Both the position numbers and the translations under genes were made by a program. The notes under the pieces were generated by a model. That model had not been told where the DNA came from. It did no database searches and worked only from the letters and a program-made list of their open reading frames with translations. This document shows positions 1 to 64,000 of a DNA stretch of 64,000 nucleotides, piece by piece; the first letter of the stretch is position 1; each line of letters opens with the position of its first letter. Source of the stretch: Pseudomonadota bacterium (GTDB lineage: Bacteria; Pseudomonadota; Alphaproteobacteria; Acetobacterales; Acetobacteraceae); contig JAJZFB010000037.1 in assembly GCA_021805545.1 (NCBI GenBank), positions 21,191 to 85,190 of the forward strand. The letters are read 5' to 3'.

Positions 1-416
1 ACGGCCTGGGCGCGCTGGGCCTCCGTCTCGGCGGCGATGAGGTCGGCCATGGCCTCGGCCTGGAGCAGGTCCAGCTTCCCGGCCTCGAAGGCGCGGCGGG
101 AAAATTCGCCCGGCTCGGCGGGGCGGGCACCCAGCGCCACCAGCGCGGCACTCACCACCGCCAGCACGGCGCGGCCGCCATGCAGGGAAAGTTCCACGCA
201 ATCTTCCCCGGTAAACGAGTGTGGTCGGGGGAAGGTCACGAGCAGGGCTTCATCGAGCAGCCGCCCCTCGTGGTACAGTTTACGTAAGGCGGCGCGGCGC
301 GGCGGCGGCAAACGGCCGGTCAGGGCTTCGGCCTGCGCCAAGGCCTGCGGGCCGGAAAGCCGCACCACCGTAACCGCCCCGCCGCGCCCGGTAATGGGCG
401 CGAAGATGGTGCTCAT
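1..416 (-). CDS. mnmE: tRNA modification GTPase MnmE (TrmE), N-terminal 138 codons; gene runs off the left edge
   Basis: Not in ORF track (no stop in window). Own translation of the minus strand from ATG 416-414 gives [34 protein letters not shown]...[23 protein letters not shown]...[22 protein letters not shown], the characteristic MnmE N-domain. The ATG overlaps the TGA of the upstream gene (ATGA). Confidence 0.8.
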
Positions 417-1882
417 GAAAGATAGCGCGCGGTGAGATGCGCCTCGAAACAGGCAGGGTTCAGCGCCTCGCCCGTGGCATTGGTGAGAATCTCGTTAAAC
501 CCGAGCGAACTGCCCAGCCCGTGCACATGCTGCGCCAGCCAGCCGGACAGGCCGGAGATGTCGCCGCGTGCCAAAAGCGCATCCATATCCGGCACCGCCT
601 TGCGCGCCGCCGCCATAAGCTGCGCCGCCGCCATGGCGCCTAACGTATAGGAGGGGAAATAGCCGATGGCGCCATCGTACCAATGAATATCCTGCAGGCA
701 GCCCTGGCGGTCATCGGGCGGGGTAATGCCCAGCAGGGCATGGAACCCGTCATTCCAGGCGCCGGGTAAATCAGCCACCGCCAGATTGCCCGAGAGCAGC
801 GCCTGCTCCAGCCTGAAGCGCAGCAGCACATGGGCGGGGTAGGTCATCTCATCCGCCTCTACCCGGATAAAGCTGCGCGCGACATGGCGAAGGCGGGATT
901 TGAGCGCGCCCAGCGTGATACCCTTACCAAACCTATTGGTAAGGATGGGGGCCAAATGCGAGAGAAACGCATCGGAACGCACGGCCTGCATCTCGATAAT
1001 CAGCGACTGGCTCTCATGCACCGCCATGCCCGCGGCCTCGCCCACCGGCTGGCGGCGGAATGCGGCGGGCAGGTTCTGCTCGTACAGCGCATGGCCGGTT
1101 TCGTGCAGCACGCCCATCAGAGAGGACGCGAAGTCGGACTCATCATAGCGCGTGGTGATGCGGATATCGGTGGGTGTGCCGCCGCAGAACGGGTGGGCCG
1201 AGCGGTCCAGCCGGGCGGATGAGAATTTCAGCCCCGCCGCTGCCGCCAGCTCGCGGGCCAGTTTTTCCTGCACCGCTTCAGGGTATGGGCCGGGGGGAAG
1301 CGCCGCGGTTTTGCGCGCGGCCTGCAGCGCCTCGGCCTTGGGCAGCGCGTCTTTCAGGAAAGTCTCATAACGGGTGAAGATGGCGGTGGCATCCGCCGCG
1401 GTAATACCGCGCTGGTACTGGCTCATCAGCGCATCATACGGCGCCATGCCCAGCGCCCCGCCGAGAATGGTGGCGGATTCACGGGTGAGGTTCACCACCT
1501 CGGCCAGCGCGGCGCGCACGGCGGGGAAGTCGCTCTCCTGCCGTGCCTGGCGCCAGATATTCTCGCAGGCGCGCCCGGCGCGCACGCTGGCTTCCACCAA
1601 ATCGCGCGGCAGGGCGGTGGCGCGGATATGCGCCTCGCGCATCAGGGCCACGTTGGCTTCCTGCCAATCTGTCTCGGGCCGGGCGGCGGCCAGGTTTTCC
1701 GCAATTTCGGGGGCGGCGAGAAACTCATGCGCCAGCCCGGCCAAAGTGGCGAGCTGCTCGCCCCGCGCCTCGGCGCCGCCATCAGGCATCATCGCCGCGG
1801 CGTCCCAGCTCAGCATCGAGGCCGCCTCGTTGAGGCAGGCGATACGGGCGAATTTCTGCTCCAGGGCGGCGTAATCATTCAT
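413..1882 (-). CDS. M32 family carboxypeptidase (carboxypeptidase Taq-like metallopeptidase)
   Basis: 489-aa ORF. Zinc motif HETGHALYE (HExxH). C-terminal [18 protein letters not shown] signature typical of M32. The ATG overlaps the SURF1 stop (ATGA). Confidence 0.85.
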
Positions 1883-2598
1883 GGCTCAAGCAACCTTTTG
1901 CGCGCGAAAAAGAAGAACTGGAACACCAATACGCCGGCAAAGCCGAACCAGGTAAGCGCGTATCCATAATGGTTGTTGGGCGGGGTGGGTAGATTCTGGT
2001 GCGGTTGCGGCGCAGGGCTGCCGGGCGGCGGTTTGGGGCCGAGCGAGATGAGAATGTAAGGCGCCACGTTTTGCAGCCCCAGCCCCGCGCCAATGCGGGC
2101 GGGGTCCAGCGTGTAATATAGCTGCTGGGCCGGGTCATCGGTGCCCGAGACCCAGCTTGGGCTTACGGGCGCATGCACATAGCCCACCGCCTGGCCCGGC
2201 AGGCCCGTAAGCGGATGGGGGCTGGTTTGCTGCACCCACCCCAGATCCACCAGCACCACCTGCCCGTTATCGCGGCGCAGCGGCATGATGATCTCGCCGC
2301 CAGCCACCGGGCCGGTTGGAGTGTCGTGCACGATGTCTCCAAACAAGGCGGCCTTGCCGGGCACCCAGCTACCGGTGATGATAACTTTTTCGAACGGCGA
2401 GGGGTGCGCCGGCAAGGGAATGGGGGCGGCCACCTGGGCCGCGCGGATGGTGGCGATGATGCCCTCTTTCCACTTAAGCCGGTGCAACTGCCACACCCCC
2501 AGGGCAATGAACAGCCAGAAGGTGATGAAGGCGGTGATGCCCGGGGCAATCAGCCGCCGCCAGGGCAAGGCCCTGGCTTTAGCCGGCAGTAATGGCAC
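1879..2598 (-). CDS. surf1: SURF1 family cytochrome oxidase assembly protein
   Basis: C-terminal ~240 aa of track ORF 1879..2817 read RRLIAPGITAFITFWLFIALGVWQLHRLKWKEGII...VLVDLGWV...HYGYALTWFGFAG, SURF1-like with two terminal TM segments. The N-terminal part of the track ORF is out-of-frame overlap with ctaE. The start chosen is the GTG at 2598-2596 and is uncertain. Confidence 0.7.
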   Translation of the reverse strand: MPLLPAKARALPWRRLIAPGITAFITFWLFIALGVWQLHRLKWKEGIIATIRAAQVAAPIPLPAHPSPFEKVIITGSWVPGKAALFGDIVHDTPTGPVAGGEIIMPLRRDNGQVVLVDLGWVQQTSPHPLTGLPGQAVGYVHAPVSPSWVSGTDDPAQQLYYTLDPARIGAGLGLQNVAPYILISLGPKPPPGSPAPQPHQNLPTPPNNHYGYALTWFGFAGVLVFQFFFFARKRLLEP

Positions 2599-3430
2599 TG
2601 CGGCCGAGGAAATAGATGCATACGAACAGGAACAGCCACACCACGTCCACAAAGTGCCAGTACCAGGCCGCCGCCTCGAACCCGAAATGGCGCTCTGGCG
2701 AGAACTGGCCGCGCCGGGCGCGGAAATAGCACACGGTGAGGAAGATGGTGCCGATGATGACGTGCACGCCATGGAAACCCGTGGCGATGAAGAAGGACGA
2801 GGCGAAAATACCGCCATGGTAGAAGGGGAAAGGCGAATGCGTATATTCCCAGCCCTGGCCGCACAGAAACATCAGGCCGAGAATGATGGTGATGCCAAGC
2901 CCGCGCACCAGGTTTTTCTGGTCGCCCTGGAGCAGGCAATGATGCGCCCAGGTAACGGTGGTGCCGGAGAGCAGCAGCACCATGGTGTTGAAGAGCGGGA
3001 TGGCGAACGGGTCGATGGTGGTAATGCCCTGCGGCGGCCAGACCGGGGCGAAGGCCGTTCCCATTTTTTCGGGGAAGAAGAAATAATTGAAGTAGTTCCA
3101 GAAGAAGGAGACGAAGAACATCACCTCGGACGAGATGAACAGCGCCATGCCGTAGCGCAGCCCCACCTGGGTGACAATTTTGTGCAGGCCCGGCGTGCGG
3201 GCTTCGCGCACAACATCGCGCCACCACAGAAACATGACGCTGCCATCGCAGATGAAGCCGAGGGCGAGCACGTAATACATATGCAGATGCGCGGCGAAGA
3301 TGATGCCGGCGAAGGTGGTCATGGCCGAAACGGCACCGCAGAGGGGCCAGATGCTGGGATCCACCAGATGGTACGGGTGCGGGACGGTGCCCTTCACCTG
3401 ATCCGTGGCGGTATGGATTGTGCCGCTCAT
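2579..3430 (-). CDS. ctaE: cytochrome c oxidase subunit III
   Basis: 283 aa, multi-TM, HPYHLVDPSIWP at the N-terminus and HFGFEAAAWYWHFVDVVWLFLF at the C-terminus. Confidence 0.9.
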   Translation of the reverse strand: MSGTIHTATDQVKGTVPHPYHLVDPSIWPLCGAVSAMTTFAGIIFAAHLHMYYVLALGFICDGSVMFLWWRDVVREARTPGLHKIVTQVGLRYGMALFISSEVMFFVSFFWNYFNYFFFPEKMGTAFAPVWPPQGITTIDPFAIPLFNTMVLLLSGTTVTWAHHCLLQGDQKNLVRGLGITIILGLMFLCGQGWEYTHSPFPFYHGGIFASSFFIATGFHGVHVIIGTIFLTVCYFRARRGQFSPERHFGFEAAAWYWHFVDVVWLFLFVCIYFLGRSAITAG

Positions 3431-3463
3431 TTTTTCTCCCTCATCCGCTTTATTGTTCCGGCT

Positions 3464-3658
3464 CTACCACATTTGGCCGTATTCACGCAGTTTTACGATG
3501 GCGATTCCGTAAATAATGACACAAAACCCGGTGAGCGCCGCGAGGATAAGCCAGTTGCGCGCGCGGCGGCGGCGCAGAAACTCCGCGCGCTCCTCCGGTG
3601 TCCAATTCGCCTGCCCCAGCTCGGCGTGGGGCATGCGGTCCAGATGATCCTCGGCCAT
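3464..3658 (-). CDS. small single-TM protein in the position usually flanking ctaG in alphaproteobacterial cox operons
   Basis: Internal ATG of track ORF 3464..3799 gives MAEDHLDRMPHAELGQANWTPEERAEFLRRRRARNWLILAALTGFCVIIYGIAIVKLREYGQMW (64 aa, one TM). Its ATG overlaps the ctaB TAA by 1 nt (TAATG), which suggests translational coupling. Confidence 0.5.
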   Translation of the reverse strand: MAEDHLDRMPHAELGQANWTPEERAEFLRRRRARNWLILAALTGFCVIIYGIAIVKLREYGQMW

Positions 3659-4575
3659 TACACCAGCCGGTCCACCGCCACGGCGGTAAACAATATAACA
3701 AGATACAGCAGCGAAAATTTGAAGGCGCGCCGCGCGGGCTTGTCGCCGGTAAGGCTCACGCCGGTTTCGTCCTGGCGGTCGGCGAACACGCCAAAGCACA
3801 GCGCCGCGAAGATGGCACTGGTGATAAGCGCGGTAACGCCATAAATGCGCCCGGTAAGGCCCAGCAGCCAGGGCGAAATGGATAGCGGCAGCAATAACAG
3901 CGAATAAACCAGCACGTTCAGGCGGGTATGCTTAGCGCCCTTCACCACGGGCAGCATGGGGATGCCCGCCTTCTCGTAATCCTTGGCCGCGTAGAGCGAG
4001 AGCGACCAGAAATGCGGCGGAGTCCAGAAGAACACGATGGCGAACAGCAGCACCGGCAGCAGGCCAACATGGCCCGTAACGGCGGCCCAGCCAATGATGG
4101 GCGGAAACGCCCCCGCCCCGCCGCCGATGACGATGTTTTGCGGCGTGCGGCGCTTGAGCCACATTGTGTAGATGACGGCGTAGTAGAAAATGGAGAAGGC
4201 CAGCGCCCCGGCCGCCACCAGATTGGTGGCCATGGCCAGCAGCACCACCGAGAACACGGCCAGCACAATGCCATAGCCAAGCACCGCGCCCGGCTCCACG
4301 CGCCCGGCCGGCACGGGGCGCTTGGCGGTGCGGCGCATCAGCGCGTCAATATCGGCATCGTACCACATATTGATGGCGCCGGCGGCGCCAGCGCCCAGCG
4401 CGATGCAGAAAATGGCAACCGCGGCGATGAACGGGTTGATGGGGCCGGGCGCGATAACCAGGCCTATGGCGCCGGTGAAGACCACCAGCGAGCATACACG
4501 CGGCTTGAGGAGCGCGATCCAATCCTTCGGTTCGGCGCCCAGGGGCGGCGTTAAGCTGGCAGTCGAGGCAGTCAT
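3658..4575 (-). CDS. ctaB: protoheme IX farnesyltransferase (heme O synthase)
   Basis: 305 aa, polytopic UbiA-family protein (NMWYDADIDALMRRTAKRPVPAG motif), sitting between ctaD and ctaE. Confidence 0.9.
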   Translation of the reverse strand: MTASTASLTPPLGAEPKDWIALLKPRVCSLVVFTGAIGLVIAPGPINPFIAAVAIFCIALGAGAAGAINMWYDADIDALMRRTAKRPVPAGRVEPGAVLGYGIVLAVFSVVLLAMATNLVAAGALAFSIFYYAVIYTMWLKRRTPQNIVIGGGAGAFPPIIGWAAVTGHVGLLPVLLFAIVFFWTPPHFWSLSLYAAKDYEKAGIPMLPVVKGAKHTRLNVLVYSLLLLPLSISPWLLGLTGRIYGVTALITSAIFAALCFGVFADRQDETGVSLTGDKPARRAFKFSLLYLVILFTAVAVDRLV

Positions 4576-4576
4576 T

Positions 4577-6178
4577 TCAGCGGATCACCGGTACTTCAAG
4601 GAACGTATGTTGCGGGGCGGGTGACGGGATGGCCCATTCAAGCGTGGTTGCCCCTTCACCCCAGTAGTTATCGGCCAATTGGTCCTTACCGGTAAAGACA
4701 CGGTAAAGCACATAGAAGAATACCAGGGTTGAAAGCCCGGAGATGATGGAGCCGATGGAAGACACGTAGTTCCATCCGGCAAAGGCATCGGCATAGTCCG
4801 GGTAACGGCGCGGCATGCCCGCCAGACCCAGGAAATGCATGGGGAAGAAGGTGAGATTCACCCCGATAAAGAAGCTCCAGAAATGCACCTTGCCCCAAAA
4901 TTCGGGGTATTGGTGCCCGGCCATCTTGCCAATCCAGTAATAAAACCCGGCGAAGATGCCGAAAGCAGCACCCATGCTCAGCACGTAGTGAAAATGGGCG
5001 ATGAGGAAGTAGTCGTTATGCAATTCCTGGTCGAGTGCGGCATTGGCCAGCACTATGCCGGTGGCCCCGCCCACCACGAACAGGAAGATGAAGCCCATGG
5101 CCCAGAGCATGGGTGTTTTGAACTCGATGGAGCCGCCCCACATGGTGGCGATCCAGGAAAACACCTTAATGCCCGTGGGCACGGCGATGACCAGCGTGGC
5201 CACCTCGAAATAGATTTTGGAGTCGGTGCCGATGGCCGAGACGAACATATGGTGCGCCCACACCACGAAGCCGACAAAGCCGATAACCACCATGGCATAG
5301 GCCATGCCCAGATAGCCGAACACCGGCTTTTTGGAGAAGGTGGACACCACATGGGAGATGATGCCGAAGGCCGGCAGGATCATGATATACACTTCCGGAT
5401 GGCCGAAGAACCAGAAGAGATGCTGGAACAGCACCGGGTCGCCGCCGCCGGAAGGCTCGAAGAAGGAGGTGCCGAAATTACGGTCCATGATGAGCATGGT
5501 GACGGCACCCGCGAGCACCGGAATGGCCAGCACCAGCAGGAAGGCGGTGACCAGGATGGACCAGCAGAACAGCGGCATTTTATGCATGCCCATGCCAGGG
5601 GCGCGCATGTTGAGAATGGTGGCAATGAAGTTGATGGCGCCGAGCAGCGAGGAAATACCGGCCAGATGCAGCGAGAAGAGCGAAAAATCCGTCGCCATGC
5701 CAGGTGAGTATTGCGCGTTATCGAGCGGGGGGTAGAGCGTCCACCCTGCGCCTGTGCCATGGCCCAAAAACAGGCCCAGCATAACAAACACAAAGCCGCA
5801 GGCGAGGAACCAGAAGCTCATATTATTGAGGCGCGGGAAGGCCATGTCCGGCGCGCCGATCATGATGGGCACGAACCAGTTGCCCAGCCCGCCGATGAGC
5901 GCGGGCATGACGAACCAGAAGATCATCAGCAGCCCATGCGCGGTAATGATGGCGTTCCACGTATCGCCATTGGTGATGATGTCGTTATGCGGGTACATGA
6001 GCTGCTGGCGCATGATCATGGAGAGCGTGCCGCCCGCGCAGGCGCCTATAAACGCCATGGTGATGTAGAGCGTGCCAATATCCTTGTGGTTGGTGCTCAT
6101 CAGCCAGCGGGAAACAAAACTCTGCTTATGCGCGCCGTGATCGTGGTCATGGCCATGGTCATGAGTGGTGGTGGACAT
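4577..6178 (-). CDS. ctaD: cytochrome c oxidase subunit I (A-family, aa3-type)
   Basis: 533 aa; [27 protein letters not shown] and VWAHHMF signatures. Confidence 0.95.
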
Positions 6179-6190
6179 GCGGCGAAATCC

Positions 6191-7087
6191 TCAGGGCGTG
6201 GCGTCGGCCAGTTGGTTGCGGGGCATAGGCGACGAAAGCGGCTGCGTGTTCACGGTATTATCCGTGTAATTGGCAAGCGCCTGCTTCGTCCAGGCAAGGT
6301 AATCGGCCAGCGGCACGGCCTTTATCTCAATCGGCATGGCGTCATGGTCCAGCCCGCAAATCTGGTTGCATTGGCCATAATAGGTGCCAGCCTTGTTTAT
6401 AATGGTCCAGCTGGTGAGGCGGGTGCCAGGAATGGCGTATTTCTGCACGCCCAGCGAGGGCAGATAGAAGCCGTGCAGCACATCGCCCGAGGTGATGACA
6501 AAGCGGATTTTCTCGCCCACGGGCAGCACCATCGGGTGGTCCACCGAGAGGCGGCGGATTTCGCCGGGCTGAATCTTGTCGTCCGGGATCATGTAGCTGG
6601 TATAATCGAGGCCCGGCACGGAATTATACTTATATTCCCAGTACCATTGGTGGCCGGTTACCGTCACGGTCATGTACGGGTTGGAATCGTCCGCCTCGTA
6701 GTAGATCAGGTTGATCGACGGTACGATGATGATGGCCAGGATGATGACCGGCACAACGATCCAGACGACCTCGATGAGCGTGTTATGCGTGGTCTGGCTC
6801 GGCACCTTGTTCACCGAGGCGCGGAAGCGGATGATGACATACACCATCAGCACACCCACAAAGGCGACCACCGCGGTCATGATCCACAGCACGTACTGCA
6901 TCAGCCAGTCGATTTTGGCCTGCATGGGCGAGCCGGCCTTGGGGAACCAGAGCTGCCAGTCATGCGGCGCGTTGACGTAGGCATTGGCCGCCGCCGTGGG
7001 GTCTGGGGTATTTTGCGCCAGGGCGGCGTGCCCCAGCAGCATCAGAATACAGGTTAACCCTAATACCGATCCACAACGCCGCATCAT
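6191..7087 (-). CDS. ctaC: cytochrome c oxidase subunit II (CuA subunit)
   Basis: Start taken at MMRRCGSVLGLTCILMLLGHAALA (signal-like) inside track ORF 6191..7270. Two TM helices. CuA ligands are present: VLHGFYLPSLG and CNQICGLDHDAM (6335-6370). Confidence 0.85.
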   Translation of the reverse strand: MMRRCGSVLGLTCILMLLGHAALAQNTPDPTAAANAYVNAPHDWQLWFPKAGSPMQAKIDWLMQYVLWIMTAVVAFVGVLMVYVIIRFRASVNKVPSQTTHNTLIEVVWIVVPVIILAIIIVPSINLIYYEADDSNPYMTVTVTGHQWYWEYKYNSVPGLDYTSYMIPDDKIQPGEIRRLSVDHPMVLPVGEKIRFVITSGDVLHGFYLPSLGVQKYAIPGTRLTSWTIINKAGTYYGQCNQICGLDHDAMPIEIKAVPLADYLAWTKQALANYTDNTVNTQPLSSPMPRNQLADATP

Positions 7088-7239
7088 GCCTCTGGTGTCC
7101 CGCTTATTTGTTTCCCGCTGCCGGCAGGCCGTTTTACCCGGCCTTTCTTTATAAACACAGTGATAGAAGCGGGGGACGCCGAGATCAAGCGTTGTGAGAG
7201 CGTTACGCCCAAATCTTTGCCATTTATCGCGGCGCTTGC

Positions 7240-8355
7240 CTAAACAGGTGCCAAGGCGCCGCCGCGCCATTGCTGCAACGTCACGTAAGCCCCTGTATTC
7301 TGGCCATTATGGTCAAACCGCACGGCAAAACCATTGGCCAGCGTGCCGCGCGGCAAATTGGCCTGGCGCAGCGCGGCCAGCAGCTTGGCGGCATCGCCAT
7401 TCACGCCGTTCAGCGTGTCGAACACCAGCTTTGCGCCGGCATAGGCGGTAAGGCTGTCCGCCGCGCGGGGCGGCATGCCGTAACGGGCAAGATAGGCGGC
7501 GCGCACCGCACCGGCCAAGCCGGGGTAAAACGGCGCGGCGATGACATAAGTGCCGGCATAAGCCTGCGGCAGGGCTGCCGCCAGCTCGCGGTATTCATAG
7601 CCCGCGCCATAGCCGATAAGCGCGCGCGGCTGCCAGTTGAGCCCCCGCATGGCCAAGCCCAGGCCCAGCGCGCCATTTGGCCCGGCGGCGTGCAGCAGCA
7701 GCGTGGTGCCCGCGCGCATCATGCGCCCCGCCGCGCCGTGCAAATCTTCCACCCCCTCGGGATATCCGGCAATGAGGGTGGGGGTAAGTTTGGCCGCCGC
7801 CAGGGCCGCGGTAAACGCCGCGGCAAAGGCCGCGCTGGTGACGCCATTATTGTAAAGCAGGCCGAATTTCTGCCCCTTGAAACGTTGCTGGAGCACCTGC
7901 ACCGCCATTTGCGCCGCCATTTGCGTGCTGGGGCCGGTGCGGAGCAGATATTTGAAGCCGCGCGTGCAAATGCCATCGGCGGGCGCGTTCAGCTCGATAT
8001 ACGGCACCTGCGCCAGCTCCGCCGCCGCGGTGGCGGGGAAGGACAGGGCCGAATCGCCACTGCCGAACATCAGCCCGGCATGGGCGGCGATCAGCCCGTT
8101 CACCGTGGCCGTGGCGGCGGCTGGGGCGGGCATATCGGCACTGGCAAGGGTAAGCGGCGCGCCGGCAATACCGCCCGCCGCATTTACGGCATCGGCCGCA
8201 AGCTGGATGCCGCGCAGCACCTCGTTGCCCTGCAGGGCAACGGCGCCCGAGAGCGGCAAGGCGGCACCGCAGGTAAGGGCGTTGGCGGCGCGGGCGGCGG
8301 GCGCCAGAATGGCGGCGCCAGCCAGGCCCAGCGCCAGGCGGCGGGATAAGGTCAT
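7240..8355 (-). CDS. ABC transporter substrate-binding protein, branched-chain amino acid (LivJ/PBP1) type
   Basis: ATG at 8355-8353 gives MTLSRRLALGLAGAAILAPAARA (RR-containing signal) followed by ALPLSGAVALQGNEVLRGIQLAADAVNAAGGIAG, typical of Leu/Ile/Val-binding family proteins. No permease or ATPase genes are adjacent. Confidence 0.75.
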   Translation of the reverse strand: MTLSRRLALGLAGAAILAPAARAANALTCGAALPLSGAVALQGNEVLRGIQLAADAVNAAGGIAGAPLTLASADMPAPAAATATVNGLIAAHAGLMFGSGDSALSFPATAAAELAQVPYIELNAPADGICTRGFKYLLRTGPSTQMAAQMAVQVLQQRFKGQKFGLLYNNGVTSAAFAAAFTAALAAAKLTPTLIAGYPEGVEDLHGAAGRMMRAGTTLLLHAAGPNGALGLGLAMRGLNWQPRALIGYGAGYEYRELAAALPQAYAGTYVIAAPFYPGLAGAVRAAYLARYGMPPRAADSLTAYAGAKLVFDTLNGVNGDAAKLLAALRQANLPRGTLANGFAVRFDHNGQNTGAYVTLQQWRGGALAPV

Positions 8356-8428
8356 GCCATCTCCTCGCATTCTTGCCCCCTTCTGGGCAAGGCTTGACGC
8401 TGCCCTGGCGGCGGAGGAGTCTGCGCCC

Positions 8429-9427
8429 ATGAACCTGCCAGAGACCATGCGCTGCATTACCGTACCCCAACCCGGCGGCCCCGAGGCGATGCGGCTGGAT
8501 ACCGCCCCCCTGCCCAGCCTGCGCGACGATGAGATACTCATCCGCGTACAGGCCGCGGGGGTAAACCGGCCAGATGTGCAGCAGCGCCTGGGCCTGTACC
8601 CGCCGCCGCCCGATGCCAGCCCGCTGCTGGGGCTGGAAGTGGCTGGCGAGGTGGTGCGGCTGGGCGCCATGGCCAGCGGGTTTTTCCCTGGCCACAAGGT
8701 AACGGCATTGTGCAATGGCGGCGGCTATGCGGAATATGTGGCGGTGCCAGCCGGGCAATGCCTGCCCTGGCCGGAAGGCTACGATGCCCTGCGCGCCGCC
8801 GCCCTGCCGGAGAATTTCTTCACCGTCTGGGCCAATCTGTTCGACATGGCGCAGTTGAAGCCCCAAGAGAGTGTTCTGGTGCATGGCGGCAGCTCGGGCA
8901 TTGGGCTGACAGCCATACAGCTTGCCGCGGCGCAGGGCTCGCGCGTTTATGCCACGGCGGGCAGCGCGGCAAAATGCGCGTTTATCGAGCGCTACGGCGC
9001 CACCGCCATTAACTATAAAGAGCAGGATTTTGGCGCCGTGATTGCCGCGCAGACGGATAAGCGCGGGGTGGATGTGATTTTGGACATGGTGGGCGGGCCG
9101 TATATGCAGAAAAACATACGCGCCCTGGCCCCGCGCGGGCGGCTGGTGCAGGTGGCCTTCATGCAAGGCAGCAAGGCCGAGCTGGATTTGATGCATGTCA
9201 TGACCAAGCGCCTGACCATTACCGGCTCTACCATGCGGCCGCGCAGCGCCACCGAAAAAGCCGCCATTGCCAGCGCGCTGAAGCAGAAAGTGTGGCCGCT
9301 TCTGGCCACGGGCAAGGTGGCGCCGGTTATCGACAGGGTGTTTGCGCTGGAACAGGCGGCGGAAGCGCACAGGCTGATGGAGGGCAGCACGCATATCGGC
9401 AAAATAATGCTGCATGTGGCCGATTGA
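8429..9427 (+). CDS. NAD(P)H:quinone oxidoreductase, zinc-independent MDR (PIG3/Qor-like)
   Basis: ATG at 8429 inside track ORF 7877..9427. AAGVNRPD, GLEVAGEV and VLVHGGSSGIGLTAIQLA Rossmann motif. Confidence 0.8.
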   Translation: MNLPETMRCITVPQPGGPEAMRLDTAPLPSLRDDEILIRVQAAGVNRPDVQQRLGLYPPPPDASPLLGLEVAGEVVRLGAMASGFFPGHKVTALCNGGGYAEYVAVPAGQCLPWPEGYDALRAAALPENFFTVWANLFDMAQLKPQESVLVHGGSSGIGLTAIQLAAAQGSRVYATAGSAAKCAFIERYGATAINYKEQDFGAVIAAQTDKRGVDVILDMVGGPYMQKNIRALAPRGRLVQVAFMQGSKAELDLMHVMTKRLTITGSTMRPRSATEKAAIASALKQKVWPLLATGKVAPVIDRVFALEQAAEAHRLMEGSTHIGKIMLHVAD

Positions 9428-9472
9428 GCCGCCCTGGTTGAGTTTTACGCAATTCCAGCTATTGCCAAGCGC

Positions 9473-9805
9473 ATGAAGCCTTTTTGCTCCGCCGCCCTCC
9501 TTCTGGCCCTTGCGGGCTGCGCCGCAACACCGCCCGTAAGCCAGGCACAGCAGGCCGATACTGCCGCCTGCACCGCCCAGGCCAACACGCAGTACCAGCA
9601 AAACACGCTGGACCTGCAAGCGCGGCCGCCGCAACTGGGGCAGCGCTACGGCGCCATGCCCACCCAGGTATTCGATGCCGAGCATATGGGGGCGCTGAGT
9701 GAGCGCGCCAGCCAGATTCAGCAATGCGAGGAGACGGGCACCAATAACGGGCAGCCCGAAGCCGGCGGCTTCTCACCCGTCGTCCCGCATATCATCACGA
9801 ACTGA
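9473..9805 (+). CDS. hypothetical lipoprotein
   Basis: 110 aa. MKPFCSAALLLALAGCAATPP gives a signal peptide with lipobox L-A-G-C. Q-rich, no recognisable domain. Confidence 0.55.
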   Translation: MKPFCSAALLLALAGCAATPPVSQAQQADTAACTAQANTQYQQNTLDLQARPPQLGQRYGAMPTQVFDAEHMGALSERASQIQQCEETGTNNGQPEAGGFSPVVPHIITN

Positions 9806-9818
9806 ACGGAGAATTTCC

Positions 9819-10169
9819 ATGAGCCGCATCATCCGCACCGAACCCAGCCCCGTCCTGTCCAAGGCGGTGGAGTATCACGGCTTTGTTTACACCATGGGCG
9901 TGGTCGCCAACGACCCGGCCGGCGGCATAAAGGCGCAGACGCAAGACGTGCTGGCGCAGATTGACAGCCTGCTGGAAACGCATGGCACGGACAATACGCG
10001 CCTGCTCCAGGCGCATATCTGGTTAAAGAATATGGCGGATCGGGCTGCCATGAATGAGGTGTGGACAGCCTGGCTGCCCGAGGGCGCAGCCCCCGTGCGC
10101 GCCTGTGTGCAGGCAGAGCTGGCGGACCCACGCTACCTGGTGGAGATTATGATCACCGCCTGCCGGTGA
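9819..10169 (+). CDS. RidA/YjgF family reactive-intermediate deaminase
   Basis: ATG 9819 inside track ORF 9699..10169. MSRIIRTEPSPVLSKAVEYHGFVYTMG...RACVQAELADPRYLVEIMITA, YjgF/RidA fold pattern. Confidence 0.8.
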   Translation: MSRIIRTEPSPVLSKAVEYHGFVYTMGVVANDPAGGIKAQTQDVLAQIDSLLETHGTDNTRLLQAHIWLKNMADRAAMNEVWTAWLPEGAAPVRACVQAELADPRYLVEIMITACR

Positions 10170-10250
10170 CGCCAGACCGGCCCAGAACTGCTTGTTATTT
10201 GTTAAGAATTAAATGGTTATGACTCAATAATACCGGAACCGGCTCGAATC

Positions 10251-10287
10251 GGGGCGCCCGTGCTTGGCACTGGCGCCCCTTTATTTT
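10251..10287 (+). terminator. rho-independent terminator after the ridA-like gene
   Basis: GGGGCGCC-CGTGCTTGGCACT-GGCGCCCC followed by TTTATTTT. Confidence 0.7.
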
Positions 10288-10485
10288 GTACGATTTTGAG
10301 ACGATAGGAAATTTGTCATAAGTTCTGCCTTTACACTTAGTGTAAATCAAAATTTTGCCATTGATGTGGCATTTTTGCCGCAGCTTTGTATTGCGTGTAG
10401 CGCATTCCACCCTTAGCCATGCGGCATGGTTGAAGAACCATTTGTGACAACAGGTTGGGGCAAAATGGCCTTTGAGAGGACGAAG

Positions 10486-11337
10486 ATGATCCGGGTTTCC
10501 GCCCGCACCATGCTTCTGGGCGCCGCTCTGGCCCTGTGTGCATTAACCGTGAGTGCCTTAACCGCCCGTGCGGCCAAGGCCGAAACCCTGCAACACCGCA
10601 GCCATGTGGCTTATACCCGCACATCGTACCACAGCTACCATACCTACCATAGCTATCACGCCTACCACAGCTATCACCATGTAGCGCAGTACACGGCCCG
10701 CCATTTCACCAGCAGCGTGCACCATGTTGCCTATCACCATGTTGCCTATCACCATGTTGCCTATCACCATGTTGCCTATGTGGAACACCGGCATGTGGCT
10801 TACCCGTATCATCGTTACATACATAACACTGCCTATTACCCGCGCGCCGCTGAGTTCCGCCGTTCCAGCTTGCAATGCGTGCCCTATGCGCGTGAAATCT
10901 CGCATATCGACATAACCGGAAATGCCTATCTCTGGTGGGCTGAGGCCGCTGGGCGCTACGCGCGCGGCAACATGCCGCAACAAGGTGCTGTGCTCAATTT
11001 CCGCGCCATTGGCCGCATGCCGCTGGGCCATGTCGCCGTGGTTACCGGCATTATCAACAGCCGCACCATTCTCGTTACCCAGGCCAACTGGGTGCCTGGC
11101 ACAATCACCAACGACGTGACGATACAGGATGTGTCGCCCAATAATAACTGGACGCTGGTGCGTGTGGAACTGGGTGATTCCAGCCGCTGGGGCGCGCCGT
11201 ACCCAACCTACGGGTTCATCTATGACCATCCCGCCATTGGCACTGTTATCGCCGCGAATGGCCAGAGCACCGAGGTGGCGGAAGCCCCGGCGCAGCCCGG
11301 CGTGAGTAACGGCGCGCCTAACCGCAACCTGCAATAA
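10486..11337 (+). CDS. secreted CHAP-domain peptidoglycan amidase/peptidase with His/Tyr-rich repeat linker
   Basis: ATG 10486 is preceded by GAGAGGA. Signal MIRVSARTMLLGAALALCALTVSALTARA. H/Y repeat region. C-terminal LQCVPYAREISHIDITGNAYLWW...GHVAVVTGI matches the CHAP Cys...His arrangement. Confidence 0.75.
   Translation: MIRVSARTMLLGAALALCALTVSALTARAAKAETLQHRSHVAYTRTSYHSYHTYHSYHAYHSYHHVAQYTARHFTSSVHHVAYHHVAYHHVAYHHVAYVEHRHVAYPYHRYIHNTAYYPRAAEFRRSSLQCVPYAREISHIDITGNAYLWWAEAAGRYARGNMPQQGAVLNFRAIGRMPLGHVAVVTGIINSRTILVTQANWVPGTITNDVTIQDVSPNNNWTLVRVELGDSSRWGAPYPTYGFIYDHPAIGTVIAANGQSTEVAEAPAQPGVSNGAPNRNLQ
10720..10779 (+). repeat. perfect 4 x 15-bp in-frame tandem repeat (CACCATGTTGCCTAT = HHVAY) inside the CHAP gene
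   Basis: Read directly: four identical units at 10720-10734, 10735-10749, 10750-10764 and 10765-10779. Preceded by a 6-12 nt periodic YH(S/T/A)YH tract at about 10626-10680. Confidence 0.95.
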
Positions 11338-11426
11338 CCCCGCCTCCTCCACCAGCCGCTTGGGCGTTTGAACGGGGTTAGGCATGGGGTTAGGCATGGG
11401 GTTTCAGTCCCTGCTATACCGCCGCA

Positions 11427-12662
11427 ATGCCTGCCTTCTGCCGTAATTGCGATACCGCCGTAACGGGCCTTGCATGCCCGGCCTGCGGCAGCGTGCGCAT
11501 CGTGCGGCACGGGCAGGTTTTTTCGCTCAGCATCGGGCATATCGATTGCGATGCGTTCTTCGCGTCCGTCGAGAAGCGCGGCCACCCGGAATGGCGGGAT
11601 TTGCCCGTTATCGTGGGCGGCGGCGCGCGCGGGGTGGTTTCCACCTGCTGTTATGTGGCGCGGCTTTACGGGGTGCGTTCGGCCATGCCCATCTTCAAGG
11701 CGCGGCAGCTTTGCCCGCAGGGCATCTTTGTGCCGCCGGATATGCGTAAATACGCCGCTGCCTCGCGCCAGATTCGCGCGATGCTGGAGGCGCTGACCCC
11801 GCTGGTGCAGATGCAGTCGATAGACGAGGCGGTGCTGGATTTGCGCGGCACGGAGAGCCTGCACAAAGCGCCCCCGGCCATCGTGCTCAACCGGCTGGCG
11901 CGGCGTGTGGAGGCGGAGCTTGGCATAACCATCTCCATCGGGCTTGGCCCCAACAGGCTGCTGGCCAAGCTGGCGGCAGAGCGGGGCAAGCCGCGCGGGT
12001 TTTACGTGTTTGGCGACGAGGCCGCCGCCGTTTTGGCACCCGAGAAAGTGGGAATTCTGCCCGGCATAGGCCCGGCGCAGGTAAGGCGGCTGGAGGCGCT
12101 GGGCATAACCACACTGGGCCAGTTGGCAGCACTGGAACCGCATGCCGCGCTGCGGCTGGGCGAGGAAGGGCCAATGCTGGTGGCAAGGGCGCGGGGCGAG
12201 GATGCGCGGGCGGTGAACCCGGGGCGGGAGAGCAAATCGATAAGCGCCGAGACCACATTTGCCACGGATTTGCGGGAGCCGGCGGCGCTGGAGGGCGAGC
12301 TATGGCGCCTGTGCGAGAGACTGGGCCGCCGCTTGCGGGCCGAAAACCAGGCCGCCGCCGGGCTGGTGCTGAAGCTGAAGACCGCGCAATTCATCACCCG
12401 CACGCGCAGCCAGCGCCTGCCCAACCCCACGCAACTGCCGGAGACGATGTTCGAGGCCGCAAGCGCCCTGCTGGCGCGCGAGGCCGATGGCACGGCGTTC
12501 CGGCTGATTGGCATTGGCGCGGCACCGCTGGCCGGCGCCGCTTTGGCCGATAAGGGCGACCTTGCCGACACGCAAACCCCGCGCCGCCGCGCGCGCCAGG
12601 AGGCTATCGACTCCTTACGCGCGCGGTTTGGGGAGTCAGCGATTCGCCGCGGCCGCGCTTAG
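11427..12662 (+). CDS. dinB: DNA polymerase IV (Y-family)
   Basis: 411 aa. HIDCDAFFASVEKR catalytic motif, SIDEAVLDL, and thumb/little-finger region. The N-terminal 35 aa carry CxxC-x8-CxxC if the ATG at 11427 is used. Confidence 0.85.
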   Translation: MPAFCRNCDTAVTGLACPACGSVRIVRHGQVFSLSIGHIDCDAFFASVEKRGHPEWRDLPVIVGGGARGVVSTCCYVARLYGVRSAMPIFKARQLCPQGIFVPPDMRKYAAASRQIRAMLEALTPLVQMQSIDEAVLDLRGTESLHKAPPAIVLNRLARRVEAELGITISIGLGPNRLLAKLAAERGKPRGFYVFGDEAAAVLAPEKVGILPGIGPAQVRRLEALGITTLGQLAALEPHAALRLGEEGPMLVARARGEDARAVNPGRESKSISAETTFATDLREPAALEGELWRLCERLGRRLRAENQAAAGLVLKLKTAQFITRTRSQRLPNPTQLPETMFEAASALLAREADGTAFRLIGIGAAPLAGAALADKGDLADTQTPRRRARQEAIDSLRARFGESAIRRGRA

Positions 12663-13832
12663 GGCGCGGGCCAAATCCTCAATCAAATCCTGCGTATCTT
12701 CCAGGCCCACCGAGAGGCGGATGACCCCATCCGTGATGCCCAGCCTGGCGCGTTCCTCCGGCCCGATGCGCATATGCGTGGTGGTGGCGGGGTGGGTGGC
12801 GAGGGATTTGGTGTCGCCCAGATTGTTGGAGATGGTGATGATCCGCATCGCGTTCATGAAGCGGAAGGCAGCTTCCTTGCCGCCTTCCAGCTCGAATGTC
12901 ACCATCGTGCCGCCGCCGCTCATCTGGCTCATGGCAAGGTTTTGCTGCGGGTGAGAGGCCAGCGTGGGGTACAGAGCGCGCTTCACGCCCGGCGCTTTTT
13001 CCAGGTAGCGGGCAATGGTTTCGGCCGCGGCACCCTGGGCGGCGAGGCGCAGATGCAGCGTCTCCAGCCCTTTCAGCGTAACCCAGGCGTTAAAGGGCGA
13101 CATTGCGGGGCCGGTATTGCGGAAGAAGGGCTGGTACACTTCATCAATCCATTGCTTGCTGCCCAGCACGGCGCCGCCCAGCACGCGGCCCTGGCCGTCC
13201 ATGTGCTTGGTGGTGGAATACACAACCACATCCGCGCCCATTTCCAGCGGCTTTTGCAGCAGCGGGGTGGCGAACACATTATCCACCACCACAATGCCGC
13301 CGGCCTTATGCGTCAGCGCCGCCACTTCGCGCATATCCACAATGTCCAGCATAGGGTTGGAAGGGGTTTCCAGCAGCACCAAAGCGGTGGGCCTGGAGAG
13401 GGCTTCGCGCCATTCATCAAGGCTGGAGCCTTCCACGAACACGGTCTCGATGCCGTATTGGGGCAGCAGGGTGGAGACGATCCAGTGGCAGGAGCCGAAC
13501 AGCGCGCGCGCCGCCACCACGCGGCTGCCCGCCTTAAGCCCGCACAGCAGGGCCGAGCTGACCGCCGCCATGCCCGTTGCTGTACAACGGCAGGCTTCGG
13601 CACCCTCGATCTTGGCCAGGCGCTGCTCCAGCATCTGCACCGTGGGGTTGGCGAAGCGCGAATATTGGAAATGCTGAACCTGGTTGGTGAACACCGCCTC
13701 GGCCTGCTCCGCATTCTCGTAGGCAAAGCCCGAGGTGAGGAACAGGGCCTCGGCGTTTTCATCCAGATTGCTGCGGATGCGCCCGGCATGGATGAGGTCT
13801 GTGGCAAGGCGGGTTTTTGGCGTGTCGGTCAT
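12636..13832 (-). CDS. metZ: O-succinylhomoserine sulfhydrylase / Cys-Met metabolism PLP enzyme
   Basis: ATG 13832-13830 (MTDTPKTRLATDLIHAG...) inside track ORF 12636..13970. YSTTKHMDGQGR PLP-lysine motif. Its 3' end overlaps the dinB 3' end by 27 nt (convergent). Confidence 0.8.
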   Translation of the reverse strand: MTDTPKTRLATDLIHAGRIRSNLDENAEALFLTSGFAYENAEQAEAVFTNQVQHFQYSRFANPTVQMLEQRLAKIEGAEACRCTATGMAAVSSALLCGLKAGSRVVAARALFGSCHWIVSTLLPQYGIETVFVEGSSLDEWREALSRPTALVLLETPSNPMLDIVDMREVAALTHKAGGIVVVDNVFATPLLQKPLEMGADVVVYSTTKHMDGQGRVLGGAVLGSKQWIDEVYQPFFRNTGPAMSPFNAWVTLKGLETLHLRLAAQGAAAETIARYLEKAPGVKRALYPTLASHPQQNLAMSQMSGGGTMVTFELEGGKEAAFRFMNAMRIITISNNLGDTKSLATHPATTTHMRIGPEERARLGITDGVIRLSVGLEDTQDLIEDLARALSAAAANR

Positions 13833-13841
13833 CTTGGCTCT

Positions 13842-13873
13842 CCATTGGTTGCCCAGCCCATTGGTTGCCCAGC
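13842..13873. repeat. perfect 2 x 16-nt tandem duplication (CCATTGGTTGCCCAGC) in the metZ leader
   Basis: Read directly. Lies between the leader terminator and the metZ Shine-Dalgarno sequence. Confidence 0.9.
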
Positions 13874-13902
13874 CAAAAAACACATGGCGGCATACCGCCA
13901 TG
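13874..13902 (-). terminator. intrinsic terminator in the metZ 5' leader (candidate riboswitch expression platform)
   Basis: On the minus strand: CATGGCGG-TATG-CCGCCATG followed by TGTTTTTTGG. Confidence 0.6.
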
Positions 13903-13904
13903 AG

Positions 13905-13973
13905 CCTCTTTAGCGCTTGTTTTGCTCCTGGCCCAAGCCAGCCTCGCCGCAATCCGGCTGGACAAATCACGAG
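13905..13973 (-). promoter_or_regulatory. candidate SAM-II (SAM-alpha) riboswitch upstream of metZ
   Basis: Minus-strand RNA is CCUCGUGAUUUG-(CCAGCC..GGCUGG hairpin)-CUUGGGCCAGGAGCAAAACAAGCGCUAAAGAGG. It contains the GAUUU, GCUUG/CAAGC pseudoknot pairing and GCUAAAG elements I recall for SAM-II, closed by CCUC/GAGG. metZ is a classic SAM-II-regulated gene. Not verified with a covariance model. Confidence 0.5.
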
Positions 13974-14038
13974 GTATATTCCGCCTACGCCCGCCCGCTT
14001 GCGCGGTCAATCCGTCCAGACTAATAGGGAGCCACTGG

Positions 14039-14112
14039 GCGGGTATGATGTAATGGTAGCCTGCTAGCTTCCCAAGCTCGATGCGCGGGTTCGATTCCCG
14101 CTACCCGCTCCA
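14039..14112 (+). tRNA. tRNA-Gly (anticodon CCC)
   Basis: GCGGGTA acceptor pairs with TACCCGC, anticodon loop CTTCCCAAG, T-arm GCGGGTTCGATTCCCGC, encoded CCA. Close to the E. coli tRNA-Gly(CCC) layout. One mismatch each in the D and anticodon stems. Confidence 0.85.
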
Positions 14113-14184
14113 GCCATACCTTAAGCCGCTGAAATTAAGCCGTTGAAATCTCATAAAACAAGGTAAATCAAAGGCTTGTTTTGC

Positions 14185-14212
14185 TTGGTGTGATACAAAG
14201 CGGTGCTATAAT
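14185..14212 (+). promoter_or_regulatory. candidate extended -10 promoter (TGcTATAAT) pointing into a non-coding tract
   Basis: TGCTATAAT at 14204-14212, with a weak TTGGTG 16 nt upstream. No ORF follows. Confidence 0.3.
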
Positions 14213-14363
14213 GCCCCCCGTCATGAGCTGACCTTCAAAGCACCCAACAACGGGAGTCTACCGAGTCCGCCAGGCCATCCCCGCACCTCTGCGCGGCGGC
14301 GGAGCGGCTTTTCGGAGTGCGTCGCGAGTTCATTGAGTCTCGTGGCGTTAAGGACGAAGCGCG

Positions 14364-14547
14364 GGACGGCCAGCAAATCAGCTTGAATCGAAGATTTAAG
14401 CTGATCGGATGAAATTGCTCTAGTGTGATGGTTCTGAAATTCGTGATATGAAATATCGCGAATTTCAGAAGCTGGATCACACTAGCTTATTGATTTTTCT
14501 AGTGTCCCGGTTCTGAAATCCAACGGATTTCAGAACCGGGACACTAG
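14364..14547. repeat. mosaic repeat locus 1: module D (inverted, 14364-14423) + A2 (14420-14485) + A1 (14499-14547)
   Basis: A1 is CTAGTGTCCCGGTTCTGAAATCC-AAC-GGATTTCAGAACCGGGACACTAG, a perfect 23-bp stem. A2 is a 66-nt hairpin, CTAGTGTGATGGTTCTGAAATTCG...CGAATTTCAGAAGCTGGATCACACTAG. Both recur elsewhere in the window. Confidence 0.9.
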
Positions 14548-14909
14548 GTGGAAAACTGCAATTCGAGCATCACGCCATGCGGGTCTTTGAGAAAAAGCTG
14601 AGTGACCCCCAGGCCGTTGAAACGGTTGAAGGGAATCTGCAGCGCGTCGAGATGGGCGATCATCGCTTCAGGGTCCGTGCAGCTCAGCGCCACATGGTCT
14701 ATGGGCCCGGTCGGGCCGGGTTCCGTATCGTATTGGCGCAGATGGATGATGGGCTGGTTATTGGCATCCAGCAGCCATTGCGATTGCTCCGGCGCCGTGG
14801 CCATGGGGCCTGTCTTGGCTGAGAGATTCAGCACCTTGGCGTAAAACGCGGCTGAGGCCAGCACATCGCGGCTGCGAATGTTCACATGATTGAGGCCTGT
14901 GACGCTCAT
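14544..14909 (-). CDS. VOC/glyoxalase-bleomycin resistance family protein
   Basis: ATG 14909-14907 gives MSVTGLNHVNIRSRDVLASAAFYAKVL...IDHVALSC...FLKDPHGVMLELQF, a typical VOC fold pattern. Its TAG stop lies in the last CTAG of repeat A1. Confidence 0.75.
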   Translation of the reverse strand: MSVTGLNHVNIRSRDVLASAAFYAKVLNLSAKTGPMATAPEQSQWLLDANNQPIIHLRQYDTEPGPTGPIDHVALSCTDPEAMIAHLDALQIPFNRFNGLGVTQLFLKDPHGVMLELQFST

Positions 14910-14949
14910 CTGGATCCTCCCCCGGCCGGCCGGTGTATCGCCCCTTGTG

Positions 14950-15795
14950 CTAAAGCCCGAATTTGGCCCGGTCAACCTGCGGCTGGCCTATATTCCCGGC
15001 TTCAAAGCTGGCGATTTGCTTGTGAATGAAATCATCCGGCGAGGCCGCCCATTCCAGCAAGGTTGCACGGACTTCAGGATGGGTGGGGATCATGATCCGC
15101 CCGGCCTCCATGCCCTCGGCAAGAATTGTGGCAACCTCCTCCTGGCTTTTCAGCCAGAGATGCCCGCCCGGGCCGCGCATGGGCACGTTCGCGGAGAAGA
15201 TTTTCATGCCATGCGGCGAGGTGGTCATGACCGGGCCAGGGCAAAAACAGCTCACCCGCACCCCCTTGGGGATGGCGTAGATGGCGAGATTCTCCGACAA
15301 GGAAATGACACCGGCCTTGGAGACGGCATACGGAATACGGCTGGCGGCGTAAGGATAAAGCCCGGCGAAGGAAGCGGTGTTGACGATATGGCCGCTGCCG
15401 CGCGCAAGCATTTTGGGCAGAAAGATTTCCAGGCTACGCACCATGCCCATCAGGTTGCAGCCAATCATGCGCTCCCACTCGCTGAAGGGGAAATCCTCTG
15501 GGTTGCCGCTATGCAGCAGCCCGGCATTATTCATGACGATGCCGATCTCGCCCAACGCCGCCTCGGCCGCGGCAGCGGCTTCGCGCAGAGAATCGCTGCT
15601 CGTGACATCGCAGCGCAGGGCAATGGCCTGCCCCCCCTCGGCCTGGATGAGCGCGGCAGCTTCCGTGGCGCCTTCAAAATCGAGATCGGCGATACCGACA
15701 CGCGCGCCGCGCCGGGCAAATTCACGCGCGATGGCGCGGCCAATATTACGCCCGGCGCCAAAAATCAGCGCGCTGTTGCCTGTGAATATGCCCAT
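14950..15795 (-). CDS. SDR family oxidoreductase
   Basis: 281 aa. GAGRNIGRAIA (TGxxxGxG-like) and NNAG motifs, and a YxxxK-type region (YAVSK). Confidence 0.85.
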   Translation of the reverse strand: MGIFTGNSALIFGAGRNIGRAIAREFARRGARVGIADLDFEGATEAAALIQAEGGQAIALRCDVTSSDSLREAAAAAEAALGEIGIVMNNAGLLHSGNPEDFPFSEWERMIGCNLMGMVRSLEIFLPKMLARGSGHIVNTASFAGLYPYAASRIPYAVSKAGVISLSENLAIYAIPKGVRVSCFCPGPVMTTSPHGMKIFSANVPMRGPGGHLWLKSQEEVATILAEGMEAGRIMIPTHPEVRATLLEWAASPDDFIHKQIASFEAGNIGQPQVDRAKFGL

Positions 15796-15970
15796 GGGGT
15801 GGCCGCTCCATCTTTTGTCTGGTTAATTTAGATACCTTAAAAGAGCATATATTAGGTATTTATACAATATAGAGTGATCTATTATAGAAAATTTCGGCCA
15901 ATCGGCACGAAAAATTTGCCAAACTTCTTGCGTCCACGCATCGTGCGCGTTGAAAACATGAAGGACGAGG

Positions 15971-16702
15971 GTGGACGTGGCGGCGGGACGATCGACAATA
16001 GATGCGGCGGCGGCACAGATGCGCGCCATCGTGCTGGCCGCGGAGCCGGACGCGCTGCTGGGGAGCGAGGATGCGCTGCTGGCGCGCCTTGGTGTGTCGC
16101 GCAGCACGGTGAGGCAAATTGCAAGGCTGCTGGAGCGCGAGGGATTGCTGCGGGTAAAACGCGGCATCAATGGCGGTTATTATGGCACGCGCCCCACCAT
16201 TGCCACGGTGCAAACAGCGGTAAGCGCCTATCTGGAAACGCTGGGCATGGAGACGGAAGATCTGGCGACCGTGGCCTCGGTATTATGGGTGGAGGTCATG
16301 CGCCGCGCCGCGCTGCGGCCACGCGAACATGCCCTGCCCGTGGTTGAAACCTTGCGGCGCAAGCTGGAGCGGCTGAAACCAGCGGCGGCATTTGCCGAAA
16401 TAACCAGGCTGGAACAAGAATGCCAGCGCGCCGTGCTGGAACTGGCGCAAAGCCCCTATATCGCACTGATCTTCCAAATCAACGTGGCCTTCGCCGCGCG
16501 CCACTTCACCTCCCCGCCCGCGCCGGACGGCGGCGGAGAACACCGGACCTTCCTGCAGGCTTGGCGCCAAGCCAAAAAAATGGAACTGAGCGCCATAGAA
16601 GATGGCGATGCCGAGCTGGCGGCGCTGGCGGCACGGCATATGCGCAATCTGTGGCACCAACAGCTATGGAATGGCGCAACGCCCACAAAATTCAACCAAT
16701 GA
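15971..16702 (+). CDS. GntR/FadR-family transcriptional regulator
   Basis: 243 aa, GTG start after AGGACGAGG. LGSEDALLARLGVSRSTVRQIARLLEREGLLRVKRGINGGYY winged HTH plus a helical FCD-like C-domain. Divergent from the SDR gene. Confidence 0.8.
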   Translation: MDVAAGRSTIDAAAAQMRAIVLAAEPDALLGSEDALLARLGVSRSTVRQIARLLEREGLLRVKRGINGGYYGTRPTIATVQTAVSAYLETLGMETEDLATVASVLWVEVMRRAALRPREHALPVVETLRRKLERLKPAAAFAEITRLEQECQRAVLELAQSPYIALIFQINVAFAARHFTSPPAPDGGGEHRTFLQAWRQAKKMELSAIEDGDAELAALAARHMRNLWHQQLWNGATPTKFNQ

Positions 16703-16704
16703 GG

Positions 16705-16823
16705 TAGAGCGCGATTCAGACTTTCGAAGCGCGCGCAAAGCGAGCGCATCTCAAGTCATTAAACAAGATTATTGATTGCTCGCCCAAGCAAATTTAGCGT
16801 TTCCGATTGATCGGAAACTCTAG
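16705..16823. repeat. mosaic repeat locus 2: module B (16705-16759) + linker + short CTAG-ended hairpin (16795-16823)
   Basis: B is TAGAGCGCGATTCAGACTTTCGAAGCGCGCGCAAAGCGAGCGCATCTCAAGTCATT. The hairpin is TAGCGTTTCCGAT-TG-ATCGGAAACTCTAG. Confidence 0.8.
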
Positions 16824-17653
16824 CCGTGACGCAAGGCGGCAACCATGCCGCCATCGGCAAGAATATCGGTGCCCGAAATGAAGGACGCGTGATCCGAGAG
16901 CAGAAAAGCGGCAATGCTGGCAATTTCCAGCATTGTGCATTCACGCTTAAGCGGCGTGGCGGCAAGCAGCCTATGTTTACTGGGCGCATTCTTGAATTCG
17001 AGCGCCCCTTGCGGTGTGGCAATGAGGCCGGGGGAAAGCGAGACGATCCGCAACCCCCGCGCGCCCCAAGCCGTTGCCTGGCGCTGGCACATACGGTTGA
17101 GCGCGGCTTTGGAGAGGGCATAGGCCGCAGCGGAAGTCGCGCCCTCGCCCAGCGCTTCATGCAGAGATGGCAAAAACCCGTCCTCAAGAGGAGATTGCAG
17201 CAATGGCCAGAGCGTTTCTTCTACCGGGCCCATATGCGCGGCAGCGGACGAGATGAATAATGCGGCGGCGCCTGGTTGCATGACGGGAAGAAACGCCCGC
17301 GCCACCGTGGCGGCGCCGATGAGGTTGACAGCCATGATGGTGTGAAAATCGGCCATTGAAGGCGAAAGCCCCACCACATTGGCCAGGGCGCGCGCTTTTT
17401 TGGCCGTGGCGGCAAGGCGGGCAACATCCTCTGGTTTGGTGACATCGCAGACCTGCCCGGTAGCGTCATAGCCAGCATCGCGAAGCGCGAGAATCTGGCT
17501 GGTGAGCCGAGGTTCATCGCGGTCGGCGATGTAGAGGCGGTAATCCTGCCCCAGCCGCCGCGCCACTGCCATTCCCAGACCGCCAGCACCGATAACCACC
17601 GCCAGCGGCAGATCAGGCCGCGCGCTGCCGCCAATCTCATGGGCCATTTTCAC
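16820..17653 (-). CDS. SDR family oxidoreductase
   Basis: 277 aa. VIGAGGLGMAVARRL Rossmann motif and YALSKAAL catalytic region. Its TAG stop is inside the terminal CTAG of the hairpin at 16795-16823. Confidence 0.85.
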   Translation of the reverse strand: MKMAHEIGGSARPDLPLAVVIGAGGLGMAVARRLGQDYRLYIADRDEPRLTSQILALRDAGYDATGQVCDVTKPEDVARLAATAKKARALANVVGLSPSMADFHTIMAVNLIGAATVARAFLPVMQPGAAALFISSAAAHMGPVEETLWPLLQSPLEDGFLPSLHEALGEGATSAAAYALSKAALNRMCQRQATAWGARGLRIVSLSPGLIATPQGALEFKNAPSKHRLLAATPLKRECTMLEIASIAAFLLSDHASFISGTDILADGGMVAALRHG

Positions 17654-17854
17654 CCCCCAGTTTACGTTAATAGATTACTTTTTTGTGTTTTTTAACGGAT
17701 TTGGCAAGATAAACAAGCCAATAAGATTACTGCATAAGCTCGCGAATGGCCGTGTGGCTGCCCGCATTCCTGGCCGTTTTTCGGGTCTGGCCTTTTATTC
17801 CAGCCGGGCCGGACTCAGCATCAAGCTCTCCCCCGCCCCGATTTTATCCCGTAT

Positions 17855-18340
17855 ATGAAGATCATGCCCGGCACTGATATTGCCGCCCAGCTTACGGCGG
17901 CGGAAACACTTTGCGCCAGAAATGGCGCGCAATTAACCGCCCTACGCCGTGAAGTGCTGGATTTGATCTTGCGCGCCCCGGCACCGGTTACGGCGTACCA
18001 GCTATTGGACCAGCTTAAATCCACCCGCAAATCGGCGGTGCCGCCCACCATTTACCGGGCGCTGGAGTTTCTTATACAAAACCAGCTGGTACACCGGATT
18101 GAACGTCTGAACGCCTTTGTGCCCTGTGCCGAGACCGACCACGCGCATATGGATGCGCAGTTCCTGATCTGCCGCAAATGCGGCGCGGTAGCGGAAATTG
18201 AGGACCAGGGCGTGTCCGCCGCGCTTGCGGCGGCGGCGGCGGCGAATGGTTTTACGCCGGGCCGGGCAATTGTGGAGCTTGACGGGCTCTGCGCCACATG
18301 CGCGCCGCCAGAAACAGCAAGGCCGCAAGTACACCGGTAA
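17855..18340 (+). CDS. zur: Fur-family metalloregulator, probably Zur
   Basis: 161 aa. Winged HTH (TAYQLLDQLK...PPTIYRALEFL) and two CxxC pairs (CRKCG, CATC). Adjacent to a Zn/Mn ABC transporter whose promoter carries a Zur-box-like palindrome. Confidence 0.7.
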   Translation: MKIMPGTDIAAQLTAAETLCARNGAQLTALRREVLDLILRAPAPVTAYQLLDQLKSTRKSAVPPTIYRALEFLIQNQLVHRIERLNAFVPCAETDHAHMDAQFLICRKCGAVAEIEDQGVSAALAAAAAANGFTPGRAIVELDGLCATCAPPETARPQVHR

Positions 18341-19049
18341 AAAACCCAGCCGGCCAGCCCGTGGCGGCCGAAAGGGCCAATGCGCTCCAGATAAGCGCCA
18401 CGGCCAGAACAACCGAGAGCATGAGCCCCGTGCGGGGGCTTGCCGCCAGCGTGCAGGCGGCGCCGGGCGGGCCGGTCATGAGGCTAAACACCAGCAGTGC
18501 GCCTGTAACAGGCAGCGCGAAAGAAGCCGTCAGGGCGAGGATGATGAGGAACAGCACATCCCCCTTGGCCCCTCCCGCGGTAAAATCAGGCGAAAGAGCG
18601 CCGAGCAGAAGCGGGCGGAAGAACATCAGCAAGGCCATGGGTACCAGCACGGCAAGCGCCAGGGCCGGCGGAATATCCGCCGGGCTACTGGCGAAAATTT
18701 GACCGAACAGCAGCCCATAAACGGCATTGGCATAGCGCCCGGAAAGGCTGAGGAACAGAGCGCCAAGCCCAAGCAGGGCAACCAGCGCCAGCGCCGTCGC
18801 GGCATCGCGCCGCTGGCCGCGCTTTAGCCAGAACAGCAACGCGACGCCCAACAAGGCCGCCACCAGCAACCCGGGCCATTGCGCCACGCCACACAAGGCC
18901 GCGGCGGCGGCGCCAGGGAAGGCCGCCATGGGCAGCGCGTGGGCGGCAAAACTCTCGCGCCGCAGCACCACGAAAAACCCGGTGAACCCAGCGGCGAATG
19001 CTACCAATGAGGCCACGATCCAGCCGCTCAGCAAATAGGACGCGAACAT
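18252..19049 (-). CDS. metal ABC transporter permease (TroD/ZnuB-like), second permease
   Basis: ATG 19049-19047 inside track ORF 18252..19154. Polytopic ABC-3 family pattern. Its 3' end overlaps the zur 3' end by 89 nt. Confidence 0.8.
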   Translation of the reverse strand: MFASYLLSGWIVASLVAFAAGFTGFFVVLRRESFAAHALPMAAFPGAAAAALCGVAQWPGLLVAALLGVALLFWLKRGQRRDAATALALVALLGLGALFLSLSGRYANAVYGLLFGQIFASSPADIPPALALAVLVPMALLMFFRPLLLGALSPDFTAGGAKGDVLFLIILALTASFALPVTGALLVFSLMTGPPGAACTLAASPRTGLMLSVVLAVALIWSALALSAATGWPAGFFTGVLAALLFLAARMWRRARQAPQLPGPA

Positions 19050-19050
19050 G

Positions 19051-19869
19051 CTAGCCCCTCCGCCAGGCGGCAATGATATAAGTGAGCAGCACGCACGCCG
19101 TGATGAAGAAGCTGACCGGCCAGACACGCCCTGGTGTCCAGCCGTAAGAGGCATAGGCCAGCGCCACCCCGGCCCAGGCGCAGGCTACACCCAGCAAAGC
19201 CGCCAGCGCCATGGCGGCGGGCGGGCGGCGCGTCAGGCGCAGCGCCGTGGCCGCGGGGCCAATAAGCAGAGCGGTGGAAAGAATTGCCCCCACACTCATG
19301 GCGGAAAGCGTGACAGATAAAGCCAGCATACCCAGGAACAGAACATCCAGAAGCCTTACCTTGGCGCCGCGCAGCGCGGCCAGTTCCTCACTCAGCGAGG
19401 CCAGCAGCAAGGGGCGGTAGAGGCAGGCGATGAGTAAAAGCCCGGCCAGCGCGCCACCCAGCGCCCAGGCTCCAGCCCCAGGCGGCGCGGCAAAGAGCGA
19501 GCCGAACATGATGGTAACCGCCGCCCCGGCCACGCCACGCTGGCTGACGGCGAAATGCAGCAGCAAGGCGGTGAGGCCCAGCCCGGCGCCCAGCATTATG
19601 CCCGCCACAAGGCTGCTATCAGCCCGGCGGCGCTGGCCAAGGCCCAAGCCGCCGAGCAGACTCAGGCCGAAAAACCCCGCCATGGGGCTGATGCCCAGCA
19701 GCAAGGCCAGCGCGCCCCCGGAGGAGCTGATATCGGCCAGCGCATGGCCGGCAAAAGACTGGCCGCGTAAAATGGTAAAAACACCGATAATGCCAGATAA
19801 TGCCGCCGCCGCGCCACCAATAAGCAGCGCGCTCTGCACCACGGTGCTCGCGAAAAACCCATCCAGCAT
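19051..19869 (-). CDS. metal ABC transporter permease (TroC/ZnuB-like), first permease
   Basis: 272 aa, polytopic, ABC-3 family pattern (FAGHALADISSSG...). Confidence 0.8.
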   Translation of the reverse strand: MLDGFFASTVVQSALLIGGAAAALSGIIGVFTILRGQSFAGHALADISSSGGALALLLGISPMAGFFGLSLLGGLGLGQRRRADSSLVAGIMLGAGLGLTALLLHFAVSQRGVAGAAVTIMFGSLFAAPPGAGAWALGGALAGLLLIACLYRPLLLASLSEELAALRGAKVRLLDVLFLGMLALSVTLSAMSVGAILSTALLIGPAATALRLTRRPPAAMALAALLGVACAWAGVALAYASYGWTPGRVWPVSFFITACVLLTYIIAAWRRG

Positions 19870-20642
19870 CAGGGTATGGCCACCACATGCTCGGGGCCGT
19901 GCGCCTGCACCCCGCGCTCGCCCGCCACCACGATAACGCGCCCATGCACGCGGATGACATCGATATGATAACCGTAGAGCGCGGAGAGCACCTCGGTCCG
20001 CACCACTTCTGCCACGGGCCCGCTCGCAGCGCGGCCATTGGCAAGGTACACCACATGGTCCATGGCGCCGAGCAGCGGGTTCATGTCATGCGCCGAAACG
20101 AGGATGGTGACGCCCCGCGCCGCCAGCTTACGTAAGAGCGCAACAATTTCCGCTGCCGCGCGCAAATCGAGATTGGCGAGCGGCTCGTCGAGCAGCAGCA
20201 GGCGCGGATCTCCGGCCAGCGCATGGGCAATGAGCACACGGGCAAATTGTCCACCAGAAAGCTCGCCCACGCGCTGATTCGCGAAACCCAGCGCGCCGGT
20301 GGCGGCGAGAATTTCATCCACACGCTGGCGGCGCTTTGCCGATGGCAGCGGGAAAAAAAAGCGCGGCGAACTGAAGCCCAGCTCCACCAAATCGCGCGCG
20401 CGCACCGGCATGTCGGCGGCAATTTGCAATTTTTGCGGCACATAACCGGCCGTTTGCGGCCGCTCCACACGCCCCGCCGCCTGGCGCTGGAAGCCGAGGA
20501 TGGTGCGCAGCAAAGTGGTTTTGCCAGAGCCATTGCCACCGATAAGGCCGCAAAACGCGCCGGGCGCGAGGCTGAACGAAACTTCGCGCAGCACATCGCG
20601 CCCCCCAAGGCGCACCGTAAGGCCGGAGACGGCCAGGCTCAT
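19869..20642 (-). CDS. metal ABC transporter ATP-binding protein (ZnuC/TroB-like)
   Basis: ATG 20642-20640 (ATGA overlap with the SBP stop). Walker A GGNGSGKTT, LSGGQ signature, Walker B LLLLDEP. Confidence 0.85.
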   Translation of the reverse strand: MSLAVSGLTVRLGGRDVLREVSFSLAPGAFCGLIGGNGSGKTTLLRTILGFQRQAAGRVERPQTAGYVPQKLQIAADMPVRARDLVELGFSSPRFFFPLPSAKRRQRVDEILAATGALGFANQRVGELSGGQFARVLIAHALAGDPRLLLLDEPLANLDLRAAAEIVALLRKLAARGVTILVSAHDMNPLLGAMDHVVYLANGRAASGPVAEVVRTEVLSALYGYHIDVIRVHGRVIVVAGERGVQAHGPEHVVAIP

Positions 20643-21514
20643 TGCCGCGCGGCCAGCGCTTGGGCGAGGGCACGCGTGGTCTGCAGCATCCAATTCTGAT
20701 AGGTTTTGGCGCTGGGGGGCATCAGCTCATACACCCCCAGCACGGGCAAGCCAGCCTTATGGGCAATGGCCCGAAAACTGGTGGTAAGCGCATCCGTGAC
20801 CTGCTGGTTATAAACAAAAACACGCACCTTGCCGGTGGAAAGCAAGGCCTGTTGCGCGCTTACGTCCTGCGGGGCGGGATCGGTGCCGTTCATGACCGCC
20901 GCCTGCAAGCTAAATGGCGTGGCAATGGACAACCCTGCCGCCTGTAACAGGTAATCCGCCACCGGCTCGCTAACCGCCACCTTGGCACCCGCATAATGCG
21001 CCTTTATGCCGGCCAGCGCCTTGTTCCACGGTGTAAGCGAGGCCACGAACGCCTGTTCATTCCGCCAATAGGCGTTGGCATGGTCCGGATCCTTGGCCGC
21101 ATAGGCGGCGGCCACGGCGCGGGCCACGGCCGGCATGGTTGCGGGGCTGTACCAGAGATGCGGGTTAGGCGTGGAAGCAGGCAAATGCCGCACAGCCTGG
21201 GCCGAGATAACGGTGGCCTTGCCCCCCGCGAGCAGCTTATCCGCCCAGCTATCGTAGCCCAGCCCATTGGCAACAACCACATCCGCCCCGTGCAGCAGCC
21301 GGGCCACGCCCGGACTCAACTCGAACTCATGCGGATCGGCGTTGGGATTATCCTCGATGGCGCGCACCTCCACGTAGGGGCCGCCAATTTGCGCCATAAC
21401 ATTGGCGTACTGGCTTTCCAGCCCCACGGCATGCAGTACAATCTGACTTTTGGCCTGCGCCACGCCAGCGCTAAACGCCAGCAACACACCATAAAGCAAA
21501 TACCGCACAAGCAC
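20639..21514 (-). CDS. metal (Zn/Mn) ABC transporter substrate-binding protein, cluster A-I/TroA-like
   Basis: 291 aa. Signal peptide ...AFSAGVAQA and NPNADPHEFELSP metal-ligand motif. The start may instead be the GTG at 21508, which is better spaced from GGAGG. Confidence 0.8.
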   Translation of the reverse strand: MLVRYLLYGVLLAFSAGVAQAKSQIVLHAVGLESQYANVMAQIGGPYVEVRAIEDNPNADPHEFELSPGVARLLHGADVVVANGLGYDSWADKLLAGGKATVISAQAVRHLPASTPNPHLWYSPATMPAVARAVAAAYAAKDPDHANAYWRNEQAFVASLTPWNKALAGIKAHYAGAKVAVSEPVADYLLQAAGLSIATPFSLQAAVMNGTDPAPQDVSAQQALLSTGKVRVFVYNQQVTDALTTSFRAIAHKAGLPVLGVYELMPPSAKTYQNWMLQTTRALAQALAARQ

Positions 21515-21532
21515 CCTCCGCCATTGCGGTGG

Positions 21533-21549
21533 ATGTTATATTATAACAT
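21533..21549. promoter_or_regulatory. candidate Zur box (17-nt perfect palindrome ATGTTATA-T-TATAACAT)
   Basis: Read directly, about 20 nt upstream of the transporter SBP start. AT-rich ATGTTAT/ATAACAT half-sites resemble Zur/Fur-family operators. Confidence 0.55.
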
Positions 21550-21567
21550 AGCAGGAAGGCAAGCGGG

Positions 21568-22212
21568 TCAGCCGCAAATGTTTTGCAGTACGGCCCGGCT
21601 GATAATTTCAATGCGCCGGGCCGCCAGCAGGCGGATGGCATGAACCCTCTGCAACTGGGCCAGGGTGCGCGAGACGGTTTCGATGGTCAGGCCGAGATAA
21701 TCGGCAATATCCTGGCGTGCCATGGGCAGCTCCACAACGCCAGCTTGCTTATGTGCCGAAATTTCCAGCAGAAAACCCGCCATGCGCTGCGCCGCACCGC
21801 CGCGGCCCAGGAGCTGGGCATGCGCCTGGGCGCGAGCCAGATGCTCCAGCGCAGAACTATAAAGATATTGCGCCTCTGACTCACCCGCGCCGCGGCGATG
21901 GCATGGGATGACGGCGCAATCCGTCACCGCCTCGGCCGTAAACCCATGAGTGGCGCCCGGCTCAAAGCCGAATACGTCCCCAGGCTTGTAAAAAGCATCG
22001 ATGTGGCGGCGGCCGTCCTGAGAAAAGCGGCACGTGCGGACCAGGCCGCTGACGACGCGATAATAGCAATTGGCGCCGTCCCCTTCCTCATACAACGTGC
22101 TGTCTTGGGAAAAATGCATGACCGGCTGAGCGCCCGGGAAAGAAACGAGCTGCGCGCGAGACACCGCGGCGGCAAAATGGCCTGATTGCACCTGAATATC
22201 TGCTGTGAGCAT
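21568..22212 (-). CDS. fixK: Crp/Fnr-family transcriptional regulator, FixK-like (no N-terminal Cys cluster)
   Basis: ATG 22212-22210 inside track ORF 21568..22320. cNMP-like beta-barrel (YYRVVSGLVRTCRFSQDGRRHIDAFYKPGDVFGFE) and C-terminal HTH (RQDIADYLGLTIETVSRTL). Lies downstream of fixLJ. Confidence 0.75.
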   Translation of the reverse strand: MLTADIQVQSGHFAAAVSRAQLVSFPGAQPVMHFSQDSTLYEEGDGANCYYRVVSGLVRTCRFSQDGRRHIDAFYKPGDVFGFEPGATHGFTAEAVTDCAVIPCHRRGAGESEAQYLYSSALEHLARAQAHAQLLGRGGAAQRMAGFLLEISAHKQAGVVELPMARQDIADYLGLTIETVSRTLAQLQRVHAIRLLAARRIEIISRAVLQNICG

Positions 22213-22282
22213 TTCAATTTCCCCTGCCGATGACGGGGCCAGTGCTACCGGGCCAGGCAAGGGGACGCTATCCGGTTTATTC

Positions 22283-22660
22283 CTACGTGGTTTCCCGTAG
22301 CAGCCCCGTAACGGCTTCAACCAATGCGCCGTCCATGATTGGCTTTTCCAGCAGCAGCCATATATCAGCCTCGCGCGCGCGCATCTTTAGGGCGGGGGTG
22401 GCGGCGCTGGTGAGCATGATCGAAGGAACCGCATGGTTCATGGCCCGCACCCGGCATAAAATCTCAAAACCATCCAGCCCAGGTAGATGGCACGCCAATA
22501 CCAGGCAGGCACAATCGGGCAATCTTGCATCGGCCAACAGCCCATCGCCATCACGATGCAGCCGCACATTCACCCCTTCCAACCGCAGCGCGAAGCCAAA
22601 TGCATCAAGCATCGCCGCGTCGTCATTCACCACCATCACCAGCGGCCCATTATCGCCCAT
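22283..22660 (-). CDS. single-domain receiver protein lacking the phospho-acceptor Asp (FixT-like pseudo-receiver)
   Basis: ATG 22660-22658. VMVVNDD acidic pocket, T (MLTSA) and K (LLEKP) are conserved. A gap-free alignment with the FixJ of this window puts Ala where the phospho-Asp sits ([11 protein letters not shown] versus LACHLPGLDG). Four Cys fall in 24 residues (DCACLVLACH...ILCRV). Confidence 0.65.
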   Translation of the reverse strand: MGDNGPLVMVVNDDAAMLDAFGFALRLEGVNVRLHRDGDGLLADARLPDCACLVLACHLPGLDGFEILCRVRAMNHAVPSIMLTSAATPALKMRAREADIWLLLEKPIMDGALVEAVTGLLRETT

Positions 22661-22690
22661 CAAAACACCCTTGCCCCACAAAGACCGCGC

Positions 22691-22958
22691 TTAGAGCCGA
22701 TGATTTTAGACCGGATCATGTTGTGATCCGGTCTAAAATCTGAATCCGGCTCTAAATCAATAAAATAGAGCGCGATTCAGACGTTCGAATCGCTCGCAAA
22801 GCGAGCGCATCTCAAGTCACCGCGTTCTAGTGTACCGGTTCTGAAATCCGTTGGATTTCAGAACCATGGTGGACACTAGAAAAATCAATAAGCTAGTGTG
22901 ATTCAGCTTCTGAAATTCGCGATATTTCATATCACGAATTTCAGAGCCATCACACTAG
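22691..22958. repeat. mosaic repeat locus 3: modules C (22691-22755) + B (22766-22830) + A1 (22827-22879) + A2 (22893-22958)
   Basis: All four modules are contiguous. B and A1 share one CTAG. A1 carries a 4-nt insertion in its right arm. The A2-A1 pair here is the reverse complement of the pair at 14420-14547. Confidence 0.9.
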
Positions 22959-22979
22959 CAGGAAAGAGGCTGGCGTGCT

Positions 22980-22993
22980 TTGATCTGAGACAA
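22980..22993. promoter_or_regulatory. weak FixK/FNR-type box (TTGAT-CTGA-GACAA)
   Basis: 8 of 10 match to TTGAT-N4-ATCAA. Located between the fixJ stop and the mosaic repeat. Confidence 0.25.
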
Positions 22994-23080
22994 ATCCCGC
23001 ACCGCGCGGTTTTGAAAATTTGCCCGTTTTGCCTGCATGGATGTTATGTTTGTACAAGCTCAACGTGTGCAAGGCATAAG

Positions 23081-23695
23081 CTAAATACCCGGCGCGCGGC
23101 TGAGCAGAACCATACGGACCAGCTCCGGCAGGCTGGAAGCCCCCATCTTCGCCATCAAATTGGCGCGGTGCACCTCCACCGTACGGGCGCTGATTTTAAG
23201 GTCATAGGCAATCGTTTTATTGGGTAGACCGGCAATGAGTCCGTCCAGCACCTCGCGTTCACGCGGGGTTAAGGCTCGCAGCTTGCTTTGTACCGCGCTC
23301 ACCGCGCCGTTTTGTTCCGTATCACGGGAAAAACGCTTGCAAGCCTCGTGGATGGCATTGAGAATCGCCGTATCCGAAAACGGTTTCTCGATAAAATCCA
23401 CAGCGCCCGCCTTCATCGCCTCCACCGCCAATTGCACATCGCCATGGCCGGTCATGACAATGACGGGCAGGGCAATGCGCCGCGCCGCCAGCTCACGTTG
23501 CAGGTCCAGTCCACTCATGCCCGGCATGCGCACATCAGTCAGCACGCAGCCGGGCTGCAGGGCGGAAAGCGAGCGCAGAAAGCTGGCGGCGGAATCGTAA
23601 AGCCGCACTGCCAGCCCCGAAGAGGAAAGCAGGAAGGCGAGCGATTGCCGCACCGCCTCGTCATCATCGATGACGTGCACAACCGGATCAGCCAT
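23081..23695 (-). CDS. fixJ: response regulator FixJ (REC + LuxR-type HTH)
   Basis: ATG 23695-23693 gives [23 protein letters not shown]...[13 protein letters not shown]...[40 protein letters not shown]. Overlaps the fixL stop by 8 nt. Confidence 0.85.
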
Positions 23696-24857
23696 GGCCC
23701 GCCCCCGCCGCGCGCAAGGTAAAAGAAAAAATAGTACCCCCCGCGCGGTTCGGCTCAGCCCAGAGCTTACCGCCATGCGCCTCGATAATGGTGCGCGAGA
23801 CGGACAGGCCCACACCCATGCCATGCGCCTTGGAACTGACGAAGGGGCGAAAAAGCTGGCTCAAAATATCCGGGGCGATGCCGCTGCCCGTATCGGCAAC
23901 GCTAACCCGGATCTGGCCGCCCGGCCCGTGCCCCGTCGCGATGGTGAGCTCGCGCCGCTCGCTCCCGGCCATGGCCTCCAGCGCGTTACGGATGAGGTTG
24001 AGCAGCACCTGCTGCACCTGCACCTTATCGGCAATGACGGGCGGGCAATCGGGGTCGAATTCAAACGTCACGCGCACCGCGCTCTCACGCGCGCCAATAA
24101 GCGCCAGCGCGCTGGCTTCCTCGACCAGCTTGGCGAGGCTTTCGGGCCGCCGCTCCGTCTCGCCCCGGGCGACGAATTCGCGCAAATGGCGGATGATCTG
24201 CCCGGCGCGCAAGGCTTGTTCGGCGGCACGCTCCACGCCGTCGCGCAGCATCGCCAAATCCGCCTGCTGGCCGCGCTCCAGCAGGCGGCGGCAACCATTG
24301 AGGTAGGTGGCAACGGCGGTAAGCGGCTGGTTAAGCTCGTGGGCCAGGGTAGAGGCCATCTCGCCCATGGCGGTGAAGCGCGACATATGGGCCAATTCCA
24401 TCTGCAGCTCATGCAGGCGGGCCTGGGTCTCCTGGCGCTCGGTCAGGTCGCGCACAAAGCCGGTAAAGGCGCGGCGGGCGGAATAGGGAGTCTCGCCAAT
24501 ATAAAGCTCCATGGGGAACGTGGAGCCATCCCGGCGCTGGCCAATAACGACACGCGACGAACCAATAATGCGCCTCTCGCCCGTGGCAAGGTAGCGGGCC
24601 AGATAGGAATCGTGCTGCTCGCGATAAGGCGAGGGCATGAGGAGGCTGACATTTTGCCCCTTCACCTCGGCGGCTTGGTACCCAAACAGCCTTTCCGCCG
24701 CGTTGCTGAAAGATTCGATGACGCCCTGCGCGTCGATCACGATCATCGCATCAGGCACGGTATCCAGAATGGATTGCAGATGTGCCTCACGCTCCGCCAG
24801 GGCGGCCCAGGCCGCGCCATCATGGGCGGCACCCATCTCGCTGTCGTTCCGCATCAC
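23688..24857 (-). CDS. fixL: oxygen-sensor histidine kinase FixL (soluble; heme-PAS + HisKA + HATPase)
   Basis: 389 aa. The PAS domain has the FixL heme pocket [45 protein letters not shown]-box [11 protein letters not shown] boxes. No TM segment. Confidence 0.85.
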
Positions 24858-24932
24858 CCCACGCAGCTCTTATTATCAACAGGTTGTAATATGCGCTTTA
24901 GCGGGTCCACTGCCAAGGGGCATGCCAGGCCG

Positions 24933-25637
24933 TCACGGCTGAAGATAAGCCAGGAAGCGGCGCTCCGCCCGGCGGAAGCCAAAAATAAGGGCAAAGGAAA
25001 TGCAGAGATAGAGCAAGGCCGCCAAGGTAAAAGCGTCAAACGGGTCATACGTGGCGGAATAGGCATCATTGGCCACTTTCAGCAGGTCTGGCACCGTTGC
25101 GGTAAAGGCGAGCGTGGTGGCATGCAGCATGAGGATGACCTCGTTGCTGTAAACCGGCAGGGCGCGGCGCAGGGCGGAGGGAATGATGATGCGCCGGTAC
25201 ATGGTGAAGCGCGACATGCCCATGGCAAGGGCCGCATCCACCTCGCCATGCGAGGTTTCGCGGATGGCGCCGGCAAAAATCTCTGTGGTGTAAGCCCCGG
25301 TATTAAGCAGGAAGGACAGCACCGTGCAGTTTATGGCCTGGCGGAAAAAATCATTCAGCAGCACATGCTGATGCACGAAATTAAGCTGGTAGAGGCCGGA
25401 ATAAATAAGCAAAAGCTGCACATAAAGCGGCGTGCCGCGAAAGATGAAGGTAAAGAGCCAGACGGGAAAGCGGATGATCCGGCTGCGCGCATTACGGGCA
25501 ATGGCCAGCGGCAGAGCGAGGCAGAAACCCATGCCGCAGGACAGCACGAGCAGCCACAGGGTCATGGCCGTGCCGGAAACATTATAGCCATCCCAGCACA
25601 GATAGGCCAAGCCGTATTGCTTGATGATCTCGATCAT
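24933..25637 (-). CDS. hisM: basic amino acid ABC transporter permease (HisM-like)
   Basis: 234 aa, polytopic, EAA-type loop (EVDAALAMGMSRFTMYRRIIIPSALRRALP). Confidence 0.8.
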   Translation of the reverse strand: MIEIIKQYGLAYLCWDGYNVSGTAMTLWLLVLSCGMGFCLALPLAIARNARSRIIRFPVWLFTFIFRGTPLYVQLLLIYSGLYQLNFVHQHVLLNDFFRQAINCTVLSFLLNTGAYTTEIFAGAIRETSHGEVDAALAMGMSRFTMYRRIIIPSALRRALPVYSNEVILMLHATTLAFTATVPDLLKVANDAYSATYDPFDAFTLAALLYLCISFALIFGFRRAERRFLAYLQP

Positions 25638-26344
25638 AACACCGCCCGCCGCACGCCAATGGCGTATTTGCGCTCTAGCAGCATAAGCACGCCATTGGAG
25701 AGAATGGTGAGCACCAAATAGACGGCGCCCGCGATGCAGATGAAGAAGAAGCTGCGGTAAGTAGCCTCGCCCGCCGCCTGGGCGGCCTTAATTACATCCG
25801 ACAGGCCAATGATGGAAACCAGCGCCGTGGCCTTGAGGATGACCTGCCAGTTATTGCCCAGGCCGGGCAGAGCATGGCGCATCATTTGCGGGAACAAAAC
25901 GCGGCGGAAGACAAGGCCAGAGCGCATGCCAAAAGCGCGCGCGGCCTCCAACTGGCCCTTGGGCACGGCCAGAAAAGCGCCACGAAAGGTCTCGGTGAAA
26001 TAGGCGCCGTAGATGAAGCCGAGGGTGATGGTGCCGGAGGTGAACGGGTCGAGCTGCAGCCCGAAACTATACGTGCTTTGCAGATTATTCAGCCAGCCGG
26101 TGAAATCGTTCACCCATATCTGCAGCGAATAGAAAATGAGCAGCATCAGCACCAAATCGGGCACGCCGCGGATGATGGTGGTGTAGATTGTCGCCACACC
26201 CTTGAAAATGCGGTGCTTGGACAACTTGGCCGTGGCACCGAGCAGGCCTAGCAGGAAGGAAACCAGAAGCGACAAAAGCGAAAGCTCGATCGTCGTGACC
26301 GTGCCCGACAATAATTGCGGCCCATAGCCGGCGAGATCGAACAT
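25634..26344 (-). CDS. hisQ: basic amino acid ABC transporter permease (HisQ-like)
   Basis: 236 aa, polytopic, EAA loop (QLEAARAFGMRSGLVFRRVLFPQMMRHALP). 4-nt overlap with hisM. Confidence 0.8.
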   Translation of the reverse strand: MFDLAGYGPQLLSGTVTTIELSLLSLLVSFLLGLLGATAKLSKHRIFKGVATIYTTIIRGVPDLVLMLLIFYSLQIWVNDFTGWLNNLQSTYSFGLQLDPFTSGTITLGFIYGAYFTETFRGAFLAVPKGQLEAARAFGMRSGLVFRRVLFPQMMRHALPGLGNNWQVILKATALVSIIGLSDVIKAAQAAGEATYRSFFFICIAGAVYLVLTILSNGVLMLLERKYAIGVRRAVL

Positions 26345-26394
26345 GGCGTCTCCTCAAGGCCGCCGGCCCCGCTGGAAACGGGGCCGGCACGAGA

Positions 26395-27213
26395 TCAGTT
26401 CATGGAATTTGCGGGCGGGGCGCCGTATACATCGAAGGTGAAGTACTTCGCTTCAATCTTTTTATAGATACCCTTCTTGTGGAGTTCGGCGATAGCCCAG
26501 TCGATCTTCTTGAGCAATTCCGGATCATCCTTGCGCACGCCAATGGCGATGTAAGAACCGAGGACATCCTTCGGATCGTAGGTAACGTCACCGCCGAACT
26601 GGAAATCGGCGCCGCGCGAGGTTTTGAGAAAGCCGTAATCAGCCTCCACTGAATCCTGCAGCGAGGCGTCGAGACGGCCGGAGAGCAGGTCGGCGTAAAC
26701 CTGGTCCTGGCCGGGGTAGGAGACAACCTTAACGCCCATGGGCTCCCAGTAGGTCTTGGCATAACTCTCCTGAATGGTGCCGGCCTCAACACCAACCGTC
26801 TTGCCCTTCAGGCTCTCTGCGGTGGGTTTCAGGCCGGAGCCTTTCCTCACAATCAGCGCGGTCGGCTCGTTATACATTTCCGTGGAGAAGGCGATCTGCT
26901 TCGCGCGCTCTGGCGTTACGGTCATAGAGGACAAAATGGCGTCGAACTTGCGGGCCTCGAGGGCCGGAATGATACCATCGAAGCTCTGCGACACAAAAAC
27001 GCATTTGGTTGCAAGCTCGGCGCAGATGGCCTTGCCAAGATCAATGTCGAATCCCTGAAAAGCCCCGGATGGAGACAGGCTCTCAAATGGCGGATACGTG
27101 GCATCCACGCCAAAGCGCAGCTCGTGCATTTGCTTGGCATGAGCCGCCAGGGGGGCGGACGCCACGCCCAGCGCGCATAAAGCGGTAAACGCGGAACGGA
27201 AGACTTTTTTCAT
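26395..27213 (-). CDS. lysine/arginine/ornithine/histidine-binding periplasmic protein (PBP2, HisJ/ArgT-like)
   Basis: 272 aa. Signal ...APLAAHA. RFGVDATYPPFESLSPSGAFQGFDIDLGKAIC and DAILSSMTVTPERAK family motifs. Confidence 0.85.
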   Translation of the reverse strand: MKKVFRSAFTALCALGVASAPLAAHAKQMHELRFGVDATYPPFESLSPSGAFQGFDIDLGKAICAELATKCVFVSQSFDGIIPALEARKFDAILSSMTVTPERAKQIAFSTEMYNEPTALIVRKGSGLKPTAESLKGKTVGVEAGTIQESYAKTYWEPMGVKVVSYPGQDQVYADLLSGRLDASLQDSVEADYGFLKTSRGADFQFGGDVTYDPKDVLGSYIAIGVRKDDPELLKKIDWAIAELHKKGIYKKIEAKYFTFDVYGAPPANSMN

Positions 27214-27491
27214 TTGTGACTCCCAAGATGTAAGCTTCGCATCGATGCGCCTGCCGCAGGGATGCCCCGGCCAAGATTAACCAATTTGTCATACGGCGCA
27301 ACGGTATCTGTGGGAAACAGCTTGGATTCTGACAGGTTTCCAACAAAACCGCCGATTTTTGCCAGACCGCCACAAAGAAAGGCCCATTCCGCCGCCCGCA
27401 TGGGCACGGCCGGAAATGAGCCTTTTGAAAGCGCTTTTCAGGGAGGCGGGCGTAACAGGAGCGCCGCGCTCCCGTTCATCAGGGGGGGTCT

Positions 27492-27670
27492 TAGCGCGAT
27501 GACTTGAGATGCGCTCGCTCTGCGCGCGATTTGAAAGCCTGAATCGCGCTCAACTTCATTGATTGAGAGCCGGATTCAGATTTCAGAGCGGATCACAACA
27601 TGATCCGGCCTGAAATCATCCAGCTTGTGACGGTTCTGAAATCCAACGGATTTCAGAACCGGGACACTAG
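27492..27670. repeat. mosaic repeat locus 4: B (inverted, 27492-27553) + C (inverted, 27563-27627) + A1 (27624-27670)
   Basis: TAGCGCGATGACTTGAGATGCGCTCGCTCTGCGCGCGATTTGAAAGCCTGAATCGCGCTC, then TTGAGAGCCGGATTCAGATTTCAGAGCGGATCACAACATGATCCGGCCTGAAATCATC, then ..GACGGTTCTGAAATCCAACGGATTTCAGAACCGGGACACTAG. Confidence 0.9.
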
Positions 27671-28182
27671 CCTCGCAGCGCGGCGGGTGCCGCCGCAATC
27701 GCTTTATCGATCATTGCGGCACCGTCTTGGGGACCAAAATTTTCCGCCAGCACGGACGCAGAGGCCGCGGTGGCGGCATCTATGGCGATGGCGCGAATTT
27801 CGGCCAGAGCCGAGGCTTCCGCCGCCGCGATCCGCTCGATGGCCATGCGCTCGCGGCGCTTGGCCGCGGCTTCGGCTTCCGCAGCAAGGGCGGCAGCCAG
27901 CGAAGCGGCTTCCACATGCGCGGTTTCGAGGATGGCTTTAGCATCGGCTTCGGCTTGGGCCTGGCGGGCCTTGGCCTCGGCCAGCATGGCCTCGGCTTCG
28001 GCCTTCAGCGCCGCGGCTTCCGCAAGGGCGGCGCTAACGCTGGCGGTGCGGGCGTCGAGCAACGCCGCAATGGCACGCGCGACCTGCCGCCCCGCGATGA
28101 GGGCGAAGATGGCAACGGCGATGAAGACCCAAAACGCGCCGTGAAGGTAGAATATCTTCCCGGTGAGAGCTTCGTAGATCAT
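27667..28182 (-). CDS. atpF: F0F1 ATP synthase subunit b
   Basis: 171 aa. N-terminal TM, then a long Ala/Glu-rich coiled coil. Last gene of the F0 operon. Its TAG stop is inside the terminal CTAG of repeat A1. Confidence 0.85.
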   Translation of the reverse strand: MIYEALTGKIFYLHGAFWVFIAVAIFALIAGRQVARAIAALLDARTASVSAALAEAAALKAEAEAMLAEAKARQAQAEADAKAILETAHVEAASLAAALAAEAEAAAKRRERMAIERIAAAEASALAEIRAIAIDAATAASASVLAENFGPQDGAAMIDKAIAAAPAALRG

Positions 28183-28183
28183 G

Positions 28184-28750
28184 TTATGCCACTTTCCGTG
28201 CCGCCAAGGCGGCGTCGAGCCGGGGGGCGAGCTGATCTTCAGCCGGCTGAATACCGGTGAGTTTCAGCAGAATGGTGCTGGCCACATCGGCCGCTACGGG
28301 GCGGATGGCGGCAACCGCCGCCGCCCTTGCCGTGGCGATTTGCGCTTCCGCCGCGTCCAGCTTCACCTCTAGCGCGGCGGCCAGGGCCGCGGCCTCGGCC
28401 GCGGCTTTGGCCTTGGCGCCGTTCACGGCTTTTGCCACCTCGGCCTGCGCCACGGCCCGGGCCTGGACGATGGTGGCATTCAGCGCGGCGGCAGCGGCAT
28501 CAGCCTCTTTTTTAGCCTGACGGGCGGCGGCCAGATCGGCGGCGATGACAGCGGCGCGATTGTCCAGCACCTTGCCAACCTGGGGCAGCCCCCAGCACGA
28601 CAGGAGCAGATACAGCACCACGAGAATAACCGCCATCCAGCCCACCTGATCCAAGGTGAGCGGGTTGTGGAAATTCATCTGCGGCATGGTATCCGCGAAA
28701 GCCGCGGAGGGCGCCAAGGCCAGCAGGGTTGCGGTGCTAAGCCGGCGCAT
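28184..28750 (-). CDS. atpF2: F0F1 ATP synthase subunit b-prime
   Basis: 188 aa. MPQMNFHNPLTLDQVGWMAVILVVLYLLL, then a coiled coil. Its position after atpE is typical of alphaproteobacteria. Confidence 0.8.
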   Translation of the reverse strand: MRRLSTATLLALAPSAAFADTMPQMNFHNPLTLDQVGWMAVILVVLYLLLSCWGLPQVGKVLDNRAAVIAADLAAARQAKKEADAAAAALNATIVQARAVAQAEVAKAVNGAKAKAAAEAAALAAALEVKLDAAEAQIATARAAAVAAIRPVAADVASTILLKLTGIQPAEDQLAPRLDAALAARKVA

Positions 28751-28986
28751 CAGGTGAACAGGATGACCAGCGCGATGACCAGCGCGTAGAGCGCGACGGC
28801 TTCCGTCAGCGCGAAGCCGAGCAGCACGTCCTTGAACATGGCATCGCGGGCGGCCGGGTTACGGCCCACGGCAGAGACGAAAGCGCCAAACAGGTTACCG
28901 ATACCAACACCGGCACCGGCGACGCCGATGGTGGCGAGGCCACCGCCAATATCCTTCGCGAGCAGAGCGGCAGACTGGGGATCCAT
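28750..28986 (-). CDS. atpE: F0F1 ATP synthase subunit c
   Basis: 78 aa, hairpin of two TM helices, GRNPAARD loop and conserved acidic residue (LTEAVALY). Confidence 0.9.
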   Translation of the reverse strand: MDPQSAALLAKDIGGGLATIGVAGAGVGIGNLFGAFVSAVGRNPAARDAMFKDVLLGFALTEAVALYALVIALVILFT

Positions 28987-29050
28987 ATAATTTTCCTTTC
29001 CGAGAAACTCTATTATGATGAAGTCTTAGTGCATATGCGCGGCATCATGC

Positions 29051-29803
29051 CTAGTGCATGTGAACTGCATCGTGCAGATACAGGCAGGTGAGGATGGCAA
29101 ACACATAGGCCTGCAGCCCCGCCACCAGCAATTCCAGCGCGGCCAGCGCCACGTTAAGGCCTAGCGGCACAATCGCCGCGAAGACACCAAGGACGCCGAA
29201 GGAGGCCGTGAGCAGCAGCATGAAGCCGGCGAATACCTCCCACATCACATGCCCCGCCGTCATGTTGGCAAAAAGACGCACAGAGAGCGAAACGGGACGC
29301 GAGAGGTAGGAAATGATCTCGATGGGCACCAGCAGCGGCAGCAGCCAGCCAGGAACGCCAGAGGGCACGAAGAACTTAAAGAACCGGAACCCATGCGTGT
29401 AGAACCCAACGCCGGTGGAAAACACAAACACAAACAAGGCCAGCGCGAGGGTAACGGCGATGTGCGAGGTGAAGGCGAAGAAATAGGGGATGAGCCCGAT
29501 GAGGTTGCCCAGCAGAATAAATGAGAAGATGGTGAAAACCAGGGGGAAGAAACGCAAGCCTTCCTCGCCGATCGTATCCACGCACATATTGCGGACAAAC
29601 TCGTAAAGAAGCTCGACCAAAGACTGCATACGGCCAGGCACCAGGGCGCGCGCCTGCAGGCCCAGCGCAAATACGCCGGTAATAATGACCGCCGCGGCCA
29701 GCATGGCCTCGTTGGAATTGGTGAAGTGCAGCGCGCGGCCAAACTGGCCAAAGCCCGTGGTCAGGCTGAATTGTCCCAGCGCATCGATCGAGGGTGCCGC
29801 CAT
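29051..29803 (-). CDS. atpB: F0F1 ATP synthase subunit a
   Basis: ATG 29803-29801 (the track ORF starts at an upstream TTG). SLSVRLFANMTAGH motif with the essential Arg. Confidence 0.9.
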   Translation of the reverse strand: MAAPSIDALGQFSLTTGFGQFGRALHFTNSNEAMLAAAVIITGVFALGLQARALVPGRMQSLVELLYEFVRNMCVDTIGEEGLRFFPLVFTIFSFILLGNLIGLIPYFFAFTSHIAVTLALALFVFVFSTGVGFYTHGFRFFKFFVPSGVPGWLLPLLVPIEIISYLSRPVSLSVRLFANMTAGHVMWEVFAGFMLLLTASFGVLGVFAAIVPLGLNVALAALELLVAGLQAYVFAILTCLYLHDAVHMH

Positions 29804-29877
29804 GTCTATTCCGTCCAACCACCTGTTTACGGCGCGTTTCCACGCCCGAATTAGTTTAACCGTCCCACACCGGGCGG

Positions 29878-30174
29878 CTACTCGTTTTTACCAGCTGCCC
29901 GCAGAAGATTGCGGATGCCGGCAGCCATTCCAACCGGGACCATGACGATCATCAGCCAGGGGCTCGTATGGAACAGCTTATCCAGCCCCCAGCCGACCAC
30001 CACGGCGATGACCATCGCGGCCACCATTTCCACACCAAGGCGCATGGCCAGCTCAATCGCCCGGCGCGCGGAACTGGCCTGCTTGGCCTCCGATTCGCGC
30101 GCAGACCCCTGGGCCGCGTCCTCTGCCGCCTGCAGCCGCTGTTCAAATGCCTTTTTATCCGGGCCTTCGCTCAT
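29878..30174 (-). CDS. atpI: AtpI/AtpZ-like ATP synthase protein I
   Basis: 98 aa, two C-terminal TM helices, first gene of the F0 operon. Confidence 0.7.
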   Translation of the reverse strand: MSEGPDKKAFEQRLQAAEDAAQGSARESEAKQASSARRAIELAMRLGVEMVAAMVIAVVVGWGLDKLFHTSPWLMIVMVPVGMAAGIRNLLRAAGKNE

Positions 30175-30312
30175 GCACCTGCTTCCACGGCCTTGCGGCC
30201 GCCTAGACGATGGCGCGGTTGCTACCTATGCCCCCTCACCCTGTCAAGAATGTCGGGGATTATATTGTTACAACAGATGCAAAACAGCGGCTGTTGACGC
30301 GGTTACGGATAA

Positions 30313-30334
30313 GACTCCACTTATATTGCGAGTC
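30313..30334. promoter_or_regulatory. two GANTC (CcrM) sites in the ccrM leader
   Basis: GACTC at 30313-30317 and GAGTC at 30330-30334, 20-40 nt upstream of the ccrM start. Confidence 0.4.
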
Positions 30335-30352
30335 TGAACCCGAGGATCTGCC

Positions 30353-31438
30353 TTGCCCGTGGAAATGCCGTGCGAATTGCCGCTCGACCAGATATTACTC
30401 GGCGATGCCGGGGCGATGCTGCGTATGCTGCCGGACGCCTCGGTAAACTGCGTGTTCGCCGACCCGCCCTACAACCTGCAATTGCGCGGCGAGCTGCGCC
30501 GGCCAGATGACAGCCTGGTGGACGGGGTGGACGAGGATTGGGACAGGTTTACCGATTTTGCCGCCTACGACGCCTTTACCCGCGACTGGCTAGGCGAATG
30601 CTACCGGATTCTGCAAAAAGACGGGACCATCTGGGTCATAGGTTCTTACCATAACATCTTCCGCATCGGCGCGATGATGCAGGATATGGGGTTCTGGATC
30701 CTCAACGACGTGATCTGGCGCAAGACCAACCCCATGCCCAACTTTCGTGGCCGGCGCTTCACCAACGCGCATGAAACCATGATCTGGGCCGCGAAATCCC
30801 CCAAAAGCCGGTACAAGTTCAACTACCAGGCCATGAAGACGCTGAATGATGATGTACAGATGCGCTCGGACTGGACCCTGCCGCTATGCACTGGCGCCGA
30901 ACGGCTGAAAAATGCCCACGGGCTGAAGCTGCACCCCACGCAAAAGCCCGAGGCGCTGCTGCACCGCGTTATCATGGCCTCCACCGCGCCGGGGGATGTG
31001 ATTGTGGACCCGTTCCTTGGCACCGGCACCACGGCGGCGGTGGCCAAGCGGCTGCACCGGCATTTTATCGGCATAGAACGCCACCCAGCCTATGTGGAAG
31101 CGGCCTGGGGGCGGCTGAGGGCCGAGTCGCGGGCACCCAAAGCGGCCGTTCTGGCCCCGCCCGCGGGGCGCGAAACCCCGCGCATTGCCTTTGGCAGCTT
31201 CGTGGAACGCGGGATTTTGCCACCTGGCACACAGGTTATGGATAAGCAGCGCCGCATGGCCGCCGAGGTAACGGCGGAGGGCGGGCTGGTTTCTGGCCCG
31301 CATCGCGGTTCCATTCACCAAGTGGGGGCGGCGGTACAAAATGCGCCAAGCTGCAATGGCTGGACCTACTGGCATTTTGAGCGCGGCGGCACGCTTGTGC
31401 CGCTGGATGTGCTGCGCAAAGAAAATCCCGGCGTGTGA
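30353..31438 (+). CDS. ccrM: cell-cycle-type N6-adenine DNA methyltransferase CcrM (GANTC), orphan
   Basis: 361 aa. Near-collinear with my recollection of Caulobacter CcrM: [50 protein letters not shown]-terminal CNGWTYWHF. The start could be TTG 30353, GTG 30359 or ATG 30365. No cognate endonuclease gene is present. Confidence 0.9.
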
Positions 31439-31446
31439 CGCCCGCC

Positions 31447-31482
31447 CTGCGCGGCGTGCCGGTTTTGCGCGGCGTGCCGGTT
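31447..31482. repeat. 2 x 18-nt tandem duplication ((C/T)TGCGCGGCGTGCCGGTT)
   Basis: Read directly between the convergent ccrM and flp 3' ends. One mismatch. Confidence 0.85.
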
Positions 31483-31654
31483 ATAGCCCGCCAGCAACGT
31501 GGGCAAAGCTGGACGAGACATGCGCACTGGCACCACTCATCGCACCAGCGGCGGCAATCGCGACCAGCATCGCAATCATACCATATTCCAGCATCGACAC
31601 GGCGCGCTGGCCAAGCTGCGCGCCCAGGATTCTACCAAGATTACGTGCCAGCAT
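31481..31654 (-). CDS. flp: Flp/Fap family type IVb pilin (57 aa), below the ORF-track size cutoff
   Basis: Own translation gives MLARNLGRILGAQLGQRAVSMLEYGMIAMLVAIAAAGAMSGASAHVSSSFAHVAGGL. Flp hallmark EYG(L/M)IA followed by a hydrophobic stretch. GGGAG lies 7 nt upstream of the ATG. No tad/cpa genes in the window. Confidence 0.65.
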   Translation of the reverse strand: MLARNLGRILGAQLGQRAVSMLEYGMIAMLVAIAAAGAMSGASAHVSSSFAHVAGGL

Positions 31655-31773
31655 CTTTCAGCTCCCTTTATGGAAACATGGCAGCGCCAACAAACGCCGC
31701 GACGCGCCCAGAAATTACATGATTTACTTATTACCTTCTTAACGCATCGAGACGGGCATTTTACCCGCCTCAA

Positions 31774-31795
31774 GCCTTTGTGAATTCACAAAGGC
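31774..31795. repeat. perfect 22-nt palindrome GCCTTTGTGAATTCACAAAGGC
   Basis: Read directly. About 120 nt upstream of flp and about 130 nt downstream of the ferredoxin-reductase stop. No U-tract. Confidence 0.9.
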
Positions 31796-31796
31796 G

Positions 31797-31861
31797 TTAG
31801 TGCCGGATGATTTCAGGCCGGATCGCGCGCAAAGCGAGCGCATCTCAAGTCATCGCGCTAG
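31797..31861. repeat. mosaic repeat locus 5: chimera of the left half of C and the right half of B
   Basis: TTAGTGCCGGATGATTTCAGGCCGGATC (C-left) is fused to GCGCGCAAAGCGAGCGCATCTCAAGTCATCGCGCTAG (B-right). Confidence 0.8.
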
Positions 31862-31922
31862 CCGGGGTATAGGCGCGGGCACCGCAAGTGTTTATTCATC
31901 AGCCCGTTACAACCTGTAGCCC

Positions 31923-32939
31923 TTATGCATGGGCCATCACGCTTGCCGCGGCAGGTTCCGTGCTCAGGGTGGGGGCAAGGTGCAGCCGCCCGGGTGGATT
32001 GCCGAGCGCCTGCAGCGCCGCTTTAACAGCCCCCAGCAAGGGGGCGGGACCGGCGGCATAAAAATCGGCGGCGGGCAGCCTGGCAAGCTCGGCGCACAGC
32101 GCCATACCCTCATTGGCTGTAACCAGCGCGGCGGTAAGCTGCGGCAAGGCGGCGCGCAGAGCGGCCAGGCGGGGTTCGAGGAATGGCCGATCGGCCGGCG
32201 CGGCCTGGAGGACACAATGCACGCGAATGCGGTCACGCGAGGTGGCGAGGTGGGCCAGCATGGCGAGCACGGGCGCCAGACCCGCCCCGCCACCCACCAG
32301 GCAGCGCGGGCGGGAGCTTTTCTCATCGAGAGTGAAACTGCCCAGCGGCCCGCGAAGCTGCAATTTTGTGCCGCGCCGTATCGCGCCAAATGCGGCGGCC
32401 CACGCGGTGTCAGCCCCCGGGGGCAGCAAAAATTCCAGCACCCCATCCAGATTAGGCGCATTCGCCATGGGCAACGGGCGCCAAATCTCCGTGCCTGGCA
32501 GGCGCAGCTCAATATACTGGCCCGCGGCAAAATCGGCTTCGGCGCCAAATTCGCCTTCTGGGCACAAATGCAAGGTCAGGCTGGTCCAGCCCTCCGGCGC
32601 GGTGGTTACGGCGCCCAGCATGGCATGGCGCCGGGGCAATTGGCGGCGGCCAACCTGCGCATCCCGGCACGGCAATTCCACCACCAAATCCTCCAGCGGG
32701 CGGCAGCGGCACAGCAGCACGCCACCCGGGCCGGGCGGCAATTTAGCCTCATGCGGCGCAAGCTCGTACGCGCCAGAGAGAACATGGGCATGGCAGGTGC
32801 CGCAACGCCCATGGCGGCATACGCTGGGCAAATAATACCCCGCCTCCTCCGCCGCATCCAGAACACTGGCCGCGCCTGAGCAGGGGAAGGTTAATTTTTT
32901 GCCGTCTCGCGTGATTGCGGCAATGTCTGGCATGGGCAT
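31923..32939 (-). CDS. [2Fe-2S] ferredoxin-FNR-type oxidoreductase (oxygenase reductase-like)
   Basis: N-terminal plant-type ferredoxin motif CRHGRCGTCHAHV, then FAD/NAD(P)-binding FNR-like domains (GQYIELRLPG, CLVGGGAGLAPVLAML). The start is ATG 32939 or 32933. Confidence 0.75.
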   Translation of the reverse strand: MPMPDIAAITRDGKKLTFPCSGAASVLDAAEEAGYYLPSVCRHGRCGTCHAHVLSGAYELAPHEAKLPPGPGGVLLCRCRPLEDLVVELPCRDAQVGRRQLPRRHAMLGAVTTAPEGWTSLTLHLCPEGEFGAEADFAAGQYIELRLPGTEIWRPLPMANAPNLDGVLEFLLPPGADTAWAAAFGAIRRGTKLQLRGPLGSFTLDEKSSRPRCLVGGGAGLAPVLAMLAHLATSRDRIRVHCVLQAAPADRPFLEPRLAALRAALPQLTAALVTANEGMALCAELARLPAADFYAAGPAPLLGAVKAALQALGNPPGRLHLAPTLSTEPAAASVMAHA

Positions 32940-33068
32940 CCTGGCGGAACTTGCCGGCTGAATTGCCTCCCGCCGCAACCAAGGTCAAGCCATGCTCATG
33001 CAAGCCAGAGCCGCGGTGGCGGAAGCCCCTTCCGCCAAGCTGTATTTTTTGTCACACTGGTCAGCATC

Positions 33069-33503
33069 ATGCGATTGCACGCTTCCTGTGCCGCCCGCGC
33101 CAACGCGCAAGGGGGCGATGCCATTTTGCTGCTGGGTCCCTCCGGGAGCGGCAAGTCCGACTTGCTGCTGCGCCTGTTGCGGCATGGTTTTATGCTGGTG
33201 GCGGACGACCAGGTGATTATCGAAAACGGCCTAGCGCGCGCGCCGGACATATTGGCGGGGCTGCTGGAGGTACGAGGGCTGGGCATATTCCGCCTGCCTT
33301 ATATGCAAACCGCAACTATTCGGCTTGCTGCCCAAATGGGGCGGGAAGCGGACCGCCTGCCCCTGCCGCGCCGCCACAATGCCTTGGGTGTGCCCGAGGT
33401 GACGCTCGACCCAGCCCTGCCTTCCGCACCCGAGCGCGCCGCCCTGGCGCTGGAAGCCGCTTGCGGGCGCATGGCCCAAACCGCCGGTGCCTTTACGCCG
33501 TGA
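33069..33503 (+). CDS. hprK: truncated HPr kinase/phosphorylase (alphaproteobacterial short form)
   Basis: 144 aa. LLLGPSGSGKSD P-loop, ADDQVII and LEVRGLGI motifs. Lacks the N-terminal domain. Confidence 0.8.
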   Translation: MRLHASCAARANAQGGDAILLLGPSGSGKSDLLLRLLRHGFMLVADDQVIIENGLARAPDILAGLLEVRGLGIFRLPYMQTATIRLAAQMGREADRLPLPRRHNALGVPEVTLDPALPSAPERAALALEAACGRMAQTAGAFTP

Positions 33504-33508
33504 ATCCA

Positions 33509-34408
33509 ATGCCGCCCCCGCAGATTGTGCTGGTCACCGGCCTGTCAGGGGCGGGCAAATTATCGGTGCTGCGTGCGTTGGAGGATTTGGGCTTCGAGAC
33601 CGTGGATAACCCGCCGCTGGATGGGCTGCTGGCGCTGGCGGGACAAGCTGAAAAAAACCTTGCCATCGGCGTAGATGCACGCTCGCGCGGCTTTTCAGCC
33701 GAATCGGTGCTGGGAATGCTGGCCCAGTTGCGGCAAGAGCTGCACCTGGCCCCCGCGCTGGTATTTGCCACCGCCACCGACGATGTTTTGCTGCGGCGCT
33801 ATTCCGAAACCAGACGGCGCCACCCGCTGGCCCAGACCGGGGCAATTACCGAGGGCATTGCCCTGGAGCGTGAACTGACCGCGCCGCTGGCCCGCGCCGC
33901 CGACTGGCTGTTCGACACTTCCAACCTGCCCCTGCCCCGGCTGCGCCAGCTCGTTGAGCAGCATTTCGGCGCACAGACCCCCGGAATGGTGATCAACCTT
34001 GTTTCCTTCTCTTACGCCGCGGGCCTGCCGCGTGAAGCAGATCTGGTATTCGATGCGCGCTTCCTGAAAAACCCGCATTATGAACCACATCTGCGTATAC
34101 TTTCCGGCCTCGATCCAGAAATTGGCAGCTTTATAGAGCAAGATCATGATTTTGTGGTATATTTCAAAAAACTTCTGAATCTCATCGAATTTTTATTGCC
34201 GAGATTCGTGCAGGAAGGAAAAAAATATGCAACAATATGCGTCGGATGCACAGGCGGACAGCACAGATCGGTTTACATGGTTGAAAAATTGAGTACCCAT
34301 TTAGCCAAAACAGGCTGGCATGTTGGCGTAACACACCGCGAGGCGGCAAAGTTCGGGGCCGCACAACGCGGTACCCGCACCCCGCTGGCGCCGAACGAGA
34401 AAGAATGA
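33509..34408 (+). CDS. rapZ: RNase adapter protein RapZ (YhbJ)
   Basis: ATG 33509 (or the in-frame GTG at 33500). VLVTGLSGAGKLSVLRALEDLGFETVDNPP, RRYSETRRRHPL, CTGGQHRSV motifs. The track merges it into ORF 32915..34408. Confidence 0.85.
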   Translation: MPPPQIVLVTGLSGAGKLSVLRALEDLGFETVDNPPLDGLLALAGQAEKNLAIGVDARSRGFSAESVLGMLAQLRQELHLAPALVFATATDDVLLRRYSETRRRHPLAQTGAITEGIALERELTAPLARAADWLFDTSNLPLPRLRQLVEQHFGAQTPGMVINLVSFSYAAGLPREADLVFDARFLKNPHYEPHLRILSGLDPEIGSFIEQDHDFVVYFKKLLNLIEFLLPRFVQEGKKYATICVGCTGGQHRSVYMVEKLSTHLAKTGWHVGVTHREAAKFGAAQRGTRTPLAPNEKE

Positions 34409-34432
34409 GCCTCCATAAATGAGCCTCCATAC

Positions 34433-34846
34433 ATGATAGGCATGGTTCTGGTAACCCATGGCACGCTTGCCAACGCGCTGCGCGAAGCCATGGAGCATGT
34501 TGTCGGCAAGCAGAAAAACCTTGCCACGGTCTGCATCGAATCCGATGCTGAATTTGAGGGCCAGCGCGCCGAAATCGCGCGGCGCATGGATGAGGTGAAT
34601 GACGGCGACGGCGTGATTTTGCTCACCGACATGTTTGGCGGCACCCCCTCCAACCTCGCCATGTCCATGGCCTCGCGCCCGGGTGTGGAAATTATCGGCG
34701 GGGTGAACCTGCCCATGCTGGTGAAACTGGCCAAAATTCGCGGCCAGCAGACTTTGGATGAAGCCGTGGCCCATGCCGAAGCCGCAGGGCGAAAATATAT
34801 TTGCTCCGGCCATGACCTCACCTCGCCCTGCCGTGCCGCCGAATGA
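34433..34846 (+). CDS. PTS EIIA component, mannose/fructose family (regulatory EIIA)
   Basis: 137 aa. MIGMVLVTHG (phospho-His region) and LLTDMFGGTPSN. Confidence 0.8.
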   Translation: MIGMVLVTHGTLANALREAMEHVVGKQKNLATVCIESDAEFEGQRAEIARRMDEVNDGDGVILLTDMFGGTPSNLAMSMASRPGVEIIGGVNLPMLVKLAKIRGQQTLDEAVAHAEAAGRKYICSGHDLTSPCRAAE

Positions 34847-35127
34847 TGGATGCGGGGCAAATCAATACCGATGTCACCATCGTCAACCGCCGCGGGCTGC
34901 ACGCGCGCGCCGCCGCCAAGCTGGTGACACTGGCCGAGCAATTTTCCGCGAACGTGGACGTGGTGAAGGACGGACAAGCCGTCTCGGCGCGTTCGATCAT
35001 GGGATTGATGATGCTGGGTGCTGGCATCGGGAGCACGGTGCGCCTCTCAGCCGAGGGGTTCGACGCGAAGGAGGCGCTCGACGCCATTGCCGCCCTCATC
35101 GAGGCCGGCTTTCATGAAACGGACTGA
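34843..35127 (+). CDS. ptsH: phosphocarrier protein HPr/NPr
   Basis: 94 aa. GLHARAAAK (His-15 site) and SARSIMGLMMLG (Ser-46 site). ATGA overlap with EIIA. Confidence 0.85.
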   Translation: MMDAGQINTDVTIVNRRGLHARAAAKLVTLAEQFSANVDVVKDGQAVSARSIMGLMMLGAGIGSTVRLSAEGFDAKEALDAIAALIEAGFHETD

Positions 35128-36886
35128 AGCGGAGCAGCGTTTCACGGGTCATCCTGTCGCGCCAGGAATCGGCATCGGCCCGGTGCATGAGGCCGCTGAA
35201 CCGGAACTGGCGGTGGCATCCCGGCAAATCTCCATCGCTGAGGCAGAGACGGAACTGGCCCGGCTGAACGAGGCGCTGGAGCGCTCGCGCAAGCAGTTGC
35301 ACAAGCTAAAGCACAGGCTGGCGGCCTTGCCCGAGAATTCTCAGGCCGAGCTGGCGCCACTTATGGATATGTACCTGCACATGCTGGGCTCGTCGCGGTT
35401 GCTGAAGGGTGTGCGCCAGCATATCGAAATTGAATTGCTCTGCGCCGAGGCGGCGGTACAAACCGAGACAGAGCGGCAAGCCGACGTGATTATGGCCCAG
35501 CAGGAAACCGACAAAGCCGGGCGCCTGCGCCGCGCCGAGGAAGTGCGCGAACTGGGGCGGCGCGTGGTCCGTAACCTGACGCGTCAGCCCTTCCGCAATT
35601 TTACCGCGCTGCCGGCTGGCAGTATTCTGGCCGCCGAGACATTGCGCCCGGCCGATGCCGCGCTGATACAGCCGGAACGTTTCGCTGGGGTATTCACCGC
35701 CGAGGGCGGCACGGAAGGGCATACAGCGGTCATGCTGCGCGCGCTCGGCCTGCCTGCAGTGCTGGGCGCAGAGGGCGCGCTGGAGAGCATCAAGCCTGGT
35801 ACGCTTACCATTATCGATGGCGATACGGGCGAAATCATCTTCAACCCCAGCCGTGCCAGTATGGAGGTGGCACGCAAGAAGCTGGCGGCCCAGACGCGCG
35901 CCAGGCGGGCCTTGGCACAGTTGGCACACCTGCCCGCCGTAACACGCGACGGCACAAGGGTGGAGTTGCAGGCGAATTTGGAATTGCCCCTGGAATTGCC
36001 CATGATCGCACAATCTGGCGCGCATGGAATCGGGCTGCTGCGCTCGGAATTCATCTTCATGAACCGCGAAACGCTACCCGATGAAGATACGCAGACGCGC
36101 ATCTACAGCACCATCATCGAATCCATGGAAGGCGAACCGGTGACGATCCGCGTGCTGGATTGGGGGTCGGACAAAGAGGTAGAGACGCTCTCGCGTTTTC
36201 TGCCCGAGGAGCTGGAGCCAAATCCGGCGCTTGGCCTGCGCGGCATAAGGCTGTTGCTGCACCATAGAGAGCTTTTGGAAACCCAGCTTGCCGCCATTAT
36301 CCGCGCCTCGGCGCTGGGGCCAGCGCGGATATTGCTGCCCATGATAAGCCAGGCCGCCGAAGTGGTCGAGGCCAGGGCGTGCCTGGCGCGCGTATGGCGG
36401 CGGCTGAAGCGGCGCAAGGGCATGACCCTGCCAGGGGCACCACCGCCACTGGGCATTATGGTGGAAACACCCGCTGCCGCTTTATCCGCGCCCGTTTTGG
36501 CAAAATATGCAGATTTTTTCGCTATCGGTACGAACGACCTGACCATGTACACGCTGGCCGCCGACCGCGCGCTGCCGCCCAGCATGGGGCTGTACAACCC
36601 GCTAACCCCCGCCGTGCTGCGGCTCATTCACCTCACCACGCGTTTTGCCGCGGCAGCGGGGATACCCGTTTCCCTCTGCGGAGAACTGGCCAGCCGGCCG
36701 CAAGCCGTGCCGCTTTTGCTGGGGCTGGGGGTACGCCAATTCTCCATGCACGCCAATGCTGTTCCGGCCGTAAAACAAACCATCCGCGCCGCGGCGCTGG
36801 CGGCTTGCGAGGCCCTGGCGGAGCAAGCGCTGGTAGCGGAAAGTGCTGATGATGTAAGCAAACTTATCGAAGATTCATTAAAGTAA
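35114..36886 (+). CDS. ptsI: phosphoenolpyruvate-protein phosphotransferase (Enzyme I)
   Basis: ATG 35114 inside track ORF 35018..36886. GGTEGHTAVMLRALGLPAV (phospho-His), GIGLLRSEF, GTNDLTMY motifs. About 590 aa with no GAF domain. Confidence 0.85.
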   Translation: MKRTEAEQRFTGHPVAPGIGIGPVHEAAEPELAVASRQISIAEAETELARLNEALERSRKQLHKLKHRLAALPENSQAELAPLMDMYLHMLGSSRLLKGVRQHIEIELLCAEAAVQTETERQADVIMAQQETDKAGRLRRAEEVRELGRRVVRNLTRQPFRNFTALPAGSILAAETLRPADAALIQPERFAGVFTAEGGTEGHTAVMLRALGLPAVLGAEGALESIKPGTLTIIDGDTGEIIFNPSRASMEVARKKLAAQTRARRALAQLAHLPAVTRDGTRVELQANLELPLELPMIAQSGAHGIGLLRSEFIFMNRETLPDEDTQTRIYSTIIESMEGEPVTIRVLDWGSDKEVETLSRFLPEELEPNPALGLRGIRLLLHHRELLETQLAAIIRASALGPARILLPMISQAAEVVEARACLARVWRRLKRRKGMTLPGAPPPLGIMVETPAAALSAPVLAKYADFFAIGTNDLTMYTLAADRALPPSMGLYNPLTPAVLRLIHLTTRFAAAAGIPVSLCGELASRPQAVPLLLGLGVRQFSMHANAVPAVKQTIRAAALAACEALAEQALVAESADDVSKLIEDSLK

Positions 36887-36889
36887 CAA

Positions 36890-38050
36890 TTAAACCGCTT
36901 TGCCCGCCGCGTGGCCGCTAGCCCAAGCCCATTGAAAATTATAGCCGCCGAGCCAGCCCGTTACATCCACTGCCTCGCCAATAAAGAACAGGCCGGGCAC
37001 GTTTTTGGCGCCGCATGTCTTGGAATTCAGCCCCTCCGTATCCACGCCGCCAGCGGTAACCTCGGCTTTCGCGAAGCCCTCATTGCCTGTGGGGGTTAGC
37101 GGATAGGCGTTCAGCCTGGTGCCCAGGGCGCGCAGGGCTTTATCCGGCAGCTCCGCCATGCGGCCCGCGCCAGCAAAATGTGCGGCGAGGCGCGCGGGCA
37201 GGTATTCGGCGAGGATGGTCTTAAGCTCGGCCTTCGGGCGGCGCGCTTTGGCGTCCGGCAGGGCGGCATCCAGCCTTGTGGCGGGGCAAAAATCGGCCAT
37301 GAAGCCTTGGCCGGGGGCAAGGTAAGATGAGATTTGCAGCACCGCCGGGCCAGAGAGGCCGCGATGGGTGAAAAGCAGGTTCTCGGCAAAGCCATGCTTG
37401 CCCGCCTGCACCCGCGCCGCCACGGACACACCGGCGAGACGCCGCATCCAGTCCATATCTTCCCCCGAGAAGGTTAGTGGCACCAGCGCCGGGCGGGGTG
37501 GCACAACCCGCAAGCCAAATTGTTTCGCCACATCATACGCAAACCCCGTGGCGCCGAGCTTGGGAATGGAAAGTCCGCCCGTGGCCACCACCAAAGCGGG
37601 TGCCGAAAACGTGCCGCGTGTTGTTTCTGCTGTGAAGTGGCCGTTATGGGAGATGGCCCGCACTGCCGCATTCAGGCGGATATCCGCACCTGCCGCGCGG
37701 GCCAGGAGCATATCCAGTATCTGCCGGGCTGAACCATCACAAAAAAGCTGACCAAGGGTTTTCTCGTGCCAGGCAATACCGGCCCGCTCCACCAGCACCA
37801 GAAAATCATCCGGGGAAAACTGGGCCAGGGCGGATTTGCAGAAATGCGGATTGGATGAGAGAAAATGCGCGGCTGCGGCATCGCGGTTGGTAAAATTGCA
37901 CCGCCCGCCGCCGGAGATGAGAATTTTGCAGCCTGGTTCCGGCCTGTGCTCCAGCACCAGCACGCGCTTGCCCCGCGCCACGGCGGTACCGGCACAGAAC
38001 AACCCCGCGGCACCCGCGCCGATCATGATAAAATCGTATGTTTGGTTCAT
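36890..38050 (-). CDS. BaiN/HI0933-family NAD(P)/FAD-dependent oxidoreductase
   Basis: 386 aa. DFIMIGAGAAGLFCA dinucleotide fold and ILISGGGRCNFTN signature. Confidence 0.8.
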   Translation of the reverse strand: MNQTYDFIMIGAGAAGLFCAGTAVARGKRVLVLEHRPEPGCKILISGGGRCNFTNRDAAAAHFLSSNPHFCKSALAQFSPDDFLVLVERAGIAWHEKTLGQLFCDGSARQILDMLLARAAGADIRLNAAVRAISHNGHFTAETTRGTFSAPALVVATGGLSIPKLGATGFAYDVAKQFGLRVVPPRPALVPLTFSGEDMDWMRRLAGVSVAARVQAGKHGFAENLLFTHRGLSGPAVLQISSYLAPGQGFMADFCPATRLDAALPDAKARRPKAELKTILAEYLPARLAAHFAGAGRMAELPDKALRALGTRLNAYPLTPTGNEGFAKAEVTAGGVDTEGLNSKTCGAKNVPGLFFIGEAVDVTGWLGGYNFQWAWASGHAAGKAV

Positions 38051-38060
38051 GCGCGTGCTC

Positions 38061-38948
38061 TTAGCGCCCCATTCCGGCTACGGCCAGAAACTGGCCTATG
38101 ACGGGGGAATGCTCGGCATGGCGGCAGGCCAACAGCAACTCTGACTGCAAGGCCATGCCCGCCACGGGGCGCAGCACCACACCGGGCAAAGCAAGGTTGC
38201 GCGCGCTCTCCGGCACCAGCGCAGCGCCCAGCCCAGAGGCAACAGCGGTGAGGACGGTGAGGAAATCGCGAACCGGGGGCAGAATGGCGGGGGTAAAGCC
38301 GCCTTTTTCGCCCAACGCCCGCAACCGGAACAAAAAGCCCGCTTCTTCGCCAAAGTGAGGAAGTATAAATTTATGCGCGGCCAATTCGGCAGGGGCGAGC
38401 ACGGCCTTGCCCGCCAGCGCATCACCTTCCGGCAGGGCGATGAGCAAAGCGTCATGCGCGAGGCTGCTGACGCGCACTTCCATGGGGTATGACGCGCGGC
38501 CACGCAAAAAGCCAAGATCAAGCCGCCCAGCGGCGAGTTCCTCTAACTGGCGGGGGGTTTCCATCTCGCGCAGATGCACCTCTACCCCCGGCGCGGCCTG
38601 GCGGTAGCGGCGCACGCAGGCTGCCACCAGCCCGGCCCAGGCGGCAGAGGCCACAAAGCCTATTTCCAGCCGCCCGGCCTCACCCCGCGCCGCGCGCCGG
38701 CCCAGGGTCTCGCCGCGCTCCGCCTGGCGGAGAATCGCCTTGGCCTCGGGCAGAAACAGCGCGCCGGTAGAGGTGAGCGAGACGGTGGAGCGCTTGGAGC
38801 GGTTGAATAATTTGCCGCCCAGCGCGGCCTCCAGCCCCGCGATGAGGCGGGACACGCCAGATTGGGTGGTGCCGAGCCGGTCCGCCGCGCGGGCGAAATG
38901 GCGTTCCTCGGCGAGGATTTCGAAGCAGCGGAGCTGGCGCAGTTCCAT
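38061..38948 (-). CDS. LysR-family transcriptional regulator (GcdR-like, divergent from gcdH)
   Basis: 295 aa. MELRQLRCFEILAEERHFARAADRLGTTQSGVSRLI HTH. Confidence 0.85.
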   Translation of the reverse strand: MELRQLRCFEILAEERHFARAADRLGTTQSGVSRLIAGLEAALGGKLFNRSKRSTVSLTSTGALFLPEAKAILRQAERGETLGRRAARGEAGRLEIGFVASAAWAGLVAACVRRYRQAAPGVEVHLREMETPRQLEELAAGRLDLGFLRGRASYPMEVRVSSLAHDALLIALPEGDALAGKAVLAPAELAAHKFILPHFGEEAGFLFRLRALGEKGGFTPAILPPVRDFLTVLTAVASGLGAALVPESARNLALPGVVLRPVAGMALQSELLLACRHAEHSPVIGQFLAVAGMGR

Positions 38949-39051
38949 AAATGCAGTTTAATCCTAATTTTGCATTAAAACAGTGTTTTTAATCTAATTG
39001 CCTGGAACGCGCTTTTGCGCGAGAAGTAGCCGGAAATGAGGAGAAGCTGAC

Positions 39052-40230
39052 ATGGCCAAAGGCAAAATGGCGTCTTTCGATTGGACGGACGCGCTGCGTC
39101 TTGAAGATTGCTTGAACGAGGAAGAGCGCGCCATACGCGATGCCGCCCATGCCTATGCCCAGGGCAAGCTGCAGCCGCGCGTGCTGAAGGCCTACCGCGC
39201 GGAAAAATTCGACCGCGAGATTATGAACGAGCTGGGCGAGCTGGGCTTTCTTGGCGCCACCCTCGCCACCCATGGCTGCGCCGATGTCTCCTACGTGGCC
39301 TACGGGCTGATCGCGCGCGAGGTGGAGCGCGTGGATAGCGGCTACCGCTCGGCTTTTTCCGTGCAATCCAGCCTGGTGATGTACCCCATTTATGCCTACG
39401 GCCAGCAGGCGCTGAAGGATGGGATTCTGCCCAAGCTGCGCACCGGCGAATATGTGGGCTGCTTTGGCCTGACAGAGCCGGATGCGGGATCCGACCCGGC
39501 CTCGATGCGCACACATGCGAAGAAAGTGGAGGGCGGCTATCTGCTCTCCGGCTCCAAAACCTGGATTACCAACGCGCCGATTGCCGATGTGTGCGTGGTG
39601 TGGGCCAAGGACGAGGCTGGGGATATTCGCGGCTTTGTTATCGAGCGCGGGGCAAAGGGGCTGGAGACGCCGAAGATCGAAGGCAAGCTCAGCCTGCGCG
39701 CCTCCATCACCGGTATGATTATGATGGACGAGGTGTTCGTGCCGGATGACGCGGTGCTGGATGTGAAGGGCCTGCGCGGGCCGTTCTCCTGCCTCAACAA
39801 TGCGCGCTACGGCATTGCCTGGGGCGCGCTGGGCGCGGCGGAATTCTGCTTCCACGCCGCGCGCGAGTACACGCTGGGGCGCAAGATGTTCGGCCGGCCG
39901 CTGGCCAATACGCAGCTTGTGCAGAAGAAACTCGCCGATATGCTCACCGAGATCACGCTTGGGCTGCATGGCGTGCTGCAACTGGGGCGGCTGATGGATG
40001 CGGGACAGGCCGCGCCGGAAATGATTTCTCTGCTCAAGCGCAATAATTGTGGCAAGGCGCTGGATATTGCCCGCGTTGCCCGCGACATGCATGGCGGCAA
40101 TGGCATTTCCGACGAGTACCATGTGATGCGGCACATGGTGAATTTGGAGACGGTGAACACCTATGAAGGCGCGCATGACGTGCATGCGCTCATCCTGGGC
40201 CGGGCGATTACCGGACTGGCCGCGTTCTAA
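39052..40230 (+). CDS. gcdH: glutaryl-CoA dehydrogenase (acyl-CoA dehydrogenase family)
   Basis: 392 aa. [19 protein letters not shown]-terminus, [10 protein letters not shown], and the C-terminal [20 protein letters not shown] pattern typical of GCDH. Confidence 0.85.
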
Positions 40231-41408
40231 CTGCTTTCGATGACCGCCAGCGTATGCTTGGCGATCATCGCTTCCTCGTTCGTGGGAATCACGAACACGG
40301 TTACATCGGATGATGGGCTGGAGATGATCTGGGCGTTGGCGCGGTTGGCCGCTTCGTCCAGGCTCACGCCAATCCATTCCAGCCCTTCCAGCACGCGGGC
40401 GCGTATCTGCCAGGCATTTTCGCCAATGCCGCCGCAGAACACGATGGCATCCAGCCCTTGCAGCGCCGCCGCCAGCCCGCCACATTCGCGGCGGATGCGG
40501 AACACGAAATAATCAATCGCCTCGCGCGCGGGCTGCGTATCCGCAGCCAGCAGCATCCGCATATCGCCAGAAATGCCGGAGAGGCCTTTCAAGCCGGATT
40601 CGTTATAAAGCAGATGCGTGATGGCATCCGGCGTCATGCCCTTTTCCTGCAACAGATACAGCACCACACCGGGGTCGAGCTGGCCGCAGCGCGTGCCCAT
40701 GGGCAGGCCATCCACCGCGGTGAAGCCCATGGAGCTGGCGATGGAGCGGCCATCGCGTATGGCGCACATGGAGGCGCCATTGCCCAGATGCGCCACCACC
40801 ACCCGCCCAGCGGCATGGCGCGGGGCAATCTCGCGCAGGCGGTGGCAGATATATTCGTAGGACAGGCCATGAAAGCCGTAGCGGCGCACGCCTTCGTCGT
40901 ACAAGGCCCGGGGCAGCGCGAATGTGTCGTTTACAAACGGATGCGAGCGGTGGAACGAGGTGTCAAAACACGCTACCTGCCGCACATGCGGCCAAGCCGC
41001 CTGGGCAGCGATGATGCCAGCGATATTGTGCGGCTCATGCAAGGGCGCCAGCTTGGTAAGGGTGTTTAGGTAGGCCAGCACCTCGTCCGTTATCAGCACG
41101 GGGGTGCTGTAACGCAGCCCGCCATGCACCACGCGGTGCCCGGCGGCAATAACATCGGCGCCGGGGAAAGCAGCCTTGCGCCAAGCCAGCACGCGGTGCA
41201 GCGCATCCTCGTGGAACCCTGCCGCCGCCTGCGTCCAATTCTCCTCAAAGGTTACGGTGCCATCCGGCCCGCGCACGCGCATATGCCTGGCCTCACCCAG
41301 GCGCTCCACCAGCCCCAGCGCCAAAGCCCGCGGCTCACCACGGTCCAGCGCGAAAAGCGCGAATTTGATGGAGGAAGAACCTGCATTCAACGTTACCACA
41401 TGCGTCAT
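40227..41408 (-). CDS. ackA: acetate kinase
   Basis: ATG 41408-41406 gives [26 protein letters not shown] and [13 protein letters not shown] motifs. Its stop codon interlocks with the gcdH stop (CTAA). Confidence 0.9.
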
Positions 41409-41578
41409 GGCCAGCCTTTCTTGGATATGCGCCCGCCCGCGGCCATGCCATGGCGCGCGCCAGGGCATTCATATCCGCTATATCACAGAGCGCTGACCAT
41501 GATCCTGAGCAAACCGGCTGGCAAAGTGCCGCCCGGCCTCTTTGACCCGTGGCATTTTGCGGCTACACTGCCACCCGT

Positions 41579-41665
41579 GCGGGCGTGGCGAAACCGGTAG
41601 ACGCAACGGACTTAAAATCCGTTGGGAGCAATCCCGTGCCGGTTCGATTCCGGCCGCCCGCACCA
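41579..41665 (+). tRNA. tRNA-Leu (anticodon TAA)
   Basis: GCGGGCG/CGCCCGC acceptor, anticodon arm ACGGA-CTTAAAA-TCCGT, long variable arm (GGGAGCAATCCC), T-arm CCGGTTCGATTCCGG, encoded CCA. 87 nt. Confidence 0.85.
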
Positions 41666-41717
41666 GGCAAAACATAGGGGCGCGGGCCACACCGCTTGCG
41701 CCCAGCCGGCCCTCTTC

Positions 41718-41757
41718 CTGTCACATAAACTTCACGTTACTGTCATCGTACTGTCAC
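41718..41757 (+). promoter_or_regulatory. double Pho box (four 7-nt direct repeats at 11-nt phasing)
   Basis: CTGTCAC-ATAA-ACTTCAC-GTTA-CTGTCAT-CGTA-CTGTCAC. The last pair is a near-perfect CTGTCAT-N4-CTGTCAT PhoB site, about 25 nt upstream of the pstB start. Confidence 0.7.
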
Positions 41758-41780
41758 AGACCTTCCTTATTGAAGCGTCC

Positions 41781-42608
41781 ATGGAAATAGCGAGTCAGAA
41801 GATGTCCACCCAAGCCGCCTTCCCCGCGCCATTCGCCCATTCGGCGGCCGGGCCCGTGCCACGCGTCTCCATCCGTAATCTCAATTTCTATTACGGGGCA
41901 ACGCACGCGCTCAAAAATGTCTCCATCAATTTCCCCGACCGCCAGACCACGGCCATGATCGGCCCCTCCGGCTGCGGCAAATCCACGCTCCTGCGCATCC
42001 TCAACCGCATGTACGACCTCTACCCCGGCCAGCGCGCCGAGGGCGAGGTGATGATCGGCAGCCAGAACATCCTGGACCCCGGCCTCAACCTCAACCTGCT
42101 GCGCCGCCGCGTCGGCATGGTGTTCCAAAAACCAACGCCCTTCCCTAAATCCATTTATGAGAACGTAGTGTTTGGCGTCCGCCTGCACGAGAAGCTGGGC
42201 AAGGCAGAGATGGATGAGCGCGTGGAATGGGCGCTCACCCGCTCCGCCCTGTGGGGCGAGGTTAAGGACCGCCTGAACAGCTCCGCGCTTGGCCTTTCCG
42301 GCGGCCAGCAGCAGCGCCTGTGCATCGCGCGCTCCATCGCCGTCCGGCCGGAGGTTCTGCTGCTCGACGAGCCAACCTCCGCGCTCGACCCCATCAGCAC
42401 GCTTAAAATCGAAGAGCTGGTGGATGAGTTGAAACAGGATTTCACCATCGTCATCGTCACGCACAACATGCAGCAGGCCGGGCGCTGCGCCGACCAGGTG
42501 GCCTTTTTTTATCTGGGCGAATTGGTGGAAGCTGGCCCCTCCAGCCAGATTTTCACCGCGCCGCGCGAGCGCAAAACGCAAGAATACATCACCGGCCGGT
42601 TCGGCTAA
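41781..42608 (+). CDS. pstB: phosphate ABC transporter ATP-binding protein
   Basis: ATG 41781 inside track ORF 41622..42608. [50 protein letters not shown]. Confidence 0.9.
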
Positions 42609-42619
42609 CGGAGTCCTTC

Positions 42620-43339
42620 ATGCCCAGCGAACCAAAACATATCGTCACCAGCTTTGAAGCCGACCTGAAGAAGCTGCGTGACATGATCGCCACCATGGGC
42701 GGGCTGGTGGAGCGCGCCGTGGCCGACGCCAGCGCCGCACTACTCACCCGCAATGCTGAACTCGCCGCCCACGTCATCGAGAACGATCCGGCGATTGACG
42801 CCGAGCAGCATGCGGTGGAACAATTCGCCGTCCGCCTGCTTGCCCTGCGTCAGCCCGTGGCGGACGATCTGCGCCACGTCATCCAGGCCCTGAAAGTTGT
42901 TACAGACCTGGAGCGTGTTGGTGACTATGCCGCCAATATCGCCAAGCGCTCCATCGTGGTCAACCAGGTCGCCAGCAGCTTCTCGCTCTCCAGCCTGCGG
43001 CAAATGTCCATGCTGGTGCAGCAAAACCTTAAAAGCTGTATCGACACGGTGGGCGAAGCCAACCCCGGCAAGGCCATCGCGGTATGGCGTGCCGACCAGA
43101 TGGTGGACGATCTCTACAACACCATCTTCCGCGAGCTCATCACTTACATGATGGAAGATGCACGCAACATCACCGCCTGCACGCATCTACTCTTCATCGC
43201 CAAGAACCTGGAGCGCATCGGCGACCACACCACCAACATCGCCGAGCTGACCTATTATGCCGTCACCGGCGAAAACCTGCCCGATTTCCGCCCCAAGGGC
43301 GACCAAACCTCGGCCTATGTCCACAACCTCAATGTATAA
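42620..43339 (+). CDS. phoU: phosphate signalling complex protein PhoU
   Basis: 239 aa. Two PhoU repeats with the DLERVGDYAANIAK and NLERIGDHTTNIAE motifs. Confidence 0.9.
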   Translation: MPSEPKHIVTSFEADLKKLRDMIATMGGLVERAVADASAALLTRNAELAAHVIENDPAIDAEQHAVEQFAVRLLALRQPVADDLRHVIQALKVVTDLERVGDYAANIAKRSIVVNQVASSFSLSSLRQMSMLVQQNLKSCIDTVGEANPGKAIAVWRADQMVDDLYNTIFRELITYMMEDARNITACTHLLFIAKNLERIGDHTTNIAELTYYAVTGENLPDFRPKGDQTSAYVHNLNV

Positions 43340-43341
43340 TC

Positions 43342-44058
43342 ATGTCCGACACCAGTAAGCCCTATATTCTCATCGTTGAAGACGAAGCCCCGCTCGTCAC
43401 CCTGCTGCGCTATAACCTGGAAAAGCAAGGCTTCCGGGTGGAGGACGCGGGCGATGGCGGCGAAGCCCTCACCCGCATCACCGAAGCCCCGCCCGATTTG
43501 CTGCTGCTGGATTGGATGCTCCCCACAATGTCGGGCATCGAGCTTTGCCGGCAGCTACGCCGCCGCCCTGCCACACGCCAGCTTCCCATCATCATGCTCA
43601 CCGCCCGCGCCGAAGACCAGGACGCGGTCCGCGGGCTGGATACGGGCGCGGATGACTATATCACCAAGCCGTTCTCCACTGAAGCGCTCATCGCCCGTAT
43701 CCGCGCCTTGCTGCGCCGTTCCGGTGCGGTGCCGCAAAAGCTCAAGCTCAATTTCCACGACATCTCGCTGGACCCGGCCTCGCACCGCGTGCTGCGCAAC
43801 GGCCGCGCCCTGCATCTCGGCCCCACCGAGTTCCGCCTGCTGGAATTCTTCCTCCGCCACCCCAAGCGCGTTTTCTCGCGCGAGGACGTGCTGAACGCCG
43901 TCTGGGGCCGTGACATCCATGTGGAACCCCGCACCGTGGACGTGCACATACGCCGCCTGCGCAAAGCCATTAACGGCCCGGGCGAGGTGGACATCGTGCG
44001 CACCGTCCGCGCCGCCGGCTACGCGCTGGACCTGGACGAACCCGCCAGCGCGGCTTGA
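43342..44058 (+). CDS. phoB: phosphate regulon response regulator PhoB (OmpR family)
   Basis: ATG 43342 inside track ORF 43084..44058. ILIVEDEAPL, LLLLDWMLPTMSG, winged-helix LGPTEFRLLEFF...RTVDVHIRRLRKA. Confidence 0.9.
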   Translation: MSDTSKPYILIVEDEAPLVTLLRYNLEKQGFRVEDAGDGGEALTRITEAPPDLLLLDWMLPTMSGIELCRQLRRRPATRQLPIIMLTARAEDQDAVRGLDTGADDYITKPFSTEALIARIRALLRRSGAVPQKLKLNFHDISLDPASHRVLRNGRALHLGPTEFRLLEFFLRHPKRVFSREDVLNAVWGRDIHVEPRTVDVHIRRLRKAINGPGEVDIVRTVRAAGYALDLDEPASAA

Positions 44059-44063
44059 AAAGC

Positions 44064-44107
44064 GACGGCCCTTCAGGGCCGTCCACCATACCCGCATAAG
44101 CGGGTAT
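44064..44107. terminator. two adjacent hairpins between the convergent phoB and tautomerase genes (bidirectional terminator candidate)
   Basis: GACGGCCC-TTCA-GGGCCGTC (44064-44083) and ATACCCGC-ATAA-GCGGGTAT (44088-44107). On the minus strand the first is followed by GCTTTTC. Confidence 0.6.
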
Positions 44108-44129
44108 CTTACAAAGCCCCACCTTTACG

Positions 44130-44360
44130 TCAGGCTTCATCCTGCCCAGCGTCTGCCTTGGCGCAACCCGGCCCGAATTTATCGGCATGCAGTTGGCCGC
44201 CTGTTGCCCAATTTTCCCGCTCAAACTCGTCAATCAACAGCGTCACCCATTCCGGGCGCACATCCAGTGTTTCAGCCACCGCCTTGGTTACAGCGGCAGC
44301 CAATGCCCGCTTACGTTCAACCGGACGCCCCTTCGCAATCCTGATTGTGACAACAGGCAC
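44130..44360 (-). CDS. 4-oxalocrotonate tautomerase family protein
   Basis: 76 aa. Starts MPVVTIRIAKGRPVERKRALAAAVTKAV (catalytic Pro-1, beta-alpha-beta pattern). Confidence 0.75.
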   Translation of the reverse strand: MPVVTIRIAKGRPVERKRALAAAVTKAVAETLDVRPEWVTLLIDEFERENWATGGQLHADKFGPGCAKADAGQDEA

Positions 44361-44371
44361 TGAGCGGTCTC

Positions 44372-44680
44372 CTATCTCTGATCTGGACGCAGCTTATTCT
44401 CAAACGTCCAAATCGCCGTGGTTGCCCCCTTTAGCCGCTGCGCCTTCCACGGCGCATAGTCCGGGTCAGCCAGAAAATCATGAATCGCCTTCTCGTCAGG
44501 GAACGTGAACAGGATCATCGTCTTTGGCACCGGCACATCGCCCTCGCACACCGTCACGGGGCCAGAAGAAGCAATGCGCTTGCCGCCGAAACGCTCATAA
44601 ATATCAGGCACTGCCGCCATGTAATCCTTCACCCAAGACGGATCGTGCACATCAAGCGTCACCACCATGTAAGCGGTCAT
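44372..44680 (-). CDS. DUF1330 domain protein
   Basis: 102 aa. MTAYMVVTLDVHDPSWVKDYMAAVPDIYERFGGK...FPDEKAIHDFLADPDYAPWKAQR fits my recollection of DUF1330. Confidence 0.7.
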   Translation of the reverse strand: MTAYMVVTLDVHDPSWVKDYMAAVPDIYERFGGKRIASSGPVTVCEGDVPVPKTMILFTFPDEKAIHDFLADPDYAPWKAQRLKGATTAIWTFENKLRPDQR

Positions 44681-44781
44681 ACGGAGAACCCCTTTTCAAA
44701 ACCTGAATAATCCTTGTGCCGTCTTCATAGAGGTCTGCGCGTACAACGCAATATGTCCGGTCAAATCCCTCCGCCACCTGT

Positions 44782-45630
44782 TCAGGCGCTTCCATCCAGG
44801 TTCACCATCACCTTCAGGCTGTAATGTGGCGGCGCGACAAGCCGGTATATTTCCTCCAGCTCTATCGCCGCCAGGGTTATTGTTCCAGAATCGAATAATT
44901 TCTGCGCCGCCGCCAGGCCACGCGCATGTATCGCCGCCGCCATCGCGCCATCCACCGGCACGGGCCGGTATATCTCCAGCCCGCCCAGCGCACATCCCGG
45001 CCGCACGGCTTCCGCCAGGCACGTGCTCTCATCAGTTTCAGGCCGCATACACACAGAAATAGCGCCCATGCATGAAGCGGCCAGTGCCGCCGAGCCTGCC
45101 GCCACATGAATCCGGTTCACCCAGCCCAGCGCCAGGCCATCGTAAAACCAGCCCGCGGCAGCCAGCCCGCGCGTGCGCAACGCGGCACTCAACGGCACAT
45201 TTACATCGTAACGCTGATAAGCCGGCCAATCCATCATCCGCGGCGTCACGCTCTGCCCCTCGGCCAGATGAAACGATAAAATACCACGGTTATTAACAAA
45301 AGCCCGCTCCACCTGGCCGGCGGCCGCCATGGCGGCGCATAATTCATCAGCCACCGCCCCGTGCAGCACCGCCAGTTTTGGCACGTCCAGCCCTTCGCAA
45401 GCGGCCAGAATCCGCCGGCCTGCCGCTCCCGTTGCCGCCTTGCCCGCTTGCAAAAGCGGCAATTCCTCGGCCAATTCCACCAGCAGCGCCCGCGCGCGTT
45501 CAATGCATGCATCATAGGCCCGGCCTACCTCTGGCGGGCTGCCAAATGCCTGAATTATGAGATCGAGCACCCCTTCCTGCAGATGCAGCCTCTTACCATC
45601 CGGCAGCCAGGCCACGCGCAAACGCCTCAT
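44782..45630 (-). CDS. conserved hypothetical protein (UPF0280/ApbE-like by recollection)
   Basis: ATG 45630-45628 gives MRRLRVAWLPDGKRLHLQEGVLDLIIQAFGSPPEV..., resembling the LPDGxRLHLQHGPIDLI N-terminus I associate with UPF0280. Not verified. Confidence 0.45.
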   Translation of the reverse strand: MRRLRVAWLPDGKRLHLQEGVLDLIIQAFGSPPEVGRAYDACIERARALLVELAEELPLLQAGKAATGAAGRRILAACEGLDVPKLAVLHGAVADELCAAMAAAGQVERAFVNNRGILSFHLAEGQSVTPRMMDWPAYQRYDVNVPLSAALRTRGLAAAGWFYDGLALGWVNRIHVAAGSAALAASCMGAISVCMRPETDESTCLAEAVRPGCALGGLEIYRPVPVDGAMAAAIHARGLAAAQKLFDSGTITLAAIELEEIYRLVAPPHYSLKVMVNLDGSA

Positions 45631-45760
45631 GCCGCCCTTCTCCACGCCATAACCCGGAGAGGTCTTGGCAAGCAGGCAGAGACCCATTCACCTTTCATGG
45701 ATTACGCATAGCGGCGATACCCCCCGCCACGCAAGCACAACCTCACGTCGCAAATCCGTA

Positions 45761-46867
45761 TCAGCGGAATCGCATCGGGTTGATCGCGGGAATGATCTTT
45801 CCCGCAGCCCCCGGGTCTTCACCCTTCACCATCGCCGCCACCAGCGCGCTTGCCGCCGGTGCCGTCTGAATCCCATACCCGCCCTGGCCCACACACCAGA
45901 AAAATCCCGGCGCGGCATTATCCCACCCAAACGCCAGCGAACGGTCCGGCGTAAACGTGCGCAATCCAGCCCAGCTATGCTCAACCCGGCGCACTTTTAT
46001 ATTCAGCGCCTGCTGCATGCGGTCTATGCCCATGGCCACATCCAGTTCCTCTGGCCGCACATCATGCGGCACATCCGGTGTTTCATCGCATGGCGTCACC
46101 ATCAGCCTGGTCCGCGCCTCGGTGCGCGCATACCAATCATGCCCGGCAGACTGTACCAGCGGCCAATGTTCCACGTCCCATGGCGCGGGGTCTATAATCG
46201 CGGCTGTGCGCCGGCGCGGCACCAGCCCTATGGGCTGCAGCCCGGCAATCCGCGCCACCTCATCGCCCCAGGCTCCCGCGGCATTCACCACAACCGGCGC
46301 GGCAATCACCGCACCGCCCGAAGTTTCCACCTCCCACACCCCGTTCTTGCGCTCAATCCGTCCGGCTCTGTGCCGCAGCATCAACTGCCCGCCCGCCGCG
46401 CGCATCCGGCGCAGAAAAAACTGGTGGAGTGCCGCCACATCCATATCGAACCCGTCAGATTCCAGTCCGGCCCGTACGGCATAGCCATCGATGATGGCCG
46501 GGCAAAGCTCCTTGGCCCGCGCCAGCGAAATTTCCTCAACCCCCAAATCCTGCGCAATCAGCGCATCCAGCGCCTCAATCTGCTCCGGCGGCGCCAGATA
46601 CAAAATCCGCCGCCCCACGGCGAGCCTGTCCGTCCCAATATCCTCTGGCGGATTCTGGTAAAAATCATAGGATAGCCCGGTGAGCACGCGCACATCCGGC
46701 GGCCCGTAATTGCGAATCCAGATCGCCGCTGAGCGCCCGGTGGTATGGAAACCCGCCTGCGCCTCCATCTCCAGCAGCGCCACCCTGTGCGTGGCCCCCA
46801 GCCTGGCGGAAACCGAGGCCCCCACCATTCCCGCGCCAATCACGGCAACATCAAACTGCTCACTCAT
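45761..46867 (-). CDS. FAD-dependent oxidoreductase (DAO / D-amino-acid or glycine oxidase-like)
   Basis: 368 aa. FDVAVIGAGMVGASVSARL dinucleotide fold, DAO-family length and pattern. Confidence 0.8.
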   Translation of the reverse strand: MSEQFDVAVIGAGMVGASVSARLGATHRVALLEMEAQAGFHTTGRSAAIWIRNYGPPDVRVLTGLSYDFYQNPPEDIGTDRLAVGRRILYLAPPEQIEALDALIAQDLGVEEISLARAKELCPAIIDGYAVRAGLESDGFDMDVAALHQFFLRRMRAAGGQLMLRHRAGRIERKNGVWEVETSGGAVIAAPVVVNAAGAWGDEVARIAGLQPIGLVPRRRTAAIIDPAPWDVEHWPLVQSAGHDWYARTEARTRLMVTPCDETPDVPHDVRPEELDVAMGIDRMQQALNIKVRRVEHSWAGLRTFTPDRSLAFGWDNAAPGFFWCVGQGGYGIQTAPAASALVAAMVKGEDPGAAGKIIPAINPMRFR

Positions 46868-47627
46868 CGAACAAAAACGCCTTCAGCGCGGCAATCACCT
46901 CGCGCGGCTTATCCGCGTGCAGCCAGTGCGCCGCGCCCTCAATGCTCTCGCGCTTTGCGGTGGGAAACAGCGCATCTATCACCCCTTCCGCGGCCGGTGT
47001 TACATACCCACTTTCCGCCCCGCGCAAAAACAGCGTAGGGCCAGTATAGGGCCGCGCGCCGGGCAATTCCTTCCAGGCCAGCAAATCCGGCATCGCCACC
47101 TGAATCTCCCGTAGCCCCACACGCCAGCGCGGCTGCGCGCCCAGCACCAGATTATTCAACAAAAACGCCCGCATCGGCGCCGCCTTCACCGTTTGCGCCA
47201 AATACGCATCGGCCTCGCCGCGTGTCAGCCCGGGCGAAAGCGGCATGGCCAGCATCGCCGTCACATAATCCTCGTAATCATGGTCATAGGTAATGGGGGC
47301 AATATCCATCACCACCAGCCGTTCCACCATCTCCGGCCTTGTCAGCGCCAGCGCCATCGCCGTTTTTCCGCCCAGCGAATGCCCCGCGATCTTGAACCGG
47401 GAAACCCCCAGGCTTTCCAGCGTCTCCGCCACATCGGCCGCCATGGTGGCAAAATCCATCGGCAAGCCATGCGGACTCTCGCCGTGGTTGCGCAAATCCA
47501 GCGCAATCACCTTGGCCTGCTGGCTCAGCGCGCGGATGAGAATCCCCAAGTTGCGCGCCGCCCCAAACAGCCCGTGCACCAGCACCACCGGCTCGCCTTC
47601 ACCCGTAACAGACGCTTTTAGAATCAT
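46860..47627 (-). CDS. alpha/beta hydrolase (YbfF-like esterase)
   Basis: 255 aa. VLVHGLFG oxyanion region, GHSLGG nucleophile elbow, C-terminal GAAHWLHADKP. 8-nt overlap with the downstream oxidoreductase. Confidence 0.8.
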   Translation of the reverse strand: MILKASVTGEGEPVVLVHGLFGAARNLGILIRALSQQAKVIALDLRNHGESPHGLPMDFATMAADVAETLESLGVSRFKIAGHSLGGKTAMALALTRPEMVERLVVMDIAPITYDHDYEDYVTAMLAMPLSPGLTRGEADAYLAQTVKAAPMRAFLLNNLVLGAQPRWRVGLREIQVAMPDLLAWKELPGARPYTGPTLFLRGAESGYVTPAAEGVIDALFPTAKRESIEGAAHWLHADKPREVIAALKAFLFDE

Positions 47628-47695
47628 GCGCGCACTGTCGCGGCTCGCCGTAAAAATCTCAACCCCCGCACCAAAATTGCAGCTATGACAGGCGT

Positions 47696-48901
47696 ATGAT
47701 TCTCCTTCTGGTTGTACCCGCCCTACTCTGCCTGCTCGCCCTCACCTGGCTGTACCCGCTCCCCGCCGCCATCGTCTGGGTATTGGCCCTGTCCACCTCG
47801 CCCGATGCCTGGGCGGGCGCGGCACAGCAGGAAGCCATCTCGGGCGCCATGAAAGCCTATGGCCTGGTCCTCGTTGCCAGCCTCGCATTGCGCGCAGGCC
47901 CCAGGCGGGACCGTTACAACCCCGCCTTCGCCTTCGCCGCCATGTTCTGCACCGGTCTCTTCCACGGGTTTTATCCCGGCCTCACCTTGCTTTCCTCGCT
48001 GCGCTCCCTCATCGGCTCCGCCGCGCCATTCCTGTTCTCGTTTATCCGCCTGCCGCAAAACTTCTGCGCCATCCTCATCAAAACCGTGCAATGGGCACCG
48101 CTTTTCGCGGTATTGTTCAGCGCCGCCCTGGCCATGGCGGGCCTCGGCCATTTTTACGATTTCGAACTCGGCGCCCTTCGCCTGGGGGCCACCGATCAAC
48201 CTCCTTTTCTCGCCGGCTTTGCCCTCACCGGCCTCTATGCCGGGCTAATGGAGTATTGCTCTGCACCAGATCGCTCCACGCTGCCCGCCTTGGCCATGAA
48301 TTTCCTCATCATCCTGCTCACCGGCGCACGCGCCCCGCTTGCCATCGCCTGCACCGGCATTGCTTTTTTCCTGCTCCTGCGCCGTCAGATTCTGCCACTC
48401 GCCGCGGCGGGCGCAGCGCTTGCCGCGGGGATTCTGCTCTCCAGCCAGCTCGGCTTCCTCCGCATCATCGACCTCACCCGCCTGGGCGACATCACCAGCC
48501 TGTCCCACCGCAACATCGTCTGGCCCTATTTCGAATCCGCTTTCGGCGCCTCGCCTTGGCTGGGCTGGGGCGTGGGTGCCGGCAAATACATCATCCCCGT
48601 CACCTCACAGATCAACGCCGTGCTCGGCACCAATGCCGCACATAATGAATATCTGCGCCTCGGCACGGAAGGCGGCGCCATCGGCCTTGGTTTTCTCGTG
48701 CTTCTGCTTATCCTGTGGGTGCGCCGGAACACTGCCTTCATGCCTTCCGCGCCGCGCTGGATGATGCGGATGATTTTCATTGGCTTTGCGGTTCATTCGG
48801 CCACGGACAATACCATGATTGCAACCACCAGCAGCGCATTCTTCCTATGGGTTTCCTGCATATTCGCAATTAGCGCCAATCCGGCTAAACCTGTTGCATG
48901 A
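47696..48901 (+). CDS. O-antigen ligase (Wzy_C) family membrane protein
   Basis: 401 aa, about 10 TM. Periplasmic-loop motif NAAHNEYLRLGTEGGAIG is typical of the Wzy_C/WaaL family. Confidence 0.65.
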   Translation: MILLLVVPALLCLLALTWLYPLPAAIVWVLALSTSPDAWAGAAQQEAISGAMKAYGLVLVASLALRAGPRRDRYNPAFAFAAMFCTGLFHGFYPGLTLLSSLRSLIGSAAPFLFSFIRLPQNFCAILIKTVQWAPLFAVLFSAALAMAGLGHFYDFELGALRLGATDQPPFLAGFALTGLYAGLMEYCSAPDRSTLPALAMNFLIILLTGARAPLAIACTGIAFFLLLRRQILPLAAAGAALAAGILLSSQLGFLRIIDLTRLGDITSLSHRNIVWPYFESAFGASPWLGWGVGAGKYIIPVTSQINAVLGTNAAHNEYLRLGTEGGAIGLGFLVLLLILWVRRNTAFMPSAPRWMMRMIFIGFAVHSATDNTMIATTSSAFFLWVSCIFAISANPAKPVA

Positions 48902-49884
48902 TCACACGCCGCCTCGCCCTCGCCAGCCCGCTCGCCATGCTCGCCGAACCCGCCATGGGGCAGACGCCGCCATCGCCCATTTGCATGGTCATGAACTCCG
49001 CCGGCGCCTCGGTTTCTGTCATCGACATGGCAACCCGGCAGGTTATTGCCACCGAGCCCACCTATCGCGAGCCCAGCCATTGGGTACTCACGCCCGACCG
49101 CCAGACCCTGTATATCTGCGACGCCTCGGGCAATGCGCTCTTCGCGTTCAACCCCAAAACCGGCGCCCCGCGCGGCCATGTGCGGCTCGCCGACCCCTAC
49201 CAGCTCGGCTACACGCCCGACCAGAAATACCTCGTGGTCAACGCGCTGCGTCTCAATTTCGTCGATATATACGACGCCGCCACGCTAACCCTGGCCAAGC
49301 GCTTCAAGCCCGGCCAGTGGCCCAGCCATCTCGATTTCTCGCCGGATTCGCGTTGGGGGTTTTCCTCCCTGCAAAAATCCAACGCGCTGTTCTCCTACGA
49401 TCTCACAACCATGGCGCCACGCTGGAAAGTGCATATCGGCAACACACCAGCCGGTGTGCTGTGGCTGCACGGCAAGCTCATCGTCTGCATCATGGGCGAG
49501 GATTGCATCGTCGAGGTGGACCCGCTCGATGGCCGCATCATCCGCCGCCAGGTTACCGGCCCCGGCGCGCATAATGTGTTTCTCGATAAGGCCAGCAACC
49601 TTCTCTACGTCTCCAACCGCGGCCCGGGCAAAACCTCGCTTTCCGCGCTCGACCCTGTAACGTTGAAAGTGCAGCGTGATTACGACCTGCCCGGCGGCCC
49701 GGACGACTTACAAATCGCCCCTGACGGCAAAATCTGGATCGCCTTGCGTTATGCGGAATCCGTCGCCATTCTCGACCCCGTGACCGGCGATTTCAGCACA
49801 ATCCCCGTCGGCCGCTCGCCGCACGGCATCTATCTCAGCACCGATCTCGGCCTGATAGGCAAGCTGACGGCGGAAATCGTCTGA
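48898..49884 (+). CDS. secreted beta-propeller protein (YVTN/YncE-like repeats)
   Basis: 328 aa. N-terminal signal-like segment. Repeated (S/N)xxSVIDxxT / LYVSNRG / IAxxD units. ATGA overlap with the ligase gene. Confidence 0.55.
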   Translation: MITRRLALASPLAMLAEPAMGQTPPSPICMVMNSAGASVSVIDMATRQVIATEPTYREPSHWVLTPDRQTLYICDASGNALFAFNPKTGAPRGHVRLADPYQLGYTPDQKYLVVNALRLNFVDIYDAATLTLAKRFKPGQWPSHLDFSPDSRWGFSSLQKSNALFSYDLTTMAPRWKVHIGNTPAGVLWLHGKLIVCIMGEDCIVEVDPLDGRIIRRQVTGPGAHNVFLDKASNLLYVSNRGPGKTSLSALDPVTLKVQRDYDLPGGPDDLQIAPDGKIWIALRYAESVAILDPVTGDFSTIPVGRSPHGIYLSTDLGLIGKLTAEIV

Positions 49885-49907
49885 TCCGCTTCTCTCCGGG
49901 GGAACTC

Positions 49908-50864
49908 ATGGACCGCTTTTTTTCCAATCTCGCCGGTGCCATGGACCAGTACGCGGTGCTGCCCATCCTCTACCATTTCCACTGGATGGAATGGGACGAT
50001 CTGGCCTTCGGCTGGTGTCTCGTCAGCATCTATGGTCTGTTCGCCGTGCTGGCCACCTACGCCATTTGCTGGCCCGCAGAAAAATTCTTCCCCATAGAGC
50101 GCTGGGCCAGCCAGAAAGCCGTGCTGACGGACGTGTTCTACACCTTCCTCAACCGCGTTGGCGTCATCCCCATCATCACCTTTCTGTTGTTCTACCAGGC
50201 GCAAAGCTGGTTCACCGGCATTGTGGTGGAGGCAGGCTTCATCCCCCCCACGCTGGATGAGCTCATCCCGCCGCTGCTCTACCACCCCATCCTCACCTTC
50301 TTCATCTACGCCCTCATCCTCGACTATGCCGATTACTGGCGCCACCGCCTCTCGCACAGCTTCCGTGCCTGGTACGCGCTGCACGCGCTGCACCACGCCC
50401 AGCGCCAGATGAGCTTCTGGTCCGACGACCGGAACCATTTCTTCGACGACGCCATCTCCTTCCTCTGGTTCTTCACCATCGGCCTCATCATCGGCATCCC
50501 GCCGCTGCAATTCCCGCTGCTCATCCTGGGGTTGCGCTTTATCGAGAGCTTCTCCCACGCCAACATCAAGCTCTCCTTCGGCCCGCTGGAATATCTCATC
50601 GTTTCGCCGCGCTTCCACCGGCTGCACCACGGCTTGCGCGCCGCCGGGCGCGTCTCCTGCAATTACGGCGCCGTGTTCCCCATCTGGGACATTCTCCACC
50701 GCACCGCCGATTTCTCGCCCGTCTGGCTGCCTACCGGCGACGCCAAGGCGCCCGAGGCCCTGGCCACGGGCAGCTACCTGGAGCAGCAAATTTGCGGGGC
50801 AAAAATGTTCTTCCGGGCCTTGATTGCGCGTAAGCGCCCCCTTGGCGGCGGGCAGCCAACGTAA
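49908..50864 (+). CDS. fatty acid hydroxylase / sterol desaturase superfamily membrane di-iron enzyme
   Basis: 318 aa. Histidine boxes HRLSH, HALHH and HRLHH, plus 4-5 TM. Confidence 0.75.
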
Positions 50865-50878
50865 TACGAGGCTTTTTC

Positions 50879-52105
50879 ATGAGCAAAGACATCAAAAAAG
50901 TCGTCCTGGCCTATTCCGGCGGGTTGGACACATCGGTCATCCTGCGCTGGCTGCAAAACACCTATCATTGCGAGGTGGTCACCTTCACCGCCGATCTCGG
51001 ACAGGGTGAAGAGCTGGAACCGGCCCGTAAGAAGGCCGAAATGTTCGGCATCAAGCAGATTTTCATCGAGGATCTGCGCGAGACCTTCGTGAAGGATTTC
51101 GTCTTCCCGATGTTCCGCGCCAACACGCTGTATGAGGGCCAATACCTGCTTGGCACCTCCATCGCCCGCCCCCTCATCGCCCAGCGCCAGATCGAAATCG
51201 CCGAGATGGTCGGCGCCGATGCCGTGGCCCATGGCGCCACCGGCAAGGGCAACGACCAGGTCCGCTTCGAGCTTGGCTATTACGCGCTCAACCCCAATAT
51301 CCACGTTATCGCCCCCTGGCGCGAATGGGACCTCACCTCCCGCACCAAGCTCATCGAATACGCGGAAGCCAACCAGATCCCCATTACCAAGGACAAGCGC
51401 GGCGAGGCCCCTTTCTCGGTGGACGCCAATTTGCTGCACTCCTCCTCCGAGGGCAAAATCCTCGAAGACCCCGCCGTGGCGCCGGATGAGATCGTGTACC
51501 AGCGCACCATCTCGCCGGAAGCCGCGCCGGATAAAGCCACCGAAATCTCCATCGACTTCATGCATGGCGATGCCGTGGGCCTGAACGGCGAGGCGCTTTC
51601 CCCCGCCACCATCCTCACCCGGCTGAACGAATACGGCAAAGCCAACGGCATCGGCCGGCTGGATCTGGTGGAAAACCGCTTCGTCGGCATGAAGTCGCGC
51701 GGCGTGTACGAAACCCCCGGCGGCACCATCCTGCTCGCCGCGCATCGGGGCATTGAGAGCATCACGCTGGACCGCGAGGCCGGGCACCTGAAAGACAGCC
51801 TGATGCCCCGCTATGCGGAGCTCATCTATAACGGCTTCTGGTTCTCGCCCGAGCGCCGTATGCTCCAGGCGCTTATCGACACCTCTCAGGCCTCGGTCAC
51901 CGGGCGGGTATTCCTTAAGCTCTATAAGGGCAACGTCATCGTCACCGGCCGCGAAAGCCCCCATTCGCTCTACAATACGCGCATGGTCACGTTCGAGGAC
52001 GATGAAGGCGCCTATAACCAGCAGGACGCCGCGGGCTTCATCAAGCTCAACGCGCTGCGCCTGCGCCTCGGCGCTTCCATCGGCCGCCGCGGCGGGTCTC
52101 TGTAA
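50879..52105 (+). CDS. argG: argininosuccinate synthase
   Basis: 408 aa. [37 protein letters not shown]. Confidence 0.95.
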
Positions 52106-52113
52106 TATACACC

Positions 52114-52140
52114 GCAAGCTGGCCGCCCAGGCCAGCTTGC
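52114..52140 (+). terminator. hairpin after argG (GCAAGCTGGCC-GCCCA-GGCCAGCTTGC)
   Basis: 11-bp perfect stem 9 nt after the stop. No clear U-tract. Confidence 0.55.
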
Positions 52141-52155
52141 TCCCCGTCAACAGAA

Positions 52156-52188
52156 CCGCAAAGCACTCTCATCTCAAGCCAAGCGCGG
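52156..52188. repeat. decayed copy of the right half of module B
   Basis: CCGCAAAGCACTCTCATCTCAAGCCAAGCGCG versus CGCAAAGCGAGCGCATCTCAAGTCATCGCG, roughly 80 percent identity by eye. Confidence 0.4.
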
Positions 52189-52379
52189 CGATCCATCTTC
52201 AGCTCGAAATTCTCGGTTTGGTTGTATCCCCGCCCCGGCTCAGGTGCAGTTTTCGTGCAGCGTCCAGCGCAGAACAGCCAAAACGCAGCCGCGATCTGCG
52301 GCAAAAATCTGCCCGCACACAGCAAGATGCCAGTAAAACCTGGCCCTTTGCTTGCGAATAGAGAGAAAAGCCCTGCCAC

Positions 52380-52394
52380 GAACAAAAAACGAAC
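52380..52394. promoter_or_regulatory. alphaproteobacterial SOS (LexA) box GAAC-N7-GAAC upstream of recA
   Basis: GAACAAAAAACGAAC read directly, about 165 nt upstream of the recA ATG. Confidence 0.7.
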
Positions 52395-52411
52395 AATTTA
52401 TTAACAGATAT

Positions 52412-52426
52412 GTTGCTATTTTGTTC
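52412..52426. promoter_or_regulatory. second, imperfect SOS box (GTTG-N7-GTTC)
   Basis: GTTGCTATTTTGTTC lies 18 nt after the first box, in the opposite orientation. Confidence 0.4.
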
Positions 52427-52556
52427 CTTCCATGCCAGTTTTCCTTAACGAATCGCTCTGGCCTTTCAAGGAAAACACGTTATGGTTGTATCCACCACCA
52501 GCAAGAAACCACGTTTGACAGCGCTCGAGTCGATGTTGGACGCTCCGGAGGCAACA

Positions 52557-53627
52557 ATGGCGACAGTGACTGCAATGGCGACAAAACCCGATCTTGAGAA
52601 GAACAAGGCGCTGGACGCCGCAATGGCGCAAATCGAGCGTGCCTTCGGCAAAGGCTCCATCATGCGCATGGGCGCCAAGGGCGGCAACGAGGCCATCGAG
52701 GTTATCCCCTCCGGCTCGCTGGGATTGGACCTCGCCTTGGGCATAGGCGGCCTGCCACGCGGCCGCGTGATTGAAATTTACGGCCCGGAATCCTCCGGCA
52801 AAACCACCCTTGCCCTGCACGCCATCGCCGAGGCGCAGAAGCGCGGCGGCGTCTGCGCCTTCGTCGATGCCGAACATGCGCTCGACCCCATCTATGCCCG
52901 CAAGCTCGGCGTGGATATCGATAATCTCCTCATTTCCCAGCCCGATACAGGCGAGCAAGGGCTGGAAATTGCCGACACGCTGGTCCGCTCCGGCTCCATC
53001 GACGTTCTGGTTATCGACTCCGTCGCCGCCCTGGTGCCCCGCGCCGAGCTGGAGGGCGAGATGGGGGACAGCCATGTCGGCCTGCATGCCCGCCTGATGA
53101 GCCAGGCGCTGCGTAAAATCACCGGATCGGTCGCCCGCAGCAACACCATGCTGATCTTCCTCAACCAGATCCGCCTCAAAATCGGCGTCATGTTCGGCAA
53201 TCCGGAAACCACCACCGGCGGCAACGCGCTCAAATTCTATGCCTCCATACGCATGGAAATCCGCCGCACCGGCTCCATCAAGGAGCGCGAGGAAGTCACT
53301 GGCAATCATACCCGCGTGAAAGTGGTGAAGAACAAGCTCGCCCCGCCCTTCCGGCAGGTGGAGTTCGATATCATGTTCGGCGAAGGCATCAGCAAAGCCG
53401 GTGAACTTATCGATCTCGGCGTGAAGGCCGGGGTGGTGGAAAAATCCGGCGCCTGGTTCTCTTATGATTCCACGCGCATTGGCCAGGGCCGTGAGAACGC
53501 CAAGCAATATCTGCGCGACAACCCCAAAACCGCCGAAGCCATCGAGAAGAAGATCCGCGAGCAATCCGCCAGCTTCGCCGAGGCTCTGATGGCCTCTGGC
53601 GAAAGTACGGATGGCGAAGAAGATTAA
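52557..53627 (+). CDS. recA: recombinase RecA
   Basis: ATG 52557 is preceded by GGAGG at 7 nt (the track ORF starts upstream at 52482). [43 protein letters not shown]. Confidence 0.95.
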
Positions 53628-53838
53628 ACCCCCGCGTAATAAGCAGCTAACGCGCTGCGCATATAGATGAGCAAATTGTTACTCTATGGTGCAGCGAGAA
53701 ATGCATTTATGTTTATTTTTAGTATATTAGCGAGAGATTGCGCCATACCGCACATCTGCCGCGCCTAAAATCGGCTTGACCCCGCACTCTCGGTGCGGTC
53801 AAGATGACAATCCGTTCATCAAAAGTTAGGGTTGCCAT

Positions 53839-55428
53839 TTGCTCGGGCTGATCATCCGTATCCGTCAGACCAAGTGGGCAGGCTATCTTATTCCGCTTCC
53901 CGCCTGCCTACTGGCCTGGGCCGGGCATTCAGCCCTGGTCCAGGCTGGCGCCGTCAATATTCCCCTGCTGCCATTTTTTACCGCCCTGGTCGTTATTGGC
54001 ATTTTTGGCGGCCTCGGCCCCGGCCTGTTCGCCATCATCATTGCTGGCCTGATGGTGCAGGGAATATTTCCTGGCCTGCCTGCCTTGCTCCCCGTCATTT
54101 CCGGCAATCTCATCACCACCATCGCGGCTAATTGCACGGCGCTGGTTACCCTGGTTTTGGTTGATTACGGCACCACCACCGCCATTAAGCTCGACCATGC
54201 CAGCCGCGCCCTGCGCACCATTAACGAGACTCTGGAAGCGCGCATCCGCGAGCGCAGCACCGCCCTGTTCGAAGCCCAGGAGAATTTACGCCAAGCCCAA
54301 AAAATGGAGTCGGTCGGCCAGCTCACAGGCGGCATCGCGCATGATTTCAACAATCTGCTCACCGGCATCATGGGCAGCCTGGAGCGGCTGGAAACCCGCC
54401 TGCCCCACGCAACACCCGATGAGCTGTCCCGCTATCTCGCCACCGCGCGCGATGCCACGGCCCGCGCCGCCAATCTCACCAACCGGCTGCTCTCCTTCGC
54501 GCGGCGCCAGCCCCTCAACCCCAGTGTAACGGATATCAACGCCCTCATCGCCGGCATGGAGGATTTGATCCGCCGCACCATCAATCCAGGCATCCAGCTC
54601 GAAATCGCGCCCTGTCCCGGCCAATGTGCCACCATGGTGGATGCCAATCAGCTTGAACACGCGCTGCTCAACCTCTGCATCAACGGCTCCGATGCCATGC
54701 CGGGCGGCGGTACGCTGCGTATCGGCTCCGGCAACACCAGCCTCACCGCCACCCAAGCCGGCCAACTCAGCCTAGGTGCGGGCAGTTACGCCACCCTTAC
54801 CGTATCCGATACGGGCACCGGCATGACGCCGGAGGTGTTGTCCCGCGCCTTCGAGCCTTTTTTCACCACCAAGGCGCTGGGCAAAGGCACCGGGCTCGGC
54901 TTGTCCATGATCTATGGCTTCGCCCGCCAATCGGGCGGTCATGCCCATGTCAGCTCCACACCTGGCCAGGGCACGTCAGTCTCGCTTTATCTGCCACGCC
55001 ATCACGGCGCTCTGGCCGCATCCACCGCCGGCGCCGCGCCCGCCGCCGCACCCGCCGCGCTCCTGGGCGAAACCATTCTGCTGGTGGATGACGAGCCAAG
55101 CATCCGCCAGGTGGCAGCAGAGGTGCTGGAGGAGCTGGGCTATACCGTGCACCAGGCTTGCAATGCCGAGGATGCGTTGCAAATTTTGCGCGACACGCCA
55201 TCCATCGGCATGCTGATCGCCGATCTCGGCCTACCAGGCCTCAATGGCGGCGAACTCGCCGAAACCAGCCGCATCATGCGCCCGGCCATGAAAGTGCTGT
55301 TCATCACCGGCTATGGCGACCGGGCCATGCGCAACACCACCCAGCCCCCCCCAAGCCATATGCTGCTGAGCAAGCCCTTCTCCATGTCGGCCCTTGCCAC
55401 CCGGGTGCGCGAGGTTCTCTCCGCCTGA
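53839..55428 (+). CDS. hybrid sensor histidine kinase/response regulator (membrane N-domain + HisKA + HATPase + REC)
   Basis: 529 aa. About 5 N-terminal TM, H-box [16 protein letters not shown] boxes ([25 protein letters not shown]), C-terminal receiver (ILLVDDE...[12 protein letters not shown]...LLSKPF). TTG start in the track. Confidence 0.85.
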
Positions 55429-55473
55429 GTGGTGATACTTGGCGAAAGCCAATCCTGGCTGTAAGCGTCAGCC

Positions 55474-58110
55474 ATGGTCACCAGTAACGATATTCGCGCC
55501 ACCTTCCTCAACTATTTCGGCCGCAACGGCCACCAGATCGTACCTTCGGCCCCCCTGGTGCCGCGCAACGACCCGACTCTGCTTTTCACCAGCGCGGGCA
55601 TGGTGCCGTTCAAAAACCTCTTCACCGGCCAGGAAAAACGCAATTACGTGCGCGCCACCTCGGCGCAAAAATGCGTGCGCGCCGGCGGCAAGCATAACGA
55701 TCTGGACAATGTGGGCTACACCGCCCGGCACCATACGTTCTTCGAGATGCTCGGCAATTTCTCCTTCGGCGACTACTTCAAGGAACAGGCCATCTTCCAC
55801 GCCTGGACCCTGCTGACCAAGGATTTCGGCCTGCCCAAGGAGAAACTGCTCATCACCGTGTACCACACGGATGACGAGGCGGCGGACCTCTGGAAAAAAA
55901 TCGCCGGCATCGGGGATGACAAGATCATCCGCATCCCCACCGACGATAATTTCTGGAAAATGGGCGATACCGGCCCCTGCGGCCCATGCTCGGAAATCTT
56001 CTACGATCACGGCCCCTCCATCCAAGGCGGCCCGCCCGGCACGCCGGATGAAGATGGCGACCGCTTCATCGAAATCTGGAACCTTGTGTTCATGCAGTAC
56101 GAGGAAGGCCCGCCCGGCACGCGCAATCCTCTGCCCCGCCCCAGCATCGACACCGGCATGGGCCTGGAGCGCTTCGCCGCCATCCTGCAAGGCAAGCACG
56201 ACAACTACGACACGGACACACTCCGCGCCCTCATCCTCGCCTCGGCGGAAGAAACTGCCCAAGACCCGGACGGCGCCTTCAAAACCAGCCACCGCGTGGT
56301 AGCGGACCATCTGCGCGCCGCCGCCTTCCTCATGGCCGATGGCGTGCTGCCCTCCAACGAAGGGCGCGGCTATGTGCTCCGCCGCATCATGCGCCGCGCC
56401 ATGCGCCACGCGCACATGATGGGCGCCAAAACCCCGCTCCTGCACCGCCTCGTCCCGGCGCTCACCCGCCAAATGGGCCAGGCCTACACCGAGCTGAGCC
56501 ATGCCGAGGCGCTGATTACCGAAACGCTGGAGCTGGAGGAAAACCGCTTCCGCTCGCTGCTCGACCGCGGCATCTCACTGCTGAAGGACGAATCCCTGAA
56601 CATCGCCAAAGGCGGCGCCCTGCCCGGCGATGTCGCCTTCAAGCTCTACGACACTTACGGCTTCCCGCTCGACCTCACGCAGGACGCGCTGCGCGAAGAG
56701 GGCAAGACCGTGGACGTGGCTGGGTTCGAAGCCGCCATGGCGGCGCAAAAAGCCCGCGCCCGCGCCGCCTGGGCCGGCTCTGGCGAGGCCGCGACCGAAG
56801 CCGTCTGGTTCGAACTGGAACAGCAGCTCGGCCACACGGAATTCCTCGGCTATTCCACTGAAGCCGCCGAGGGTGCCATTACCGCCATTATTGTGGACGG
56901 CCAGCCCGCGCAGGAAGCCCTGCCCGAGCAGACCGTCTATCTGCTGCTCAACCAAACCCCGTTCTATGCCGAATCCGGCGGCCAGGTGGGCGATACCGGT
57001 GTCATCACCGGCCCCGATAATCTGCGCATCCGCATTACCGACACGCAAAAGAAACTCGGCAGCCTGTTCGTGCATACCGGCACGGTGGAGGCAGGCACCG
57101 CCCGCATCGGCCAGCCCGTGCTGGCGGAGGTGGACCATGCCCGCCGTACCGCCATCCGCGCCCACCATTCCGCCACGCATTTGCTGCACGAGGCCCTGCG
57201 CCGCACGCTCGGCGCCCATGTTACGCAAAAAGGCTCGCTCAACGGGCCAGACCGGCTGCGTTTCGACATCGCCCAGCCCCGCCCCATAACAACCGCCGAA
57301 CTGGAAGAGGTGGAGCGCGAGGTAAATGCCCGCATCCGCGAAAACAGTGAGGTGATGACCCGCCTGATGACCCCGGAAGAGGCGGTGAACCACGGCGCCA
57401 TGGCCCTGTTCGGCGAAAAATACGGCGATGAAGTCCGCGTCCTCAGCATGGGCGCGCCCGAGGAGGACAAATCGGGCTGGTCCGTGGAGCTTTGCGGCGG
57501 CACCCATGTGTCGCGCACCGGCGATATCGGCCTGTTCCGCATTGTGTCTGAAGGTGCCGTCTCCGCCGGCATCCGCCGCATCGAGGCTCTGGCGGGTGAG
57601 GCCGCCGTCTCCGCCGTCGAGGATGAATCCCGCCTGCTGGCGGAAGCCGCCGCCACGGTAAAAGCCCCGCCAGCCGAGCTGCCCGCGCGCATCACCCAGC
57701 TCCAGGACGATAAAAAGCGCCTGGAACGTCAGGTGGCCGATTTGCAGAAAAAACTGGTCATGGCCACCGCCACCCAGTTCGAGGATGTGGGCGGCGTGAA
57801 AACCATATTGCGCAATGTGGGCGACATCCCCGCCAAGGAGCTGCGCGCCATCGCCACCGATCTGCTGAAAACCCTTGGCTCGGGCCTCGTTACCCTGGTG
57901 TCCACGGCCGATGATAAGGCCGCCATTGTTGTTGCTGTGTCGGATGATTTATCCGCCAGGCTCGGCGCCGTGGATTTGGTGCGCGCGGCGGCGGCGGCGG
58001 TGGGCGGCCAGGGCGGCGGCGGCAATAAAGCCGTGGCCCAGGCCGGAGGCCCCAATGGCAGCCAGTGGAAAGCCGCGCTCGAAGCCGTGCGCGGAGCGCT
58101 ACAGGCTTAG
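55474..58110 (+). CDS. alaS: alanine--tRNA ligase
   Basis: 878 aa. [28 protein letters not shown], editing-domain HSATHLLH, C-terminal CGGTHV. Confidence 0.95.
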
Positions 58111-58160
58111 AACGCGATGATCTGAGATGCGCGCGCTTCGAACGTCTGAAGCGCGCTCTC
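58108..58160. repeat. mosaic repeat locus 6: module B (inverted, internally deleted)
   Basis: TAGAACGCGATGATCTGAGATGCGCGCGCTTCGAACGTCTGAAGCGCGCTCT. The first TAG is the alaS stop codon. It is followed by the shared linker CCTTCATTGAG. Confidence 0.75.
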
Positions 58161-58172
58161 CTTCATTGAGTT

Positions 58173-58218
58173 ATACCAACGGCCATAAAGGATGGCTCAT
58201 CTTTATGGCCGTTGGTAT
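58173..58218. terminator. 18-bp perfect hairpin between convergent genes
   Basis: ATACCAACGGCCATAAAG-GATGGCTCAT-CTTTATGGCCGTTGGTAT. No U-tract on either side. Confidence 0.6.
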
Positions 58219-58280
58219 CGCGCGTGGGGCTGGCGGGGCGGCCACGCGCCAAGCATAAATCTGAGCCAGAAAACCAAACC

Positions 58281-58589
58281 CTACGGTGTGTTTTGGCGGA
58301 TCGCACGCACCATGGACGGCTTGGCGCGCGAGAGATTGGTGATCTCGTACATACTGCCGGAGCGGCATATTTGCAGCTTGTCTTGCGGCAGCCATTGCGT
58401 CACCGCCGTCCGCCCCGCGCCGGGCAGCACCTGGTAAGTCAGCCCCGCGCTAATGCGTAAAAACACGCCGGAACTGTTTTGCATCTTGGCCATGAAACAA
58501 CCGGGGGGTGGCGTCTGGGCCAGGGCCGCTGGCACGCCGCCCGCCACAAGGCAGGCCGCCAGCACTAAGTGTTTCAAGCCAGGCTTCAT
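58281..58589 (-). CDS. hypothetical secreted protein (102 aa)
   Basis: ATG 58589-58587 gives MKPGLKHLVLAACLVAGGVPAALA (signal peptide). No recognisable domain. The upstream part of track ORF 58281..58778 is discounted. Confidence 0.5.
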   Translation of the reverse strand: MKPGLKHLVLAACLVAGGVPAALAQTPPPGCFMAKMQNSSGVFLRISAGLTYQVLPGAGRTAVTQWLPQDKLQICRSGSMYEITNLSRAKPSMVRAIRQNTP

Positions 58590-58849
58590 TATGTTTCTCC
58601 CTATATATTTACATTCAAACAGACCAGCCATTCCGCCGCGCCCAAACTGGCGGGCGCCGCATAAGCATGGCGGTACGCTGCCCCGCCCGCTGGGCCAAGG
58701 GTCGGTTTCATATAATACACAACCGCGCCTGTTACAGCCCAAGCGTATCGCGGAAGATGAAGATGCCAGGCCCGGCAAAAATCACGGCACTCTTCTTGTG
58801 CAAGCCCATCCCCCTTGCGGCACCGCGCAATATGCGCGAAGGCAGGGCC

Positions 58850-59974
58850 ATGGGCACACTCGTAGCGCGCACGCCGCATAAGCGGCCGAAAATCGCAACG
58901 CTGGAGCTGGGCCGCTTCATTGCCGCTTTTTATGTCGTGCTCGCGCATCTGGTGCCAGACGTTAACAGCCGCGCCGCCCCCGGCGCCCTGCAAATCTGGC
59001 ACTGGATCGGCGTAACCGATGGCGCTGTCACGCTTGAATATTTCTTCGCCCTGTCCGGCTTTGTCATGGCCTGCTCACATTGGCAAGATTTTGGCACATT
59101 CGGCGCCCCCTTGCGTTTTTGGTGGAAGCGTATCCGCCGTATTTTCCCGATGTACTGGCTCGGCCTGCTGGTGCCCGTCTATTTCCTGTTCGGTGGGCTG
59201 GAGCCCGGCTATTTTATACGCGTAGCCACCCTGTTACCGGTGAATCTGAACGAACTCATTCCCCCGGCCTGGACGCTGCGGTTCGAGATGGCCTTCTATT
59301 TCATGTTCGGGCTGGGCATGCTGCCTTATGTGGGCAAGCCCATCCTCGCCATCTGGGTTGTGGCCACGCTGTGGCACTGGTGGCCCGCCCATGAGCTTGC
59401 GGCCATGCACCTACAGCAGCCCGCCGCGCTGGCCAAATGGGGCGGCCACGCAGGCCTGCATTTTGTCGATTTTCTTGGCATTTTCTTCTTTTGGGGCATG
59501 GCGGCGGGCTACATATTCGGCCGTTTTACACCTGGGCGGCGCCTTGCTCTGGTGCTCACGCTGGCTGGCGTCACCACCATTGCCGTGCTGCACAAATACA
59601 TCAGTTTCGGCGGCCCGGTACAAACCATCCCCATGTTCGTGCTCATTGGCTTCATCATCGCCACCACCATGCTCGGCTTCGCCTCGCTGGAACAGCACGA
59701 TATGCTACGCCTGCCCCGCATCGCGCTGTGGCTCGGCATAGTTTCTTACCCGCTTTACATCCTGCATGGCTCGCTGCTGATGGTCTTTTGGTATTTCATC
59801 ACCTTCAGCCATCTCAGCTCCGCAGGCGTGGCACTGCTCTTCCTCGGCCTGCTCATCTATCTCTTTACCTTCGCCTCGCTGGCCGCCTTTTTTATCGACC
59901 AGCCATTGCAGCGCTGGATGCGCCGCTGGGGCAAAGCCAAACCGGCAATGCGGGCCGCGCAAAACGCCGCCTAG
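58850..59974 (+). CDS. acyltransferase family 3 (OafA-like) membrane protein
   Basis: ATG 58850 (or 58832) inside track ORF 58508..59974. LELGRFIAAFYVVLAHL, about 10 TM, WTLRFEMAFY motif. Its TAG stop is inside the first CTAG of repeat A1. Confidence 0.75.
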   Translation: MGTLVARTPHKRPKIATLELGRFIAAFYVVLAHLVPDVNSRAAPGALQIWHWIGVTDGAVTLEYFFALSGFVMACSHWQDFGTFGAPLRFWWKRIRRIFPMYWLGLLVPVYFLFGGLEPGYFIRVATLLPVNLNELIPPAWTLRFEMAFYFMFGLGMLPYVGKPILAIWVVATLWHWWPAHELAAMHLQQPAALAKWGGHAGLHFVDFLGIFFFWGMAAGYIFGRFTPGRRLALVLTLAGVTTIAVLHKYISFGGPVQTIPMFVLIGFIIATTMLGFASLEQHDMLRLPRIALWLGIVSYPLYILHGSLLMVFWYFITFSHLSSAGVALLFLGLLIYLFTFASLAAFFIDQPLQRWMRRWGKAKPAMRAAQNAA

Positions 59975-60118
59975 TGTGATGGTTCTGAAATCCAGCGGAT
60001 TTCAGAACCGGGACCCTAGACTCTGACCGGCTTAGGCTGATCTGGTTCTGTTTAGCGAGCAATTTCATTGGTTTGGATGACCCCGGCGATTCAATCCAAA
60101 CCAATGCTCTGGCCTTCC
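59971..60118. repeat. mosaic repeat locus 7: A2/A1 hybrid hairpin (59971-60019) + spacer + module D (60053-60118)
   Basis: CTAGTGTGATGGTTCTGAAATCC-AGC-GGATTTCAGAACCGGGACCCTAG, then TAGCGAGCAATTTCATTGGTTTGGATGACCCCGGCGATTCAATCCAAACCAATGCTCTGGCCTTCC. Confidence 0.85.
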
Positions 60119-60260
60119 TCAAACAAAATAAGCGTCGCAAGAAATTGCCATCGCCCGCACCCCTCTCAAGCTGCTAACAATTAGCCGTCAGGGCAGACAC
60201 AGTCCTGGCATGCCAAAATCTGTCTGGCACTCTGCCCCATTAACCTGCTTTTCCATCACC

Positions 60261-62252
60261 ATGCCCAAGCCGGATGAGCTGCTCTTTGCCGTAAAAACCT
60301 TCGCAGGCGCGATGGCGGCTCTGTATTTTTCGCTCTGGCTGGGGCTGCAAAATCCATATTGGGCCATGGCCACCTCCTTTATCGTGGCGCAGCCTTTCGC
60401 GGGCGCGCTGCGTTCCAAGGCATTATACCGGTTTTGCGGCACGCTGCTGGGCGGCACAGCCGCCGTGGTTTTAGTGCCCAACCTCGTCAATGCCCCAGTG
60501 CTGCTCAGCCTCGCCCTGGCGCTCTGGATCGGGTTCTGCCTCTATATGGCCTTGCTCGACCGTTCTCCTCGTTCCTATACCTTCATGCTGGCCGGCTACA
60601 CAGCCGGAATCATCGGTTTCCCCGCCGTTACGGCGCCCAGCCATATTTTCGATCTCGCCCTCACCCGCGTCGAGGAAATCTCCATCGGCATCGCCTGCAC
60701 CACGGTCACGGGCGTTGTCTTTTTTCCCCGCCCTATCGGCCCAGTTCTGGCGCGGCGGCTCGCAAGCTGGGTGGCCCCGGCGCGTGAATGGGCCATCGCC
60801 GCCCTGGCTGGCGAGGAAGAGAGCGCGGGCGCGGTGGCGGCCCGCCGCCGCCTGGCCTTCGAGGCTACGGACGCGGCCGTGATGATCTCCCTGCTGGGGC
60901 ACGATACCTCGCACCTGCAATCCTCGGTGCGCTTTATCACCCGCCTGCGCATCTATGTTATCAGCCTCATGCCGGTCATCACCTCCATCGGCGACCGCGT
61001 GGCCCAGCTCAAGCGCCTTAACGGCCTCACGCCGGAGCTGAGCGGCGTGCTCGCCAATGTCACCGCCTGGCTGCAGCAAGGCGGCCCGGAAGATCCCGGA
61101 CCATTGCTCGGGCAGATCACCGCCATCGAGCATAAAGTATATGACTGGGCCGGATTGCTGCGCGCCTCGCTCTGCGTGCGGCTGGAAGAGCTGGTGAACA
61201 TCGTCCACCATTCGCGCGCCATACGCCGCCATGTGCTGGACGGTGCCAAAGCGCCTGCTAATCGGGTGATCGAGGCCGAATATATCGCCGAGATGACCGA
61301 GACGCACGACCATAGGCTGGCACTGCTCTCCGCGCTTTCCGCCGCCACGGCGCTGCTGCTGCTCTGCCTGTTCTGGATTGAATCCGCCTGGAGCGCCGGG
61401 GCCGGGGCCGCCGTCATTGCCGCCGTGGGCTGCTCCTTCTTCGCCGCGCAAGACGACCCCGCCCCCGCCATCGCACTGATGCTGCGCAACAGCCTCATCG
61501 TCATCGTTGGCATCGCCATCTACAATTTCGCCATTTTGCCGCGCGTCTATAGCTTCACCGCGCTTTGTATCGTTCTGGCGCCTGCCGGCATCGCCATTGG
61601 CCTGCTGGTTGCCCGCCCCGCCACGTTTGGCACAGGCATGGCGCTGGGGGCTTTCGGTGCCACGCAGCTTTCGCTGGAAAACACATATCAGGCGAATTTC
61701 GCCACTTTCGCCAACGGTTCCGCCGCTCTCATCATCGGGCTTGGCGCGGCGCTCGTCGTCACGCGCCTCATACGCTCGGTGGGCGCGGCCTGGAGCGCCG
61801 AGCGCCTGCAGCAGGCCAACTGGCGCGACGTGGCCGCCGCCGCTGCAGCCACATACGACCGCGCCAGGCTGACCGGGCTGCTGATGGACCGGCTGGGGCT
61901 TATGATGCCGCGCCTGGCCGCCGTGGCCAGCGGGGCGGACGCCGCCGCGGCGGGTGCGCTGCGCGATTTGCGTATAGGGCTGAACATGATCGAGCTGCGC
62001 CGTAATCTGCCCTTACTGCCCCCCGCCGCGCGCCAAGCCAGCGAAGCCGTATTCACCGCACTGGCCGCGCATTACCAGGGCGATGCGCGCGCCCCCGCCC
62101 CGCCCGGGCTTTGCATGGCCATAGACGCCACCATCTTCCCGCTGCTCGCCAACCCGGTGGCGCATAAGCAGGCGCTCATGGTGTTATCGGGCCTGCGAAG
62201 CATTCTCTTCCCCGGGCAGGAACCGCCCGTTTTCAGCAAGGAGGCCGCATGA
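60261..62252 (+). CDS. FUSC/AaeB-family aromatic-acid efflux protein
   Basis: ATG 60261 inside track ORF 60210..62252. FAVKTFAGAMAALYFSLWLGLQNPYWAMATSFIVAQP. Two membrane domains separated by a cytoplasmic region. Confidence 0.8.
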   Translation: MPKPDELLFAVKTFAGAMAALYFSLWLGLQNPYWAMATSFIVAQPFAGALRSKALYRFCGTLLGGTAAVVLVPNLVNAPVLLSLALALWIGFCLYMALLDRSPRSYTFMLAGYTAGIIGFPAVTAPSHIFDLALTRVEEISIGIACTTVTGVVFFPRPIGPVLARRLASWVAPAREWAIAALAGEEESAGAVAARRRLAFEATDAAVMISLLGHDTSHLQSSVRFITRLRIYVISLMPVITSIGDRVAQLKRLNGLTPELSGVLANVTAWLQQGGPEDPGPLLGQITAIEHKVYDWAGLLRASLCVRLEELVNIVHHSRAIRRHVLDGAKAPANRVIEAEYIAEMTETHDHRLALLSALSAATALLLLCLFWIESAWSAGAGAAVIAAVGCSFFAAQDDPAPAIALMLRNSLIVIVGIAIYNFAILPRVYSFTALCIVLAPAGIAIGLLVARPATFGTGMALGAFGATQLSLENTYQANFATFANGSAALIIGLGAALVVTRLIRSVGAAWSAERLQQANWRDVAAAAAATYDRARLTGLLMDRLGLMMPRLAAVASGADAAAAGALRDLRIGLNMIELRRNLPLLPPAARQASEAVFTALAAHYQGDARAPAPPGLCMAIDATIFPLLANPVAHKQALMVLSGLRSILFPGQEPPVFSKEAA

Positions 62253-62455
62253 TCGGCGAGGTTGACCTGTATGGCGTGCTGCTGCCGCCGCTTCTGGTCT
62301 GGGTCATTGTGGCGCTCGGCCTCTCCACCGTGCTGCGCCGTGTTTTAAGCTGGGCCGGGTTCTACCGTTTCGTCTGGCACCGTCCCTTGTTCGATCTCTG
62401 CCTGCTGGTCATTCTCACCGGGCTTGTCAGCCTGGGCGCGACAAGATTTTTCTGA
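62249..62455 (+). CDS. DUF1656 (AaeX-like) small membrane protein
   Basis: 68 aa, two TM (MIGEVDLYGVLLPPLLVWVIVALGL...). ATGA overlap with the upstream gene. Confidence 0.75.
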   Translation: MIGEVDLYGVLLPPLLVWVIVALGLSTVLRRVLSWAGFYRFVWHRPLFDLCLLVILTGLVSLGATRFF

Positions 62456-62463
62456 GGGTCTTC

Positions 62464-63336
62464 ATGAACAACGCCGCCTTTCTCCCGCGCTTTTTCGTCA
62501 CGCTGGCCGCGCTCATCATCGCCGGCATCATCGGCTGGCAGCTCTGGAACTACTATATGCTCGCCCCCTGGACCCGCGATGGCCGCGTGCGCGCCGACGT
62601 GGTGGCCCTGGCCCCGGATGTGAGCGGGCCGGTGGTGAAAGTGTTCGTGCACGATAACGACGTGGTAAAAACTGGTGAGCCGCTCTTCCAGATCGACCCA
62701 TCCCGCTTCACCTTGGCGCTGGCCCAGGCCAAAGCGCAGGAAGCCCGCGCCAAAGCCGCCATGGATGATGCCGAGCACACGGCCCAGCGCTATCAGGCCC
62801 TCTCGGCCAGCGCCGCCTCGGCGCAAACGCGTGAAGGCGCCTCCGCCCAGGCGCGCGAGGCCCAAGCTGAATATGCTCTCGCCGAGGCCAATCTCGGCAT
62901 CGCCCAGCTTAACCTGGACCGCGCCACGATACGCGCCACTGTTAATGGCACCATCACCAATTTTTCCATGCAGCCCGGCGATTATGTGAGCACGGGCACG
63001 CCCGTCATCGCTATCGTCGATACGGATTCACTCTATGTCGATGGCTATTTCGAGGAGACCAAATTGCGCAACATCGCCGTTGGCGACAAAGCCACGGTCA
63101 CCCTCATGCAGGGCGGCCCGGCGCTTACAGGCCGTGTTTCAGGCCTTGCTGCTGGCATCGCCGATAGTGAGCGAATCGGCACCAACGCCACGCTGCTGGC
63201 TGATGTAAACCCCACCTTCACCTGGGTACGTCTGGCGGCCCGCATCCCCGTGCGCATCCAGCTCCGCCATGTGCCGCCTGGCCTGCATCTGGTGGCAGGA
63301 ATGACCGCCACCGTGGCCATCACCCCTTCCAAGTAA
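62464..63336 (+). CDS. HlyD-family membrane fusion protein (AaeA-like)
   Basis: 290 aa. N-terminal TM, VSGPVVKVFVHDNDVVKTGEPLFQIDP lipoyl-like motif, coiled coil, IRATVNGTITN. Confidence 0.8.
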   Translation: MNNAAFLPRFFVTLAALIIAGIIGWQLWNYYMLAPWTRDGRVRADVVALAPDVSGPVVKVFVHDNDVVKTGEPLFQIDPSRFTLALAQAKAQEARAKAAMDDAEHTAQRYQALSASAASAQTREGASAQAREAQAEYALAEANLGIAQLNLDRATIRATVNGTITNFSMQPGDYVSTGTPVIAIVDTDSLYVDGYFEETKLRNIAVGDKATVTLMQGGPALTGRVSGLAAGIADSERIGTNATLLADVNPTFTWVRLAARIPVRIQLRHVPPGLHLVAGMTATVAITPSK

Positions 63337-63379
63337 GGGCTGGATTTCCCTTGCCGCCTGTGCAATACGCCGGACCCAT

Positions 63380-63455
<76 letters not shown>

Positions 63456-63497
63456 TTCCCGTACAAAAACACGAATTTTGGGAGAGGCGCAGGCAGT

Positions 63498-64000
63498 ATG
63501 GAAGCGGGTTCAATGCAGGCCGTGCGCAGCGCGTCGGCGCCAGCGCCAGGTAGCGGCAAAATGGCGCCTCTGGTTGTTTCGCTCTTCTTCGCCTGGGGCT
63601 TCGTCACCGTCCTTAACGACCCTCTGATCGCCAAGCTCAAATCTCTCTTCGCGCTGAATTATGCCGAGGCCATGCTGACGCAGTTCGCCTTCTTCCTTGG
63701 CTATTTCCTCTTCTCCGCACCGGCCGGGGCCATTCTTGGGCGGTTTGGCTATGTGCGTTCCATCGCGCTGGGGCTTGCCATTGCCGCATGCGGCTGCCTG
63801 GCCTTCGCTCCGGCCGCGCGGCTGGCGCTCTATCCGCTCTTTCTTCTGGCTTTGTTCTGCGTGGCATCTGGCCTTACCATCCTGCAGGTCGCGGCCAACC
63901 CCTACATCGCCGCGCTGGGCGCGTCCGCCACCGCGCATAGCCGCCTTACCCTGGCCCAGGCCTTCAATTCATTCGGCACCTTTATTGGCCCCTTCATTGG
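63498..64000 (+). CDS. MFS sugar transporter, glucose/galactose (GluP/FucP) family, N-terminal fragment running off the right edge
   Basis: Not in ORF track (no stop in window). Own translation gives MEAGSMQAVRS...MAPLVVSLFFAWGFVTVLNDPLIAKLKSLFALNYAEAMLTQFAFFLGYFLFSAPAG...ILQVAANPYIAALG, matching the WGF..LND.LI..LK signature. The start could be a downstream ATG. Confidence 0.75.
   Translation, partial: MEAGSMQAVRSASAPAPGSGKMAPLVVSLFFAWGFVTVLNDPLIAKLKSLFALNYAEAMLTQFAFFLGYFLFSAPAGAILGRFGYVRSIALGLAIAACGCLAFAPAARLALYPLFLLALFCVASGLTILQVAANPYIAALGASATAHSRLTLAQAFNSFGTFIGPFI

Follow-up and report, generated by a model that had tools for sequence, protein, structure and literature searches.

Palindromic modules at the TAG stop codons of five genes: IS630-type MITEs probably inserted at the TA of the stop

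Palindromic modules and the gene ends that they touch

The 64-kb stretch of DNA analysed here at its full length (the window) carries palindromic modules of 43-135 nt, which are distributed over seven arrays and have no ORF fitting within them (Table 1). By our count, five of the seven arrays adjoin a stop codon. An Rfam search of the whole window at the gathering score left the modules unmatched, with three tRNAs as the sole matches. We have called the genes with a home-made codon log-odds model, not with a standard gene finder, and obtained 64 genes, whose stop codons are TGA (31), TAG (17) and TAA (16).

The initial annotation had placed the stop codons of five genes (VOC, SDR, atpF, alaS and acyltransferase) within the (C)TAG that terminates a palindromic module. 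This was confirmed at every coordinate: all five ORFs end in TAG, and each TAG lies within such a terminus. The Pfam assignments of the ORFs were Glyoxalase/VOC, adh_short SDR, ATP-synt_B, AlaRS and Acyl_transf_3, respectively, with atpF being the second gene of a b'/b pair, the alphaproteobacterial arrangement. Looking up the exact VOC protein gave no match, probably owing to the start codon chosen. TAG stops without repeats exist as well, as had been pointed out, with 12 of the 17 called TAG stops being repeat-free. A sixth candidate, the ORF at 22230-22694 (+) that ends in a C-module TAG, was rejected as spurious, since it had no family match and the opposite strand encodes a response-regulator receiver.

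Table 1. Genes, modules and arrays discussed in the text (window coordinates)
Feature	Coordinates	Strand	Remarks
E module	14370..14423		palindrome with TAGAGCAAT-type end; decayed left end; CTAG 14420-14423 common to E and A2
A2 hairpin	14420..14485		left half of the VOC-side two-hairpin MITE; 88 nt 98% complementary to 22871-22958
A1 hairpin, 49 nt including both CTAG	14499..14547		right half of the two-hairpin MITE; last CTA 14544-14546 = complement of the VOC stop
VOC/glyoxalase-family gene	14544..14975	-	gene-model start 14909; stop TAG = junction TA + A1 terminal G
Array near SDR	16690..16823		linker-like 16690-16704, partial B 16705-~16763, second linker, truncated D 16782-16823
SDR gene	16820..17653	-	stop TAG = complement of 16820-16822; small hairpin 16795-16823 ends there
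Complete B/C two-hairpin MITE	22692..22829		C hairpin 22692-22755, linker, B hairpin 22766-22829; no stop adjoining
Second complete A1-linker-A2 MITE	22827..22958		inverted relative to 14420-14547, 98% identity; TA 22828-22829 common with B/C
Inverted B/C two-hairpin MITE	27492..27621		126 nt, 89%; outer end (minus strand) ...GCGC TA A GAC
Solo A1 hairpin	27622..27670		decayed inner end; last CTA 27667-27669 = complement of the atpF stop
atpF, ATP synthase b subunit	27667..28182	-	closes the atpB-E-F'-F cluster; stop TAG
Internally deleted B/C derivative	31798..31861		flanks T-TA ... TA-G; no stop adjoining
alaS	55474..58110	+	stop TAG 58108-58110 = first three bases of the inverted B fragment
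alaS array	58108..58219		partial inverted B 58108-~58160, linker, F palindrome 58172-58219 (TACCAACGG arms)
Acyl_transf_3 acyltransferase	58508..59974	+	gene-model start 58850; stop TAG 59972-59974 in the first CTAG of A1
Solo A1 hairpin	59971..60019		43-nt element + duplicated TA; CCTAG flank on each side

Immediately 3' of the five genes, the module stems have folding energies of -24 to -42 kcal/mol. Beside the VOC gene, positions 14499-14547 form a perfect 49-nt palindrome (CTAGTGTCCCGGTTCTGAAATCC-aac-GGATTTCAGAACCGGGACACTAG), whose RNA folds into a perfect 23-bp stem (-42 kcal/mol, z = -11), the base pairs at the foot of which include the UAG. This agreed with the earlier view that translation ends at the foot of a long stem. 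The B fragment at alaS is a poor fold (z = -1.3).

Two kinds of two-hairpin unit were distinguished. The A2 and A1 hairpins on the VOC side are joined by an AT-rich linker of 13 nt (14486-14498, cttattgattttt), giving an A2-linker-A1 unit of 128 nt. The B/C unit has the ends TAGAGCC.. and TAGARCGCG.. and is complete at 22692-22829 and 27492-27621, with partial copies at 16705-16763, 31798-31861 and 58108-58160. Smaller TAG-ended palindromes are found in these intergenic regions, namely E, D, F and one more at 60054-60112. The E module also occurs as loose ends of other metagenome contigs.

The array at 16690-16823 lies between two genes and touches both, providing the GntR-family gene on its left with its last codons and stop, and the SDR stop on its right with its G. 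Through the linker 16690-16704, the GntR-family gene now ends in FNQ-stop, compared with R-stop in a relative of ~85% identity. The D module beside the SDR stop is cut short at an internal CTA. Both the linker at 16690-16704 and the truncated D show that secondary deletions have occurred.

IS630-type ends in other genomes and empty sites in relatives

We have scanned one genome per GTDB species for the motif CTAGTGTNNNGGTTCTGAAAT and obtained 76 loci, nearly all in Alphaproteobacteria and spread over many orders (Acetobacteraceae, Rhodospirillales, Rhizobiales, Kiloniellales, Magnetospirillum and others). All of these loci come from other genomes, the window's own genome not being among the GTDB representatives matched, and the window DNA outside the repeats had best matches of 73-75% identity. 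Most of the loci are two-hairpin units of ~130-165 nt. Three are full-length ISs (L027, L069 and L077), with a transposase carrying HTH and DDE_3 domains.

The 21-nt arm of A1 (CTAGTGTCCCGGTTCTGAAAT) is identical to the IS end of L027, from Roseomonas pecuniae, and matches the IRL of L069 at 20 of 21 nt. The L027 element is ~1.18 kb long, encodes a 374-aa transposase with HTH_29/HTH_32 and DDE_3, and is flanked as C-TA/GTGTCCC...GGACAC/TA-G. At L069, the motif forms the left terminus of an IS that has HTH_29 and DDE_3 ORFs and the flanks ccC-TA/GTGTCC...GGACAG/TA-Gagc. Its left flank reads CTAG and its right flank GTAG/TAGA, so the repeated portion is TA (or TAG), not CTAG. On a Roseomonas mucosa plasmid, a related element annotated as "IS630 family transposase" ends in ...CGAACTTCGGATTCGGGACAC/TAG (also given as ...GGGACAC/TAG). 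In composite MITEs of the Acetobacteraceae MAG OZ255628.1, the second hairpin resembles the right end of the L077 IS.

Since their arms match the ends of DDE_3-encoding ISs, the A modules are evidently MITEs built from palindromised IS630-type ends, and we infer that they would be mobilised in trans by a cognate transposase. No transposase gene was seen within the window. The IS630 match holds for the A modules only, as no autonomous partner was found for the B, C, D, E and F modules.

The source organism is present in mine-drainage and wastewater metagenomes, and the same runs contain relatives of ~95% and ~85% identity. We have read the empty sites from the relatives' assembled metagenome contigs aligned to the window, the ~85% relative having a depth of ~45x. 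For the acyltransferase gene, the ~95% relative is without exactly 45 nt (59970-60014) and reads GCC GCC TAG ACT, with CCTAG fitting both sides. This 5-nt ambiguity would by itself be compatible with a duplication longer than TA; a 4-bp duplication is ruled out by the ends of L069. The element is thus best described as 43 nt plus a duplicated TA, apparently placed in a C-TA-G that had been there before and already served as stop. That one close relative has the element and another does not would fit recent mobility without proving it, and the 45-nt difference could equally be a slippage deletion between CCTAG repeats.

At the other four genes, the comparator is the ~85% relative, which is not an ancestor. 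There, VOC ends in LELQFER-TAA without a repeat (LELQFST-TAG in the window, same codon), atpF in CGA GGC TAA GGG.. without a repeat (CGA GGC TAG, same codon), and alaS in ALQA-TAA (ALQA-TAG, same codon). In place of 16658-16820 the relative has 36 nt, reading ...AAG CGT TAG CCG TG, where the SDR stop is the minus-strand GGC TAA and has its TA in common with the TAG of the convergent GntR-family gene.

The junction is the stop codon's TA at all five sites, and at the four TAA empty sites the third stop base differs as expected if the element's G took the place of the A. For the atpF array (27492-27669), which has TA...TA at both ends, the far end reads ...GCGC-TA-A-GAC on the minus strand. This fits a displaced A of TAA, as would be expected for a whole array placed within the TA of GGC TAA G... 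For VOC, 6 of the 8 bases beside the junction differ from the ~85% relative, so that the ancestral stop is uncertain at this gene. An unoccupied CTAG stop at 29051 was taken as a control for stop-codon conservation; the relative's contig aligns across it with six differences.

We infer insertion rather than precise loss, and hence conversion of TAA to TAG. The suggestion that today's stop codon may have come with the insertion would then stand in part: at the four sites with TAA in the relative, the TA would be old and only the G would come from the element, whereas the empty allele of the acyltransferase gene is already TAG. Empty sites with the same TAG and no sign of insertion would have spoken against any such link; what we found was an insertion point exactly at the stop's TA.

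The coincidence with stops is not confined to the window. Among the 76 loci, the element terminus coincided with the TAG stop of a high-scoring ORF in 13. Nine out of ten ORFs tested had Pfam domains (ABC_tran, Amino_oxidase, SPOR, Glycos_transf_1, Fe-S_biosyn, GST, Redoxin, Acyltransferase and Peptidase_M17). The remaining 34 gene-to-terminus distances, for genes reading toward the element at <400 nt, were scattered from 7 to 383 nt. In L027 and L077, two of the three full-length ISs, the transposase frame itself crosses its own terminal repeat, and its stop is formed by the duplicated TA and the flanking G.

Target choice, selection and chance

IS630/ISY100 and Tc1/mariner elements insert almost exclusively at TA, which is duplicated (PMC2170065), and a preference of IS630 for the TA within CTAG is described in a passage of the same source citing Tenzen et al. 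1990 and 1991. We consider it likely that IS630-type MITEs inserted at the TA of stop codons and that the pattern follows from target choice, not from a new regulatory device. The transposase would insert at TA and duplicate it, preferring the TA within CTAG or, more loosely, YTAR. As the element starts with G and ends with C, each insertion would give ...N-TA-G[element]C-TA-N.... In a genome of 62% G+C, TA is scarce and CTAG very scarce, and insertions into coding sequence would be lost; hence the TAs of TAA and TAG stops would account for a good part of the sites left to the element.

An insertion at the stop's TA would leave the protein unchanged, the old TA and the element's G forming TAG, and would therefore be about as harmless as any. 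Because the element ends are symmetric, TAG would be formed on either gene strand. A TAA stop would become TAG and a TAG stop would stay so.

Each insertion would also remake CTAG at both ends, where later elements may land and give rise to arrays. One CTAG/TA is in fact common to neighbouring modules at E/A2 (14420-14423) and B/A1 (22827-22830). This fits nested insertion into a regenerated target, which would explain the arrays at gene ends. A plausible, yet unproven, order of the nested insertions would have the less choosy TAGAGC-ended modules entering TAA stops and creating CTAG, with the CTAG-preferring A elements next. The 43-nt element with its 3-4 nt loop seems too short for a transposase to synapse both ends, and a two-hairpin element may become a solo hairpin through a deletion.

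The search pattern left the far ends of the composite elements unconstrained, and in 20 of 22 intact copies the base after this end was G, which suggests C-TA-G as the usual target. Four of the five empty sites, those of the ~85% relative, read TTAA, CTAA, CTAA and GTAA and not CTAG. With YTAA or GTAA at these sites, a strict preference for CTAG seems untenable, for the B/C/D/E modules at any rate.

We have compared the number of arrays at stops with the number expected under different target rules. If any TA is a target, with non-coding and stop-codon TAs being equally likely, stops represent 10% of the sites in the window and the probability of at least 5 of 7 arrays adjoining one is P = 2e-4. 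For a YTAR target, stops are 25% of the permissible sites in the window and P = 0.012. For a CTAG target, stops are 6 of the 7 permissible sites in the window, and the excess is not significant. The 64-kb window contains 26 CTAG, 13 of them within repeats, whereas its base composition would predict 221.

For the 76 loci, stops were 5.2% of the permissible TAs under a TA-only null and P = 1.5e-4, whereas under YTAR or CTAG availability (about 13%) the excess was not significant (P = 0.15-0.21). Since the excess at stops is gone across the loci when YTAR/CTAG availability is considered, a target preference together with loss from coding sequence would be enough for the pattern, and selection for 3' hairpins would not be needed.

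A stronger version, to which we give limited credence, is that the family has adapted to stop codons as a safe harbour, systematically turning TAA into TAG. Owing to the symmetric G...C ends, a host gene would keep its stop (now TAG) after a hit in TAA or TAG. If true, stops would be buried in stems of up to 23 bp, with a possible measurable effect on RF1 termination, ribosome rescue or mRNA decay in many alphaproteobacterial genes.

We regard it as improbable that the hairpins are kept at gene ends by selection, for transcription termination or for protection of the mRNA from 3' exonucleases, which had been the second explanation offered by the initial annotation. Very stable stems do lie directly 3' of five genes, and REP and Correia-type repeats have known effects on mRNA stability and processing (general knowledge; PMC2229807). 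The match to the stop's TA is however exact to the base, which is an insertion signature, while selection for a 3' hairpin would allow any nearby position. Rho-independent terminators have a G+C-rich stem with a U-tract directly behind it in the transcript. Behind the hairpins at the stops such a tract is missing: the gene-sense sequence after the hairpin is GAAAAAUCAAU for VOC, AGCUGGAUGAU for atpF and ACUCUGACCGG for the acyltransferase. A terminator scan left the stop-adjacent hairpins uncalled on the relevant strand. Of the metatranscriptomes linked to the study, none had a contig covering atpF or the sequence 3' of it.

The comparison with relatives and with other genomes pointed in the same direction. 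The repeats are absent from four of the genes in the ~85% relative and from the fifth in the ~95% relative, the ~85% relative has its own GC-rich hairpin after atpF, and most copies elsewhere (63 of 76) are off stops. The disappearance of the excess under the YTAR/CTAG model and the lack of a U-tract thus leave selection for terminating or stabilising hairpins neither needed nor supported. Some contribution from selection may nevertheless be present, given that the excess at stops persists against the TA-only model, and the hairpins may in addition influence how stable the mRNA is or how translation terminates at a base-paired UAG.

Only a very small probability was assigned to the modules being REP/BIME palindromes spread by RAYT (TnpA-REP), or IS5-type MITEs that duplicate a 4-bp YTAR. 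The intergenic palindromes do form modular mosaic arrays reminiscent of BIMEs, and the IS5-like MITEPsy1 reportedly has 4-bp duplications of CTAG/YTAA (PMC3189936). Against this, the arms are the ends of ISs encoding DDE_3 (IS630-family) transposases, the L069 ends repeat TA (or TAG) and not CTAG, and the junction of the empty site (59970-60014) is compatible with a target duplication, of which REP elements would have none. No RAYT or IS5 transposase was seen beside the copies examined. Hence, the target preference for (C)TAG or TA proposed in the initial annotation was supported, with the fitting precedent in IS630/Tc1-mariner, which duplicate TA and prefer CTAG, rather than in the IS5-type YTAR target and its 4-bp duplication.

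The least probable reading is pure coincidence, with repeats scattered in intergenic DNA and five ends touching stops by chance: the window has only seven arrays and TAG stops are common (17 of 64 called genes), but 5 of 7 under random permissible TAs has P = 2e-4, the independent termini elsewhere show a spike at distance 0 (13 of 76, P = 1.5e-4) and the empty sites put the junction exactly at the stop. Coincidence is therefore rejected for random TA positions; it survives only in the form of chance among sites with the target motif, and in this form it is the main explanation.

Related elements and significance

The closest likeness is to IS630 (Shigella sonnei), ISY100 (Synechocystis) and Tc1/mariner, through the HTH and DDE_3 domains of the full-length relatives, the TA duplication and the C-TA-G flanks. 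Unlike IS630/ISY100, all copies in the window are derivatives of 43-135 nt that lack a transposase, some of them in YTAA rather than CTAG, and its MITEs have an architecture of two palindromised ends joined by the 13-nt AT-rich linker. The RUP elements of pneumococcus, thought to be mobilised by IS630-Spn1, are similarly small and non-coding, with terminal repeats that match an IS630-family IS and insertion at TA (PMC2229807). They differ in host phylum, in their unrelated sequence, in being a single 107-bp unit and in reportedly favouring IS elements, not stop codons.

The Correia/NEMIS elements of Neisseria are MITEs that duplicate TA, and their long terminal repeats give strong RNA stem-loops beside genes; the AT-rich segment at their centre serves in Correia as an IHF site (PMC2229807). 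Correia elements have an unrelated sequence, another host and an unknown parent transposase. MITEPsy1 of Pseudomonas syringae is a 100-nt MITE inserting at CTAG or YTAA (PMC3189936), but it is attributed to an IS5-family IS with a 4-bp duplication (PMC3189936), while the A modules of the window are assigned to IS630 with TA duplication.

The placement on gene ends has its nearest parallel in QMITE1/QMITE2 of Coxiella burnetii, for which passages of PMC5896051 describe copies overlapping functional gene 3' ends by 1-3 bp or more (ubiB, kdgK and CBU_2020). These are other elements, of another parent IS family, and the passages concerned give no target-site explanation or empty-site comparison (PMC5896051). 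In a literature search for papers that connect MITE ends with stop codons, only anecdotal overlaps came up, and a search for the arm sequences returned unrelated papers only, none of them containing the arms. What appears to be new here is a widespread alphaproteobacterial family of two-hairpin MITEs, evidently IS630-derived, whose end-on-stop placement would come from the family's target rule.

The finding gives stop codons at the feet of long stems an ordinary cause and guards against reading them as a regulatory signal in annotation. It provides candidate cases of a transposon altering the identity of a stop (TAA to TAG) with the protein unchanged, as well as candidate cases of array growth through re-use of a regenerated target. 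The elements lengthen 3' UTRs by 45-180 nt, which is relevant to the interpretation of transcript ends, and they mark recent strain-level differences in gene ends in acid-mine-drainage and wastewater populations.

Architecture of the two-hairpin MITEs and the smaller palindromes

The MITEs have an unusual layout, in which a palindromised left IS end is joined by a 13-nt AT-rich linker to a palindromised right IS end. This two-hairpin arrangement was common to the window elements at 14420-14547 and 22692-22958 and to those of loci L003, L013, L021, L011 and L048 in other genomes, among others. Some of the linkers (AATCAAACATTTG, AATCAAATGCTTA) match the IHF consensus WATCAANNNNTTR; those of the window MITEs do not quite match it.

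The four small palindromic modules of the window have ends reading TA-G or TA, and several of them were found again on contigs from elsewhere in the metagenomes. For none of the four did an autonomous partner emerge.

Coordinates of the small palindromic modules and of two full-length insertion sequences
Feature	Location	Sequence
E palindromic module	window 14370-14423	TAGAGCAAT
D palindromic module	window 16782-16823	GCCCAAGCAAATTTAG..
F palindromic module	window 58172-58219	TACCAACGG
Fourth small palindromic module	window 60054-60112	TAGCGAGCAAT end
IS630-family IS, transposase frame crossing its own terminal inverted repeat	L027:2849-4031	
IS630-family IS, transposase frame crossing its own terminal inverted repeat	L077:447-1532	

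In the mine-drainage runs, contig depth was 700-1000 within the 3' part of alaS (window 57973-58024) and just past the F palindrome (58207-58258) vs. ~50 nearby, both being short stretches common to many other community sequences. Separately, at least four perfect tandem copies of the 15-nt unit CACCATGTTGCCTAT lie at window 10720-10779, within the called ORF 10465-11337 (+).

CTAG content of the window

CTAG is strongly avoided in the window: base composition predicts 221 copies and a Markov estimate 38, yet only 26 are present. Of these, half fall within the repeats and two within tRNA genes. At 40227-40230, a convergent gene pair overlaps by 4 nt at CTAA, which provides a plus-strand TAA and a minus-strand TAG. 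After this overlap comes TAGAACGCGG, which agrees with the B-module end over the initial 10 nt of the latter, a match that is probably due to chance.

Gene ends, a 5' region and transposase stop codons

A GntR/FCD-family regulator (..K FNQ*) draws its final three codons, together with its TGA stop, from repeat-linker sequence at window 16691-16702. In the ~85% metagenome relative the regulator ends in ..K R*, its TAG stop overlapping that of the SDR gene; the window C-terminus seems to have been rewritten by a repeat-associated deletion.

On the minus strand of the Acidiphilium iwatense locus (L007), ~160 nt past the match, a solo arm, CTAGTGTGGCGGTTCTGAAGTTCC, comes after a complete two-hairpin MITE, the two having one CTAG in common. 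A glgC-like start (MARENGLTKPLSRNAMAYVLAGGRGSRL) lies ~40 nt downstream of the arm, and elements of the MITE family thus occupy 5' regions as well.

Among the full-length insertion sequences, the transposase frame of L069 ends at a TGA within the repeat. In contrast, the transposase stop of L027 (Roseomonas pecuniae) and L077 is a TAG composed of the duplicated target TA and the flanking G, and hence the stop codon of the IS itself is supplied by its target.

Follow-up and report, generated by a model that had tools for sequence, protein, structure and literature searches.

The DNA analysed here (the window, 64,000 nt) belongs to the core chromosome of an uncultured Acidocella-like Acetobacteraceae bacterium. 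Palindromic repeats lie in it at seven loci, all of them directly 3' of a gene and in mixed orientation to that gene (Table 1); a strand-specific RNA role is therefore unsupported, and a strand-specific RNA gene was rejected as a candidate on the same ground. A sequence-only reading of the window had described four hairpin-forming modules (A1, A2, B and C), bounded by CTAG, placed only between genes and present at eight or more loci. The number of real loci is seven, because the decayed copy of B claimed at 52156-52188 scored at chance level (nhmmer, E = 0.98, 6 bits) and was rejected. The repeats are indeed intergenic, but at five sites [14544(-), 16820(-), 27667(-), 58108(+) and 59972(+)] an adjacent gene uses their terminal TAG to stop. 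Element termini thus provide 5 of the window's 13 TAG stop codons. Over the window and related loci, a TAG stop codon coincided with an element terminus in 18 cases. CTAG occurs 26 times in the window, as against approximately 221 times expected from base composition, and half of these occurrences (13 of 26) are element borders.

Table 1. Repeat elements and further hairpins in the 64,000-nt window
Feature	Position	Strand	Composition and remarks	Stop codon at or in the element
Module F, degenerate hairpin, GAGCAA...TTGCTCTAG type	14371..14423		Abuts element I
Full element I	14420..14547	+	A2 14420-14485, linker CTTATTGATTTTT 14486-14498, A1 14499-14547	Right CTAG, TAG of glyoxalase gene 14544-14975(-)
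Linker and B half of element II	16694..16761	+	Without C half, 3' end truncated; E = 5e-21	Linker holds TGA of GntR/FCD regulator gene
Small hairpin GTTTCCGATTGATCGGAAAC, then TCTAG	16799..16823		Single copy in the window	CTAG, TAG of SDR gene 16820-17653(-)
Full element II	22691..22830	+	C 22691-22755, linker ATCAATAAAA, B 22766-22830; left part of the array
Full element I, inverted	22827..22958	-	A1 22827-22879, linker 22880-22892, A2 22893-22958
Full element II, inverted	27491..27627	-	Profile matches: B, E = 2.5e-22; C, E = 2.4e-22
Solo A hairpin	27622..27670	+	Left arm A2-type (GTGACGG), right arm A1-type (CCGGGAC)	Right CTAG, TAG of atpF 27667-28182(-)
Internally deleted element II	31797..31861	+	Left half of C fused to right half of B
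B half and linker of element II	58107..58172	-	11-nt internal deletion in B; E = 1.1e-14	Terminal TTAG, TAG of alaS 55474-58110(+)
Hairpin E, perfect 18-bp stem (ATACCAACGGCCATAAAG / CTTTATGGCCGTTGGTAT)	58173..58218		Single copy in the window
Solo A hairpin	59971..60019	+	Left arm A2-type, right arm A1-type	Left CTAG, TAG of acyltransferase gene 58763-59974(+)
Module D, GAGCAAT...ATTGCTC type	60052..60112	+	Right end decayed; aligned with ZJ4.bin36 and Acidocella copies

Our results show that the true units are not four free modules but two composites of approximately 130 nt, elements I and II, each built as hairpin-linker-hairpin. The mosaic joining of modules in varied orders was confirmed, but their independence was not, as A2 with A1 and C with B recur as fixed composites. 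Element I (A2-linker-A1, 128 nt) has the termini TA/GTGT...ACAC/TA and the terminal inverted repeats GTGTSNNGR TTCTGAAAT / ATTTCAGAA YCNNSACAC, which start directly inside the TA. Element II (C-linker-B, about 137 nt) has the termini TA/GAGC...GC(G/T)C/TA, with the inverted repeats GAGCCGGATGA / TCATCGCGC also directly inside the TA. With the flanking TA, the ends of the elements read TA-GTGTSNNGRTTCTGAAAT or TA-GAGCNNGATGA. In each composite, the two hairpins are joined by a linker of the AAATCAATAA type, and the hairpin arms are terminal inverted repeats as well.

Nearly all of the individual copies proposed previously were recovered, with matches far above chance level. The copies of A2 at 14420-14485 and, inverted, at 22893-22958 belong to two stretches that are 98% complementary over 88 nt. 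Those of A1 at 14499-14547 (a perfect 23-bp stem), 22827-22879 (one arm is 4 nt longer) and 59971-60019 were found as proposed, and the copy given as 27624-27670 spans 27622-27670. With nhmmer profiles, A had four matches in the window, A2 two, B five (E from 8e-23 to 3e-14) and C two (E about 3e-22), in addition to the half copy of C at 31797-31824 (E = 0.002). Element II at 22691-22830 is 89% identical to 27495-27620 over 126 nt, and the copy at 16694-16761 is 89% identical to 22755-22819. The solo and half copies exist, but they are really hybrids of the two halves of a composite; in the hybrid at 31797-31861, which lies downstream of a ccrM-like gene, the C half (E = 0.002) and the B half (E = 3e-14) are fused and both termini are retained (TTAG...CTAG). 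In the array at 22691-22958, the CTAG at 22827-22830 is common to element II and inverted element I. The hairpin at 27622-27670 has no left CTAG; at its junction with element II (27622-27627), the expected tetranucleotide is absent, a point against the explanation favoured below.

Folded as single-stranded DNA, five individual modules and full element I gave z between -6.6 and -16.9, the last value being that of element I at 14420-14547 (-52.7 kcal/mol). RNA folding, proposed earlier as a check, gave z = -16.0 for the array and z = -7.3 for 27485-27675. Across genera, 92.8% of the cells in the hairpin stems were paired and both sides had changed in 6 pairs; the observed covariation score was reached by none of 500 shuffles. 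The hairpins are maintained across genera through compensatory changes. No repeat reached the gathering threshold of an Rfam covariance model. With the cut-off relaxed to E = 5, the sole match on a repeat was a spurious one of mir-3167 on A1 (26.5 bits, as against a gathering score of 86).

The composite of element I was also found in the metagenome-assembled genomes (MAGs) ZJ1.bin8 and ZJ4.bin36, and A-type hairpins in genomes of Acidiphilium, Magnetospirillum and Rhodospirillales. In several genera the hairpins are imperfect, one arm having 2-4 additional nt at a constant position; versions with two long or two short arms stand side by side in the Rhodospirillales MAG bin-0429. In the MAG T7_bin-548, identical copies break contigs, which we read as recent bursts elsewhere. 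A Caulobacter hairpin (locus L077) has the TTCTGAAATCC core of the repeats but lacks CTAG ends. The window also holds module types that had been overlooked, namely D at 60052-60112, F at 14371-14423 and the hairpins at 58173-58218 and 16799-16823. Module D is absent from the relative L106. Module F has BLAST similarity to the CTAGAGCAAC...GTTGCTCTAG module of bin-0429, although this is weak (E = 2.4 with the D-module HMM). Whether the hairpin at 16799-16823 is a member of the family is uncertain, because there is a single copy in the window.

Empty orthologous sites, which the sequence-only reading had suggested looking for, were present in two relatives (L103 and L106). The array at 22691-22958 is absent from L103, in which FixJ is 92% identical; in the window, 264 bp are inserted precisely at the TA of a CTAA. 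The spacer between fixJ and the response regulator gene reads ...CTTTACTGCTAAGCCCGCTCTTTG... in L103 and ...CTTTCCTGCTA-(264 nt)-AGCGCGGTCTTTG... in the window. In a pairwise alignment after excision of these 264 nt, the sequences were colinear (227 vs 226 nt); CTGC-TA-AGCC in the empty site corresponds to CTGC-TA-(262 nt)-TA-AGCG in the filled one. Similarly, the hairpin at 59971-60019 is inserted in the TA of the CTAG that forms the acyltransferase stop, giving CTAG-hairpin-CTAG in the window. The corresponding site of L106, the acyltransferase of which is 85% identical, is empty (...ACCGCCTAGCGG...); it reads GCC-TA-GCGG, as compared with GCC-TA-(45 nt)-TA-GACT in the window. Only these two sites could be resolved, because the relatives with empty sites are different species (the flanks of the array site are 76% identical). 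The empty targets were thus CTAG and CTAA, and the borders elsewhere are CTAG, TTAG or CTAA. Related species also differ in what occupies a given gene end. Directly behind the stop codon of atpF, three species each have a different palindromic element flanked by TA. At the end of alaS, the window has B, ZJ4.bin36 has D and A2, and L106 has no element; the alaS stop is TAA in L106, which lacks B, and TAG in the window. At the level of sequence, these comparisons show the elements to be insertions, not ancestral sequence.

The repeats are small non-coding mobile elements for which a TA dinucleotide, often within a stop codon, is the insertion point, and which are stacked into mosaics. The best explanation, to which we give a probability of roughly 0.68, is that they are non-autonomous elements of the MITE type and members of a repeat superfamily spread over Alphaproteobacteria. 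The target is the TA within a YTAR tetranucleotide (CTAG, CTAA or TTAG), and TA borders the insert on each side. The CTAG boundary described previously is best read as the duplicated TA target inside a YTAR site together with the terminal G...C of the element. With G as its first and C as its last base, an element inserted into C-TA-G rebuilds CTAG at both borders, and one CTAG target would thereby become two. As CTAG is rare in the genome, existing elements may be the main landing pads, which would lead to nested mosaics with shared CTAG. That elements lie exactly on gene ends is an observed pattern, the probable cause being that the TA of a stop codon (TAG or TAA) is the target and that the first G of the element keeps or creates TAG.

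The enzyme would be a transposase supplied in trans, probably of the IS630/Tc1-mariner kind, which duplicates TA. The IS630 family duplicates TA, and IS630 favours the TA in CTAG, as stated in the part of PMC2170065 that cites Tenzen and Ohtsubo 1991; TA is found at the termini of most bacterial MITEs (PMC2229807). We only infer the IS630-type chemistry, because a TA duplication is indistinguishable from a target ending in TA combined with an element ending in TA; in the filled sites, a true duplication and the element's own end have the same appearance and cannot be told apart. A 4-bp duplication of YTAR, as by elements of the IS5 type, was rejected as less parsimonious, in that the two ends of element II differ, one being TTAG and the other CTAG or CTAA. 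Deletion between short direct repeats common to both hairpins, e.g. GGTTCTGAAAT, may have generated the 49-nt solo hairpins and the C/B hybrid, and such derivatives retain both termini. We have to assume deletion after insertion, since a DDE transposase would hardly act on a hairpin of only 49 nt whose loop has 3 nt.

As had been noted, no transposase was found in the window: of the 63 open reading frames scanned, 57 have Pfam-A domain hits, none of them to a transposase, an integrase or a Y1 enzyme, and the other six have no hit. A transposase-encoding insertion sequence with matching termini was found neither in the window nor in approximately 110 fetched loci. Within the fetched loci there were also no matching termini 0.6-3 kb apart, the only such pair being in an unrelated Salibacterium locus, and no unpaired half-arms.

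One alternative explanation is that the repeats resemble REP or REPIN sequences, with a single-copy HUH (Y1) enzyme, either RAYT- or IS200/IS605-like, mobilising them as hairpins of single-stranded DNA. CTAG would then take the role of GTAG, with insertion 3' of CTAG or CTA, and the right end of the element would also be CTA(G). The covarying stems are consistent with this, as are the imperfect hairpins with one arm 2-4 nt longer in several genera, which are like hairpins recognised by a protein. The 49-nt units appear to be complete insertions, for which a single-strand mechanism is better suited than a DDE enzyme; no DDE parent element was found in the fetched loci, and the filled and empty sites fit insertion 3' of ...CTA without duplication equally well. 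However, the inverted-repeat symmetry extends to the last base and, together with the flanking TA (TA/GTGT...ACAC/TA), has the geometry of a TA-duplicating DDE element; in IS200/IS605 and REP units the two ends differ. The arm asymmetry is also explained by hybrids of the two hairpins of a composite, and long/long and short/short versions coexist in bin-0429. Published REP superfamilies are tagged GTAG or CGTC, not CTAG, and CGTC REPs are reported to be missing from Acetobacteraceae (PMC3733652); neither a Y1 transposase nor a RAYT gene is present in the window. We therefore consider a REP-like origin to be unlikely.

A different possibility is that the repeats are functional elements of the host, such as terminators, stabilisers of mRNA 3' ends or CcrM-linked sites like CIR, which selection keeps at gene ends and which gene conversion or recombination spreads. 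Their position 3' of a gene at all seven loci and the extreme stability of the folded hairpins are in line with this idea. Copies that are co-transcribed would form very stable hairpins in 3' untranslated regions, and B with its U-rich linker, which scored as a terminator-like site on the fixJ strand, may in that one orientation resemble an intrinsic terminator. The density of GANTC in the repeats is approximately 6 times that of the remaining window (it occurs in C, B and one A2 copy). Of 24 A-type copies from other genomes, 21 have GANTC flanking the conserved core, and a ccrM-like gene is present in the window; CIR likewise consist of two arms and a linker with a conserved GANTC (PMC2229807). 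However, only one of the six A-type copies in the window keeps GANTC, which argues against an essential role of methylation here. Most of the hairpins have no following U tract, their orientation to the upstream gene is mixed, and the palindromic elements that related species carry at a given gene end are different and unrelated to each other. Moreover, precise presence or absence at a TA with colinear flanks is a signature of insertion, not of conversion. A host function as the origin of the repeats is thus quite improbable, although exaptation after insertion is possible and would be compatible with the MITE-type explanation. Finally, chance similarity or an assembly artefact, suggested by the claimed copy of B at chance level, is already refuted for the seven main loci by profile E-values down to 1e-23, by identical sequence on three independent metagenome contigs and by homologous copies in isolate genomes (Acidiphilium cryptum JF-5 pACRY01, Magnetospirillum and Rhizobium).

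Several consequences follow from the MITE-type explanation. The two empty-site comparisons are direct evidence that repeats of this alphaproteobacterial class insert at TA, and they suggest a simple rule for the mosaics, namely that insertion into CTAG recreates CTAG on each side; this rule would account for the many TAG stop codons that are element ends. In practice, the elements should be masked in predictions of sRNAs, terminators and promoters for Acetobacteraceae and Rhodospirillales genomes, as has already been done for such repeats in rhizobial sRNA screens (PMC2573895, PMC2780559), and they also break MAG assemblies. The repeats are a new lineage within an alphaproteobacterial repeat type already known and not a new kind of element or system, and the transposase is still missing from the window and the approximately 110 fetched loci. 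The mosaic architecture of the BIME, RIME or Correia type, recognised in the sequence-only reading, is supported by the empty sites, by mosaic nesting and by the homology of element II to a rhizobial RIME/Sm repeat. The same reading recognised no named family. This holds for the A-type hairpins, for which the literature on the core sequence, on CTAG-tagged palindromes and on MITEs of Acetobacteraceae and Magnetospirillum gave no published description or name, but not for element II, which belongs to a described rhizobial family; the match to a known family thus concerns element II only, and the interpretation stands.

Among known systems, REP sequences and BIMEs share with the window elements the extragenic palindromes, mosaic clusters, conserved linkers, location at gene 3' ends and covarying stems. 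However, the window elements have no GTAG or CGTC tag, and their hairpins are of 49-66 nt, not 20-40 nt (PMC3733652, PMC2817692). The ends here are symmetric, with CTAG or TTAG at both and TA flanks.

The Correia (NEMIS) elements of Neisseria and RUP of Streptococcus pneumoniae are small and non-coding as well, with terminal inverted repeats, TA flanks and long hairpins when transcribed; they also adjoin genes and have internally deleted size variants. Their single hairpin is formed by end-to-end pairing, whereas here there are two separate hairpins and a linker, and the sequences are unrelated. The terminal inverted repeat of Correia elements, which differs in sequence from those in the window, is 24-26 bp long (TATAGTGGATTAAC...), and the long form contains an IHF site. 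An IHF site in the linker was rejected here, as AATCAATAAGCTA does not fit the consensus WATCAANNNNTTR. Unlike Correia elements and RUP, the window elements nest systematically at regenerated CTAG. RUP has been attributed to IS630-Spn1, and Correia elements are without a known cognate transposase (PMC2229807).

In architecture, the window elements match the alphaproteobacterial class of CIR, RIME and Sm-repeats. CIR1-4 of Caulobacter and Brucella (Chen and Shapiro 2003), taken here as described in a review (PMC2229807), have two long inverted-repeat arms and a linker, as do the window elements. Both are of approximately 110-130 nt with TA termini and internal GANTC, are exclusively intergenic, are conserved across alphaproteobacterial genera and have no known means of mobility. 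The conserved GANTC of CIR is mostly lost from the A copies of the window, and direct evidence of insertion from filled and empty sites, which CIR lack according to the review, is available here.

The second class, that of the rhizobial repeats (RIMEs, Sm-repeats, and "AB, C palindromes"), is related to element II by sequence. Over its full length, element II aligns with a repeat of two palindromes that occurs at 1491 places on 405 Rhizobium and Sinorhizobium plasmid records, with BLAST identities of 74-89%. Common to both are the termini YTAGA...GCTCTAG, the left palindrome GGATGATTTTAGGCC...GGCCTAAAATCTGAATCC and the linker AAATCAA, whereas the right palindrome (B) is divergent in its inner part. 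A stretch of S. meliloti 1021 pSymB listed as "Repeat Sm-5" (PMC2780559) contains the same kinds of CTAG- or GCTCTA-bounded modules. Judged from these alignments, element II has a homologue among the rhizobial RIME/Sm repeats, without being tied to one named class. The rhizobial repeats and the window elements are both intergenic, mosaic and without known function (PMC2573895). They differ in that the host here belongs to Acetobacteraceae and in that element I had no match on rhizobial plasmids (BLAST, PLSDB); its sole match in PLSDB was a two-hairpin relative on Acidiphilium cryptum pACRY01, with no transposase adjoining.

A bolder possibility, which we put forward tentatively and regard as improbable, is that the rhizobial RIME/Sm repeats, the CIRs of Caulobacter and Brucella and the CTAG-bounded hairpins of Acetobacteraceae, Rhodospirillales and Magnetospirillum form one superfamily of TA-inserting two-hairpin elements. 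A conserved, possibly domesticated transposase would move these, and CcrM would control its action by methylating the GANTC sites at the base of the terminal repeats; stop-codon TAs would be preferred targets, with conversion of TAA to TAG. Gating of IS10 by Dam is a model for such an effect of CcrM. Our results connect the window to classes of which the mobility has so far been unexplained, linking element II by its sequence to the rhizobial RIME/Sm repeats and both elements by their architecture to CIR.

The palindromic repeats described in the sequence-only reading are real, with corrections. Direct reading and a repeat finder recovered every copy of its four hairpin modules (A1, A2, B and C) within a few bases, except for the decayed copy of B placed at 52156-52188, which was unsupported. 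When profiles derived from the copies were rerun on the window, the supported copies gave E-values of 1e-14 to 1e-23, and 52156-52188 was rejected (E = 0.98); because of this score we count 7 loci, not the 8 or more that had been claimed. The stretch 14420-14507 (A2 with its linker) shows 98% complementarity with 22871-22958; for 22699-22824 (C-linker-B) and 27495-27620 the figure is 89%. The array and the modules are far more stable than shuffled sequence (folding z = -16 for the 281-nt array; z between -6.6 and -16.9 for DNA folds of five individual modules and full element I). The window has far fewer CTAGs than its base composition predicts (26 observed vs about 221 expected), and element borders make up 13 of these 26.

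The four modules are the halves of two composites, elements I and II, which have a common plan of hairpin, AAATCAATAA-type linker and hairpin (see the table). The A2-linker-A1 composite is also carried by the related MAGs ZJ1.bin8 and ZJ4.bin36. The hybrid arms of the solo A1 copies are exactly what a deletion between the direct repeat GGTTCTGAAAT of the two hairpins would give, and transposable elements typically have deletion derivatives of this kind, with both termini retained. In MAG bin-0429, the arm combinations long/long, short/short and long/short of the A hairpin coexist; the bulge that many A hairpins show probably arose in the same way as the solo copies. At the junction of element II and the solo A (27622-27627, ...CATCCAGCT/TGTGACGG...), a precise 4-nt loss has removed the CTAG that the two would be expected to share.

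Repeat elements, their derivatives and associated features in the window
Feature	Position	Description
Element I		A2 hairpin, linker CTTATTGATTTTT, A1 hairpin; 128 nt
Element I, complete copy	14420-14547	
Element I, complete copy	22827-22958	inverted
Element II		C hairpin, linker ATCAATAAAA, B; ~137 nt
Element II, complete copy	22691-22830	
Element II, complete copy	27491-27627	inverted
Solo A1 copies	27622-27670, 59971-60019	left arm A2-type (GTGATGG or GTGACGG), right arm A1-type (CCGGGAC)
Deleted element II	31797-31861	C left half fused to B right half
Module D	60052-60112	overlooked by the sequence-only reading
Module F	14371-14423	overlooked, as above
Perfect 18-bp hairpin	58173-58218	overlooked, as above
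Small hairpin	16799-16823	overlooked, as above
TAG stops formed by element termini	14544(-), 16820(-), 27667(-), 58108(+), 59972(+)	

Orthologous empty sites were recovered for two insertions. Site 3, the array 22691-22958 between fixJ and a single-domain response regulator gene, is empty in the relative L103 (FixJ 92% identical; spacer ...CTTTACTGCTAAGCCCGCTCTTTG...) and filled in the window, where the fixJ strand reads ...CTTTCCTGCTA[GTGTGATGG ... GGCTCTA]AGCGCGGTCTTTG... (square brackets, insert); without the 264 bracketed bases, 227 nt are colinear with 226 nt of L103. Site 7, the hairpin 59971-60019 at the stop of an acyltransferase gene, is likewise empty in the relative L106 (acyltransferase 85% identical; ...ACCGCCTAGCGG...) and filled in the window (...GCCGCCTAG[TGTGATGG...GGGACCCTAG]ACTC...). 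Both sites are consistent with insertion into the TA of the target tetranucleotide YTAR (here CTAA or CTAG), with TA flanking both sides. Different elements have repeatedly inserted at the same gene ends: directly 3' of the atpF TAG stop there are three unrelated TA-flanked palindromic elements in three species, and the end of alaS has B in the window, D and A2 in ZJ4.bin36, and a plain TAA stop with no element in L106. The GC-rich palindromic elements downstream of atpF in two relatives (L100 2017-2204 and L101 2017-2347) are TA-flanked and start at the TAG stop, e.g. TA-GGTTAGGGGAGTGA...TCACTCCCCTGACC-TA; they apparently represent additional MITE-like families of Acetobacteraceae that lack a name.

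When an element enters the TA of a TAG or TAA stop codon, its initial G gives TAG in either case; alaS is a direct example, its stop codon being TAG in the window and TAA in L106. Element-terminal TAGs account for 5 of the 13 TAG stops among 54 window genes; when related loci are counted along with the window, the stop of a long, high-GC3 ORF is an element terminus in 18 cases.

Insertions at YTAR sites are precise and TA-flanked, the inverted repeats extend to the last base of the elements, nesting occurs at shared CTAGs, and deletion derivatives retain both ends. We infer movement by a trans-acting transposase of the IS630/Tc1-mariner kind, a family that duplicates TA, IS630 itself preferring the TA in CTAG (PMC2170065, citing Tenzen & Ohtsubo 1991). 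No autonomous element with matching ends was found in the window or the compared loci. The likely explanation of the mosaics is target regeneration: since the element is G...C, its insertion into C-TA-G would yield CTAG at both borders, and thus, in a CTAG-poor genome, earlier elements and CTAG stop codons would become the main targets. A REP/RAYT-like single-strand mechanism would suit the 49-nt units better and is compatible with the filled and empty sites; however, the fully symmetric TA-TIR...TIR-TA geometry and the lack of the GTAG or CGTC tags that define REP superfamilies (PMC3733652) make it unlikely. A purely host-functional origin is slightly less probable still, given that elements are present or absent at orthologous sites and that unrelated ones replace each other at a given site, although exaptation after insertion is possible. 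Only B with its U-rich linker, on the fixJ strand, has a terminator-like score, and element orientation relative to upstream genes is mixed. The elements are best read as MITE-type repeats with insertion at TA and nesting, and the mosaic-repeat architecture proposed earlier was essentially right.

The window is core chromosome, with Pfam domains of cox, atp, fixLJ-fixK, znuABC, recA, alaS, argG, PTS genes and a ccrM-like methylase. In agreement with the earlier statement that no transposase is present, none of the 63 ORFs scanned against Pfam had a transposase domain, and 6 of them had no Pfam match at all. Among named homologues, the best matches to atpF and fixJ come from Acidocella sp. (72-82% identity), and ENA metagenome contigs carry DNA identical to window sequence. 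We conclude that the source is an Acidocella-like, uncultured bacterium within the Acetobacteraceae. The ccrM-like gene (30353-31438 (+); N6_N4_Mtase and RAMA domains) has the internally deleted element II about 360 nt downstream, and within repeats GANTC reaches about 6 times its density in the remaining window sequence. At 13916-13983 (-), where a Cys/Met-metabolism PLP enzyme gene (12636-13970) has its 5' end, the alphaproteobacterial SAM-II riboswitch (RF00521) matches below threshold (29.9 bits vs gathering score 36, E = 0.009); the listed start codon of this gene is probably too far upstream. The 15-nt unit CACCATGTTGCCTAT, in four perfect tandem copies at 10720-10779 (+), lies in frame within a CHAP-domain protein gene (10426-11337) and encodes the 5-residue repeat HHVAY. 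Between tRNA-Gly(CCC) and the repeat array (14113-14370, about 250 nt), there was no convincing ORF or Rfam match, and 10225-10288 (+) weakly matches the Bradyrhizobiaceae sRNA BjrC68 below threshold (23.1 bits vs gathering score 39, E = 0.12).

A-type hairpins of the form CTAGTGT-arm-TTCTGAAAT(Y)C-loop-G(R)ATTTCAGAA-arm-ACACTAG were found in Acidocella, Acidiphilium cryptum JF-5 (plasmid pACRY01), Magnetospirillum, Kiloniellaceae and several Rhodospirillales MAGs, and their stems covary across genera. GANTC flanks the A core in 21 of 24 copies in other genomes vs 1 of 6 in the window. The conserved core elsewhere, GATTCTGAAAT...ATTTCAGAATC, has two GANTC sites; here the core reads GGTTCTG...CAGAACC (14499-14547, 22827-22879, 27622-27670 and 59971-60019), and CcrM sites are thus lost from all A1-type copies of this genome. 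In the Rhodospirillales MAG T7_bin-548 (L034, L035, L057, L090 and L091), many contigs start or end inside identical copies of a two-hairpin element, which points to recent multiplication of this element to high copy number, with a fragmented assembly as the result. A long hairpin at a contig start of Caulobacter sp. CCH9-E1 (L077 1-80) has the same TTCTGAAATCC core without CTAG ends and could be a distant relative or a coincidence. No description of the A-type family, an unnamed lineage in Acetobacteraceae and Rhodospirillales, was found in the literature searched.

The present study adds the two-composite anatomy, the empty-site evidence for TA insertion, stop-codon capture and the CTAG-regeneration explanation of mosaics. 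The element II family, judged by sequence, is a relative of known rhizobial repeats: a homologous two-palindrome repeat, found at 1491 places in 405 Rhizobium and Sinorhizobium plasmid records, has termini, left palindrome, GAATC site and linker in common with it. A stretch of S. meliloti pSymB listed as 'Repeat Sm-5' (PMC2780559) has the same module types. In the rhizobial literature, such repeats are named RIMEs, Sm-repeats, AB and C palindromes, and their function is stated to be unknown (PMC2573895). CIR1-4 of Caulobacter and Brucella are about 110 bp, with two inverted-repeat arms and a linker, GANTC inside and TA termini; they are conserved across alphaproteobacteria, and their mobility is stated to be unknown (PMC2229807). 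By description, CIR1-4 resemble both elements I and II.
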